From Octopus sinensis (lineage: Eukaryota): a stretch of DNA of 64,000 nt. The position numbers and the translations under genes are program-made. The stretch is from positions 558,001-622,000 of the forward strand of contig NC_043008.1 in NCBI RefSeq assembly GCF_006345805.1. The letters run 5' to 3'. A model generated the notes under the pieces. It was not told where the DNA came from, ran no database searches, and worked only from the letters and a program-made list of their open reading frames with translations. Within the stretch, counting starts at the first letter, position 1. Each line of letters starts with the position of its first letter. This document shows positions 1-64,000 of this stretch, in pieces.

Positions 1-1041
1 TATGAAATGCATAAGAGTAGAAGGAGAGTTGAAGAAAAAAAAATCTTATGGGAGAAGCTGACCGTGTACAGATCTTGACACAGAAAGACAAAAGTGAAGA
101 AAATGAAATCTTCGGGTGTAGATAGATAAACCCAGATCTGTTTATCGTCTGCTTCAACTTATTTCCACCAAAATTTCCTTTGGCTGCAATTATCTCCCTT
201 GTTATATTGATTTTTCAAATTTTAAATTTTAAACAATCCTATGATGGAATTCTTTTTTATATCAACAGTTGATAAAAGTGAAAAAAAGCTTGCATACACG
301 TATGAAGGTGACCACACTGGACCAAGTCAAAATTTTCATTGAAAAATATATACAAAACCCCAAAATTAATTCACACAGTTCAAGCCCGAAACTGTTTCAT
401 CTCTGTGGCTTTCATATGCAAAAGTCAGATATTTTCACTGTTACTCCTACGCTTATTTAAAATCCTGTGAAATCCTCGTGAATTACCTGCTTTTCATCTC
501 TTTTGGACACTGAAATCATTTCTTCAGGTTCTTCATCACCAGTATTTTAAGCAATTAGCGTCTAGTTTAAAGTTTGTACGACTGTTTGAATCGTGGATTT
601 TTTTCACTTGAAAAATCTGCCATTGGTCATCGTGTCCAGTTTCACCGAACAGCTGGTTAAATGTGTCAGAAGTTCTGGAACACTAAGATAAACTCAAGAA
701 CACGATTCTTAATACGATTTTATTATTTTTATCTCCAAAATAAGACACACTCCTGACAGGACCAAAGCGATCCAGTCAATATTTTCACGGAAACTTTTTG
801 AGGTTTAAAGCCCAGACTCAAAACGAAAAATTCTTTTACGAACATTTTAGGACAACGAGTTCAAGATATCGCATTAATCTACAATACAGTAGATTTACAT
901 GAAATAATTTTTCGTATTTAAAAAAATGGTCTCAACACAAAAGTTACCGCTGAGGTCACTTCCATGTTTTTGAGGGCTAATTGGCTGTTGTATCTTAGTT
1001 TATCACAGCTTTTTCTATTCATTATTATATCGCGTATGTCG

Positions 1042-1240
1042 TAAGGTGGCAAAATACTTAGCGGCATTTCGTCCGTCTTTACGTTCTGAGTTCGAAAATC
1101 GCCGAGGTCGACTTTGCCTTTCCTCATTCTTGGGGTCAATAAAATAAGTACCAGTTGAAAACTGGGGTCGTTGTAATAGAATAATTCCCAAGCCACCCCA
1201 TCCTACCTAAAATTGCTGCTCTTGTGACAAAATTTGAAAT
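1042..1240 (+). mobile_element. tRNA-derived SINE, family A (degenerate copy)
   Basis: Contains GTTCTGAGTTCGAAAATCGCCGAGGTCGACTTTGCCTTTC...AAGTACCAGTT, a motif recurring more than 15 times in the window. Confidence 0.8.
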
Positions 1241-1316
1241 TGTTATATTACGTATGTAAGACCCTGTCTTTTATTAGACGGATAAATAGATAAAACGAAA
1301 TAGAGTTAGCTGCTGT

Positions 1317-1352
<36 letters not shown>

Positions 1353-1759
1353 AGAGGAAGAGCAGAAGAAGAGAACGAGAGAAGAGAGAGAAAGAGGAAG
1401 AAGAAAACGAGAGAATAAATAGAGTTAAGAGAGAAACAGACGCTGCAATATAGAGACGAGAAAGTTAAGAGTTAGATATGCAAATACACGTTTCTATGTG
1501 TGTGTGTGTGTGCGCGCAAAGGTAAGGACAGAACACGCTCGTCGGACTGGTCCTTCCTGCGAGGGAATTAAATAAAATTCCCTTGCAGAGGGGTAAAAAC
1601 AAGGAAAGAAAAAATGTGACAAGAACAGGACGTAAAAGCAATACAAATAAAAATACAAATAAAAATACGAATACAAAATAAAAATACAAATATAAAAAAA
1701 TACAGTACACATAAAGAATAAAAACAGGACCAAAAAAACAAACATTGAGGGCCTTTTTT

Positions 1760-1970
1760 AGCCTAGACGAGGAAAAAATTCGGAGCGCAGGAAATAAGAA
1801 ACCTTCGAAACACGCATTGAGTCGAACCGGGGACAGCGGATGAAGGGGAATGTTCCTTGTGTTGTTTGTCCTGTGTTCTGTTTTTTCGTTGTTAAAAAAA
1901 GTCCGTTCCCTTTTTTTATGTTTTCGTTTCTCGTTGAGTTCTACGTCTATTTGTGGTGTCCTGTACTCAC
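1760..1970 (+). mobile_element. Degenerate Penelope-like pLTR-derived repeat
   Basis: Decayed HHR-like motif (CTAGACGAGG...CCTTCGAAACACGC) followed by GATGAAGGGGAATGTTCC and a T-rich tract. Resembles the minus strand of about 8790-8930. Confidence 0.35.
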
Positions 1971-2739
1971 ATATATATATTTATTATGCATGTATATACA
2001 TGTAGATGTAGGTACGTACAATATGTATGTATGTATGCATATATTTTATTTATTACATTATTGTATGACTGAGCGCCCTCGCGTCGTTTCGTTTCGTTTC
2101 TTTCCTTTCTCCCAGTATGTTTATATATATATATATATATATTAAAAGTTGTACAAAAACGCAACAAACGGAAAATTTTACAAAAGCATACCAAACAGAA
2201 AGTTCTTAGTTAATTCCTCATCGGTCAACTTCCAAAAGATCCTTACAATTTCATCACCTTCTGTGTGTTTGTGTTTGTTTTGCTCCACCGCAACCCCAAC
2301 CCACCACCACCATCACCACCACCACCACCACCACCACCACTTGAGAACCGGTGTTGGTTTATTTGCAACAAAAATAAATAAGACTGATAGAATAAGTATT
2401 TTTGATTTAAAAATTTACTTGTGGAGTCGATGTGTTCAACTGAAACCTTCAAGGCGGTTTCTCGGCATGGTCACCATCCAATGATCAAAACTAATAAAAA
2501 ACAGGTGTGTGTGTGTGTGTGTGTGTGCATAAATAATAATAGATTCTTATTTTATACACACAGACCTACGGGTATATACATATATATATATTCGCACACA
2601 TTTATATACACACCTATATTTAGTAATAAATATAGCGACAAAAATAAAGAGAATCGGCCAGGCATTATGTAAAACAATGCAACTCGTTGCTCCACGAAAC
2701 AATATACATTCGTTTTACACCCACAAACTCATTCTTGGA

Positions 2740-3010
2740 GACAAACATACCCATACACATCTCCATACACCATAAAGAGCAACGCCCTTGCATCGTCACA
2801 CGTTGCCTAAGCCATACCTCCCTCTGTCACATGTGTGCACAGAGCCATTGCCGTGCAGAGGTCAATATGACATTACAGAATGCTTTCACTCATATTCCAG
2901 AGGCTGCAGTTTGCAAACATCACCTATTTCCGCCCCTTTCCGCTTCTTTCCGACCAGCACTTTATTTTCTCGCCTCGCCCTTTTACTGGTTTAACCACCA
3001 CCCTCTGTTT
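2740..3010 (+). pseudogene. Possible Penelope-like GIY-YIG endonuclease relic
   Basis: Frameshifted PYTIKSN..SSHVA.AI / CHMC...E..MTLQNAFTH resembles the PLE pattern F.C.S.NVIY.I.C..C...YIGET...L..RF.EH. Heavily decayed. Confidence 0.25.
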
Positions 3011-3052
3011 AACCACCTACAATCCCTCTGTACTTTTTTGTGTCTCTGCTTT

Positions 3053-3091
3053 GTTATTATTATTATTATTATATTATTATTACTATTATTA

Positions 3092-3129
<38 letters not shown>

Positions 3130-3178
3130 TATTATTATTATATTATATTATTATTATATTATTATATTATTATTATTA

Positions 3179-3209
<31 letters not shown>

Positions 3210-3253
3210 GTTATATTTTATTATTATTATTATTTTTTATTATTATTATTATG

Positions 3254-3300
<47 letters not shown>
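3053..3300. repeat. (ATT)n microsatellite
   Basis: Seen directly; source of the poly-I/L/Y ORFs. Confidence 0.95.
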
Positions 3301-3301
<1 letters not shown>

Positions 3302-3604
3302 TAATTCTATACGCCCTTATTCTTCCATTCTCCACCTCCATCTCTTCGTTTTTTTCTGCTGTGTCTTTAACACAACTCACGTATTTTTTTTTTTTTCTTT
3401 TACTTTCAAACCGTGTCGCATACACATATACGCTCACTTACACATATATATATATACAGACATATACACAAACACGCATACAATACACACACACACGCAC
3501 ACACATGACACAAACACCTACACACACCTACACACTGACACATCTCATTCTCTCACACTATTTCTCCATTGCATTGATTTCCTTTCGTTTTCTCTCTCGA
3601 TAGA

Positions 3605-3607
<3 letters not shown>

Positions 3608-3645
<38 letters not shown>

Positions 3646-4228
3646 GTCTCTGTCTCTGTCTCTCTCTGTCTCTCTGTCTCTCTCTTTCTCACCGTCTAGC
3701 AATCTGTCTAGCTCTTCTCCCTCTTTCCCCCTCTCTCTTCCTCCATCTCTCTTTATCTCAGCCTTTTATTCGCCCCGTCTCTTTTCCTCTCCCTCTCTGG
3801 CTCTCACTCACCTCCTTCCTTTTCTCTCTTTCTCTCCCTCTCTCTATCTATCCTTCCCTCTTTCTCCCTCCATCACTCTTCCCCCTCTCGCTTACTCTCA
3901 GCCACTTATTCGTTCCCTCGCTTTCTCTCCCCGTCTAGCTCTCGCTCACACTCCCTCTCTCTCTCTTTCTCTCCATCTTTCTTTCACTCCCTTTTAACAC
4001 ACTCTCTCTCTCTCACCTTTTCTCTTTCTCCTCCCTCTCTCTCTTTCTTCCCAGGCTTCACCTCTCTCTTTTCACTTCTGTCACTTTCCATCTCACCCCT
4101 AATCTTTCGATACCTTCCTTAAACCCCTGTCTCGCTCTGATCCCCTACGCCTCTGTTTCGTTATCTCTCCCCATCTCTTTCTTTCTTTCTTCCTTTCTTT
4201 CCTTCTATCTATCTAACTATCTTTCTTC

Positions 4229-4282
<54 letters not shown>

Positions 4283-4505
4283 CTTTCTCTCTCTTTCTCT
4301 CTCTCTCTCTCTGTCTCTCTGTCTCTCTGTCTGTATGACTCACTGCTTCTTTCTCTCTATCCTTCACTCTTACTCTCATTGTTTTCTCTCTTTCCCCCCT
4401 CTCTCTCTCTCTCTCTCTGTCACTCTATCTGCTTGTCTGTCTCTCTCTTTCTTTCTCTGTCTGTCTGTCTGTCTGTAAGTCTGTCTCTGTCTCTGTCTCT
4501 GTCTG

Positions 4506-4543
<38 letters not shown>

Positions 4544-4545
4544 AC
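3608..4545. repeat. Polypyrimidine (CT)n/(CTTT)n/(CTGT)n tract
   Basis: About 940 bp that is almost entirely pyrimidine on the + strand. Confidence 0.9.
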
Positions 4546-4879
4546 ACTAAATCTAAAAAATATATTACCATTAGGCAATTTCTTCTCATCTCACTTTATC
4601 TGCCGAACAGGACATACGCACACACACGCACACACACATACACACACACACACACAAGCACGCACACAATCATGTATACATACTTACATACATATGTGTG
4701 TGTGTATGTGTGTGTGTGTGTGTTTTGTGTGTATGTGTGTATGCATATGTATGGACGTTGCGAGTATATCTATATTTGTATATTAGTGTATATATCAATG
4801 GGTGTTCTGTCTGTGTTGCAGGCATATACACGCAATAAATACATACATAATACATACATACATACATACAACACATACA

Positions 4880-4916
<37 letters not shown>

Positions 4917-5381
4917 TATATATATAGATATATATATATATATACATATATATAATATCTCTTGTGCAATGTTATATGTGTGTATATGTAATATGCTTCT
5001 GTGGAGGTGTGTGTACGCATATATATATGCTATATATGTGCGTTACACAGAATGACACGTGGAAAATAAAATTTTGGCAAACGAAAATATTAAAATAAAC
5101 AGAAAATAAAGAAGATGTATGTTTATTTTAATGTATGTTATTATACTTTCCGGTTGACAGCCCACTTAGGCTCTGTTTATATATATATTATACTACATAT
5201 GATCCCTCTCAGGTATATATATATATTGTTTTTGATTTATCGGACCCATTTTAACAGGCCAATGTTAAAACTGTCTATGAAGAACTAGTTTCCATATTCT
5301 TTTCTTCTCTTAAGCACAAGGTTCGAAATTTTTGGAGAAGGGGCCGATCGATTAGATCGACTCTAGTATACCACTGGTATA

Positions 5382-6185
5382 TATACTAAAATTACATTAA
5401 AATATCTTGAAATACTAAATAGTGAATTTATTCAATGAAATCGCCATTGGCTACAACCACGGCATCCAGACGACTTCGGAATCTCCTGCAACTCTTCTCG
5501 ATGGTCTCATTCTTTAAGTTGGTTAATGCTGCCATAATTCTTGCGTTCAGTTCGTTTTTGGTGTAACAAGGAATTTTGTTAGTCTCTCGTTCATCTGCGC
5601 CCCACACATAATAATTAGAGGGTTGCAGTTTGGGGGGTTAGGTGCCAGATGTTAGGGGTGATGTGATCGCAGAAATTGTCTGACAGCCATGACTGGGTTC
5701 TTTGCTTTTGTGGCATGGTGCAGAGTCCTTTTGCCAGACATAAGGTCTTCCAGCAGCCACCCTCTTGAACCAATGCAGCACTACCTCCTCCAAGCACTTG
5801 ATGAAGGCCTCCGTGTTGAGTCTGAGGCTGTGTGGGTAGAGGAATGGAGGCATGACGTAGCTATCACTGGTGATCACTCCAAACACCATGATGTTCACTG
5901 GATGTTTGATTTTGATCACTCTCGCAACATGTCCTCAGACTGCTCTCTCTTGAGATTGACACCCAAATACTCTGAAATGTTTGTATTGGAGCTTCCAGCT
6001 CTAATTCCAAGCAGTACAGTATGTCGTTTCTAAATTTCTTGCAGAGTGAATTGCGTCATAGTGCTGTTTCTCTCACAGACGGTGCCCAACTGACCTTTCA
6101 ATACTATATAGTCAACAAAATGAAAAGCAAGCAATGCGCATGCGCGAAATTAAAAAAATGGCGACGATTTACCCCTCGCTCCCTG
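5382..6185 (-). mobile_element. Tc1/mariner DD37D (maT) transposon relic, internally deleted
   Basis: Frameshifted KHPVNIMVFGVITSD...YVWQKDSAPCH..RTQSWLSDNFCDHITPNIW...CNPL.YYVWGA. One TIR ends CCCTG followed by TA at 6186-6187. Homologous to 31592-32826. Confidence 0.88.
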
Positions 6186-6314
6186 TACATATATATATTC
6201 TTATTTCGCTTAGGTGTAGTGATACAAATAACCTAGTTTTAGAGCTCAGCAAAGTGTCATGTAAATAGAGGAATTTATCTATAAATATATAATGTGACAG
6301 TTAGTTCATTGTCA

Positions 6315-6377
6315 TAATAAAACTCATAGTTTCAGATGCCGGGGCAAAAGTTTGCTCCGGTACCTCATCAGTTATTA
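6315..6377 (-). ncRNA. Type I hammerhead ribozyme-like motif (left member of inverted pair)
   Basis: Minus strand reads TAATAA CTGATGA GGTACCGGAGC..GCCCCGGCATCT GAAA CTATGAG TT TTATTA; stem I is TAATAA/TTATTA. Confidence 0.55.
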
Positions 6378-6390
6378 ATACAAAAACGCT

Positions 6391-6453
6391 TAATAACTGA
6401 TGAGATGCCAGAGCAGGCTTCAGCCCCGACATCCGAAACTCTGAGTTTTATTA
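6391..6453 (+). ncRNA. Type I hammerhead ribozyme-like motif (right member of inverted pair)
   Basis: TAATAA CTGATGA GATG..CATC C GAAA CTCTGAG TT TTATTA: 6-bp stem I, near-palindromic stem III, GUU triplet, one extra base before G12. Confidence 0.6.
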
Positions 6454-6529
6454 TATCAATTAAGTGATTGTCCTATATTATATATATATATATACATACA
6501 CACACACAATGCAATGTGATATAATAATA

Positions 6530-6722
6530 GGTTTCAAATTTCGTAGGAATGGATAAAAGTTACATCGACCCCCACCAGTACTTGACTGTTATTTATTTGA
6601 TAGACCTCGAAAGAAGGAAAGGTAAATCGACGTCAGTGCCATTTGAACTCGAAACGTAAAGACGAGTGGATGCTGCTAAGTATGTTGCTCGGCGTGCTAA
6701 CGATCGTGCCAACTCGCTGCTT
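6530..6722 (-). mobile_element. SINE family A, older copy
   Basis: Diverged head and core; flanked by GCAATRTRATATAAT at 6511 and 6724. Confidence 0.8.
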
Positions 6723-6738
6723 TGCAATATAATATAAT

Positions 6739-7123
6739 CCTTTCTACAAAAATCACAAGGCCGGAAATTTTGGGGGAGGGTACTAGTCGATTAGATCGAC
6801 CCCAGTGTTTCACTGGTACTTAATTTATCGACCCCAAAAGGACGAAAGGCAAAGTCGACCTCAGCGGAATTTGAACTCAGAACGTAACACCAGACGAAAT
6901 ACCTATTTCTTTATTACCCACAAGGGGTTAAACACCTAGGAGACAAACAAGGTTAAGTCGATTATATCGACCCTAGTGCGTAACTGGTACTTATCTAATC
7001 GACCCCGAAAGGATGAAAGGCAAAGTCGACCTCTGCGGAATTTGAACTCAGAATGTAACGGCAGACAAAATACCGCTAAGCATTTCGCCCGGCGTGCTAA
7101 CGTTTCTGCCAGCCTGCCACCTT
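6739..7123 (-). mobile_element. SINE family A dimer
   Basis: Head-core-linker-partial head-core-tail layout; flanked by GCAATRTRATATAAT at 6724 and 7125. Confidence 0.9.
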
Positions 7124-7398
7124 TGCAATGTGATATAATAATTTTGCGTATAATATATTACCATAAACCATGACAGGTAAAGGGTTAAACACCTTTTTAT
7201 TTATTTATTTATCTATTTATTCATTTATTTACTTCTTCTGATGGTTCTGTAATCCCTCACAGAGTTTTAGCCATTGTCAGTTGAAGGATTTCGGCAGAAA
7301 GTATAAGATTTTTCGAAGCAGAGCTATACAAATACTGCAGAACAGTTTAGTTCAAAAGTTCTGGAAAATCCATTTTATCACCAATATACAATACCAAA

Positions 7399-7463
<65 letters not shown>

Positions 7464-7827
7464 CACACACACACATACACATGTATCACACTCACACACA
7501 CTCACGCATCACACACACACACGCATCACACACACACACACACACGCACGTACGCACGCACGCACACACAATCTCACATGCATATACTCACTTCAATATC
7601 GCGTATATATATATGTTTATATATATATATATATAGTCATATATAGATATATACACATATAACGTACACACGCACATACATATGTTATGTGGTATATATA
7701 TGTATATAAATATATACACACACACGCATATATATATATATATATATACATATATATATAACTTAGATAACTTAGATATATATATATATATATACCTATA
7801 TATAATAGATAGATAGATATATACACA

Positions 7828-7924
<97 letters not shown>

Positions 7925-8288
7925 CTTCTATAACATAATGCAAATTGGAGAAAAGTTGTGCTTTATTTAAAAGTACATTACACAGATAAATCAACGTAGT
8001 CGCCTTTGGGAATCTACTCTTGCTCCAGTATTATTTATATTCTGTTTGCGAATAGTATTAACGGTGAAATAATGAGTATATGATAAGTGAGATATTGTGA
8101 ATATCTAACGTTGTGCCATAGGCGGAGTCTGCTACTTTTGAGCGACTTCGAATTTCATGTCGAATTGTAATCATCGTATGCTGTTTCTCGACACGCAAGT
8201 CACCTGACGATTGTAGTTCAGCAGGGGAAACTTGAATGTACATTAGTGGCCGTACACACATGCTTGTGAGGATGTAATACCTATCAAT

Positions 8289-8436
8289 AGGCGTAGGAGT
8301 GGCTGTGTGGTAAGTAACTTGCTTACCAACACATGGTTCTGGGTTCAGTCCACACTGCGTGTCTTCTTACTATACTCTCGGGCCGATCAAAGCCTTGTGA
8401 GTGGATTTGGTAGGCGGAAACTCAAAGAAGCCCGTC

Positions 8437-8490
<54 letters not shown>

Positions 8491-8736
8491 ACCGTGTGTG
8501 TGTGTGTGTGAGTGTGTGCATGTGTTTGTGTGTTTGTGTGCCCCTCCCCCCAACATCACTTGACAACCGATGCTGGTGTGTTTACGTCCCCGTTACTTGG
8601 CGGTTCGTCAAAAGAGACCGATAGATTAAGTACGAGGCTTACATAGAATAAGTCATGGGGGCGATTTTCTTGACTAAAGGCGGTGCTCCAGCATGGCCAC
8701 AATCAAATGACCGAAACAAGTAAAAGAGTAAAGAGT
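8289..8736 (+). mobile_element. tRNA-derived SINE family B with internal (TA)n(TG)n
   Basis: A box TGGCTGTGTGG, B box GGTTCAGTCC, internal microsatellite, tail AAGGCGGTGCTCCAGCATGGCC...GAAACAAGTAAAAGAG. Many copies in the window. Confidence 0.9.
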
Positions 8737-9270
8737 TTATGTAAAAATTGAGATGCGTGGCGTTCAGTTACTCAATAAATGAAAAATGCATTTAATACTA
8801 AAAAACGTGCACACAAGAGACACATAGGAGGAACCTAAGTCTTCATCAGTTATCGACCGAAATACTAATACTCAGTTTCATGCCTTTAACGATAAGACTG
8901 AGAACTTCGCACATCAGTGGCACCGGCAAAATTGGCGAAGAATTAGGGCTCGAGCTACCAAACGGTACAGTTGGAGGAACGAAAGAAACAAATGTAAATT
9001 TGAAACGATTGACGAAGTCGGAATAAATGAGGATGAGACGAGGATGATGGGTAACGCCTGGAAGGAATCCTGAATGGATATAGAAAGAGAAATAGCAAGA
9101 GAAGAGATAAATGTTGACCGGCAAGCTAAGCGTCTGGTGGAGAAAGGCAGAGAGACGGGAAAATTAGTCACGGCTCACGTGTGGGCAGTAGATAGAAGGG
9201 AAAGAGGAGAGGCAAACATATTAAGTCGATTACATCGATCTCAGTGCGTAACTGGTACTTATTTAATCAA

Positions 9271-9503
9271 AAGGCGGCGAGCTGGCAGAATCGTTAGCAC
9301 GCCGGGCGAAATGCGTAGACGTATTTCGTCTGCCGTTACGTTGTGAGTTCAAATTCCGCCGAGGTCGACTTTGCCTTTCATCCTCTCGGCGTCGATAAAT
9401 TAAGTACCAGTTACACACTGGGGTCGATATAATCGACTTAATCCGTTTGTATGTCCTTGTTTGTCCCCTCTGTGTTTAGACCCTTGCGGGTAGTAAAGAA
9501 ATA
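9271..9503 (+). mobile_element. SINE family A monomer inserted into an opposite-strand family A copy
   Basis: 14-bp TSD GGTACTTATTTAAT at 9254-9267 and 9504-9517; host copy spans about 9220-9580 on the minus strand. Confidence 0.9.
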
Positions 9504-9819
9504 GGTACTTATTTAATTAACTTCTCCGAAAGGATGAAAGGCAAAGCCGACCTCTGCAGAATTTGAACTCAGAACGTAGCGAGTCTTGTAACATGTAGAA
9601 CTTCGTGTACTTTTGAAGGTTAAAAGCTAAAGCAGAAACTCTTCTAAGAGCTAAAAGACAGCGAATGACTCCACCCCGTGCACTTCCGACTCAAACCGTA
9701 GAACCTCATTAGCAATATGGATGCGCTTACAACAAATGGAAGCCATGGTTGAAAATCTATGGCACAACTTCAATCGTATCACAAATGAAGGATTATTCTG
9801 TCTGTCTGTCTCACTTTCT

Positions 9820-9867
<48 letters not shown>

Positions 9868-10251
9868 CTGTCTGTTTTTTTGTGTCTGTGTTTGTTTTTT
9901 AAAATTGTTCGCAAAAGGTTTTTTAAAAATGGAAAATGTATGTTGAAATTTATACTGTGTTGTTTTTGCTTTATATAATACAGGATCATTCAATCAATAA
10001 ACACCACACACATACTGAGTTTTGTTCATTTTAAAATCATTAATTAATTAATTAACTAATTAATTAATCAATTGATTGATTAGTAAAAATGTTTCACTTC
10101 AAAACTGAACTTTTCAATTACTGCTGTGAGTGTCTCTGTTTTTTTTGTATGTCTGTAATTTTTATATTTTATGTGTGTGTATGCACTTGCGTGTACCTGT
10201 GCAAATTGTTGTTTGCCGGTATGTCTCTCTATATGTGTGCATGTGAATATT

Positions 10252-10287
<36 letters not shown>

Positions 10288-10953
10288 CAGTGTGTGTGTG
10301 TGTGTTGAGTGTGTGTGTGTGTGTGTGTGTGAGTGTGGTGTGTGTGTATGTGTGTCCATATGTGGTATATGTGGCTCTTTAGTAATGAGAATGGTTGTAT
10401 CACTGTTCATGTTTATATTTATATTGATGTATACAATTATAAACACACACACATATATTTGTGCGTGCGCGTGTATATATATATATATATATATATATAC
10501 ATGTGATTCTGTATATATTCGTATATAGAAATATGTATATATATATATGTACATATATAAATCTATAAATGTATGTAGATAGTAAATATCTATCTATATC
10601 TATATAATTTTCCATATAAATATATATATAATATGTATGCATGTATGTATGTATATACACAGAAATATATAGAGAGAGACATAGGCAAATAGATAGATAC
10701 GCGTTTGTGTATTTAGCCATATTCTTTTATCTATATTTGCGCGTGAATCTGATCACGTTTGTTATAGATGTTATTTATTGTTTCAATACTCTGTAATAAA
10801 GACAGATAACAGAATTTAGAAACGATTCCAAAATTTCCAAAAGTCTGTTATCTATCCAGGTGACGGAATATTAATCTAATAAACAACTGCAAAGAAAAAA
10901 AAGAACAACAAAACAAACAACAGTGTTTGTGCAAATATATACATATAAGTACA

Positions 10954-11055
<102 letters not shown>

Positions 11056-11214
11056 TATATATACATGTATATACATGTATATATTTTAAAAACATAACAT
11101 ACAAATTCAGTATATTGGACACACATAAATACGCTCGTGCACACAAACACACAAGTATATCACTGTATCGAGCAGATAATTGAATGTTGTTATACAACGC
11201 TGGCCACAATGCGT

Positions 11215-11440
11215 TTATCCCTAACTTGTAATGTTCCGGCTAGCTAGAGCTGGTAGACTAACATTATCCCTGAACGGAATTCCAGTAAATCGCAGAGTTA
11301 CCAATTTGCATCGGAATGGTGTGCAACCACGGGAAATCAAGTGTTTTGCTCCAAAACACGACGTACCGACAGTCTGGGGATTGAAACTGCGATATTGCGA
11401 TCGTGTGGGCAACAACAACGTTTCTCACTTGGCCACGCAC
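11215..11440 (-). mobile_element. tRNA-derived SINE family C, degenerate
   Basis: Minus strand shows a tRNA-like head and a GTGTTTTGGAGCAAAACACTTGATTTCCCGTGGTTGC core like the copy at 22511. Confidence 0.6.
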
Positions 11441-11695
11441 CTTCATGCACACGTGTATGTGTAAGTGCGTTTCTTCATACACATACACACACACACACAT
11501 ATACACATATGCATATATATATATTTATAAAACCAAGAAAAAAGTAACAAGAATGGATTAGTAGTTTAGTACAATTGTTTCATACCAAGAACAATTTTAT
11601 TTAAAGCTGCAAGTATTGCAGCAAATACAAATGTCCAGTATTCATCAGCTAAATCACATATATGTTTTCCCGACATCCTAGAGAGTGTGTCTATC

Positions 11696-11781
<86 letters not shown>

Positions 11782-13172
11782 ATATATATATATGCATATG
11801 TGTATATGTGTGTTGTGTGTGTGCTGTCACCTACAAATACACAAGCCTTGTTTTACCTTTCCACGTGGCATTTGCCATTCGTTGAAGTTAATTTTCATAT
11901 TTCACTAACAATCTAAAAATGAATTATTTTTCTTCTTTATTGAGCACTTAGCTAAGCATTACGCGAATAAATGTTGTCATATTTACCAAATATTTCTATG
12001 GCCACCATAAATAACCGCTGCCTCTTTGTTGCATTTTAGTACTGAATTCTAAAGGTCAGGAATGTTAAATGCAAAAACTTACACATAGGGTGAAAGTATT
12101 CGAGATTTTACGATGTTTTTACTTGCCGAGATAAATGTTTGTATGTATAATTAACCTACATATCTATGTTGGGACCGTTGATAAATGTCCGGAGAAATAT
12201 CGAACTCGTACGTTTAATTTAACACGCATGCCACACATACACGAACACATACACACACATACACATATATATAAGCAATATTTTCTACATGTACATATAT
12301 ATACAAATGCTTACATACACATGCATGCATACGTGCACATAGAAAAACACACAAACACATGCACATATGCAGTTGCATATAAAATGCATATGACTTGATT
12401 TATTCTTTACGTGCCATTTCGTTGCAACTATGTGTGTATACATATATATATACACACACACGTATATTATATATATGTGTGTGTGTGTGTATGCATGTAC
12501 ATACATACATATATATATATATATATACGCACAACACTTCTGAGACTGAAAAATAGTGAAATGGCACAGACTGGGGAGTAGGATTACAGATTAGAAAATC
12601 TATGTCTGGAGAAAAGAGAAAAAAAAGACAAGGGGTTGCAGATACTTAATGGAAGAGCAGACAGTTTGAGTAGGAATAGAAATAAATTTGAGATGTAGGG
12701 TGAGTTGAAAGAAGTGCAGAGATGTGGACACAATCAGAGAGTAACGGAAGTTGTGTAGTTAGAGATTGTTAGAGAAGAGCGGTAGGAGAAAATTTGCAGA
12801 GAGCAAAGAGGAAACGAGAGACAGAGAGAGAGGGGGGAGAGAGAGATGAGAGGTGGGAGAAGTGATGAGACAAAGATGGAGAAGTGCGCGCGTGTCTAAG
12901 TGTGTGTGTGTGGGAGGGGGGCGTTTGTGATGTAAAGGGTTAAAGTAGCTGTAAGAGGGGAGTTTTCACAATTACAAAGGAAAATGGCGACAAGTCATAA
13001 AGAGAGAGAGAGAGAGAGAGAGAGGGAGAGGGGTAGAGAGAGAGATAGAGTGTGTGTGTGTGTTTGTATATAGATAAATACACACACATGTATATACACA
13101 TACATTCATAGATACATACATATACATACATACACACATATTTACGTATATATATTTATGTATGTGTCTGTA

Positions 13173-13239
<67 letters not shown>

Positions 13240-13827
13240 GTTGTTTAACCCTAGGTCTGCTCTAACTGAGCAAACCTATGATCTAAGGTGTTCCATCCTG
13301 TCATTTTTTTATGTACAGGGAAAGCCATGCCTGTGTTATAAAGCGTTCTCTTCCGAGATGTTCAATTCGTGATTTCAAGGAGATTTCGCAACTCTCCGTA
13401 ACAGGTCGTATTAGCACGTGCAGACTTCTGCGCTGGCATTTGTGCGTATGCGCGTTTGTGCGAGTGTGTATATGAATGTATGTGCGTGTGAACGCGTGGG
13501 AGTTTGCATGTGCGCATGCGTGCGTATATACGTGTGGCGGGGGCGTTGTACGGTGGAAAAAGTGTTGAAACTGTTATATTTAAAATAAAATTGAAAATAA
13601 AAGGACTTAATTCAATAAAATATTTTTTTCAAGATGAGAGGCAGAAATTATTGGTAGAGCTTGGAGGGAGGATCGGTGCAGCATCAGAGAAATTCTTTAG
13701 CAATATTTGGTTAAAGCCAACTTTTTCTAATTTCAGTTCAAATCTCATCCGAAGTGACTCCCACTTTTGTACTACTGAGGTCAGTAAACATATGGAACCA
13801 GTGAAATATTAGATCGATATATTATTA

Positions 13828-13879
<52 letters not shown>

Positions 13880-13887
13880 AATGGGTG

Positions 13888-14136
13888 AAGGTGACGAGCG
13901 GGCCGAATAGTTATCACGCTGGACGAAACGCTTAGCAGAATTTCATCTGTCTTTACGTTCTGAGGTCAAATTCCGCCGAGGTGGACTTTGCCATTCATCC
14001 TTTCGGAGTCGATAAATTAAGTGAACCACTGGGGTTGATGTAATCGTCTAGTCCACTCCCCAACCCCAAATTTCAGGCCGTGCGCCTTTAGTAGAAAAGA
14101 TTATTATTATCATTATCATTATTATTATTATCATTA

Positions 14137-14202
<66 letters not shown>

Positions 14203-14445
14203 TATTATTATTATTATTATTATTATTGTTATCATTATTAGAACGGGTGAGGGCGGCGAGCTGGCAGAATCGTTAGCAAACTGAGCGAAACGCTTAGCGG
14301 TATTTCGTCTGTCTTTACGTTCTGATTTAAAATTCCGCCGCGGTCGACTTTTCTTTTCAACTTTTCGGGGTCGATAAAATAAGTACCAGCTAAACTCTGG
14401 GGTCGATGAAATCGACTTACTCCCTCCCCCGAAACTGCTGGCCTT
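13888..14445 (+). mobile_element. Two SINE family A copies embedded in (ATT)n tracts
   Basis: Copies at about 13888-14100 and 14250-14445, separated and preceded by (ATT)n/(ATC)n. Confidence 0.85.
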
Positions 14446-14809
14446 GATTGATGTTCGATCACACTACTAAAAGCTGTACCTAACTCATTAATCCATTACC
14501 CGCGATTATGGCTACGATTCCTAACAAAAGAACATCAATGTTATTATAGATAGATAAAATCTTTGTGGAATACTTTTTCTCGGTCTGAAAAACTTTTAAT
14601 AGGAAATTACTTACGCGTTAAACTTTGTAATTCCTATTAGTAAATGAAACACCTGCCATGGAGAATTTTAAAAAACACCAAAATGTCTCTACTTTCCTGT
14701 TTCGTTATATCGTCATATTGGACAATCGAACTTTAAAAATAACAATAACAAAAAAAACAAGAGGACGTGTACGCGGAATGTATTAGTTTGACGCTTGGTA
14801 AAAGGAGAG

Positions 14810-14846
14810 TTTTCGACGTTTCGAGCATAGCTCTTCGTCAGAAAGA
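14810..14846 (-). ncRNA. Minimal type I hammerhead ribozyme (Penelope-type)
   Basis: Minus strand: TTT CTGACGA A GAGC TAT GCTC GAAA CG TC GAAA; palindromic stem III ACGT, GUC site. Lies in a repeat (about 14735-14885) homologous to about 52450-52630. Confidence 0.7.
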
Positions 14847-15141
14847 AAAACGGAAAAGTTCGGAGAAGGAAAAATATTACCAACAACATGTATGTTTGTT
14901 TGTTTGTGTGTGTGTCTATATATATATAATTTTATATGAGTTAGTCTCTTAATCTCTAGCTACTCGGAGTTTGATCTGGAGGTGCAGAGTGACTTTAAGC
15001 AAATTACATAACTTTCTTGAAGGCCTTGTGCACCTACGGGTGAAACTCGGCTAGAAACTGACCCGACCAAAAAATAAAATATATAAATTTCAAGAATAGC
15101 ATTGAGTACCCTGTGACTTCCTTACAACCAGCACGAAACGT

Positions 15142-15208
<67 letters not shown>

Positions 15209-15369
15209 TACATACATGCATATATGTTTACATATGCTTGCCTTTTACACACACGCACACACACACCAATACACACGTATGTATATGTTTATATTGAATG
15301 AGAAAAAACAAGAAAAAGCATGCGAGGGACAAACTTCCATTTTCTACAAAGTTACCTACATATACATAT

Positions 15370-15472
<103 letters not shown>

Positions 15473-16566
15473 ATAATTATGTATATATATATTATATATA
15501 TATATATATATAATATTTATATTTTATATATATATATATATACATACATATATATATATATAATACATATATATATACACATACATATATATATATACAG
15601 AGAGAGAGGGAAGAGAGAGAGAGAAGAGAGAGAGAGAGAGAAGAGAATGATCGATAACATAGTTAGACAGATAGCTTGATGGAAAGAGAAAATGAATGAA
15701 TGAGTGAGCGTAAACACGAACGGTAAGATTGAAGACGATTATATATAGTCAGAGAGGGAGGCTGAAATTGTGTGCGTATGTGTGTGTGCGAGAGCGAGCG
15801 AGAGGGAGAGAGAGAGAGAAAAGAAGGAGGAAGAAAGAGAGAGACAGCACGACGTGGGGGAGGAGGACGCAACAAAGAGATGATGATAGGACAAATACTT
15901 GATTACAGGAAAATATCATAAATATAAATACGAGAGGAATTGAGAAAAAGAGAGAATAAGCAGACAGACGGGGGGGGAGGAGGGAGAGAAGGAAGAGATT
16001 AGGAGGAGAGGAAGAAAAAGGAGAGGAGGGGGCAGGAGGAGGAGGAGGAAGGAAAATATATATAACAGTGTGAGAAAGAAAAAGTTAAGAAGCAGAGAAC
16101 ATAACCAAATAAATCAAAATAAATTAGAGACAAGAGAAGTAGACACGGACAGACAGATAAAAAAAAAAGAATTGGCAGATGGACAGACAAGCAATCATCT
16201 AAGACAGGTAGTTATACAAATAGGTAGATAAGCAAATACATAAAAATGGAAATAGATCTTCCGTCGGTTATAAAGCTTGAGTATTTTCCAGTTGTTCGAT
16301 TGTTCGATTAACTACAGAATTACCAAGACATTGGTTTTTTGTTTTTTTTTACTTTTGATCTTATTGGCCGAGTATTCCAGTGTCTCATTGCATTTGTGAA
16401 TCTATCATTGAAAACAGAACACACGTGCACATAGTATGTATGTATGTATGTATGTATGTATGTATGTGTATATATTATACACAGACACACACATATAGAT
16501 ATATATATATATAATATATGCAATGTATATAGATGTGAGTGTGCGTATGCTTGTGTGCGTGCGTAT

Positions 16567-16647
<81 letters not shown>

Positions 16648-16677
16648 CATACACACACACACATATATATATATATC

Positions 16678-17085
16678 TGATGACTGGCATATTAACTCTT
16701 CGTACGTTCGGCATGTTCGAATGCAAATAGGCTAGTAGCTGTTGCATTCGTCCCAGGAGAGCAGCCTCTTCTTTACGACGTCTACGTGCCCATAATGCAC
16801 CGAGTTCATCCCATTCAAGGGATTCCGAGATACGGGTAGTTCGACCTGTAGTGTTTCGTCAACCAGAAGTACCCGCACCTATGAATCAAACACGGACCGA
16901 TGGCCTTGCTTGTAATTTCATCGATCAAAGTGTTCGATGACCAATGCTGATATCTGCCTACCCGTAAGTAATCGCCATTCACATGGTGAACACTGCGATT
17001 CGAAACGACGATTTGTATATTTATTCTTAATAAATTCCGCCTGATTCGAACACAAATTTGCTAATCGCTGTTGTGTTTGTCATCA
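16678..17085 (+). mobile_element. Probable solo LTR
   Basis: TG...CA termini with 7-bp inverted ends TGATGAC/GTCATCA, about 408 bp, AATAAA about 55 bp before the 3' end, more GC-rich than flanks. No clear TSD. Confidence 0.45.
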
Positions 17086-17094
17086 GTGAACAAC

Positions 17095-17310
17095 TACCTA
17101 TTTCTTTACTACCCAAAAGGGGCTAAACACAGAAGGGACAAACAAGGACAGACAAACGGATTAAGTCGATTATATCGACCCCAGTGTGTAACTGGTACTT
17201 AATTTATCGACACGGAAAGGATGAAAGGCAAAGTTGACCTCGGCGGAATTTGAACTCAGAACGTAACGACAGACAAAATACGGCTACGTTTCTGCCAGCT
17301 TGCCGCCTTG
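17095..17310 (-). mobile_element. SINE family A
   Basis: Reverse complement of the family A core and tail. Confidence 0.88.
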
Positions 17311-17604
17311 CCAGTGAACTACCACCGAGGAAATATATTATGGAAAGCCTTTCTTGTCTTTTGATAACACACGAAGCAGTCAAATTCACATTAGATTTTG
17401 AAGTATTTCATAGTGCTGCCGTGGTACATTTGTAGCCTCCTTACTGTCTCGGTTCTACTACAATCTTGTCAACGACCCGGTTGCAGTTGTTCGGCAAAAC
17501 ATTTGATGTAGCTGCTTCACCTGCATCAGAAGGTCTCAAATCAAGTCACTTTGAAAACAAGTACTACTTCAAGATCTGTGTGTGTGTGTTTGTGTGCATA
17601 TGGG

Positions 17605-17830
17605 AAAGTGCATGCCTCAATGCCTAGGGCGTCGGGCTCACAATCGTGAGGTGAATTCGATCCTCGGTCCGAGTTGTGTGTTGTGTTCTTGAGCAAGACA
17701 CTTTATTTCACGTTGCTCCAGTTCACTCAGCCGTAGAAATGACTTGTGACGTCACTAGTGCCAAGCCGTATCGACCTTTGGCTTTTGCTCGGCCATCGTT
17801 GGTAGCGTGGAGAGGGGCAGCAACTAACCA
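17605..17830 (+). mobile_element. SINE family C (MetaSINE-like core)
   Basis: tRNA-like head plus TGTTCTTGAGCAAGACACTTTATTTCACGTTGCTCCAGTTCACTCAG. Confidence 0.75.
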
Positions 17831-17992
17831 CTACGGAATGTAAAACCCTTCTGTCACACATTTGTCTCTCGCTTTTTAATTGTTCCTTGAAGAAGGACGC
17901 TGTCCGTATTTTTGCATCTTTTACTCCTCACGGCAAGTTCACTGGGCGTTGATTTGGTCCACGGAAATAGAAAGAAGCCCCTCGCGCGCCGC

Positions 17993-18036
<44 letters not shown>

Positions 18037-18373
18037 TATACATATATATACATATATATAATAATAGTTATCGCCATACTAATATGGCATTCTTATAAAA
18101 ATAAGAATAAAGCTGTCCGCTTATTAGCTCCATGAGGCCATCGCCTTAAGTTAGCTAATAAGCGGACAGCTTTATTCTTATTTTTATAAGAATGCCATAT
18201 TAGTATGGCGATAACTATTATTTTCCGAAAACGCTGCCGTTGTTCTCTTTTAGAGAGACTTAGTAATTTTAATATTTCTATTATTGAAAACAAGTGGATG
18301 TATTCCACCGAAGCTAGGTAAATAAAACCTTCGAACAGAGATTGTCAGAAGCGACACCTACTGGTCTGGCTAC

Positions 18374-18416
18374 GCTGCATTGAAAAGGGGCAATACCCCG
18401 AAAACGCGTCTGTAGC
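18374..18416 (+). ncRNA. Type I hammerhead ribozyme, U3-A8 core variant (copy 1)
   Basis: GCTGCA TTGAAAA GGGG CAATA CCCC GAAAA CGCG TC TGTAGC. Has one extra A versus copy 2, possibly a homopolymer error. Predicted cleavage after 18410. Confidence 0.75.
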
Positions 18417-18737
18417 TGCCGGTCAAGTAGTGTGGAGCGACTGACCTCCCTTGTTCGAAGGTTATATGGATACAGTTTGTGTATCAAATAGCTAACTTAG
18501 GCGATGGCCTCATGGAGCTAATAAGCGGACAGCTTTATTCTTATTTTTATAAGAATGCCATATTAATATGCGATAACTATTATTTTCCGGAAAAACGCTG
18601 CCGTTGTTCTCTTTTAGAGAGACTTAGTAATTTTAATATTTCTATTATTGAAAACAAGTGGATGTATTCCACCGAAGCTAGGTAAATAAAACCTTCGAAC
18701 AGAGATTGTCAGAAGCGACACCTACTGGTCTGGCTAC

Positions 18738-18779
18738 GCTGCATTGAAAAGGGGCAATACCCCGAAACGCGTCTGTAGC
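18738..18779 (+). ncRNA. Type I hammerhead ribozyme, U3-A8 core variant (copy 2)
   Basis: GCTGCA TTGAAAA GGGG CAATA CCCC GAAA CGCG TC TGTAGC: 6-bp stem I, 4-bp stem II, palindromic stem III ACGCGT, GUC site. Predicted cleavage after 18773. Confidence 0.82.
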
Positions 18780-19044
18780 TGCCGGTCAAGTAGTGTGGAG
18801 CGACTGACCTCCCTTGTTCGAAGGTTATATGGATACAGTTTGTGTATCAAATAGCTAACTTAAGGCGATGGCCTCATGGAGCTAATAAGCGGACAGCTTT
18901 ATTCTTATTTTTATAAGAATGCCATATTAATATGGCGATAACTATTATTTTCCGGAAACGCTGCCGTTGTTCTCTTTTAGAGAGACTAAGTAATTTTAAT
19001 ATTTCTATTACATATATATACATATGATATATATATACATATAC

Positions 19045-19090
<46 letters not shown>

Positions 19091-19139
19091 AACATATATA
19101 TATGTATGTGTGTGTGTATGTATGGAGATGTGTATGTGT

Positions 19140-19370
19140 GTGTGTTTTGGTTTCTGTGTTTGTCCTTTATCGCTTGACAACCGGTGTTGGTGTGTTTACG
19201 CCCCCCCCCCCGTAACTTAGCGGTTCCGCATAAGAGGCCGATAGACTAAGTACCAGACTTTAAAAAATATAGTTATTCCGGTCGATTTGTTCGACTAAAA
19301 TTCTTCAAAGCATTGCTCCAGCATGGCTGCAGTCTAATGACTGAAACAAGTAGAAAATAAAAGATTAAAT
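19140..19370 (+). mobile_element. 3' half of a SINE family B copy (5' half near 17940-17985)
   Basis: CGCTTGACAACCGGTGTTGGTGTGTTTACG...CAGCATGGCTGCAGTCTAATGACTGAAACAAG. Confidence 0.82.
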
Positions 19371-19442
19371 AAAAACGCTATATACACATATGCATGGAAG
19401 TGCACGCACACACCACACACACATACACACACACACACACAC

Positions 19443-19481
<39 letters not shown>

Positions 19482-20026
19482 GAAAGAATAAAGAGGAAAG
19501 AACATGTAAACAGCCAAACGTAGTTACATATTCAAAAAGTGTGTGTAGATAAAGGTGTAGAAATAACTGAAGCCATAAAATATGGCTAATTCGATATCTC
19601 ACTTGTAATCCCTATATATATCGCCTGGCTTATTTGTGCTGATGCCGATATAATTTAATATATTCCCCTCTTGTGCCCAGCCACAAAATATCAGCATTTA
19701 GAATGATAATATTGGTGTGTTTGTAGAAATGATGGATCTCTGGGTTAGGTCCCCTTTGAGTTTGGATCCCGTTGGAATTGCTTTATCTCTGGTTGTCTGG
19801 ATTCCGTAAAATAATAGCTTCTAACGTATGTAAAACACCAAAGAGTGATTCAATGTAGATATTTGATTGGTCCATTATTTTATCTACACTAGATAAAGGG
19901 CAGAATTGACTCAGATCTCACCGAACATGAACGAATCACGTAAGAGATTTTGTCTGAAGCTTTAACCACACTGTCAGTTTATTAACCTTAGGTGGGGTGG
20001 GCTGGGTCGAGGAAGCGGTAATATAA

Positions 20027-20397
20027 TCGTCTCTGCTCTAGGCAGAAGGCCCGAAGTTTTTTTTTTTTGGTGGGGGGAGGCCAGTCGATTAGATTGGCCC
20101 TATTACGCAACTGGTACTTAATTTATCGACTCCAAAAGGATGAAAGGCAAAGTCGACCTCGGCGGAATTTGAACTCAGAACGTAAAGACAGACGAAAAAC
20201 CTATTTCTTTACTACCCACAAGGGGACAAACAATTACAGACAAACGGATTAAGTCGATTACATCGACACCAGTGCGTAACTGGTACTTAATTTATCGACT
20301 CCGAAAGGATGAAAGGCAAAGTCGACCTCGGTGGAATTTGAACTCACAACGTAACGACAGACGAAAAACCACTAAGCATTTCGCCCGGCGTGCTAAC
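20027..20397 (-). mobile_element. SINE family A dimer
   Basis: Two cores; TSD-like GAAGCGGTAAWATAAT at about 20011 and 20398. Confidence 0.88.
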
Positions 20398-20514
20398 GAA
20401 GCGGTAAAATAATGTCTGTAATTTACCGTAATGTAATTCAAATAACCATACACACTTTCCCTGAAATAATCGACCAGACGGAAAAGAATAATAATAATAA
20501 GACAACGAAAAGGA

Positions 20515-20922
20515 TGTATGGTTAAGAAGCTCGCTCTACAGGCCCATGGTTCTCGGGTTCGGTCTCATTGCTCCGCGATGAAACAATAAAGTGTCTTCAA
20601 CTGAAGCCTCGGGTCAAATAATCTAATAATGCTTTGTGATTGAATTTAGAAGTGGAAGTCCGTCGTTGCTCGCGCGCACACATACACATACAGGTATGTG
20701 TATGTGTGTCTATTTGCTTTTGTTTCTCTCTCCTCTCTCTCTCTCTCTCTGATACCTGATAACCGATGTTGTTTTGTTTACGTTTCCGTAGGTTTGCGGT
20801 TCTGCAAAAGAGAATAATTACCAGACTTCAAAATAAATACCAGGGTCGGTTTGTTCAACTAAAGACTTCGAAGCAGTGCCCCAGCATGGCCACAGACCAG
20901 TGGCTAAAACGAGTATAAAAAG
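20515..20922 (+). mobile_element. SINE family B, diverged
   Basis: Head, internal simple repeat and CCCAGCATGGCCACAG tail. Confidence 0.75.
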
Positions 20923-22510
20923 ACGTGGTGGGAAATGGTAAGTGTTGCGTATACTTGAGATAGATAGAATGATAGACAGATAAACGATAAGAGATAAGAA
21001 GAAAATCAGGTAAAAATAAAAATTAGTTGGAAATCAACATCTATATCGGTCGTCTGCTTTATTCAATCTTGTGAATGGTCAGTAAGTCTGTTTATTCAGA
21101 CGTCTGTTCGCCAAAATAAGCTGGTCGTTCTAGTTGTTGCCTGACATGTTGTATGTCTGGAAATAAATATATTTGTATTGATTGGTTTTATTGCTATATA
21201 TATTTTAGTTTTCGACTGTTTTTCGATAGTTGTTTTCGATTCCTTTCTCTCTCTCTCTCTCTCTTTTTTTTTTTAGCTGAATAATAAACACAAATATTTA
21301 ATATCTCTTTTGTAATTTGTTTTGTTATTATTTTACTGTTTTCTTTTTTTACCTCTCTCTCTCTCTCTCTCTCTCTCTGATGACCAAGTCGATTCGACAC
21401 AATGTTTTTCTTCTTCTTTTCATTTTTTAATTCTTTGGTCGAGACACTTAACTCTCAACAACTCTATCTTCGTGTAAATAGGTAGTAATACGGCGTGTAT
21501 TATTGCTGTAAATGCTGTAAAAACTGATTAAATAATTTGTTAGTCATTAGTCGTGAGTTCAATTCCTACTGCCGGGCAACGTGCCCATCCAAAAGAGGAG
21601 TGTCTTTTACTACCTGCAGAAACCACAGAAATTCTACAATTGATTGAAATATGATAGATTTCCCGTCTTAGTTAAAACGCATGGCTTAGTGGTTCGAATC
21701 TTCAAGTCCTGGACCAGGAGGCAAGTTGTGTCTTTGAGCAAGACGCCTCATCCCATATCACTCCAATCAACTCAGATGAAAATTAGTACAAGCTGGTTAC
21801 TGACGCAGCTTTCTTTCTCCTTCAGCTGTTGCACGCTGGATGTCTTGCAGGGTCAAGGATTAGTAGTGGAGCCCTGAATATGGCTATATCTGTTCGGCGT
21901 TATGTAATCACTTAAAAACAATTTGCAAAACTTTGGTATATGTTACCAAGTAAAACTCGCTCATGAAATCCTTACTTGTGAAATGAATTCTGATTCCCCT
22001 AATTTTTTTCTAAATGCAGCTCTTACTATGAAGTTTATCCTATGGTGTTCGAAAAATAAGAACCAGTCATATGATGAAGAACTTCCACGCTGGGCAAAAT
22101 GCTTAGCGGCATTTCGTCCGTCCTTACCTTCTGAGTTCAAATTCCTCCGAGGTCACCGTTGCCTGTCATCCAGTATTACCCTCCTTCTCTCTAAAAGATA
22201 TCAAATTCTCACTCTATACAAGATTCGATCATTTTAACCGTTGACATAAAAAAGACTATACTGATAATCGTATAACGCTCTGTCGTAATATCGTTAACTT
22301 AGAGACTCTAATCAACCAATTAAAATATTAATGGAGAAAAATGTTCTATTGATCTTACATATACTTGATTCATCTATGAGAGAAGTATAAGAGCATCCTC
22401 CATCGTTTAATTTCAAGTCATAGATTAACTGTCATCAATATAAAACTATTATAAACACTGGCTGTCGCTTAACAATGATACACCTACCTTGGTTATGTAT
22501 TATACGTGAG

Positions 22511-22826
22511 GGCGCGTGGCTTAGTGGTTAGGGAATTCGGCTCATGATCGTAAGGTTGTGAGTTCGATTCCCGGCGACGCGTTGTGTCCTTGAGCAAGAC
22601 ACTTTATTTCACGTTGCTCCAGTCCACTCAGCTGGCAAAAATGAGTTGTACTTGTATTTCAAAGGGTCAGCCTTGTCACTCTCTGTGTCACGCTGATTTT
22701 CCCCGAGAACTACGTTAAGGGTACACGTGTCTGTGGAATGCTCAGCCATTTGCACGTTAATTTCACGAGCAAGCTGTTCCGTTGATCGTATCAGCTGGGA
22801 CCCTCGTCGTCGTAACCGGCGGAGTC
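22511..22826 (+). mobile_element. SINE family C, full length
   Basis: A box TGGCTTAGTGG, B box GTTCGATTCC, core GTGTCCTTGAGCAAGACACTTTATTTCAC. Close copy at 38113-38420. Confidence 0.9.
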
Positions 22827-23039
22827 TTTTTTTAATGTATTATACAGTTTCCTTAATAAACGCATTGACCTTATCATTAACGAAAAGTCTGAAGAAGAGC
22901 CGATCAACGGCCAATCTTCATCAACCGAGTTAGGACGTGTATGACTTCTGACGAACAGATTTTCTAAGCAAGTCCTCCAGTGGAATCCTTAGAGGTAACG
23001 GTGTTGGGACATCTTCAGATGAACTGGCCCCAGAAGATC

Positions 23040-23300
23040 GACAGAGACCTTCAGCTGGTAAATCTACGATGGATCGATGCATTGAAGGTGGTTGTCTCAC
23101 GCGTCAACCAATACAGGAACACTTGAAGTTATAAACGTACTTGTTCCACCCTTGGTTACTTATGTTTAAAGTATGCATGGGTAGCCGATAGGTCGCATAT
23201 ATTTTTTAGATCAAAGAACTCCCCGGTCATTACTGAATTCCAGAACAGAAATTATTAGCAAATACAATACATGGACAAGTGTCTTTTGTCGAACTGGAGA
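23040..23300 (+). pseudogene. Penelope-like element endonuclease C-terminal relic
   Basis: YLCLK...LLNSRTEIISK..(fs)..KCLLSNW matches the PLE C-terminal motif C.LC..EK...LLN.R.E..SKC.H..K..L.N. Confidence 0.55.
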
Positions 23301-24224
23301 ACAGCACCCTCTCCGGATTGAACAGCTCCATCACAGACTCTAGACCCTTTCCGTTAATTCTACACCATCTAGCCTTACGACTCTAATATTTTCCCCATTT
23401 CTCCTTTCTTTTTGCGTTTTATTTTATCATTCCACTTTTCTAACCCCACTTCATCTCGTTTTCTCGTCGTGATTTCTCTTGTTTTGTCCTGATTTGTATA
23501 ATAGCCTATATAAATCCAGAGCCTAAGATTACTTTGAGACTCTAGGCGTGTTTTAAAACCTATCTAGATAGTATTTTCAACGTATGAAACTATTAGTAGC
23601 TCATAACTAAGTACAGTGTACATTAAACAATATTCATCTCTCACCAGATGGAATATTTTCTGTTGATTTCAGTTTAACAGAAATGTCAGCTATGAAGACA
23701 TAACCTTGATTAACATCCATAAAGCATTATTCATCAACATTGAAGATGGGTTAAACCATAACTATGTCGAAACGATGTTTTACCAAACAAAGAGATTAAC
23801 TTCAAAAACAGACTGAATGTCTTTCAAACGCGACGACACACATTTAGAAATTTTATAATTTTTTTTCTCTGGTACATACAAAATTTGAATTTTTAGATAT
23901 ATTTCCTAAAATTTTGAATTATTTCCATGGAATTTATTTCTAGAAAATTTCATTCCATTTTTCTAATGTTTTTATTGGGTAAGTGTGATATTGTGACAGC
24001 TTCTTGGCACACTTCCTATGTGCTCTCTAGATATTCCAGCATTTCTATATTGATTTTAGCTTGAAACAACTGTTGCGTATACATAAATGTACACAAATAC
24101 CACATACAAATACACAATACAAGCATGCGCAGCCCCTCGGGTATATATATATTTATAGCACCGCGATGGTACTCCAGCATGACCGCAGAAATAACTATAA
24201 GAGTAAAAAAGTATATATATATAT

Positions 24225-24600
24225 ATCATCTCATCTAGGTTGTCCCATAGGATACCCCTTATTCATAGGGGTTTGGGTTGCGCATACTACAGGAGTCACA
24301 GGGTGGTCCTCCATGTGGTCCCGCAGTTTCCATCTAACTAGGAATATTAGGGTCTTATCTATTCTCTTGTATTCAAGATCTTCTGATGACATCCTGCTAG
24401 TTCAAAGCCAAGAATCTGGTCTGTCAGATCCTGCCGATAACTAAATCCACGCCCTGCTGCCGACGCTTCGATTTATTGTCGTTAAGGTTCTGTCTGTCTC
24501 CTATCCTTCGACTTGTCTGACCTGGTAAGACCAGCCTGAAGATTTCTCTCCAGCATAGCTCTCCGGAGCACACAGACACTTCACCGCGACAAAGTAATTT
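24225..24600 (-). mobile_element. RTE-derived non-autonomous (bipartite) element
   Basis: Minus strand begins with RTE-5'UTR-like TTGTCGCGGTG..GAGAGCTATGCTGG..CAGACAAGTCGAAGGATAGG and ends with a GATGAGATGAT tail. Confidence 0.4.
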
Positions 24601-24957
24601 TTGGAACGACAGGGAGTCATACCAAAATCTTTATCAAAATCTATACCCGTGTGCGAAGCCAAAGTTACCTCCATGAGAACTTCTTATGAAAGATGACATC
24701 AGATGATGGAAGCCACCTCCTCTGGAAGAGCAGGACAACTGCCACAAAGACCCGATGTACTTGTACTTTCAGAAATGTCTGCTTCTGGAAGGTACGAAGC
24801 AAGCGCGGATTCTTACCATGTGTACACAATTCACACGATTTCTTCCTGATTCGAAAGAGAATATTGGTAAAGTAACAATTCCAAACCAGGACCTTCTAGT
24901 AGAACGTAAAATAATATTCTCTCAAGTCTGGCAGAGCAACTATAAAAAGCTAGCGAC

Positions 24958-25094
24958 AAGAATTGACATGGGTATTGTGTTCTTACTAATATTTTATGTG
25001 TGATTGTTCTAGGAGTCATGTCTATTTAAAATACATGACACCTAGAACAATTACATATTAAGAATTAGTAAGAACACGATACACAAGTAATTCT
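24958..25094. repeat. Foldback palindrome (MITE-like)
   Basis: Arms GTGTTCTTACTAAT..TTGTTCTAGGAGTCATGT / ACATGACACCTAGAACAA..ATTAGTAAGAACAC. Confidence 0.8.
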
Positions 25095-25803
25095 AAAGTC
25101 CACCTTTTTCTTTAATAAATTATTATCTTTTCTTATTCCTGATGAATAATCTTTGACAACTCAGATTCTTAAAATGAATTTATTGTCTTTCTGTGCGAAA
25201 CGATTGTCTAGCGAATTGTATAAATATTTTATCCCATATCAACATCTAATCTCCTCCATTTATGAAAAATATGATTGAATTCGTCGAACATCGTTCTATA
25301 ACTTGAATTATGTACTTAATATACTTATATAACTTTTCATATCTGCGCCATTTTACACGAGTAAATTCTAAGTAAAGTATGATGAATCAATGTTAGAAAT
25401 CTTTTGGAAACTAATGCAATTAAGGGATGAATCCTCATTCGACCATTTTATACACCGTATACACACACACACCCACACACATATATATATATATATGTTT
25501 ATATATATATACATATATAAATGTGTGTATATGTATATATATACATATATATAATGTATATATATATACGTATATATATATATATATATATGTATATATG
25601 CATGTATGTAGGTAGTATGTATGTATATACAAATAATTGTAAGGGCAATTAACCCAATGTTTCTGCTGTTCTAACGGCGTTTCTACGTTCGAAAATATAT
25701 TATCTTATTTGTATCTATATACACCTTTCGGCGCTCATAAAAGATAAACAAAACGAATGTTTGCTTGTTTATATTTATTCACGTGATTACAAATATATGT
25801 ATA

Positions 25804-25895
<92 letters not shown>

Positions 25896-25902
25896 GTATA
25901 TA

Positions 25903-25971
<69 letters not shown>

Positions 25972-26697
25972 TATATATACATATAAATATAAATATATAT
26001 ATATATAAAATATACTCGTCTTAATATACATGAATGTATGTATGTATGTATGTATGAATGTATGTGTGTATATACATATGTATGTGTGTATATATACATT
26101 CGTATATATTTGTGTATATACTTACATACGTATGTATCTATGTAGGTGCCTATATATATTAGTTTTCTTCCTAAGTACCATGTCCGGTGCTCCTGCTGTT
26201 ATACTTAATAAAGTGTATTTCATTTGCTTTAAGGACGTCACATTAATTTCATTATTTGCGCTGTAATTATTTCTTGATGCACGGTTAAATTTTGCGATTG
26301 GAGCTGTTTAATGGAGTACAATATTTTGTTGGTTTTCAGTGTGTCTACCTTATGTATGCTTTATTTCTTCAAATTTTAATTCAATTTTGTTTATCATATT
26401 CTTCAAACTACTAAATTCATTCATTTTTGTTAAGAATAGGTCTTTCCTGTTATTTGGAGTTTGCTGTGTTAGGTTTGGCGCAGTCTGTTTCTTCTTCTTT
26501 AGTTTCCTTTCATTTCTGATAGTGTGTGATGTGCTGCTTTCATATTCCTTTCTGCTGTGCCTGGGTTTATATGTGCGATCGAGTCGACTGTGTCGAAGGA
26601 ACCCTACAAATTCCTGGCCTTGTGCTTAAATCAGACGCCATAAAATATTGTTAAAATGTCGGAAATACCTACCGTATTTCTCTCATTTTTTTAATGT

Positions 26698-26766
26698 TCA
26701 GTCATCGTCGTCATCATCATCATCACCGTCATCACCGTCGTCGTCATTATCATGATCATCATCCTC

Positions 26767-26801
<35 letters not shown>

Positions 26802-27030
26802 CATCATCATCATCATCATCATCATCGTCATCATCATCATCGTCACCATCATCATCCTCATCATCATCATCGTCACCATCATCATCCTCATCATCATCAT
26901 CGTCATCATCATCATCGTCATCCTCATCATCATCATCATCATCATCATCATTATCATCATCCTCATCCTCATCATCATCATCATCATCATCATCGTCCTT
27001 CTCCTCATCATCATCAACAACAACAACAAA
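26698..27030. repeat. (CAT)n/(GAT)n microsatellite with strand switch
   Basis: Seen directly; source of the poly-His and poly-Met ORFs. Confidence 0.95.
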
Positions 27031-27960
27031 TTGTTAGTGTATTATTATTGTCATTGTTGCTGCAGATATCATTTTCTCACACAATATACGACCCTTTTTC
27101 TTTATACAGACTTGAAATCTGTCACCGTTTTCAAATAAGGCGAGGTTGAAGATTATAACGATTGTAGCTTCCTTGTAGCATTTGTAGCCCGACTATACAA
27201 AACCGCTTCTGTATGGCTACATTATATAGATTTAGTTAATTCCCGTACAAGAATCAATAACAGTATTTAAAGGAAAGTAGGTTGGCGAAGTTCATAATAT
27301 GAATACAAATGTCGCTCAATGATTGGCAGGTTATTAACTTTAGATCCATTTCAGCTTTATCCTGTTCGATAAAACGGAAAACTAAAGCTAAGATGGACAC
27401 CTGTAAAGAAACAGTAGCGACAACTGCAAGAACAACAAAAGACTTTCCTCATAATGGATATATAATAGTAGCTAGACAAGATCATTTAAAATCACTCGAA
27501 TATTTTGGATTGTAGGCTCTGCTTCAAGATGGCGGCAAGTGTTATTGTAATTAAGTCGATAAGAGAATAAACATTTCGCATTCTCTTTATCTAAGGAATC
27601 TAATTCTTATTCTACCATCGGCGCTTTTACTGGAATTAGCCTCGAACGCGACAGGATACCGTTTCTAACAATGTTACGGTTGCCAGGCCGCAAAAGATCA
27701 GACAATAACTGTGAAAGGAATAATATTTAAGACAAATAATAATAGGGATTTCAAATTTTTTGGTACAAGGTCAGTAGTTTGGGGGTGATGGTGTGAAAGT
27801 GAATTACATCGATCCCAGGGCTCAGCTTGTACGTATTTTATCGATCCCTCGAAACGACGAAAGGCAAAGTCGACCGCGAAAGATTTTGAACTTGGAACGT
27901 AAAGATGCACGAAAAAGCCGCTTAGCTTTTTGTCCTCATGCCTTAATGATGATGATGATG

Positions 27961-28050
<90 letters not shown>

Positions 28051-29114
28051 GTCCTTCCTACTTTAGGCACAAGGCCTGAAATTTGGGGGTGGGGTGGGTG
28101 ATAATGATTATGATGATAAACCGTTCAATCTTAAGTCTACTACTTAACCGCTCATCAAATATGCAAAATATGAAAATATTTCTTTCTTTGGATTGGAATC
28201 GAAAAACAAAACCCTTTTCTATCCATAAATTACAGATGAAGAAAGAAAAGAAAAAGAAAAAGATTAAAATAAAAATCCTTCATTGGTGGCGGCGCTGAAA
28301 AGTCTTGTAATGGTTTGTGGTTAGATTAACGGTTTATTAACACTTAATGTCTTAATCTTTACTTCATTCGATCTGAAGAAACATTTAAATGATTTGTAGC
28401 CACGAAAACAAAAGAAAAAATAAAAGAAATATCAGATAAGTTGCACCGTAAAATTTGTACAGAAAGTAATCTAATCAGAAATTTGCTTTTCAATAATTCA
28501 TGAAATACTGTCTGGGTGAGTAAAGATTTTACTGTCGCTAAATGATGTAATAAAAGAAAAACAGCTGATGTTTAAGAATTTCTATACAGGGTTGAGTTGG
28601 CCTGGTCGCCTGGTGAATGGGGTGGCGTCATCTGAAGTCTAAAACAATGCAAAAACGCATTGTGACCAGCGGTGTGTAACAAAATTTGATAGCCTGGTCA
28701 ATCATGTAATCATGTGATATATGTATATATGTATGTGTATATGTGTGTGTATGTGTGCGTGTGTATCTATGTGAATATTTGTCCCCTCACCGCTGCTGTT
28801 AGTGTGTTTACGGTCCCGATAACGTAGTGGTTCGGCAAAAGATACTGATAGAATAAGTACCAGACGTTGAAATAATAGACACTGGAGTCGATTTGTTTGA
28901 CTAAATCCCTTGAAGGCGATGCCTCAGCATGGCCGCTGTCCAATGATTGGAGCAAGTAAATAATGAAAAGTTAAACTTCTGATGAAAATGAATCGCACGA
29001 TCCGCATTTGATTGTTCCCTATAATCCTTTCACAAATTTTAGGGAAACGAGGATTGTGGCAGCTTATCTCTTATAAATCTTAACTCGGACTACGTAAGAT
29101 ATAAATATTTAAAA

Positions 29115-29511
29115 CTAGCAGTATAGCCCTGCGTTACTCGGGGTTGTTTTCTTTTCGACCCTTTAGAATTGGAATTTTTGAAAAGTAAATATTTTGCATT
29201 ATGTAGCTTGTTATTCTCTTTAAGTGAACATTTTTCTGGTTGAAATACACCAAAAAATGACGACACAGCAGTCAAAAAATCGTAAAAAATAGGGATTTTC
29301 ATTGAAAAAAAAGCACCTTTTTGACGTAAATAATTTTTGGTTTTAACATGGTCCGATTTGACTTTTTTCTTCTGCGGAATGAAGAGCAAACCTTCTTCTA
29401 TCATACTCTCAATTTTGGTCAACTTGCGCCGCAGGGTCTCGGAGGAGATAGAGTTAGTTGAAGGCTACCAAACCTGCCATACACAGACAACTTCAGCTTT
29501 ATAGATAAAGA
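29115..29511 (-). mobile_element. Non-autonomous Helitron
   Basis: Minus strand has 5' TC, a 3' hairpin and CTAG; inserted between A and T, no TSD. Confidence 0.8.
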
Positions 29512-29945
29512 TTTAAGGAGCGTTAATGTTGTAAGCGACCCTATCGGAGTCCGGATTGGAAACTCTTCTGCTTACGTCATTGATGACCTTTAGATTTGTG
29601 TGGCTTAAATTCTCAAATAAATATATAAATATATACATATAATAATGTTGGTATTTATTCAGAGTTTCGGTGTTAATAATTAATTCTTTTAATTTTCAAA
29701 ATATGAATTATCCATCAACAATTGAGAAACATTCTTTATTTCATATCCCGGAGATCTGGGTTATGAAAAATGCGAAAGTCATTCCTACCTCAATGATACG
29801 CTTCAAAGACCACATGCTGATAATCAATCAATCAGACGCATGCGCACAAAACACACACGCGTGTGTATGTACACACCTATGTATGTATGTGTCAGTAGAT
29901 AACTCTCTCCTCTCTTCCTATATATATATGTATATATCCATATAT

Positions 29946-30188
29946 AAGGCGGCGAGCTGGCAGAAACGTTAGCACGCCGGGCGAAATGCGTAGCCGTATT
30001 TCGTCTGCCGTTACGTTCTGAGTTCAAATTCCGCCGAGGTCGACTTTGCCTTTCATCCTTTCGAGGTCGATAAATTAAGTACCAGTTACGCACTGGGGTC
30101 AATGTAATCGACTTAATCCGTGTGTCTGTCCGTGTTTGTCTCCTCTGTGTTTAGCCCCTTGTGGGTAGTAAAGAAATAGAAATAGGTA
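29946..30188 (+). mobile_element. SINE family A, near-consensus monomer
   Basis: AAGGCGGCGAGCTGGCAGAAACGTTAGCAC...GTTCAAATTCC...GTAGTAAAGAAATAG. Confidence 0.92.
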
Positions 30189-31591
30189 TATCCATATATT
30201 TATGGTGTGTGTGTACGCGAACGCGTCTCCCGTTGTGTTTACGTATTTTTCACCCGTTGTGGATGTCCTCTTCGTATTTTGTGTTGGTTTGTATTTTGCC
30301 CTGTACTTATCTCTCGTGTGTTTACGTGGTTTTCGCTCGTTGGTGATGTCCTGTACTTAATGTGGACGCAATGAAGCTGAACCCGAATCAAACTAATGGG
30401 TCGGCGACTAGTCAAACATTGAGCTTCGACCGCAAAGTTCACCCCAGCGACTATTCATAATTCTCAGCACAACTTGGAGTCTCGGAACAAAACCTATTTC
30501 CCCCATATTTTCTTTTATCTCTGAATCATTTATCGTGATGTCTCTTGTTCTTTTCTTTTCCTTTTTTTCCTTTTTGAATCAAACAACCGCGATAAACGAG
30601 TATAGAGCGTTGTATCAAAATATTTTCGGTTAGTTTAACACTGTTCATATTCTTGGAGTTAATTCTCGCCATAAATGTTGAAATTAATAGTGAAACTTTG
30701 TTGCTTGACATTAGGAAAATAGACCACACCGTTTCTGGTCGAGTTTATATTTATATTATTATTGTCATCTTTGCTATTGTTCATTAACATCACCAATTCT
30801 CTTGAAATTTGCTGCGATTTTCCTTTCTGGCGATATTGGAAGGTAATAACATCTAACATCTCTTAAGGGTATCACTAACAGAAATATAACCGAGTTTCTA
30901 CTATATATTCATATTAGAGAGAGGTGTCTGACCAGAAGTCATTAATAATAACAAAATACTTGTGGAGGTAGAAGTATTTACTAATTTATTCATAACAAGT
31001 AATATTTCTAATACTTAAAGCGAAAAGCAAGTTAGTCGGTTAACATGTACGATAATCGCTCGCCTGGTAAACTCCAGATATGTATTTTGAGTTCTGTCAG
31101 ACAACTCTTCTATTCCAAATTGGTACCTATGTCTTCTATAATATCTGTGTGTATGTGTTTGCGTTTGTAAATGTATTATACATGTACGCGCATATTTGGA
31201 TGTGTATGGGAGTGGATAGATATTTTCCATGGATGAATATTTTATGGTTCCGCTCTGTCAGAGTGGAACCATTCCTCACTGATCCAAGATAACTCGATTA
31301 TTAGTTCAACTGATTATAATAACTGGTTATAATCTGTTGCTAGGACTTAATATACATAAGTATAATGAGTATTACAACGCTCCATCGACGAGGTGGTATG
31401 AATTCACTAATGTCCTCAATTTTGGACTCTTATGTGAATGGCAAAATGAGTACACACCGAAATATCACCTATTCAATGAAAGGCACAAAGACAGCAGTTA
31501 TGAAATCACATTCATTCAACAAGTTCAACACAAAAATAAAATAGACAGCTTTCTATAGTTTGTTCACTTTAAATATAAACAAACATATATA

Positions 31592-32820
31592 CAGGGTGCG
31601 ATGGGTAAATTGTTGCCATTTTATAACTTTAATTTCGTGCATGCGCATTCTTTATTTTTCATTTTGTCGACTACACTGTCTAGTAGAGTCAGTTGGGCAC
31701 CGTCTGTGAGAAAAACACCACCATGACGCAATTCACTCTGTCGGAAATTTGGAAACGACATACTGTATTGCTTGGCATTCACGCCGGAAGTTCCAATACG
31801 CACATTTCAGAGTGTTTGGTTGTCAATCTGAGGACAATGCAGAGGATTTGGAAAAAGTCTAATGGTGATTAAGAGGGTACGGCAGCTCGGAAAACCGACT
31901 CTGATCGTTCTGATAAGAAAAGAACTCCTGAATTTGTTCGTGAGATCCAGGCCATGATTGACAACGATCCCTTCACAAGTCAATCAGGTCCATCACCAGG
32001 GACATGGGACTGTCTGGGTTACTTATCAGGCAGGTAGAGCATGAAGACATTCTGTATTCTTCATACAAGATGAGAAAGGGCCAATTTTTATCCCAAGCCA
32101 TCAAGGACAAGAGGAAAGACTGCGTTACAAAATGTTTGAACAAACTCCAGCATCCCCTCCAACACAAAGGACGACCATTAGCTTGCAGTGTCCCCAAAAC
32201 ATGTACCGAGAGTGATAAAAATCAAGCATCCAGTCAACATCATGGTGTTTGGAGTGATCACCATTGATGGTGAGGTTATGCCTCTATTTATCTTCCCACA
32301 CGACCTCAGACTCAACATGGAGTTCTTCATCCAGTGCCTGGAGGAGGGAGAGCTTCCCTGGGTCAAGAGGTGGCTGCTGGAAGACCCTATGTTTGGCAAT
32401 AGAACTCTGCACCATGTCACACAAGCAAGAGAAACCACTCATGGCTGTCAGACAATGTCTGCGACCACATCATCCCTAAAATCTGGCCACCTAACCACAT
32501 CATCCCTAAAATCTGGCCACCTAACTGCAACCCCCTTGACTATTATGTGTGGGGCGCAGTTGAGCAAGAGGCCAAAAAAACGCCTTATAACACCAACGAT
32601 GAACTAAATTCATCTTAAACAAAGTGACTGTTCAGAAGAGCTGCAAGAGATTTCGAAGCCGTCTGGAGGTCGTGGTTGAAGCCAATGGCGATTTTATTGA
32701 ATAGATTTACTCTTTAGCATTTCAAGATATTTTTATGTAATTTTAGTGAATATATGTGTTAAAATGAAATGTCAGTATTATTTCATTTTTGCGTAATTTA
32801 GACGACAATATATTCATCGC

Positions 32821-32826
<6 letters not shown>
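31592..32826 (+). mobile_element. Tc1/mariner DD37D (maT) transposon, defective, both TIRs present
   Basis: TA|CAGGGTGCGATGGGTAAATTG ... CAATATATTCATCGCACCCTA|TA. Frameshifted transposase (KHPVNIMVFGVIT, CNPLDYYVWGAVE). 30-bp internal duplication at 32464-32523. Confidence 0.9.
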
Positions 32827-32866
<40 letters not shown>

Positions 32867-33233
32867 CATATACACGCACATACACATACACCCAAATACA
32901 CACGCACACATGCTATGTACACGTTAGTGGTAACGATCGGGGAGAAATAAGAACTTATCGAAACTCGTGTATCTGGGATTTAAGCCGGTCGGCTGAAAGC
33001 GTTAAATCGAAAACTTCTGCGTGTGACTATAAGAACACGTGGAAAATTAAAGCGAATTAGATTATCACTCACTCTCTCACTCTTTCTCCCTCCCTCTCTT
33101 TCTTTATATATATATACATGTGTGCATGTGCGTTTAGGTAACAGTGTGTGTATAGATATATGCGTGAGTTTGTGTATGTACATATATGAATAGGTGTGTA
33201 TATGCATATACGTTTAATGTTTACATACATACA

Positions 33234-33279
<46 letters not shown>

Positions 33280-33314
33280 AAGAGTAAATACATATATATA
33301 TATATATATATATC

Positions 33315-33522
33315 ACGTCATCACGTGACCGACCAGACCAACAGAAGAAAGTAGGAGGAAGAGTGGTGAAAGAGTACAGCAGGGATCACCACCCGCTGCC
33401 GGAGCCTCGTGGAGCTTTTAGGTGTTTTCGCTCAATAAACACACACAACGCCGGTCTGGGAATCGAAATCGCGATCCTACGACCGCGAGTCCGCTGCCCT
33501 AACCACTGGGCCATTGCGCCTC

Positions 33523-33523
<1 letters not shown>
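33315..33523 (-). mobile_element. SINE family C variant
   Basis: Minus strand has a GGAGGCGCAATGGCCCAGTGG..TTCGATTCCC head and a TTGAGCGAAAACAC core. Confidence 0.8.
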
Positions 33524-33582
<59 letters not shown>

Positions 33583-33607
33583 ATATATATATATATAAAT
33601 ACATACA

Positions 33608-33642
<35 letters not shown>

Positions 33643-33974
33643 GGATTTAGTAGATATAGAGAAACGTCGCAGTGACCTCTTTAAGGACGCGGTCAAGCTT
33701 GGGTTATTTGGAGATCTGGTGAGTGTCGAATCACCACTTGTGCAATACTTGTGCAATCCTAAGGAATGACACTGCTAAATCCTAAGGAATGACACTTAGA
33801 GATTACATTGAGAATTTAATGAAAATTAAAGGATTGCTCTAAAGCAGATCTTCCCAACCTATTTTCCCCCAAGCTACACTAGAATTTTCCAGATGGTTGG
33901 GGGAAAAAACAACTTTATTTTTAATATTCTATCATAATTATAAGGCAGCAAACTGGCAGAATAGTCAGCAGGCC

Positions 33975-34108
33975 GGGCGAACTTTTCTACGGTCAAATAT
34001 CCAAAGGCGAACTTTCCTACGGCCAAATATCCAAAGGCGAACTTTCCTTCGGCCACATATCCCGAGGTGAACTGCAAAAATGTTTGCAGCAAACTTTCCT
34101 AGAACCGC
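33975..34108. repeat. 15/30-bp periodic repeat ending CTAGAACCG (possible DNA-element end)
   Basis: About 3 copies of GGCGAACTTTCCTACGGCCAAATATCCAAA. Confidence 0.7.
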
Positions 34109-34706
34109 ATGCAATACGCTTTAGCGTGATCATTCGACTGTTTTCCTTAAAAGACATTTCAACTGCGATCATTCCCACATTTTGAAGACATCATTCGATT
34201 TTATAAAGATGTGGCTGCTATTTCTAGCATCTAGGACAACGTCAGATGTTACTTTGCTAATTTTTCAAACTATACTTTCTTCTGCACTCATTTGGCACCA
34301 ATATAAAAACTCAAAGGTCATTGTACGTTTCCCTCACTTCTTGAAGTTCATTTTTGTCTTATGAATTGACCATTTCAACATTGTGAGCTTTCTATTTTCT
34401 TTCTCTTTTCCCCCCTATTAATATGACAAACTCAGCTGTCGTCTTATTAGGAAATATACTGCAACAGTTGCTAAATGACTCCTATATATCTTCTTCCTGT
34501 TGTATCTGCAATTGTTACTTTCGATGAATGAGATGAGCCACCAACCCGCCCCCCCTCTCAACTTATCTTTTTTTTTCTCAAGACTTGTTTCTTTCAGGCG
34601 ATAAAATTAAGCATTAACTATTTCCTTGTCATCGAAGGAATGAATGGATAACATTATTGGCATACAAATCAAGTAAACAACAACAACAACAATAATAATA
34701 ATAATG

Positions 34707-34823
<117 letters not shown>

Positions 34824-35081
34824 GTAATTCTACTATTGTTACTCAATCTCTTTAACACATTAATCTTCAAGTGTTTTTTAAAAAATTCTCCAATGATTGC
34901 GTTGTTATTACAACTATTATTCCTCGGAACGATGTATATGGCGTCATGTTTTTTCACAGCAGAAATGTAATTATGTAACCATCCATACATGCACTCACAT
35001 ACATGTGTGTGAATATCACAATGTACACACACACGTATATGAGTGAATATATATATGGACATAGTCGCACACACGCACACA

Positions 35082-35130
<49 letters not shown>

Positions 35131-35240
35131 GGTTATATATGTGTATATATATGTATACAGATTCATGTATATATATGCATGTTTATATATGTATATATAT
35201 ATATATATGTGTTTGTATATATACATATATATATATACAC

Positions 35241-35574
35241 GTATGTATGTATATGTATATATGTGTGTATGTGTGTGTATTATACATGCAAGCTTATATA
35301 TATATGTATGTATGTGTGTGTGTATATATATATAATTATATATGCATGCCTGTAAATATATATATATATATACAGACATGCATACACACAGTCACACACG
35401 CACACACGTATATACATATGTATACAAGCATTTATATAGATGAATATATATATATATACATTTACAGGCATGCATATATAATTATATATATATATACACA
35501 CACATACATACATACATATATATATATATATAAGCTTGCATGTATAATACACACACATATATACATATACATAC
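35241..35574. repeat. Inverted duplication of a microsatellite mosaic
   Basis: TATTATACATGCAAGCTT..GCATGCCTGTAAAT (35241-35372) is mirrored at 35444-35574. Confidence 0.85.
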
Positions 35575-37555
35575 ATATATATATATGCGCATGAATTTAT
35601 GTACGTAGTGAGTGTGGAATTTTTACTGTTAATCGAAAAGTAAGAAAAAAGCTAATGGATCGATGTGATATCAATGTCAGCCTAACCTAAACTGTTCATT
35701 GTGACGATACTACATTAATTCCGGCTTCATCAGCATATTTATTTCTGCATTCATTTTAACAGTTAAGCCTTTAGTTGAATTCTTATTATATAATCTCCAC
35801 TAATAGTAAGACTACTTTTTTTTTTTACAGTTTTGAAAACGGCGAGCTGGCGGAATCGTTGGCGCGTTCGGCAAAATGTTTTGCAGTATTTCGTCGTTTA
35901 TGTTCTGAGATCAAATTTCGTTGAATTTGACTTAGCCTTCGTCTTTGACTTAGCCTTCGCCAAGTGCCAGTTGAGTGTTGGGGTTGATATAATCAACTCT
36001 TGCCCTTCTCCGGAAATGCTGGCTTTGTGCCAAAATGTCGAAATCAGTAATACAACAGGTTTTCGGAAAATGTAGACATATACTAATGACATTGTGTTTT
36101 CGTAACAGAAAAAAAAGCCACATCTCGTCTATGACAGGGATTCTTTCATGTACCCAAGGTCCAGATGTATATTATGCAATATATTTTACGAGAAATATGT
36201 CCCACTGTATCCGCAGACACCATTTCCATCAAGGCACTGTTATACATGCAAAAAATATAAAAAAAGAATCCTAGCACAGAGGATATGTTGTAGCCATGAA
36301 CTGGTCAATGAACCACAAACGTGTTACATCTTTTGAAAAACAGTCCAATACTCACAGAGAACTCCTATTATTGATCTCTGGTCTATAAGGTAAGAAGAAA
36401 ATAGCGATATAAAGTGTAGGTCTTCTCATGAAGACCAGAAACTACTTCCCTTTTATAGATTGTCAGACTGTTTCTAATTATATCTCGGCTGTCACTTGCC
36501 AGCAACAACTGTCGAACAAATGTTTTATTTTATTTTATCTTTGATCAGTAAGTATTATTTTCTATTTGCTTCTATCTAGAAATCAAGGAAAATGACTGCT
36601 ATTCTTTTCAAACTTTGCTTTCGTGACCTGAGCATTAATATTTCAGCGCTGAATTGCTGAAGCGGAAATATCGTTATAACAAATATTCTGCTCAATACCT
36701 CAGATTCGCTTGTCAGTTGCTTGACCTTAACGACATGAGCATGTTCCTTAGTTGCTGACAACATGTATATCTCTGATTATGAGCAGGAGTAGTGGGGGAA
36801 CATCATAGCCGTGTGTTGACGGGGATTCTTTACGGTTTGAATAAATGTAACAAAAGCTAAGTTTGAAAGAAACATTAGCCATTTTTCATACTTGCTAGGG
36901 GTAAGCAAATAGGAAATAACAATTGCTACTCAAGGACAAAGGTCATGTTACACAGTGTAATGATTGTGATTTCTCTGCTTTAGGTGATTGTGTAGATGCG
37001 GGTGTTCTCTCAACACTCTCAACTCGGTAGAACCTCAAGGACATGACTGATGGAAAGTTTTCCCAATTCTGGCAGTTATCTTATCGATCCTGAAAGGAGG
37101 AAAAGCAACACTTACCTCGAAAGAACGCTAACACTGAGCATAAGAATTTGGATATACTACAGAGAGTCAATTTACCGCTCTAGACTGATTCTTTACTTCA
37201 CTGATCCTGAAAGATAAAAAGCAAAGTTGAGCTCGGTGGTTTTGAAATATGATCGTAAAGAGCCGAAAGAAATACCACTAGACATTTTTTCTACATTCCA
37301 ACAGTTCTTCCAATTCTTAAACCTTATACAGCAGTAACCCCAAACAATTTTGCATCAAAAAGCAAATAGAGGTGTTTCTCTATTTATCTTCCAGTAAAAA
37401 CGAGCAGCAAAGGAAAGCAATCTAAGATGCCCCGTTCATATTCGCTTGCTGATGACACAATGACAAGTGGAAAATCGTCGTTTGATCTGTGCAACCCGAG
37501 ATCTAAAACTATGATTTTCATATTATTTTTATTTTTCGAGCGCAAATATGCTGAC

Positions 37556-37743
37556 CGCTGTTGTATTCATAACAGGAGAACAATTACCTTTTATGACAAC
37601 GTGCTCATAACTCACGCGACTCATTGACTCTTGGTATTCTCTTGACGCAAAGAAATTCCTTGCGCCAATGATGCAAGTGAGTTATGAACATTTTGTTGTC
37701 ATAAAAGGGAGAATTTTTTTCTCCTGTGACATGCAGGACAGCG
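37556..37743. repeat. Foldback palindrome (MITE-like)
   Basis: ACAGGAGAA..CCTTTTATGACAAC..TCATAACTCAC / GTGAGTTATGA..GTTGTCATAAAAGG..TTCTCCTGT. Confidence 0.8.
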
Positions 37744-38112
37744 AGAATGACAAATGATTTGAAGTGAATCCGATGATGCCGAGCAAAGGAAACTGGGGAT
37801 TGCTGATCCTTGTCAACGTGATTTTGTCTTTGATACGGTTTACTGACGCTTTCATTAGTTCAGATATAGTTTAGGGAAAATACAAACTGAGTTACTGTTC
37901 TGTATAAAATATAATTTGTAAGGCTCAGAAAGAATGAGTATGGCATAGCGTGTGACTAGGCTGTAATAGTTGAATGGCAGGTAGAATCCATTTTCCAGGC
38001 TTCTATACAGTTTCCGTCTGCTCAATTTCGCTCATAAGGAATGGATCGTTCTGATCGTTACAAAAAATGACATTTGTACATATGCATGTGTGTGTGGTGT
38101 GTGTGTGGTGAA

Positions 38113-38420
38113 GGCGCGTGGCTTAGTAGTTAGGGCATTCGGCTCACGATTGTAAGGTCATGAGTTCAATTCCCGGTGACGCATTGTGTCCTTGAGCAAG
38201 ACACTTTATTTCACGTCGCTCCAGTTGACTCAGTTGGCAAAAATGAGTAGTACCTGTATTTCAAAGGGCCAGCCTTGTCACACTCTGTGTTACGCTGAAT
38301 CTCCATGAGAACTACGTTAAGGTTACACGTGTCTGTGGAGTGCTCAGCCAACTGAATGTTAATTTCACGTGTTCCGTTGATTGTATCAGCTGAGACCCTC
38401 GTCGTCGTAACCGATGGAGT
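38113..38420 (+). mobile_element. SINE family C, full length
   Basis: Colinear with 22511-22826. Confidence 0.9.
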
Positions 38421-38815
38421 GCTCCGTATGTGTGTGTGTTGTGTATGTGTGCTTGCGACGGGCGTCTACTTTCCGTTTACCCTGTTTCACTTACAAAATT
38501 TGGATCGTAAACAGCATCCATCATATCTCACTACAACACCGTTCTACTTTGTGCAAATTAAGAGCTGAAATCATGTCTAGCCCCAAGTAAACGCTCATTA
38601 TTCACGCAAAATTAACCATTTTGCTATGGTATCACATCCGAATAAAATGTAGTTTTTCATGCAAACCTAGGTTTAATTTTTTTCCTTCCCTACATCAGAA
38701 AGAAAACCTAAAGTAATATTCAGTTTCTCTTCTGGGAAGAGTCATTTTCTTTTTGTGCCTTTTAATTAAACACACTCACCGGTAAAATTTCCACTTTTTT
38801 CTTATTTTTATTTTC

Positions 38816-38852
38816 CTAAAATTTTCGTTGCGTCTTGCAACCTTTTCAATAG
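38816..38852 (-). ncRNA. Minimal HHR-like motif with U3-A8 core in a short repeat (about 38720-38855)
   Basis: Minus strand: CTA TTGAAAA G GTTGC AAGAC GCAAC GAAA AT TT TAG; 3-bp stem I, palindromic stem III AATT. Confidence 0.55.
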
Positions 38853-39576
38853 TTTTTACTCTAAACCAAAAACGAAATATTCAGTTTCTTTTCTTTTTTT
38901 TAATTTTCTTACAGAAAAGTTTTCTTTGCACTTAACTTTCAAACGTACTTTTTTAACTGGAGGTACTTGCTTTGAAAGTTCCTCACAAATTTTACTACAT
39001 ATACATGAAGACAAAGAAATGCATTGATGATTTTTAAAATAGCGTTTAAGGGCTTGTATAACGGATTGGAGGTTTTATCTTTTCCCATTGCGTGTCAAAA
39101 CTACCTAGCGTGGAACTGAACCAGTCTCGTAGTCTTAGCTTATCCAGTTCTTATTTTGTGATACTGACACTGACACACATTCATAAGTCACAGATTAAAA
39201 CAAATGAATTACATACATACATACATACAGACAGACATACAGACAGACAGACAGACATACAGACAAACACGTTTGTAATTTTGCATGCACATTAATATGC
39301 AAACAATATTTTCTAAACAGAGAGACATGTTCGTATTTATGATACTTTTATGGGCTTAATGCCTCGATTCGATGCAATGTCAGCAAAAGACTTGTCCACC
39401 CAATTCGAAAATCCGATTTCCATTTTCATGTAAGAACAGCTCTGCTCAGTGTTAAACAGAGATAATCTCAGATTAACATGCCAGGTTCGGATTAAATACA
39501 ACACTTAAACAAATCCAACTTTGTATTTAAATGATCTAGATACATGTGGAACATGTATCGTTGTTATAAATGATGA

Positions 39577-39654
<78 letters not shown>

Positions 39655-39886
39655 ATATATATTCATATATATATATATATTCATATATATATATATATAG
39701 AGAGAGAGAGATAGATAGATATATATATAGATATATAGATATACATACCTATATATACACACACACACATATATATATACATGCAAATACATATAAACAT
39801 ATGTACACATATATACATTTTGCATATATATGCATAATACATATATTTGTATATATATATATATATATAATATATGCATACATACA

Positions 39887-39917
<31 letters not shown>

Positions 39918-41026
39918 CATACATACATACATACATACATACATACATTCATACAAATTAGATAATAAGGATAGAAATTGATATTAATCAATTAAAACCA
40001 GTGGCTTAGTATATTTTAAAAAATCCGACGATTAAAATTGTAATACCTAAAAATTAAGAAGAATGACAACCAAAGTGGATTTCTAATATGCTAAAGATAT
40101 GCTTAATTTGTATACATATACATATGTGTGTGTGTGTGTGTGTTTAATTAGTTGAATTCTTATAACGAAACTAATTTCTGAATAACAAGAATAACGGCAA
40201 AACGCCTTATCAGCTGACTTAGGATAACAAACAACGGTGAAGTATTATTACGTGTCCGTCATTAGAAAATTCCTGCTTTGTTGTACCATTCCACTCACAG
40301 CTTGTATTTGCTATGAGTAGCTTAGTTGGTCTCACCCCCCCCCCCAAAAAAAAAACCCACAGTTTTTTTAGATTACTAATAAGACATTTAGTAACACACA
40401 TTCAGGCGCATCCATGATTAAAGTAGCTGTGATAATTTATAATCTGGGTAAATAAGCTGTAGATTTTCGAAGCGATTGTCTGCAAATATTCACTTCGTCG
40501 CTGATTTGTAAGAAATGCTTACATCTCCAGAGCAACTGACCTCTTCAGATTCACACTGCCTGCAGAAAGATTCCCTAGTTTGGGTTTCTAAACACCAACA
40601 GACTATTTCAGGTTTACGTTTGAATGAAAGAAGTTACTTGTGTTGATAAAACATTACGTATTACACCCTTTGGCAATGTGGCAAGTTAGAAAAGGACTAG
40701 ATTCATTCAACAAACTGAAGTCTATAAATGATTGCTCTCTTTTCTTTCTCTCTCTCTCTTTCTCTGTCCCCATTCCTGTGATATCAGGAAAAACCTTTCA
40801 AGTTCAGCCATTATTAAATTCTATATAATATTCCATGCTTCAGGTTAAAGTCTTGAAATGAATCCTAGAGAAACGCAGATTAAAGTATATCTATATGTAC
40901 TCCACGACAGAAATGCTTCCTGTACTTGCCCGAGGCAGTGCGTTTTACGGTTGGCATTGTACGTACACACACACACACACACGCACACACACGCACACAC
41001 ACGCACACACGCACACACACGCACAC

Positions 41027-41067
<41 letters not shown>

Positions 41068-41339
41068 TGCACGCACATGCGCAAACACAATATATATCTT
41101 TTCTTGGGTCCTCAACTTTTGCTGACGTCGTAATGATATACATGTCTTCAAACCAGGCGGAGTCCAGAAATGTCTAATTCTGAAAACTGCACGTCTTTTC
41201 TAAAAAGGGTGAGAAGAAGTACTTAGTAGTAGTAGTAGTAGTAGTATCATGGGAGTTACTAAGAGGATGGGAGGTAATGTACTCTATCATCTCTCTCTAT
41301 AGCTTCTTACTCCACACCGTTTGTAGGTGTTACAATATA

Positions 41340-42470
41340 TTTTCGAATATAAAGTAAATTTTCTTTTGTATTGAAGAACTTGTAAAATCACGGAAACAGT
41401 CTGGCAATATACATTAATTCCAAACATTATTCAGAGTCGAAAATGTTACTTCATCCGTGACTCAGCTATGTTATCCGCGGCCTCCGTTATGTTGAAGTTC
41501 TTCCAAAAGTTTCAAAGCGTAGGTTAATCATCCTCGCCAACTGCGTGGTTAACATTTTTTGAAAGTTCTACTTCCAAGTTTTGCATAACTTGATCCATTG
41601 CCTTAAGCAGAGAAATTGTATTTTGTTGGATATGTCTTACTCGCATTGTTAGAAATCTCTTCAAGTGGCAGAGTGCATTGTCTAAAAAGAGCACAGCCTT
41701 GTTGGAATTATGTTTGGCGCGGTGCCTTCCTGTAGTAGGACACACAATGTTTGTAAGCCCTCTTTGAACGTCCAATCAGAGATAAATTATACAGTGCATG
41801 AATCTCTCAAATGCTCTGGGATTTTCAGTGAACTGCACGAGAAGGGGCTTTAATTTCATTTCGCCAGCGGTATTTCTTCATAGAAGAATCGTCAGAGGAA
41901 TTTTGAATATTTCATTTGATGGTGTTGATTTTTCTTCTCGACAAATAAAAGTTCTTGTTTCCAGAAAAGCGCAGTTTCACGTTATGTTCTTGCTCTAATA
42001 TGCAGCCCCGACTCTTTAACCCCTTTCTGTTTCATTCCCTTGGGATAATTAGTAATAGCCTCTGTATCAGCGCTAGTAGCATCACCAGTCATTTTCAGGC
42101 TGAGAAAATACAAGCGTTCCTTACATCTTTCAAACTAGGCTTACCGGCCATATCACTTTGAAAACACCGGCTCTCGTCCGATCACCGAAGTTAAACAAAG
42201 TCGAGCCTAGTTAGTACTTAGATGGCTGACCGCTTGGGAAACCTAGGTGCTATAAACGTCTTTCTCAAGGCGGTGCCCCAGCATGGCTACACTCTAATGA
42301 CTGAAACAAGTAAAAAAGAAACAAAAAGAAAGTCAAGAAGGTGTCTTCATTAGAAGTTTAATTTTTCTTTGAGTGCAAATCGTCATGCAAACTTTTGATT
42401 GTTATTTTAATTACCATCGTGCTTAACAACACATTACGTCACATCTGACATAAATCTCTGTAATGACGAA
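41340..42470 (-). mobile_element. pogo/Tigger transposase relic, split by a 5S SINE
   Basis: Motifs KAVLFLDNALCH, NTISLLKAMDQ, NTAGEMKLKPLLV..ENPRA, ASADTEA, FERCK and LSTMVIK..KSLHDDL, with stops and frameshifts. Confidence 0.8.
42139..42330 (+). mobile_element. 5S rRNA-derived SINE (SINE3-type) or 5S-SINE chimera
   Basis: Full-length 5S-like sequence 42139-42258 (GGCCATATCACTTTGAAAACACCGG..CGATCACCGAAGTTAA..TTAGTACTTAGATGGCTGACCGCTTGGGAA) fused to the family B tail. Confidence 0.85.
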
Positions 42471-42619
42471 GTTACGGATCGCATCCTGAAATTAGCGACC
42501 ATACTTTTACAATTTCTGTAAGTGCTTGATCGCATAATCGGAGGTGGTGGTAACGCAGTTATTGCTTGTACTTAGAAAATATTTTTTTCCTTAGAAAATT
42601 ACTATTTGTAAATCTAACA

Positions 42620-42940
42620 ACGAGATTTTAGCAGGAACAGGAATTTGGCAGCGCCACCTCTAGCCGAACAATTATTCTGTGCTGATGAAGGGAAATAACC
42701 CGGGAATCACGATATACAGATATTGTTTTGAGATGAGATGAGGTGCTAGATTCCCTTGTTCGAAAATATAAGGACACAGATCGTGTCGCATAGCCAGCTG
42801 GAGACGATGTCTCCTGGGGCTAAATTACAGCAACATTCGTCCTAAACCAGGACTGCCATGTTATGTTGGTAAACAATCTTTACTCCGAATTTTTTTGTTG
42901 AATACTTGCTAACGCTCCAAGGGACGCACATTAGTTTTAA
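42620..42940 (+). mobile_element. Diverged single-unit relative of the 18-kb retrozyme, with decayed canonical HHR
   Basis: Shares GAACAG..AGCG.CACCT, CCCTTGTTCGAA..TATA.GGA.ACAG and CGATG..CTC.TGG.GCTAA. HHR: TCTGTG CTGATGA A GGG AAATAA CCC GGGAA TCACGA TA TACAGA (42676-42720). Confidence 0.7.
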
Positions 42941-43211
42941 ATAGTGCTCTGTTTCTTTCGTTCTAACCAAAAGCAATCATTTACCCTCAAGTAATGTTTT
43001 TCCCCCCTTTCAAAATCTCGTACGTCCGGTTGCTATATTTGAGGGCAGACTTTAGGAATGCTGGATGATAAGTGGCATCAGCACACACATTCTCTGCAGG
43101 ACCATGCTAAGAAAAACGCAAACACTTTATCTGGGTACGCCCAGCACCTTTGGGTCATGAACATCCACTATGTTTTGTAAAGGAACATATTAGTTAAATC
43201 AAAATCTTATA

Positions 43212-43239
43212 TCTTTACATATATAAAACTGAGAATGTG

Positions 43240-43282
<43 letters not shown>

Positions 43283-44403
43283 CTGTCTGTCTGTCTGTGT
43301 GCTTCCCTAAAACTTGAGAACTACACAACCAATTTCCTTCAAATTTTACACAAGCCTTACTTAGGGTCCGGGGAGTGTCATCGGCAAAATTTTTTTAATT
43401 TTTTGCCTAGGGCGAGCCCACAGCAATATCATATCTTCTCCACTACGATTCCCTAAAACTTGAGAACTACACAACCAATTCCATTCAAATTTTACACATG
43501 CCTTACTTAGGGTCCATGTAGTTTCATGGGCAAAAAAAAATGTTCAACTTCTTGCCTAGAGCGAGCCCATAGCAATATCATATCTTCTCCACTATTTCAC
43601 GTGTTAAAAGTGAAACAAAAACGTTTCTCTATTTTATGTCAGATACTTTCACTTTAACATTAAAAATAACAATTGAATTATATGTAGTAAGTAATAATTA
43701 AAATCAAACTAAAGTAACATGACAAAAGTAAAAATAGCAATTGGTATAAAATTGCATCAATGATTTGAACTTGAATAAGTGGTTTCACATGAATGGGAAT
43801 GAATTAAAAATAAAATTAGCGTACAGAAATGGAATAGTCCAGATGGATAATAAAAATTAAATTAAAGAAAAGACTATTGTCTATAAAGTATACACTGTAG
43901 AGAAAAAAGATTTGAACACCTGGAGGAAAGCACCACCGAAAAGTATCTTAGTGCGACTATGAAAGATATCTAAACAGAGGCGGTAAATTCGCCACAATAG
44001 AAGCAAGGTTCGAGTCAACGGAGCGTGCAAGGGAGTACTCGACTCGAACTTGCAAAGTGGAAATATTTTATTTTTACCTTTATATATGGGACGTAGGGCG
44101 TCCTGGATAAAAATTAAAAATGTCCCCCTCAAAAGTAGAGGTAGGCTGGATTGTAGCCACACTTCTATACAAGAGGGAGGACAAGATACAATTGATCGAA
44201 ATTACAAGAGACAGGCTAACAATTCCAGTCTGTTATATATTTTGAGTATTGTTATCACTAGCGATATCAAGATATAACTTTGTATTTTGTATTTTATGTG
44301 TAGATGTATATATATAGATGTACATATAATATGTACACATATATATACACATATATACATGCACTAGCACTATGACCCGGCAACGACTGGTCTTTAATGC
44401 TAG
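43212..44403 (+). mobile_element. Non-autonomous Helitron with (CTGT)n and internal duplication
   Basis: A|TC start, GACC..GGTC hairpin and CTAG|T end; CCCTAAAACTTGAGAACTACACAACCAATT occurs twice. Confidence 0.78.
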
Positions 44404-45117
44404 TAGGAAATAAAAGACAAAAAGCCAAGCCACCGCTCAAGTAAATGAAATCGTGTTCGGCAATTAGCTAAAGTTTAACAAGAATTGAGAATTTAGAGAC
44501 AATTACATCTTATCACTGTATATAATATCCCGAACTTATTTGTACTTTCGGCCGATTCTTGGATGGTTAATATTATTTTTATGGCGTTGATGAACTTGTG
44601 GTGTTACACATTGGCTTCAAATTTTGGCAGAAGGCCAGCAATTTCGGTGAAGGGAATAAGTCTATTACATCGTCTCTAGTGCGCAACTGGTACTTATTCT
44701 ATCGACGCCGAAAGGATGGAAGGCAAAGTCGAACCCTGCAGAATTTGAACTATGAACGTAAAGCCGGACGAGAAGCCGTGAAGCATTTTTTCTGGCGTGC
44801 TAACGATTCCTCCAGCTCGCTACCTTCTTGTGGCATTACGTACCACACTAAACGCACCACCAACGATATATACACAATATTTTGAATAGTAAAACTAGAC
44901 TTATCCAAAAGCTAGACACATTTAATAAGTATAATTTTTATTTTTTTTTATTCTTTGTTTTGTATTTTTATTCTTTTGCACCAGTTTCGGTCGTTGGCAT
45001 TCGGTCATTTTTAATCTCTGCTAAACCTTTTGCATAAGCAGATAAATCATACTTTTCCTGTCTGACTTAAACTGTAACGTAATATAATTTTATTTGAAGC
45101 ACTTTAGGAATTAATTA

Positions 45118-45314
45118 CTCTCTCTTTACTCTTTTACTCTTTTACTTGTTTCAGTCATATGACTGTGGCCATGCTGGAGCACCACCTTTAGTCGAGCAAT
45201 TCATTCTTTGTAAGTCTAGTACTTATTCCATCGGTCTCTTTTGCCGAACTGCTAAGTTACGGGGACACAAATACACCAGCATTGGTTATCAAGCAATGTT
45301 AGGGGACAAACACA

Positions 45315-45403
<89 letters not shown>

Positions 45404-45545
45404 TACGACGAGTTTCTTTCAGTTTCCGTCTACCAAATCCACTCACAAGGCTTTGGTCAACCCGGGGCTATAGTAGAAGACACTTGCCCAAGGTGTTACG
45501 CAGTAGGACTGAACCCGGAACCATGTAGTTGGTATGCAAGCCACT
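45118..45545 (-). mobile_element. SINE family B
   Basis: Reverse complement of family B, with a (CTCTTTTA)n tail. Confidence 0.9.
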
Positions 45546-45675
45546 CAATTTCCTTATTATTACTTGTTAATTACGTAACCATTAGTAATGTAATTATAAT
45601 TCTTCTGAATATCTTATACGACAAATACTTTTTGTAGTACCTACTAATTTAGTAATCATTATTTGGTGTAATATT

Positions 45676-46012
45676 AAGGCGGCGAGCTGGCAGAAACGTT
45701 AGCACGCCGGGCGAAATGCTTTGCAGTATTTCGTCTAACGCTACGTTCTGAGTTCAAATGCCGCCGAATTCGACTTTGCCTTTCATCCTTTCGGGGTCGA
45801 TTAAATAGTACCAGTTACGCACTGGAGTCGATCTAATCGACTTAATCCGTGTGTCTGTCCTTGTTTGTCCTCTATGTGTTTAGCCCCTTGTAGGTAGTAA
45901 AGAAATAGAAATAGGTATTTCGCCCGTCGCTACGTTCTGAGTTCAAATTCCACCGAGGTCGACTTTGCCTATCATCATTTCGGGGTCGATAAATTAAGTA
46001 CCAATTAAGTAC
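45676..46012 (+). mobile_element. SINE family A dimer, 3' truncated
   Basis: Two family A cores joined by the linker. Confidence 0.88.
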
Positions 46013-46639
46013 CAATAATTACATCTTCAAGTATAGAAAATTAATAAACGAACATTGATGTAATATAAAATGTGGTCACGAAAGTTTTATTTTTTATTCG
46101 AATGATTATTCCTAATATACTATTTCACTCGAACACGGTTTATCCCTTTCTGTAGTGACAGGATTACACTTCTTCACATGTGAGCTTTGTTTTAAATAAT
46201 GTAAGGACTAAATACTTTTTATTAAAGAAGGCCCTAATTAGTAAGCATTTACTAGTCATTTTTAGACATAAATTTCTAACATTCCACGATAAACATAGGC
46301 TCGATATTGTACAAAATTCGTTTGTTAACAAAAACAACCTTCTATTTTCAACAAGTCATGCATATTTTGACTGTTCCACTTATACATTATATCTGTAACG
46401 TGTGCGTTCGTTGATTGATTTCTTTTTCTGAAAATTCTAGCATATCCAGATTGTCATCTTATTCGCAAAATCAAATGCTCCAAATATTATTGGTATAAAT
46501 GTGAATTTATAATCTGGGAATAGAAGCTGGTGTGTGCAATAAAATAGTCCGTAGTTACTCTCTTTCTCTTTGGTTTCCGATATTCACATTAGCAAGGCAG
46601 CCGATCTCTACAACAATTTGTTCCGCTAAACCCTTCAGA

Positions 46640-47700
46640 TCGGTACACCAGTAGGACAGCATTCCTTCTTTTCCCCCATTCATTCTTCTCATTCAACAAC
46701 CCTTCATAATACCTCCTTCTTTTCGCTGTCAGTGAGCCGATATCATTTCGTGCACACTTGTCTCAAATAACCTCTCGATTTTCTCACCTACACTTGATGC
46801 GATATACTTCTCGTTTGCTCTCCTCACCTTACAGAACATAGCTATATCCCTTATATTCAGTTTCTCGTTTTACTAAGCACACGTAACGCTTAAATTTTCT
46901 ATTAGTTACTTTCAAATTACCATTCTCTTTGCGCCCTCCATTCTTTCCAAGCTTGCTCCTTAACATTTCGGCGTCTATTCATTGTTCTGTTGCCTCACCG
47001 CTTCACATTCAGTTTGGCCACGAGCTTACACCAGCCCTGCGTTTGGTTTGTTCTCCTCAGGATGTTGTCACGCAAGAACCTTCAATTACATTCTAAGACT
47101 CTATCTCCTCCTCCTTCTTCTTGTTCATATATGTCAGTCAACATCTTGCTGTAGATTTGGCTGATTGCTGAGTCTTTCAACTTCCATGGGCCCTTCCCGA
47201 TTACCCTTGAGTCCATACAGCTGTATATTAAAATCACTATTGTTGTACGGTATGTTCTTTACTTAGGAAGGACTTAGCATTCATAACGATCTCTCTATGC
47301 CATCTTCTGATGAATATGAACATATTCTAAATTCTTTGTATATCTGATTCATCGTTGATTTGGCATCCTTTGTTTATCTGATTCAGCGGTGCATCGCAGA
47401 ACCCAAAGAACGGTCATCCCTTTGTGCATCGCAGAACCCAAAGAACGGTCATCCCTTTGTGCATCGCAGAACCCCAGGAACGGTCATCCCTTTCTACCAT
47501 GTCATTCTTTCTACCATGTCGTTTGACTCCATGTACACCTGAGAAATCCTCATGGCCTTATACAAAGTGTTCATTAAAATTGTCCGCTGCGCTGTTGAGG
47601 TCGTTGAAGAGGCAGTCTCAAATATGGTCCTTGGGACAGTTTGCTTTCGCTCAGTGTGGTGCATATTCACAGCCAAGTGTTGACGATTCCGATGTTGATA
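46640..47700 (-). mobile_element. RTE-clade LINE relic (APE endonuclease and linker)
   Basis: Minus-strand frames give YAPH, FSGVHG, FCDA, WKLKDS, FLRDNILR.T.Q..GWCK, QAWKEW and YYEGLLNEKNEW. A 35-bp triplication lies at 47389-47493. Confidence 0.75.
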
Positions 47701-47929
47701 TCAACCTTGAAGGGGTTAACTTTAAAAGAAAATGGATGAGTAGGGCCTTCTGTGCACCTCACAAAAATAAGGAAGCGCGTGCCATTGAGTAGTAGTCATC
47801 AGAGGGCTCTTGTGTATGGTTAGCTGTGTTTACCATTAGCTGACGCTCAACAATCTCCTACACAGTATGACGTTATTATGAACAACATAAACCCGTTCCA
47901 CGTCAATTGTACAAATATTGATATAGGTG

Positions 47930-47973
<44 letters not shown>

Positions 47974-47978
47974 ACACA

Positions 47979-48023
<45 letters not shown>

Positions 48024-48404
48024 GCAAACACATACATACACACGCACAGAATACGAATTGCTATGAGTCTTCTTCTTTATATTTATTTCACTCTTTCTAG
48101 GAAAAAGGAACTGGATTTCGGCAAAGAAGCAAAAACTCTGTCATTAGAATTTTGGATGAAAACAGCAATAATTGTTACATATCGAACCTTCGGCAACGGT
48201 AAATGAAGGGTTTTGCTCAAGAACAGAACGTAGCACTCTATCCGGAAATCGAACTCTCGTGATCTTGAGTGCAACACCGTAAGAACTTGACTAAGTGCCT
48301 CCATCCATCCATGCATCCATCCATGCATGCATGCATGCATCCATCCATCCGCTCAGGCATACATACGTAGTGCCTGCGTTCATTTGTAAATACATACGTG
48401 CATG

Positions 48405-48977
48405 CGTACATACATACATACATACATACATACATACATAATACATAAATACATAAATACATACATACATACATACATATATACATATATACACACACAT
48501 GCATACAAACATTCATACATACATACTTGCATACATACATACATACATACATACATACATACATACATACATAGAAACATACCATACATACATACACATA
48601 TACATACATACAAACATACATACATATATACATACGCATACATACAAACATACATACATGCATACGTACATATATCCAAACATACATACATACATACATA
48701 CATACATACATACATACATACATACTACATACCAACATACAAACATACATACATACATACACACATATATACACACACATTCATACACACATACATACAT
48801 ACATAAATACATACATACATACATACATACAAACATACATACACACACATTCATACATACATACATACATACATACATACATACATTCATACACACATTC
48901 ATACATACATACATACATACATACATACATACATACATACATACATACATACATACATACATACATACATACATACA
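48405..48977. repeat. (CATA)n microsatellite
   Basis: Seen directly. Confidence 0.95.
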
Positions 48978-50213
48978 GGTAGTTTTGCAGACAAAAACAA
49001 TAAGGCTTGATATATACATTTACAAGGACGAAAGAAAACAAAGAACAAAAACAGAAAGTAAAAATGTATATATAAAAATTACGTAAATCTCTTGTATAAT
49101 GTGACATTATACCTTATATATTTTATTATTTCACATAACGTATTACGTCATATGATACCATATATGATATCATATTATGTGATATCATATATGATATTAT
49201 AATACCTATACTTAAATGTATTATATCACATATTACATTATAATAAATTACGATGTATTAAGTTAGATTTCATTTCAGTTTGTTGCATTTTATTATTATA
49301 TAATTTCTGTTACATTATAAAATATCAATATAATATAATGTAATACTATATTACATCATATTATAGTATAGCATAGTATAACGTACTATACTATACTGTA
49401 CTATACTTATACTATACTGCATTATATTATTCCCTTCATGACATTTTCACAAATAAATATATTCACTTGACACGCCCTATTTACTTTCTAAGGGAGGCTA
49501 CTCACAATTTTTACCTTAAATTAAATGGAAATTACTTCCCTTATCTATTTACATGGCGTAATTAAGACGCTTCAGAGTTATATCCCCTACTCATCACTGT
49601 AACACCAGAAGGCTTTTATTTATTTCCTTTTATTTTCTAAGAATATTGTTACTCAGACAGATACAATACTCGCTGCTAATTTCTTAACTAAGCGTCAAGT
49701 ATTTTACTGATTGACCATTTATTTTGAATAGGTTATATTTTTCAGCTCTGAATAGAATCAAATGTAACCTAGCGTTGAACACTACATCCAATGCGATTCG
49801 AAAACTGATGACAGTTATCCATTTTTTTCCCAATCTATTGTGAAACAGCTAAAGTAGGCCGTTATATGAACTATATGCATACATACATACATACATACAT
49901 ACATACGTACATACATACATACATACATACATACGTACATACATACATACATACATACATACATACATACATACATACATACGTATATACATACATACAC
50001 ACACATACATATATACATATGTATGTATCTATGTGTGTATATAAAACATTCAGGGTGAATACTTGATAACTGTAAGCACCTGTATATGCCAGTTAGTGTT
50101 GTAGGTGATAGGGTATATTTATCAAAAGAAAAACAGGATGCAAAGGATTTAGCGGTACATATGTTTCTGGCTTTATTAGACGGTTTATATCAATGCATAA
50201 TTGATGTAATATG

Positions 50214-50272
<59 letters not shown>

Positions 50273-50559
50273 CATATACATATGTATTGTTTGCATTCGT
50301 AATAGTATACCATGTTCTCTGTTTTTTGTTGTTTTTCTTTGTCTTTGTTGCCGTACACATTCACTGGCTATCTAAACTAAGGAGTCTAAGTTGAAGAGCG
50401 TAGGCTCCAAGCGTAAAAGACTTTCTCACTTCCCGATCGTTGAACTAATACATCTTTTTGATGCTTACATACACGTCTTCGTCTTTTGTGTTTTTTTGTA
50501 AACTATCACTATATACATATACATACGCACACACACACACACACACATGTATGTATGTA

Positions 50560-50595
<36 letters not shown>

Positions 50596-50639
50596 TGTAT
50601 GTATGTATGTATGTATGTATGTATGTATGTATGTGTGTA

Positions 50640-50706
<67 letters not shown>

Positions 50707-51900
50707 ATGTGTGTGTAAACTATACAGGTTGCACGTATTATTTCGTAGCTTGATACGACGTGGTTTGGGATCCCCGTTGACAGGCTCAAAATATTCAAAA
50801 TAAATTTTAAATAAAATGTAGTATGCAAAATAGTAGCCCCTGGATTTTGATGACAACCTTATAAGCCATGAAAATCGATTTAGCGAGACGAAATGATCTG
50901 TGAAAAGAAACGAAATCCTCTCCAGCAGCTACATATATCTCTGTCAATTCATCTATATATAAGGCTGTCCAAAAGTCACTTGACAGTAAATCAAAACCAC
51001 TTAATTCCAATATTTATTTATCTTTAACAATTGAATGAATTTAATAAAAGCATCTAAATATGAAACATCATAAAAATCGTTCAAACTGAAGTCCTTCTTG
51101 AGAGACACATTTTTTCCATTCAAGTCAATACAGAATTACAGAGAGTATTTATGGAATTTTGATTTACAGTCGGATGATTTTAGGCCATCCCTGTATATAC
51201 ACACAGAAACGCACTCACATATACACAAAAATATGTATATTTGTTCATAAATACAACACAAATGTACACAAGTGTTTGCATGAATCTATGCAGATACGTA
51301 TGTTTGCATGGATGTACGCCAGCATCTATGACCGTATGAAGGATGAATATAATTGCTTTACATTTCTCTATTCTGCAAACCGTACAACACAAGTTTTAGC
51401 ATTTCAGCTTTTCACAAGAATGGCTAATGTCGTAAGAATTTAAAAAGGTACGAACCGAAAATCGAAGCTATTTCTCAGAGTGACTTACAGCAACTTTATT
51501 ATTCCTTTTTGAAGATATCGTTTTGTAATAACAGCGACATCAGATCCTGAACATGTTACGAAAGAAAGAAAAATAGTAACGAAAACTTGATAGTTGTGTG
51601 AAAGAGTTTTTTTTTATATCTATTGTCGTTCACTTGCTTCCGTCATCAAGTTGCGGCCATGCTAGGGCATCCGAACAAAGCTACGCAAAAAATTATATTT
51701 TAAAGCTGGTAATTATTCTGTCGGGTTCACTTACCGAACCGCTAGTTCACAGTGGGCGTAAACTTTACACTGATCGCGAGCTGGCGTAAAGAAACCAACA
51801 GCGGATGCCAAGCGGTGGAAGGGGTCAAATATAACACAAACACAAAGACATACAATCACGTACACACGCATCACTCCTTCCTTACACACACACACACACA

Positions 51901-51948
<48 letters not shown>

Positions 51949-52537
51949 TATAAATTGATAAATAAGAACATTGGAGTTTTCTAATTAGCTCAGTCGTTAG
52001 ATAATCGTGAGAAATTTTGTTGATATTCGTTTCTGTGTTCCTGAGTTGAAATGCCGCCGAACGCATATCTTCCCACCTATTTGATAGTATAAATAAAGTA
52101 CCACTGAAGTACATTGATCCACAGCATTCCCCCCACCCCACTTTCCTATCATATTTTGCCATTCTCTCCATATTGACTATAGATGATAGCGAGATACCTT
52201 AGAAAAAGCACAAAGAATGCACGAATAATATCAACGAGAACCATTCTTCTTTCCAGCAGGCGTTTCAAAACTTGCGCCTAGATTCCGATAAGATGCAAAG
52301 CGTGATTTGTCAATATCAAAGCGCAAGGAAAAAAGTTTTAATGTGAAAAAAATCTATGATATAATAAAAAGAAATTACTGCGAAAATCGCTATGAAAATA
52401 TTTGAATATTAAATAATATTATATTTCAATTAAAGTTAATCCAAACATGAAAATACAAGGAGAAAACACAACAACGCGAGGACGTGGAACAAGTAAAGTG
52501 TTTATTGGACGCTCAGGAAAGGAGAGAAAGAAGGAGG

Positions 52538-52576
52538 GTTTAACGTTTCGAGCGGAGGGAGCTCTTCGTCAGAAAC
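52538..52576 (-). ncRNA. Minimal type I hammerhead ribozyme (Penelope-type)
   Basis: Minus strand: GTTT CTGACGA A GAGC TCCCTCC GCTC GAAA CG TT AAAC; palindromic stem III. Confidence 0.7.
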
Positions 52577-52834
52577 ATAGGGAAAGGAAAGATCCAAAGA
52601 AGGGAAAAACATCGCCAACGGTCACATTTTGAATGACCGGAAGTGAATGGGTGAAGAAAAAGTTAAGTTAGGCATGCAGGAGAAATTTTAAAGCAGTTCA
52701 GTCTTTTAGTCTCAAGGGAAATAACTCCCTATATTAGTTATCTCCCTTGTATATTATCTTGCTCATTATTATTATTTATTTTTATTCTCATATTTAAAAA
52801 GTTATTTGTGTGAATAGGTGGATATATATCGTTT

Positions 52835-53072
52835 ACCTTTTATCTTTCAGTCATTTCACTCCGGCCATGCTAGAGCATCGCCTTTTAGTGTTTTTAGACC
52901 AACAAATTGACCTTCTAATTATTCAATGACAGGTACTTATTCTATCGTACTCTTTTGCCGCTAAGCTATGAGAACGTAATCACACGGACACCGGCTGCCA
53001 AGTTGTAGTGGGGTATAAACACAGACACAAAGACGAACAGACAGACAGATATAGAGACAGACAGACAGACAG

Positions 53073-53109
<37 letters not shown>

Positions 53110-53288
53110 TATACACACACACACTTCAGGTTTCTTTCAGTTTCCGTCAACGAAATCCATTCACAATTTTATGGTCGGCCCGAGTCTATAGTAGAAGACT
53201 ATTGCCCAAGGTGCCAGGCAAAGGGACTGAACCAAGAACCATGTGCTTGGAAAGCAAGCTTCTTTCCACGCAGCCATGTCTGCGCCGA
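52835..53288 (-). mobile_element. SINE family B, diverged
   Basis: Reverse complement of family B with internal (GACA)n(CA)n. Confidence 0.82.
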
Positions 53289-53289
53289 G

Positions 53290-53344
<55 letters not shown>

Positions 53345-53373
53345 CAAACAGACAGGTAGACAGATAGACAGAC

Positions 53374-53424
<51 letters not shown>

Positions 53425-53591
53425 GAGGGAGAGAGAGAAATTAGAAGTATATCTTATGTCGAAATCTCGAAATCCATGAAAATAATTAGTGTTATGTCTT
53501 GAGTTGAAAATTTGGCACAAGGCCTGCAAATTAAAGACGGACGAAATGTCACTAAGCATTTTTGTAGTGGTAGTAGTAGTACTACTACTAC

Positions 53592-53650
<59 letters not shown>

Positions 53651-53654
53651 TAAG

Positions 53655-54322
53655 AACAAACCGCAGAGAGTGGCAGAGTTGGCGACTAGCAAAATCCTGT
53701 GGTATTTACCAATTCCAGAAGATCAGGCTCTAGAGTATAACAGACCGGACCTAGCGGTGGTTGACAAGATGCACCGCTTGTGCAATATAATTGATGTTGC
53801 ATTGCTCTTTGACCCCAAAACAGTTAAGAAGGCAGGCGAGAAAATAAATGAATACAACCCTTTTTAGTACGAAATAGCCCGGCTATGAAAAACGAAGAAC
53901 GTGAAGATAGTGCCAATTATTGTTGGATCTTTGGGAACAGTATCAGAAGGCATCAAGAGGAATATGAAGGAAATTGGAATAGAGTGCCCAGTAGAACTGT
54001 TACAATATATTTGTCTCCTTCGTTCTGAGTTCAAATTCCGCCGAAGTCAACTTTGCTTTTCATCCTTTCGGGTCGATAAATTAAGCACCAGTTGCGTACT
54101 TGGGTCGATCTAATCGACTGGCCCCCTCCCGAAAAATTTCGGGCCTTGTGCCTAGAGTAGTAAAGAATATATTTGTCACCTTGGCATGGTCAGAATAATC
54201 AAGAAAGTATCAGACAGTTTGCAGGTAGCAAACCCACTACGCATGCAAGACTCTAAGTGTTCCAACAAAACCTGTGATAGAAAGGAATAATAATAATAAT
54301 GATAATAATAATAATAATAATA
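53655..54322 (+). mobile_element. R4/Dong-type LINE 3' end (restriction-like endonuclease domain), interrupted by a SINE
   Basis: KILW..NRPDLAVVDK..CNIIDVA..EKINEY..EIARL..VKIVPIIVGSLG..LLQ..LG..RIIKKV, then a (TAA)n tail. The SINE insert has TSD AATATATTTGTC at about 54004 and 54167. Confidence 0.85.
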
Positions 54323-54705
54323 AAAACAAGGAAGCGATGTAATTAAATATAAATATATTTAAATGATAATAAGTTTTGGCAGATCATTAAAATTTTTATT
54401 TCTTTCTTTTGCATGTAGATTCGGAAGTATAATATATGTGTCGGTTGTTTACGTCATAGTCATGACACCGTATAAAGCTCTCGGCAGTACTGGACTTTGT
54501 AGCAGTACTACCTAGAACCTATTGTATGTACGCCGATGCAAATGTGTTAACACAGAAAAAAGAAAGACGCTCTTATAATTATTGTATCACTTGTGGGGCA
54601 GGGGACATGAGAAGGCCATTGGCCTAGCATTTTCATTTTGGCTATATTGGAAACAATATAGAAATGAAGAAAGAAACAAAAAATTGTTGTCATATGCAAT
54701 TTATC

Positions 54706-55243
54706 GAAGGTGGTGAGCTGGCAGAAACGTTAGCACGCCTGGTGAAATGCTTAGCCGTATTCCGTCTGCTGTTACTTTCTGAGTTAAAATTCCGCTGAGG
54801 TCGACTTTGCCTTTCATCCTTTCGGGATCGATTAAATAAGTACCACTTACGCACTGGGGTCGATATAATCGACTTAATCCATTTGTCTGTCCTTGTTTGT
54901 CCCCTCTATGTTTAGCCCCTTGTGGGTAATAAATAAATATTTCACCCGTCGCTAGGTTCTAAGTTCAAATTCCGCCGAGGTCGACTTTACCTTTCATCCT
55001 TTTGGGGTCGATTAAATAGCCCCTTGTGGGTAATAAATAAATAAGAAACGTTCGCACGGAGGGTGAAATGCTTAGCGGTATTTTGTCAGTCTTTCCTTTC
55101 TGATTTCAAATTCCATCGAGGTGGACTTTGCCAATCATCCTTTCGAGGTTGATAAATTAAGTACCAGTTGTGTACTGGAGACGATCTAACGGACTGGCCC
55201 CTTCCTCAAAATTTTCGGGGCCTTCTGCTTAGAGTAGTAAAGA
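54706..55243 (+). mobile_element. SINE family A trimer
   Basis: Three cores within one 14-bp TSD, ATATGCAATTTATC (54692-54705, 55244-55257). Confidence 0.9.
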
Positions 55244-55269
55244 ATATGCAATTTATCAGGAAATGAATA

Positions 55270-55675
55270 CAGGCTCAGGAGTGGCTGTGTGGTAAGTAGC
55301 TTGCTAACCAACCACATGGGTTCAGTCCCACTGCGTGACATCTTGGGTAAGTGTCTTCTGCTATAGCCTCGGGCCGACCAAAGCCTTGTGAATGGATTTG
55401 GTAGACGGAAACTGAAAGAAGCCTGTCGTATATATGTATATATATATATGTATGTGTGCGTGTGTTTGTGTGTCTGTGTTTGTCTCCCTAGCATTGCTTG
55501 ACAACCGATGCTGGTGTGTTTACGTCCCCGTCACTTAGCGGTTCGGCAAAAGAGACCGATAGAATAAGTACTGGGCTTACAAAGAATAAGTCCCGGGGTC
55601 GATTTGCTCGACTAAAGGTGGTGCTCCAGCATAGCCGCAGTCAAATGACTGAAACAAGTAAAAGAGTAAAGAGTA
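55270..55675 (+). mobile_element. SINE family B, near consensus
   Basis: Complete head, core, microsatellite and tail. Confidence 0.92.
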
Positions 55676-55844
55676 ATAGTACTTACAAAGGAAATAACTC
55701 TAGGGCAATACTTACAAAGCCTTGCAAGAGTTATTTCCCATGAAATTAACCTATTGTAAAGGTTGCAAGACGCAACGAAACATTTCGTTAGAATACAGTA
55801 AATGTGTGGAAATCAGACGGCTGAGTGTGTTAAATTAATAAAAT

Positions 55845-56528
55845 ATTAATAATAATAAACATTGTGTACAGTGCTCAGGTGCACTACAACTCATCTAAAG
55901 TGCATATATAATCAGGTGTAGTTTCGACGGATTTCGGAAAGCATGAGGGCCTTAAAGGGGCAGTGTCATGGCAGTCAACAACTGACGCAGGCAGTTTATT
56001 CCATGCTTCAGCAACTCTGAGCGTGAAGAAATGTTTCCGAAAGTCATGGGAGCTGTGTTGTTTTCTGACTTTGTAGGCATGTCCACGTGTGTTAGACACA
56101 TGGAGATCAAAAAGGTGTTCAGTGTTGTTATTGGTGAGGTGGTTGACAACTTTGTGGGCGTTTACCAAGTCCGTCGCCAGACGCCGGAGCTTCAGTGAAT
56201 CCATGCCCAGGGAAACAAGGCGCTCAGAATATGGTAGGTGTCTGATGGAGGGTATGCGTTTGGTTGCACGTCTCTGAACAGATTCCAGGAGGTCAGTGTT
56301 CTCAGCAAGATAGGGGTTCCAAACTGATGATGCGAATTCCAAGTGTGGTCGTACCATAGCTGTATACAGTTTTAAATAGATGGCTGGAGAGCGGCTAACA
56401 AAAGTCTTGCTGAGTGATGCCAAGACACCCTCGGCCTTCTTGACAATTTTAGAGATATGCTTTGTCCAACGCAAATCACTGCTGACAGTGATGCCTAGGT
56501 CACGCTCGCAAAAGGATTTCTTGATATG
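55845..56528 (-). mobile_element. CR1-clade LINE 3' fragment (RT C-terminal region)
   Basis: ORF 55884..56561: ERDLGI..HISKIVKKA..LYTAMVRPHLEFASSVWNPY..LESVQRRATK..YSERL..TRGH..FFTLRV..WNKLP; short (ATT)n tail; 5' truncated. Confidence 0.92.
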
Positions 56529-56898
56529 AGGCAGTAAAAGAGAATGACTCTCCCCAGACACAATAAAATGAACTGTATAGTTATTTGATCAATCGTACTG
56601 GTTTTGTAAGGAATATGGTGGAAGTGATAGTCATCCTATTGGTCAGTTGGCGTTCAGCTCTTAAGTCTTACACCAATTGAGCAGATCTCTGAGGGAAGGC
56701 AATGCAAGCATGATCTGCCCTCAATGTTGTATTTCATTAGCTGTTGCAGTTTCCTCCTGTTTTTAGGTTTGGTTGGATAGGGCAGTATCACAATGACGAC
56801 GACGATCTTATTTTCGACATGTTTCGAAGTCTGCAAAATCTCTATGGCTCCTAGTGAGCAGTCATCGAAAAACTTGTTGTGCATTTTGTTGGAGAATT

Positions 56899-57009
56899 AA
56901 GTTCCTGGTTTTTCCTGAAGAGAAAGCTGCATAATGGACTCCTTATTCATTCGGAATTAGGGATTTTGCAGACTTCGAAACATATGTCGAAAATAAAATA
57001 AAGGAACTT
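56899..57009 (+). ncRNA. Type I hammerhead ribozyme with extended stem II
   Basis: TTTTC CTGAAGA GAA..CTGCA...TGCAG..TTC GAAA CATATG TC GAAAA; palindromic stem III, GUC site (cleavage after 56988), distal stem I AAGTTCCT/AGGAACTT. Confidence 0.78.
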
Positions 57010-57201
57010 TGTTAAATCTTCGTTCAGCTCCATTCTTTCCTATAATTAATATATTGAATTAAACTTCAAATTTCCGCACTAAGCCACGGATTTTATGCCC
57101 TATGGTCGTAACTTCAACCGTGCTTTTTCTGTTGTGAGTTTGCTACCCCGGTATCGGTTATCTTTCGAATTATCCATAATAAGATAATTCATTTGTCTAC
57201 T

Positions 57202-57258
<57 letters not shown>

Positions 57259-57348
57259 AAATGTATATGTGTATATATATACATATATATATATACATAC
57301 ATATATATATATATATTATACACACACACACACACACACACACCACAC

Positions 57349-57426
<78 letters not shown>

Positions 57427-57990
57427 TATATACATATGCATATATATTATAAGCATACCACGTTTTTATATGTAAATATAAATTAGTCTGTGTATTATTG
57501 TTATAATTATATTTATAATTGTAACGATACAAACTAATCCACTGATATAATACGTATGTACATATAAATATGTTTGAATGAAAAAATACATGTATATATA
57601 TATATTTGTGCGTGTATGTACGTGTGCATATGCATATATACGTTCCTCATGTGTATGCAGTTTCGTTCTGACATAACTGTAATAATTTTAATATATATTG
57701 ATTGCAAAATTACTATTCTTATAATTTTTAAAAATCTCTGTTTATATTCTATATTCTATATTTTATATAATATGAATAATAGAATGCATCTAGTATTAAT
57801 AATATTAGTAATAATTGATTATAGTGTATACTTATAAATGTAAATATGTATGTACATTTAAGTATATATATAAGTATTTATGTATATTTATATATGTATG
57901 TATATGTATATCTATATATATATAAGTATGTGTGTGTATTTTTATTTATTTTATATTTATATTTAATTATAACTTAACCTTATGTACTTT

Positions 57991-58120
57991 ATAATCTCTG
58001 ACGAAGCCTAGAGAAACACCCAAGTACCTCAATTCCATCTACCTATTACTTCAATCTACTGGAGTAATAAAGGTAGAATGAGGTATTTTTGCCTCTTGGC
58101 TGAAACAGCTGTAAGTTATT
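57991..58120 (+). ncRNA. Type I hammerhead ribozyme with about 100-nt stem II
   Basis: CTGACGA AGCC...GGCT GAAA CAGCTG TA. Stem II helices AGAG/CTCT, TACCTCA/TGAGGTA, TCTACC/GGTAGA and TATTACTTCA/TGGAGTAATA. Stem I has a bulge. Confidence 0.7.
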
Positions 58121-58346
58121 TTCCCAATTTATATTCCTGTATGTTATTTTGTAATAATTACTGGTATCTTTTATATATTAATATATTTTATATCTTATAT
58201 GTAAAGCATAATATATTATACATGTATGTATATTCTTGTAATTGTCATTCCAGTAAATAAATAAATAAGTTAACATAATATAATGTCTAAAAGTTGATGA
58301 ACCACCTATTAATCCCATCCATTCTCTTACTGCTCTCTCTCTCTCT

Positions 58347-58377
<31 letters not shown>

Positions 58378-59267
58378 GGCATACCATACGTACTAGTTTA
58401 GTTGGTCCCGGTTTTAAGGGTCTCTCTCTCCCGCTGTCTCGTCCAGTTAGCAAATTTGTCTCGTTCAACACTGAAATATCCAAGAATATTTAGGTCAAGA
58501 ATTTCAATGAATACCTGAAAATGTTGAAATTGTCATCGTATCTTCATCCTGCTGAGCACAAATCTTATCCAAACCATTAAATATGCTCCTGCCATAGCTC
58601 AGTTTCTGATTCCTATTACGCCTTTTTAGCAGATGTCTAGCAGATGAGCGATGCACCCACATCGTAATATCAACGTAGTTTAAAGACAGCGTATACGTAG
58701 ATTCCAGAAATAAAAATGAGTTATTCGTGATTTTGTAACACAGCAGATACTAGATAGCCGAAAGCCAATAAATATTTAGCGAACAAATAATTCTGCAAAA
58801 TATCTTGTTGTAGTTAGAACAAAGAGAATAATTCCATTCGACAGTAATGAGAAGAAAAACTCGGTCACAAGAAAAAATGTTTATATTGTAAAAATAGATA
58901 CAAGATGACACAAAGCAGGAGTCAAACGTCCCTCGAGGTAAAGATAAGAAATTCATCTTAAACGTTTAATTTAATAAATTCTCAGATAAGAGTCCGTTGA
59001 TAGCACGTGAATTACTTCAGTCACGTTAAATGTGAAATGTTTCGCGAAGTGCACAAGACAACGCGTGTGTTATCTTCTGCTCCTTAATACATGGGATTCA
59101 GAAATGTTATATAATTAATAAGACAGAATTGTAGTTCGCCGGAGGCATTGTGTATTGTTTGTGAAATGTCACGTGTCTTGAATAGCACAACAATGCAGAG
59201 TAGACTATAATAACTGTTATAATTTAATTATTCATAGTCTGATATAATAATAATATTTCGGAATATA

Positions 59268-59700
59268 AGCGCAGGAGTGGCTGTGAGGTAAGTAGCTTCC
59301 TTACCAACCACATGGTTCCGGGTTCAGTCTCACTGCGTGGCACCTTGGGCAAGTGTCTTCTACTATAGTCTCAGGCCGACCAAAGCCTTGTGACTGGATT
59401 TGGTAAACGGAAACTGAAAGAAACCCGTCTTGTGTATATATGTATATGTGTATGCATGTGTGTGTGTGTGTGTGTGGTGTGTGTGTGTGTTTGTGTGTGT
59501 GTGTTGTCTCCTCAACATCGCTTCACAACCGATGCTGGTGTGTTTACGTCCCCGTAACTTAGCGGTTCGATAAAAGAAACCGATAGAATAAGTACTGGGC
59601 TTACAAAGAATAAGTTCTGAGGTCGATTTGCTCGACTAAATACGGTGCTCCAGCATGACCGCAATCATATGACTGAAAAAAGTAAAATAAAAATTAAAAA
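59268..59700 (+). mobile_element. SINE family B
   Basis: Complete copy. Confidence 0.92.
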
Positions 59701-59771
59701 TGAAAATAAAAATTCCTTCTTTAGATATTGCTTGGAATTAATCGAGTCACTCGATTAATTTTCTAGCAATA

Positions 59772-59920
59772 ACTGAGCTCAAATTCCGCCAAGGTCGACT
59801 TTGCCTTTCATCCTTTCGGGTTCGATAAATTAAGTACCAGTTGCGTACTGGGGTGGTAGATTTAATCGACTGGTCCCCTCCCCAAAAATGTCGGGCCTTG
59901 TGCCTAGAGTAGAAAAGATT
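59772..59920 (+). mobile_element. SINE family A, 5' truncated
   Basis: Core plus GGGCCTTGTGCCTAGAGTAGAAAAG tail. Confidence 0.88.
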
Positions 59921-60164
59921 ATTCCTGGGTGTCTACTCAACATTTAACAACTTCATATAAAGGAAATTTGGCAATCATTATTGGTTTTATGCGTTCCAGC
60001 CTTGTTTGCATAAACATTATACTGCCTTTGTATTGACTGAATTCCTCACATCGGTGAGTGTTCACATTTGCTAGCCATTGTACGATCTTGATTTATAGTT
60101 GAGCTCTTTTTTCATGTAGCCACCTGATTTTTACTGATTTTTACGTCAGCTGGGTATTCACCAC

Positions 60165-60392
60165 GCAAAATTTGTCACCAAAATCACTTCGTTGCCATGT
60201 CAATTTATCGCCCGGTCAATTCGTTGCCAAGTCAATTTATCGCCCGGTCAATTCGTTGCCAAGTCACTTCGTCGCCAAGTTATTTCCTCGCTGAATCATT
60301 TGGTCGGTAAGTCATTTCGCTGCCTGGTTACTCCGTCGCCAGGTCATTTCGTGACCAGCTCACATCTTCGTCAGGACACTTCCCCCCAAGCT
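60165..60392. repeat. 15-16 bp minisatellite (GTCAMTTCGTYGCCAR)
   Basis: About 12 degenerate units. Confidence 0.8.
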
Positions 60393-61051
60393 AATCACGT
60401 CAGATTGCTTTGGAATAATTATAACTGGTGCTTAAACCGAATACAAAAATGATGCTAAGGAATTAAAAAATAAAAAAAGCAAGAGAAAAAAAGCAAAAAA
60501 GAAAAACACCATGTGAGGAATAACGAAAATTACAACGGAATGTCAAAAAGAAAACAGTGAAAATATTGATAAGAATCTTTACTTTGATAAATCTTTTTTC
60601 TTTTTATTCCTTAGAATTTTTTTACCTTTATTTTGTTTAACACATGAAAACAGTGTACACAAAACAAACCTATTCTTAGAAATGTTGATGATTGTATAAA
60701 CAAATTACAAAAACTAAAATCTATTTAAAATAGTTTATTCATGTGGAAAAATTAACAAGAACTCACACAAAAGAAACGACAGCTGAGTACAGGGGCCGAT
60801 GTAATCGACTTAGCTCTCATCCCCAGAATTGCTGGCCTTGTGCCAAAATAATCATCATCGTCGTAGTCGTAGTTGCTAAAGTGGCAATCTGGCAGAATCG
60901 CCCGTTTTTAAGATATGAGTTGAAATTCCACCAAGCTAACTTTGCCATTCATCCTTCGGAGATCGATAAAATAATTACCAAATGAGCAGCGGGGTCGATG
61001 TAATCATCTAACACAATCCCTCGTACTTACTGGTCTCGTACCAAAATTGGA

Positions 61052-61092
<41 letters not shown>

Positions 61093-61116
<24 letters not shown>

Positions 61117-61290
61117 TATGTTTGACTTTTGCTTTACATTTGCACAAGCTGGCTCCAAGTCTCACCCAGAGACCTCAAGAGACAACAAGTTGGAAGTTCA
61201 TGTTGTTGTTATGCCTAGGGTGCCATATATTTGGTTTTGTACTTAGTGTTGTACCAGTGAATGCCTAAAAAACCATACGAAAATTATTTT
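61093..61290 (-). repeat. R4/Dong-like LINE 3'UTR unit, copy 1
   Basis: Near-identical to the units at 62926 and 63190. Minus strand ends GAGGTCTCTGGGTGAGACTTGG...(AAT)n. Confidence 0.6.
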
Positions 61291-61302
61291 TTATTATTAT
61301 TA

Positions 61303-62863
61303 CTAGCAGTATCGCCCGGCATTGCTCGGGTTGTAAGGGAAATAACTATATAAGCATTTTTAGAGAGTCATAGCCAAAAAATAGCAAAAAAATGCATTAA
61401 AAATTGAAAAAAAATGAGGTAAATTTTTTTTTAAATCGTTGACACATCGTAGATATTTTTAGAGAGTTACTTCCCTTATATAAAAGCGAAAAAAATGCAT
61501 TAAAATGGAAAAATATGATGGTAAATTTTTTTTTAAATCTTAGACTCATCGTAGACGCACGCTAATACCCAGAAGGGCTCGATATGATCACGACTATAAG
61601 ATACCCGCTTTTGGTTAAACTGCACCGCAAAAATGTGGGAGTAGTTAGGAATCTAAATCGTAGAGACAGACACACAACTTCACTCTTATATAAAGATGCT
61701 TTTTTTTTCAGTCATAGAGTTAGATTTATGAAGGTCTTCAGTAGAAAATCCTTCGAATTCTGACTCGCTGCTTGATATAATGAAATTCGTATCCATTTTT
61801 TGTCAGAATTACAAATTTTGAAAACACAATAGGAACAAATTTCGGAAAAAAATCTCCCATAATTCACGGAATTAAAATTACACTTCGATTTTTGTACAAA
61901 ACTGTAGTTGAAGTGTTTACGAAGTATAATACGTGTTTTCACGAATGTACTAAAGAGATTTGCTCTGATATTCTCATTTAAATATGAATAGGTAAATTCG
62001 GGCGGCTTGGTAACTATATATAAGTGTCGTCTGTTTATACATAAACACTGTTTCATACTGCAATTATATATACATAATCTATATATAATATTATATAATA
62101 AAATATATACAGAGTAACATAAAAACTAATTTACCTTTTCTGTCCGTCCGTGTGTCTTTGCAAATGTGTTGGAATGATAAGTGAGTTGAGTTTTGGCGCC
62201 TTTTTTACTAATAACAAACACCACGTGTTTGTATGTAGTTGTATGTGTATGTAGTTGTATGTAGTTGTATATGTATGTGTATGCGTGTGTGTGAGGAATG
62301 ACACACACAGACTCACGCACGCACACATGTACATCAATGCTTTCGGAGTGATATGTTAAAATATTGAGTTTTCTCGAATTTTGTCTTAATTGGTGGTAAA
62401 ATTGAAAGAAATTTTTTATGGCATCACCCACTGAAGTACTCTGAAAAATCTTAGGTAAATTCTAATTGAAGAAATTGTGTGAGGATTAAATGGTTATGTA
62501 TTTATTTGTTTCTGTTTGCTGTGTTTTTTTTTTTTTTTTGAGTAGTGGTTTAAATACTTTCAGTTTAGTCTTCCTCAAATCACTCTGTCGCTATTTACTT
62601 TCATTTTATTCGTCGCACACTGTGTGTGTGCGTTTGCGTGTGGTGTAAACCAGACTAAGAAAAGCATTGACACACACACCAGAATGTGAGTTTTCTGTAA
62701 ATTTTGCTTAATTGGAGTTTAAATTTTAAAAACTGGACCTGGCATGACGCGATGCATTGTACTCTTAAAAATGCTAGGTAAATTGTAATTGAAGAAATCC
62801 TATATTGTAGATTTGTAAAACTCCCAAAGGGAGGCAGATAAAATCTGCCTTTTATAATAAGAG

Positions 62864-62864
<1 letters not shown>
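61303..62864 (-). mobile_element. Composite non-autonomous Helitron
   Basis: Removing it restores a perfect (TTA)n. 5' TC at 62864, hairpin plus CTAG at 61303, and an internal second 5' terminus at 61696. Confidence 0.75.
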
Positions 62865-62925
<61 letters not shown>

Positions 62926-62930
<5 letters not shown>

Positions 62931-63097
62931 TATGTTTGACTTTTGCATTACATTTATACAAGTTGGCTCCAAGTCTCACCCAGAGACCTCAAGAGACAAC
63001 AAGTTGGAAGTTCATGTTGTTGCTATGCCTAGGGTGCCATATATTTGGTTTTGTACATAGTGTTGTACTAGTGAATGCCTAAAAAACCATACGAAAA

Positions 63098-63182
<85 letters not shown>

Positions 63183-63360
63183 TATTATTATTCTATGTTT
63201 GACTTTTGCATTACATTTATACAAGTTGGCTCCAAGTCTCACCCAGAGACCTCAAGAGACAACAAGTTGGAAGTTCATGTTGTTGCTATGCCTAGGGTGC
63301 CATATATTTGGTTTTGTACATAGTGTTGTACTAGTGAATGCCTAAAAAACCATACGAAAA

Positions 63361-63440
<80 letters not shown>
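62926..63440 (-). repeat. Two further tandem 3'UTR units separated by (ATT)n
   Basis: About 175-bp units at 62926 and 63190 appear identical. Confidence 0.85.
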
Positions 63441-63441
<1 letters not shown>

Positions 63442-64000
63442 TACTATTATTATTATTAATATTATTGTTATTATTGTTGTTGTTGTTGTGTTCCAGACTT
63501 CCCGTCTACTTATTTCTCTCAAAAGCTACTGGTCGATTCGACTCTATATAAGAAAGTACTTGCTCGAAGTACCGCGCATTGGGACTGAACTGGAAACTAA
63601 GTCGTTGCTAAAACAATTTCTTAACTACACGGCTATACCTAATATCTAATTGATGTTGATTGTTATCGTTTGAATATCTCCGGAACCGCTATCGCTATGT
63701 ATATATTTACATTACGCATTAAAAGACCACCTCAGAAACACCCTTGAGAACCACTCCCAGCGTCGTTTCGACTCTAAATTGGTTCCCTTCTTCAGTAAAG
63801 AAATGGCTGCCTTTTACTCGCTCGTAATTTGAACTAAAAATTACAACCGCAGACAAGAATAACAGAATGGAATAACCGCTCGGAATCCTGAATTGGATAC
63901 CGTGGTGAAGAGTAATTGATCTAACGACGAATTCTCCTGATGCCATATATATATACATATATCATGTATATATATATATATACATGCATACGAACACACG

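Follow-up and report, generated by a model that had tools for sequence, protein, structure and literature searches.

A family-wide U3-A8 hammerhead core in a putative non-LTR retrozyme of Octopus sinensis, and a homologous family with C3-G8

Natural covariation of the hammerhead 3-8 pair to U3-A8 was first reported in 2011, when the pair was already known to be active in vitro (PMC3088659), and in 2014 about 1,300 U3-A8 motifs were described in the ends of Schistosoma Penelope-like elements (PLEs) (PMC4209133). Non-LTR retrozymes, their circles and the hypothesis that PLEs mobilise them have been presented in two further studies (PMC7229834; bioRxiv 10.64898/2026.07.22.740005), and eight of nine predicted Xenopus retrozymes were without in vitro cleavage (bioRxiv 10.64898/2026.07.22.740005). 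These and the other sources cited here are used as far as their accessible parts go. In that literature, which lies largely outside subscription journals, we found no published report of an octopus or cephalopod retrozyme, or of U3-A8, that describes the family considered here.

We analysed a stretch of 64,000 nucleotides from Octopus sinensis (contig NC_043008.1, positions 558,001 to 622,000, forward strand; hereafter the window), in which an initial annotation had placed a hammerhead with a compensatory U3-A8 pair. Its description of 3-8 as a tertiary pair of the active hammerhead, and of U3-A8 as a rare natural variant, agrees with the accessible parts of PMC3088659 and PMC4209133. Direct reading also confirmed that the core TTGAAAA, stem II, GAAA, ACGCGT, GUC and stem I are all correctly placed, as follows:

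18738..18779, + strand: type I hammerhead motif with a U3-A8 core (from sequence, fold and pair counts)
18773, + strand: predicted cleavage after C17, from the motif layout
18744..18750, + strand: core TTGAAAA (UUGAAAA), with U3 at 18744, N7 at 18748 and A8 at 18749
18738-18743 and 18774-18779, + strand: 5' and 3' strands of stem I, by direct reading
18751-18754 and 18760-18763, + strand: stem II, GGGG and CCCC, with loop CAATA, by direct reading
18764-18767, + strand: GAAA, by direct reading
18767..18772, + strand: palindrome ACGCGT, a predicted 6-bp helix III between two copies (from duplex energy, the double-hammerhead minimum free energy (MFE) fold and palindromic variants)
18688..18826, + strand: long extension of stem I with a UAC bulge at 18735-18737, closing the ribozyme-bearing rod (from the fold, the circular fold and partial covariation)

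The order and spacing of these motifs around three helices, with helix I open, are those of a type I hammerhead, and the literal CUGANGA consensus is not matched by UUGAAAA at 18744-18750. The 42-mer at 18738-18779 folds just modestly better than its shuffles (z -1.86; 9 of 200 equally good), and the stretch 18700-18830 does so more strongly (z -3.80; 0 of 200). Rfam hammerhead models gave no match at gathering score across the 64-kb window and none at E up to 10 within 18000-19050; Rfam matches of miRNA type at 18054-18244 proved to be the inverted arm of the retrozyme. The bulge C and the first and last bases of loop 2 are invariant in 20 of 20 aligned rows, and the bulge U is nearly so; these bases may take part in a loop 1/loop 2 tertiary contact. 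The hammerhead at 18738-18779 is real and is very probably functional; it belongs to a known class of element and carries a known core variant.

The tandem context of the motif, a second core and an inverted arm had been overlooked in the initial annotation. A tandem repeat of 2.4 units with a period of 363 bp spans 18153-19010, and the insertion as a whole is made up of:

17994..18060, no strand: left (TA)n target
18060..18157, - strand: inverted arm, 5'-truncated, unit positions 206-303, terminating at the second fixed 3' end
18135..18283, + strand: partial unit, 5'-truncated, unit positions 217-364
18283..18646, + strand: first full unit, used for unit comparison
18374..18416, + strand: second hammerhead core, with C17 at 18410 and an extra A in GAAA
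18647..19010, + strand: last full unit, which holds the 18738-18779 motif
19012..19107, no strand: right (TA)n target

The full units at 18283..18646 and 18647..19010 differ by one substitution and four run-length indels of 1-2 bases. The extra A in the 18374-18416 core may be a true lesion or a run-length assembly error, the latter because indels of this kind make up four of the five differences that separate the units. No stop-to-stop frame of at least 150 aa overlaps 18060-19010, and the retrozyme element has no RT or GIY-YIG reading frame. The predicted circle of the unit folds at -116.2 kcal/mol, against -80.1 +/- 4.8 for 60 shuffles. A search for a tRNA head or tRNA gene found none across the 64-kb window, and a sigma-70 promoter scan, not meaningful for animal DNA, was at chance level. 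Elsewhere the window holds a 5S rRNA gene or copy (42139-42258, 90.3 bits), a 263-bp tandem duplication (62864-63457; 2.2 copies, 99%, (ATT)n-bounded) and a 234-aa frame on the - strand (55884-56588), a similar piece of which occurs in L104/L105 and which, we presume, resembles the C-terminal portion of an RT protein from a non-LTR retrotransposon.

The motif recurs in dispersed copies across the 2.72-Gb genome. An exact-context pattern had 1,041 matches against 0 in the reversed control; the motif is therefore not a product of chance. A broader pattern anchored on stem II returned 1,735 U3-A8 cores together with C3-A8 (20), U3-G8 (6), U3-C8 (2) and no C3-G8, meaning that positions 3-8 are U-A in 1,735 of 1,763 family cores and singly changed in 28. 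G3 and A3 were looked for in the narrow pattern alone, where there were 0 and one, respectively. Seven C3 cores among the matches listed comprised four deletion or truncation junctions and three genuine substitutions. Independent variation of positions 3 and 8 had been named beforehand as evidence against the initial reading; the 28 single changes are sporadic decay or junctions, and within the U3-A8 family both positions are fixed with rare decay and no covariation among copies. Given these counts, the swap is ancestral to the family and not peculiar to the copy in the window.

Most family copies are 98-99% identical, and the subfamilies marked by an N7 other than A (498 cores) are 76-89% identical to the window unit. 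Arrays reach about 10 units, and dispersed copies carry the marks of retro-insertion. The family and its subfamilies are also present in assembled contigs from runs labelled with five organisms, the kind of run being our guess; among the matches listed, these contigs hold no variant at positions 3 or 8, and they are uninformative on ends, strand and level. One low-depth contig (run X12, record 10) covers window positions 18643-18882 with 30 differences; over that interval the run, its kind likewise guessed, has 19 T>C places, a pattern that A-to-I editing would produce if it acted on the opposite strand in an inverted array. The family pattern had 0 matches in metagenome contigs and 0 in viral contigs.

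As the initial annotation anticipated, searches fixed on CUGANGA miss this family, with its 1,735 cores and no Rfam match. Such searches and Rfam overlook about 1,700 cores here, to be set against 675 canonical cores with a comparable helix III pattern, and retrozyme censuses that fix CUGANGA undercount because that many are missed in this genome. The canonical cores belong to an old family with an ACATGT helix III (675 matches against 30 in the control). Minimal-core hammerhead families, some of them U3-A8, also occur in the genome; a loose minimal-core pattern (1,389 matches against 672 in the control) was half noise and served as a source of leads only.

Because most copies are so similar, their near-uniformity is by itself uninformative, and selection was assessed on a tree of 157 distinct units, taken from 172 long units of the fetched loci with same-array duplicates dropped beforehand. 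No change at any of the 12 strict core sites fell on an inner branch; random sets of 12 drawn from 190 other sites gave an expectation of 9.2 (P 0.0007), and among 176 slid core placements the score was 0 at the true placement only. Three inner-branch changes fell on N7, which takes all four bases across subfamilies 76-100% alike, and three on C11.1, each leaving a G-C or G-U pair. On terminal branches there were 9 changes at the 12 core sites and 234 at the 190 others, as expected from post-insertion decay. Among 18 hand-picked diverse rows, compared with a shuffle control that disregards their relatedness, stem I was 99% paired, stem II 100% and the distal rod, more weakly, 75%; both stem I and the centre of the palindrome had pairs changed on the two sides. 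As read from these sequences, the invariant positions are precisely those of the catalytic core, with C17 and the 3-8 pair among them and N7 free, which suggests that the core is maintained by selection on cleavage and the motif kept working.

The swap can also be viewed against relatives. A profile of 11 genuine family copies, searched against 107 other loci, matched almost the whole unit in three loci of a sister family with the canonical core (nhmmer, best E 6.7e-17, unit positions 9-289). The sister set was taken as 23 loci, 20 of them fetched additionally from the C3-G8 pattern list. A profile without the ribozyme recovered 15 of the 23 at E<1e-3, one via a U3-A8 copy in the same locus, against none of the 23 loci when reversed and none of 69 loci with other hammerheads; the signal lies in the part downstream of the ribozyme, while the part 5' of it by itself found 0 of 23 sister loci at E<0.05. 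Sister units are 51-56% identical to the window unit. Their cores read CTGATGA in 21 of 22 cases, the remaining one being a junction, in loci chosen by a pattern requiring C3-G8, by which single changes there could not show. In most cores of this family (L039, L040, L047, L253-L272) the basal position of stem II (10.1-11.1) is a C-A mismatch; in 4 of 21 it is a U-A pair. The sister family is the older of the two, judging from its copies being 79-92% alike.

In a joint alignment of 20 rows the 3-8 column is CG in 10 and UA in 10, a split that reflects one branch, and 11 of 17 pairs are changed on both sides, where slid controls are 28-51% paired. The farther lineages L273 and L275/L246 have C3-G8, and the broken copy L274 has U3-A8; a C3-G8 pattern with the stem I closure of the family stayed at control level (39 versus 53) and gave one lead, L246/L275. 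The U3-A8 family and its sister each form a well-supported clade, and the order at the base of the tree is not settled. A single origin of U3-A8 was not rejected (p-AU 0.26, L246 left out), with L274 alone as the second lineage. On these sequences the swap would be one event, perhaps two, and C3-G8 is inferred to be ancestral from the midpoint root and from its being the general consensus. What is new here is a homologous family with C3-G8, so that the swap is visible between relatives. The initial annotation had read the double change as a sign of selection on catalysis. Selection on the core is supported, and on stronger grounds than one copy can offer, by the core frozen across subfamilies and by the C3-G8 homologue. 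The view needs qualifying in that the swap itself appears to be one ancestral event (at most two), and copies show no covariation among themselves.

Helix III is palindromic in 185 of 203 cores and comes in four kinds (ACGCGT 166, ACTAGT 11, ACATGT 5, ACGT 3), i.e., three centres and one shortened form. The MFE fold of the natural two-core stretch at 18340-18830 is a double hammerhead: the core at 18744 faces the site of the upstream copy, and the site at 18773 relies in turn on the core of that copy. This fold agrees with the dimer model of type I hammerheads in metazoans (PMC4209133). By prediction, a helix III of one pair in the monomer carries a penalty of 5.6 kcal/mol, and the duplex formed by the palindrome is worth -7.5 kcal/mol. 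The kept palindrome and the covarying stems point to cleavage as a dimer, and in this model the motif probably works as one, for which reason a monomer kinetic assay could mislead.

Insertions were surveyed at 106 loci (23 duplicates dropped), picked as best matches or by intact core. With four locus-edge cases set aside, there were 107 complete insertions, namely 69 inverted, 37 in a single orientation and one double. One arm ends at unit 299-307 and the other at 358-364 in 53 of the 69 inverted insertions; altogether 158 of 177 3' ends lie at these two sites and 122 of these are followed by (TA)n, compared with 2 of 37 outer 5' ends. The cleavage site is unit position 127, and 9 of 179 5' breakpoints fall at unit 121-140, which is about an average bin. 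Both fixed ends lie away from the cleavage site, and 5' breakpoints are not concentrated at it, so the template would be circular or an uncut multimer rather than a cleaved monomer. Within an array, divergence between units is 1.1% on the same strand and 1.25% between opposite arms, against 2.5% between arrays, though for only 41 of 108 units does the strictly closest unit belong to the same array. C3-A8 occurs in both arms of L106/L107 and a non-palindromic helix III in three of four units of L085; because broken cores or palindromes thus occur in several units of some insertions, an intact ribozyme may be dispensable for a single insertion.

A separate breakpoint position, unit 66, accounts for 7 of the 179. 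Four loci (L276:3648-9010 and L277-L279) contain, inside a retrozyme unit, a 5.4-kb two-frame non-LTR retrotransposon (a zinc-knuckle frame, then an endonuclease-RT frame), which we take to be of the L1/Tx1 type. In all four loci fetched (98% alike) it lies at the same site, unit 66-81 (window equivalent 18712-18727), accompanied by a 16-bp duplication.

We consider it likely that the locus holds a 363-bp non-coding tandem unit, a non-LTR retrozyme, whose family-wide U3-A8 stands against C3-G8 in a homologous family. The unit is likely to cleave even now, by prediction as a dimer, and a Penelope-like retrotransposon enzyme probably copies its RNA into (TA)n. In the double hammerheads formed by a multimeric transcript, the core at 18744 would act on the copy upstream, cutting it after 18410, and the core of that copy would cut after 18773, releasing a 363-nt monomer. 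A host ligase would circularise the monomer, by analogy with other retrozymes (PMC7229834), and in the circle a lone helix III of 1-2 bp would leave the ribozyme weak. A Penelope-like RT/GIY-YIG protein would then nick (TA)n and prime at two internal RNA sites 62 nt apart, and reading round the template would yield tandem units and back-to-back arms. The swap would have arisen from C3-G8 once, perhaps twice, and would since have been held by selection on cleavage.

It is unlikely that the hammerhead fold is instead kept for its structure or for recognition by a protein, e.g., a Penelope RT, with little or no cleavage and with arrays arising from uncleaved multimers. Broken-core insertions do exist, PLE minimal hammerheads are weakly active in vitro (PMC4209133), most Xenopus retrozymes are without in vitro activity (bioRxiv 10.64898/2026.07.22.740005), and the cleavage site shows no excess of 5' breakpoints (9/179 at unit 121-140); however, a re-ligated circle accounts equally for the absence of breakpoints at the cut, and what is conserved coincides exactly with the catalytic core, down to C17 and the 3-8 pair of the active fold, and leaves N7 free. 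A more elaborate account, which we regard as speculative and rather doubtful, treats the older C3-G8 family and its young, expanding U3-A8 relative as a natural experiment. The valley of inactive single mutants would have been crossed since tandem copies lend a working core in the dimer and broken-core copies still insert, and U3-A8 would then have gained favour as a weakened switch, working in the dimer only, by which RNA circles stay whole and can be read round by the Penelope enzyme.

For the retrozyme reading, the candidate mover would be sought among PLEs. Tandem or inverted insertion into (TA)n with a one-sided tail is a Penelope-like footprint, and Penelope-like insertions show matching anatomy (PMC8557442). 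The genome contains a young Penelope-like family with 717-aa open frames, in which RT motifs were seen by eye and a GIY-YIG domain is weakly matched (E 0.024, under the Pfam cut-off). We take this family to be 'Neptune-like'. Like the retrozyme it ends at two sites in (TA)n, here about 65-70 nt apart. A comparison over 30 of its loci gave no homology to the unit, the best E being 0.13 once the locus with a retrozyme copy is set aside, and the family counts as no more than a candidate mover. It has a hammerhead-like motif of its own (L110:6135-6195 and most of L115-L144), which occurs 32 times in identical form. The core of this motif is CCGAAGA (C4, C3-G8), its stem II is long and branched, and one additional base precedes GAAA. 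At L110:5133-6281 a truncated Penelope-like copy in (TA)n directly follows a retrozyme, whose last 24 bases are repeated beyond that copy, like a target duplication. The Penelope-like copy beside L101 was considered as a parent element and rejected, as it lies beyond (TA)n, has a different core and shows no homology.

That the unit is a detached pseudo-LTR of an autonomous U3-A8 Penelope-like element, its ribozyme selected in the parent, is an improbable origin. It would suit the insertion anatomy, which is identical to that of PLEs, the U3-A8 motifs in pseudo-LTRs of Schistosoma Cercyon elements (PMC4209133) and the derivation of Xenopus retrozymes from PLE ends (bioRxiv 10.64898/2026.07.22.740005). 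Yet among 106 loci none is joined to a PLE frame except L101/L110, where the PLE lies beyond (TA)n with a duplicated 24-base unit end, like a later insertion; the PLE encountered differs in its core and lacks homology, being one PLE family compared out of 26,362 candidate places; and whole ORF-less units diverge as subfamilies while the core is frozen. Finally, two chance transitions in a dead founder followed by satellite amplification, a very remote prospect, would fit both changes being transitions and most copies being 98-99% alike (a uniformity that is uninformative), but it is contradicted already by the frozen-core tree test and the joint 20-row pair alignment, with the core kept in subfamilies down to 76% identity, two-sided stem changes and dispersed retro-insertions with fixed ends.

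On the retrozyme reading, a rare hammerhead core variant appears, from family-level statistics, to have been kept by selection in a mobile animal RNA element. The U3-A8 family and its C3-G8 relative offer a matched natural pair for kinetics, and the fixed insertion ends strengthen the published hypothesis that Penelope-like enzymes move retrozymes.

Among known systems, as their accessible descriptions present them, the metazoan non-LTR retrozymes of Cervera and de la Pena (2020, PMC7229834) and of Li, Clavereau and Pollet (bioRxiv 10.64898/2026.07.22.740005) are likewise ORF-less tandem units of 150-450 bp with one type I hammerhead each. The octopus element shares with them a 6-bp helix I, a 4-bp helix II, a short palindromic helix III and low G+C, as well as a self-paired predicted circle and co-occurrence with PLEs (PMC7229834). 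It is unlike them in its U3-A8 core, none such being described in the accessible parts of either source, and in the way its copies sit in (TA)n, with inverted arms and 3' ends fixed at two places, features that the descriptions of those retrozymes do not include (PMC7229834; bioRxiv 10.64898/2026.07.22.740005). With endonuclease-bearing Penelope-like elements (PMC8557442) it has in common partial tandems, an inverted 5'-truncated copy, a tail at one end and (TA)n targets, but it differs from them in having no reading frame and a tail of 62 nt, compared with 30-40 bp there. Natural 3-8 covariation is shared with the examples of Perreault et al. (2011, PMC3088659), which are isolated ones and, in the accessible text, come without a family-level selection test. 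The closest likeness in the core is with the Cercyon PLE hammerheads of Schistosoma mansoni, which have the same swap, about 1,300 matches, a first descriptor that missed them and a predicted dimer (PMC4209133). Cercyon motifs are minimal, heterogeneous, mostly single and tied to PLE ends, whereas the octopus family combines a full-size motif with conserved loop 1/loop 2 bases, young tandem ORF-less units and a C3-G8 relative (PMC4209133).

Follow-up and report, generated by a model that had tools for sequence, protein, structure and literature searches.

A decayed hammerhead element of Octopus sinensis and its tandem sister, probable members of a retrozyme-like family pair spread by Penelope-type machinery

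Within the window, that is, the whole 64,000-nucleotide stretch of Octopus sinensis DNA that was analysed (NC_043008.1, positions 558,001 to 622,000), we find two homologous hammerhead elements that fold alike, a tandem array at 18 kb (A) and an element at 42.6 kb (B). B has no open reading frame, it begins with an inverted piece of tail, and its family is numerous, shows a gradient of 5'-truncation and for the most part has an intact ribozyme core. We consider it probable that B, a sister of A, is a dead monomer, truncated at the 5' side, of a numerous and non-autonomous element of the non-LTR retrozyme kind, and that it was spread by the machinery of a Penelope-like element (PLE).

Anatomy and homology of the two elements

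Element B extends from 42590 to about 42907. The original prediction had placed it at 42620-42940, and an element is indeed present there, but the true extent differs and positions 42590-42634 are inverted. This left arm (42590..42634, minus strand) represents a piece of the family's own 3' tail, as expected for a Penelope-type insertion and as evidenced by joints, depth and loose ends of contigs from sequencing runs. The forward body starts at 42635, and all its features lie on the plus strand. According to minimum free energy (MFE) folds of B and A, it opens with a long rod (42635..42761), which is closed by GAACA/TGTTC, with 5 of 5 pairs identical in A, and has at its tip a type I hammerhead (42676..42720) that was identified by sequence, descriptor scan and family contigs. 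The rod is followed by hairpin P1 (42773..42787; GACAC 42773-77 / GTGTC 42783-87), whose position is common to A and which contains one two-sided change, C-G in B versus T-A in A. The two-tier hairpin P2 (42791..42822) has an outer tier TAGCC/GGCTA in B and TAGCT/AGCTA in A, and an inner tier GGAGAC (42800-05) / GTCTCC (42809-14) in B and AGGC/GCCT in A, with one two-sided change per tier. In the MFE folds, the 3' domain (42828 to approximately 42907) consists of P3 (42839-53) and P4 (42855-70) within a long-range stem P5 that begins at 42828 and whose 3' strand is decayed in copy B. The longest ATG frame of B encodes 39 aa, and a protein-coding frame is thus absent.

B is a solo copy rather than a tandem. 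The upstream flank (42400-42590) is unrelated to the element, with scores of 60 and 113 compared to shuffle means of 83 and 102, and a second tandem unit at 42450-42590 was dropped as a candidate on grounds of shuffle-level scores (60 versus 83±14) and single-copy depth. A candidate tail remnant at 42930-42956 (score 58) was also dropped, as nhmmer did not recover it. A third copy of the A/B element was absent from the 64-kb window in nhmmer searches and tile comparison.

In element A (18060..19010, plus strand), a non-coding unit of 364 bp is repeated 2.4 times in tandem; the hammerhead, at 18744, is of the U3-A8 type, and the longest ATG frame encodes 57 aa. Element A sits in (TA)n on both sides, and its left end is an inverted arm that starts at 18060 and lacks the last 61 nt or so before the right end (19010). 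The first complete unit (~18380) differs from the second by one extra A in the GAAA core (18400-18405), which is either a real change or a homopolymer error. The colinear similarity of B to this unit that had been noted from the sequence is far beyond chance: B 42635-42886 aligns to A with 156 identities in 242 aligned pairs and a local score of 284, compared to 90±16 and a maximum of 163 in 1000 dinucleotide shuffles; the nhmmer E values for the two complete A units are 7.6e-10 and 1.7e-8, and the A region was the best of 352 window tiles compared with B. The two families are about 64% alike, and B is thus a diverged sibling of A, as had been supposed. Furthermore, TAGTAATTTT is common to the inverted left piece of B and the 3' end of A, and both tails stop shortly after it. 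Loose ends of contigs upstream of 42635 resemble, by eye, the region of A upstream of its rod, and they would lengthen the closing stem of B with other letters than those of A.

The window as a whole is AT-rich and dense in microsatellites and short repeats, and several other features lie in it. A 234-aa frame on the minus strand (55884-56588) is similar to the C-terminal region of LINE proteins of the CR1/L2 type, and two related broken frames (5638-5934 and 31962-32607) resemble Tc1/mariner transposases; neither the former nor the two latter frames gave a Pfam hit. A non-repetitive stretch of about 1 kb (41100-42120), whose minus-strand frames are broken, may be a decayed coding element, with no Pfam hit in 5 frames. 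Immediately behind a (TGTC)n tract, a unit of 146-149 bp occurs twice in tandem, with 87% likeness between the copies (43303-43594). At 42139-42330, a full-length 5S rRNA match (90 bits) is fused to a tail of about 58 nt that is common to 8 other SINE-like copies in the window, and this may be a 5S-headed SINE or a chimera; one recently active 5S SINE family is described for Octopus vulgaris (PMC13282606).

Common fold and covariation

When folded separately, A and B adopt the same architecture, namely the rod with the hammerhead tip followed by P1, P2, and P5 around P3 and P4. If the 80 MFE pairs of B are mapped on the 79 of A, 27 coincide exactly, 49 within ±1 and 68 within ±3, compared to 1.9, 3.5 and 6.4 common pairs in simulations in which A was mutated randomly to the same divergence, transition share and indels, and none of 300 simulations reached the observed values. 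This null spreads changes evenly, and therefore conserved blocks of whatever cause raise the observed value in what is a single sequence pair. The claim that the family is conserved at the structural level is borne out by this comparison. The folding z scores are -3.5 for the plus strand of B, -1.65 for its minus strand and -5.2 for A, so that the ribozyme-strand RNA is predicted to be strongly self-paired.

The claimed covariation between A and B did not reach statistical significance. Among 44 hand-set pairs, 37 form in both elements and 7 are broken in B, and the 37 comprise 27 that are unchanged, 4 changed on one side and 6 changed on both. Pairing was kept in 10 of the 17 changed pair columns, as compared to 6.9 in a uniform null (p=0.09) and 9.9 in a transition-biased null (p=0.58). 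RNAalifold found two-sided changes in 10 of 80 pairs; its covariation term, at +5.22, was unfavourable. The sequence material as a whole comprised three units from two loci. In addition, CpG decay on both hairpin arms could mimic covariation. As to the individual hairpins quoted as conserved through different sequence, two of the hairpin pairs each contain a two-sided change, but the third, GTCCT/AGGAC versus TTCTT/AAGAA, does not hold: in the ungapped homologous block, GTCCT (42839-43) faces TTATT and not TTCTT, with AGGAC at 42849-53. It is the same hairpin position in another register, and therefore no covariation.

The ribozyme and its copy family

The hammerhead of B has a helix I of 6 bp (TCTGTG 42676-81 / TACAGA 42715-20), a core CTGATGA (42682-88) of the C3-G8 type, and a short helix III with a predicted cut after 42714 at an AUA triplet. 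The motifs of core, stem I and hairpins on which the original prediction relied are all present where it had put them, and the decay of GAAA in B is also real, as G12-A15.1 (42703-06) reads GGAA, which corresponds to an A13 to G change in copy B. It overlooked, however, that A42689 faces G42702 unpaired at the base of helix II, which has three standard pairs (42690-92/42699-701). A42689 is an extra nucleotide after A9 and G42702 a further extra one before G12, a place at which a PLE-type hammerhead would have G10.1-C11.1 directly adjoining; element A has neither of the two extra nucleotides. The proposed split into C3-G8 and U3-A8 subfamilies agrees with a C3-G8 family B and a U3-A8 element A, but the U3-A8 type is seen only in two units of one locus. 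A change of A13 is expected to abolish hammerhead cleavage, and copy B therefore probably cuts no longer; our literature search returned nothing relevant on an experimentally tested A13G hammerhead.

A relaxed type I hammerhead descriptor, applied to both strands of the 64 kb, detected three motifs, at 6397, 18744 and 42682, of which the first is unrelated to those of A and B. Around it, at 6310-6470, two diverged minimal PLE-type hammerheads with a long helix II face apart (6397 plus, 6371 minus) between TA-rich ends, which has the appearance of one more PLE-type inverted insertion, the third in number and unrelated to A and B. With Rfam, no hammerhead model hit A or B up to an E of 10 (each unit gave one chance hit), and in the whole-window Rfam search, the matches listed (150 of 253) were only 5S rRNA and microsatellite noise.

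The family behind copy B became visible in sequencing runs. A run search listed 24 runs, 20 of them with part of B, under five species labels and two metagenomes of small share; the insect metagenome runs X19 and X20, with shares of 0.06 and 0.04, do not count as evidence here. Contigs from 4 of the 24 runs (three species labels, with X15 regarded as RNA by guess) were aligned at 80% likeness to 42330-43210, which gave 6812, 5458, 1979 and 660 aligned contigs per run. In run X1, the depth summed over contigs rises from 32 in the flank (42450-42569) to about 77,000 across the hammerhead and to 1.3 million at 42840-69, and the ratios to the flank for the hammerhead and the 3' part are about 2,400 and 40,000 in X1 and 2,250 and 26,600 in X12. 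The depth of the family peaks at 42810-69 and no contig continues beyond 42899, whereby the zero depth at 42900-43210 in all four runs is no proof of absence, as records were dropped by the aligner. Summed contig depth does not equal copy number, but the values do show that the family is very numerous and that most copies lack part of the 5' side; the B family probably consists of thousands of mostly 5'-truncated copies. Hits in metagenomes (0 in one scan, 8 in another) and 4 hits in viral contigs were rejected as chance matches; the 12 loci score 71-166 when aligned to A or B, and a hammerhead core lies inside the match in none of the 8 metagenome loci.

Position 42704 reads A in 97.7-100% of the depth in all four runs, which restores GAAA. 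As about 98% of the family depth thus has an intact core, the broken core represents decay of copy B. The majority of the depth differs from the window at 8 or more positions in 42635-42886 (40 of 60 variant rows listed), and among the listed variants, all 7 other than 42704 give standard pairs, with partners picked by eye; they are located in helix I, at the centre of the perfectly palindromic helix III, at four rod positions (42733, 42738, 42739, 42741) and at the base of P1. The majority letters therefore repair core and pairs, which means that copy B is damaged and the family is not. In the variant rows listed, CpG sites show 7-58% decay, which indicates that the family is old. The A·G opposition at helix II is not repaired in this way: in the change-type counts of four runs, all A>C, A>T and G>T places of at least 5% are assigned elsewhere and G>C is absent, and a standard pair in place of A42689/G42702 is thus not among the common variants. 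With only three helix II pairs and the A·G, even the majority copies may cut poorly.

The flank before the element is single-copy, and an orthologue under a second species label has 22 differences in 270 letters. Run X15 has depth over the element and none on the unique flank. At 42843, T>C accounts for 23% of the depth in X15, compared to 0.05-0.12% in the three other runs, and X15 has 8 A>G and 5 T>C places compared to 3 and 2 in X1. The 42843 change may be due to editing or to an expressed subfamily whose P3 hairpin differs, a variant that is likewise seen in a loose end of X1.

Insertion mode, alternative origins and known relatives

The left arm of B can be traced in the family. In three of the four runs, contig joints connect 42622/42625 with 42883-42886 of the other strand (15 of 99 joints listed), the depth in X1 at 42600-29 is 81,624 versus 32 on the flank, and according to the loose ends, 42590-42625 repeats the 3' tail of the family in reverse-complement orientation. 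Upstream of 42591, the loose ends are AT-rich and diverge from one another (40 contigs, agreement 0.44; 24 of 809 loose-end rows listed), and the 3' ends of family B likewise run into heterogeneous AT-rich flanks. Agreement of the loose ends is 0.44-0.63 outward from 42884-86 and 0.85-0.92 inward from the tail in the same stretch, from which we infer that many copies end near 42884-86. By arithmetic, the distance from the predicted cut to the two apparent ends is about 175 and about 230 nt for B, compared to 176 and 237 nt for A. PLE insertions are described, in the accessible part of 10.1101/2021.04.23.441226, as inverted 5'-truncated copies with a 30-40 bp tail at one end and a bias towards microsatellites. 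B shows this pattern with its 5' truncation, the inverted left copy and a tail at one end only, and the target is (TA)n in the case of A and AT-rich at the 3' ends of family B. A PLE protein was not detected near B, with no Pfam hit in 10 frames, 7 of which were within 1.5 kb (of 51 nearby frames), a search that a decayed RT/GIY-YIG ORF could escape.

If B is a PLE-spread element of the retrozyme kind, tandem master copies would be transcribed, the hammerhead, whose palindromic helix III is short, would cut as a dimer, and the monomers may circularise. A PLE protein with RT and GIY-YIG domains would then bind the hairpin domain downstream of the ribozyme and nick AT-rich DNA, target-primed reverse transcription would start about 175 or 230 nt after the cut, most products would stop early, and copy B would thereafter have decayed neutrally. 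What weakens this explanation is that no family-B tandem was found: B stands alone, and a link from the tail to upstream sequence is absent from the 15 joints listed (of 99). Furthermore, helix II is weak, and 8 of 9 predicted Xenopus retrozyme dimers failed to cleave in vitro according to the accessible text of Li, Clavereau, Pollet 2026 (10.64898/2026.07.22.740005); the lack of an Rfam hammerhead match and of a PLE protein nearby, and the non-significant covariation, also count against it.

The insertion mechanism would be unchanged if the template was a coding PLE RNA, with B being a 5'-truncated terminal repeat (pLTR) of an autonomous PLE and A a non-autonomous tandem that arose from a related pLTR. 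We regard this as possible but rather unlikely. The extra nucleotide after A9 speaks in its favour, as it is the consensus of hammerheads in autonomous PLEs (PMC4209133, in the part accessible), and so do the solo state of B, the steep 5'-truncation gradient of about 17-fold over 150 nt and the 31 recently active Penelope-like families of Octopus vulgaris (PMC13282606). However, B aligns with A along its whole forward length, the tail and the upstream loose ends resemble A, and only about 35-40 nt of the 364-nt circle of A are unseen in the B family. Moreover, no ORF follows the hammerhead, whose 6-bp helix I and purine-rich loop II are like those of canonical retrozyme hammerheads.

The depth gradient could also be produced by other machinery, as 3'-biased depth is typical of LINE-driven insertion, too, and a SINE-like family moved by a LINE would retain its hammerhead as a vestige without current use. 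The hammerhead region accounts for about 6-8% of the 3' depth in the DNA runs, and a PLE could do without its hammerhead in vitro (PMC11167929, accessible part). We nevertheless judge this origin to be very improbable, since both A and B carry an inverted 3' tail at the left end, A is a tandem in a (TA)n target, the core is intact in 98% of the depth and Rfam detected no tRNA or 5S head in the unit. That copy B was domesticated as a structured host RNA is hardly credible: the orthologous flank under the second label, with a contig that runs 25 letters into the element, suggests that the insertion may be old, but all 8 majority differences among the variants listed point to damage in B, and X15, the RNA run by guess, lacks depth on the unique flank.

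The retrozyme reading with PLE spread therefore remains our preferred one, and within it a role of the non-ribozyme hairpins in RT recognition, as originally suggested, fits by position and by analogy to the stem-loop described in the accessible part of PMC11167929. We put forward only tentatively that P1-P5 form a PLE-type RT binding and initiation module that fixes starts about 175 and 230 nt after the cut, and that family B, with a working A·G hammerhead, exists in thousands of copies with one RNA-enriched subfamily. If true, this would be a compact natural RNA for asking how PLE enzymes pick up non-coding passengers. PLE recognition of such passenger RNAs is still hypothetical, and the A/B pair offers a test case, as the region of interest is indicated by two diverged high-copy families that fold alike and whose 3' ends appear to coincide. 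The copy at locus B is itself dead.

The element class, which occurs in many animals, the U3-A8 variant and the link to Penelope are already published (accessible parts of PMC7229834, PMC4209133 and 10.64898/2026.07.22.740005), and as the class is known, our finding mainly adds a family pair that is probably of cephalopods. New details are the common multi-hairpin 3' domain, the two apparently shared 3' ends and the A·G opposition that leaves helix II unpaired at its base. We found no octopus retrozyme family in the literature, whereby subscription papers and the supplements of the preprint and of PMC7229834, largely beyond the search, may hold one; the main text portions of PMC7229834 available contain no cephalopod family, and the words "ribozyme" and "hammerhead" are absent from the main text of the Octopus vulgaris repeat paper (PMC13282606). 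For the giant squid, 235 matches to hammerheads are given in the annotation (PMC6962438, in the part available).

The non-LTR retrozymes of cnidarians, mussels and axolotl, as far as the available portions of PMC7229834 describe them, resemble our elements in many respects. A has a non-coding unit of about 360 bp, similar to those of Mytilus (350-390 bp) and axolotl (330/350 bp), and further common traits are the type I hammerhead with a short palindromic helix III, the self-paired RNA, thousands of copies and two families per genome. Such retrozymes are recognised by tandem units of 150-450 bp, at least two of which have a complete hammerhead; A, with 2.4 copies of 364 bp, agrees with this, whereas B is a solo decayed monomer. 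The axolotl HHR_Amex2 has a mismatch at the base of helix II as well, U·U instead of the A·G of family B, yet cuts weakly (same portions). Li, Clavereau, Pollet 2026 argue that retrozymes derive from PLE terminal repeats and regard monomers as dispersed offspring of tandem masters, which is like our reading of B; B lacks what that preprint calls active, and its accessible text names no mollusc and contains no analysis of non-ribozyme structure (10.64898/2026.07.22.740005).

The hammerheads of PLE terminal repeats, in the accessible part of PMC4209133, share with B the palindromic helix III along with the nucleotide added after A9, and their row for Drosophila willistoni has the AUA triplet as well; in Fig. 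S3, 1 of 56 rows has an additional base in front of GAAA. The U3-A8 variant of A is that of Schistosoma mansoni with about 1300 hits, and loop II of B resembles the Schistosoma CAAAUA loop (PMC2632901, accessible part). In most PLE hammerheads, helix II is longer and helix I shorter, and the motifs lie beside an RT/GIY-YIG ORF (PMC4209133, same part); such an ORF was not found in the frames searched near B. The closest parallel for the 3' domain is the Poseidon PLE of Anolis, PAc, where, in the sections accessible, the tail stems from two internal RT starts in a stem-loop downstream of the hammerhead and targets are AT-rich (PMC11167929). That region is the start of an ORF, by arithmetic about 85-92 nt after the cut, whereas in our elements it does not code and the two apparent ends lie about 175 and 230-237 nt downstream of the cut; the likeness drawn here is one of position and layout.
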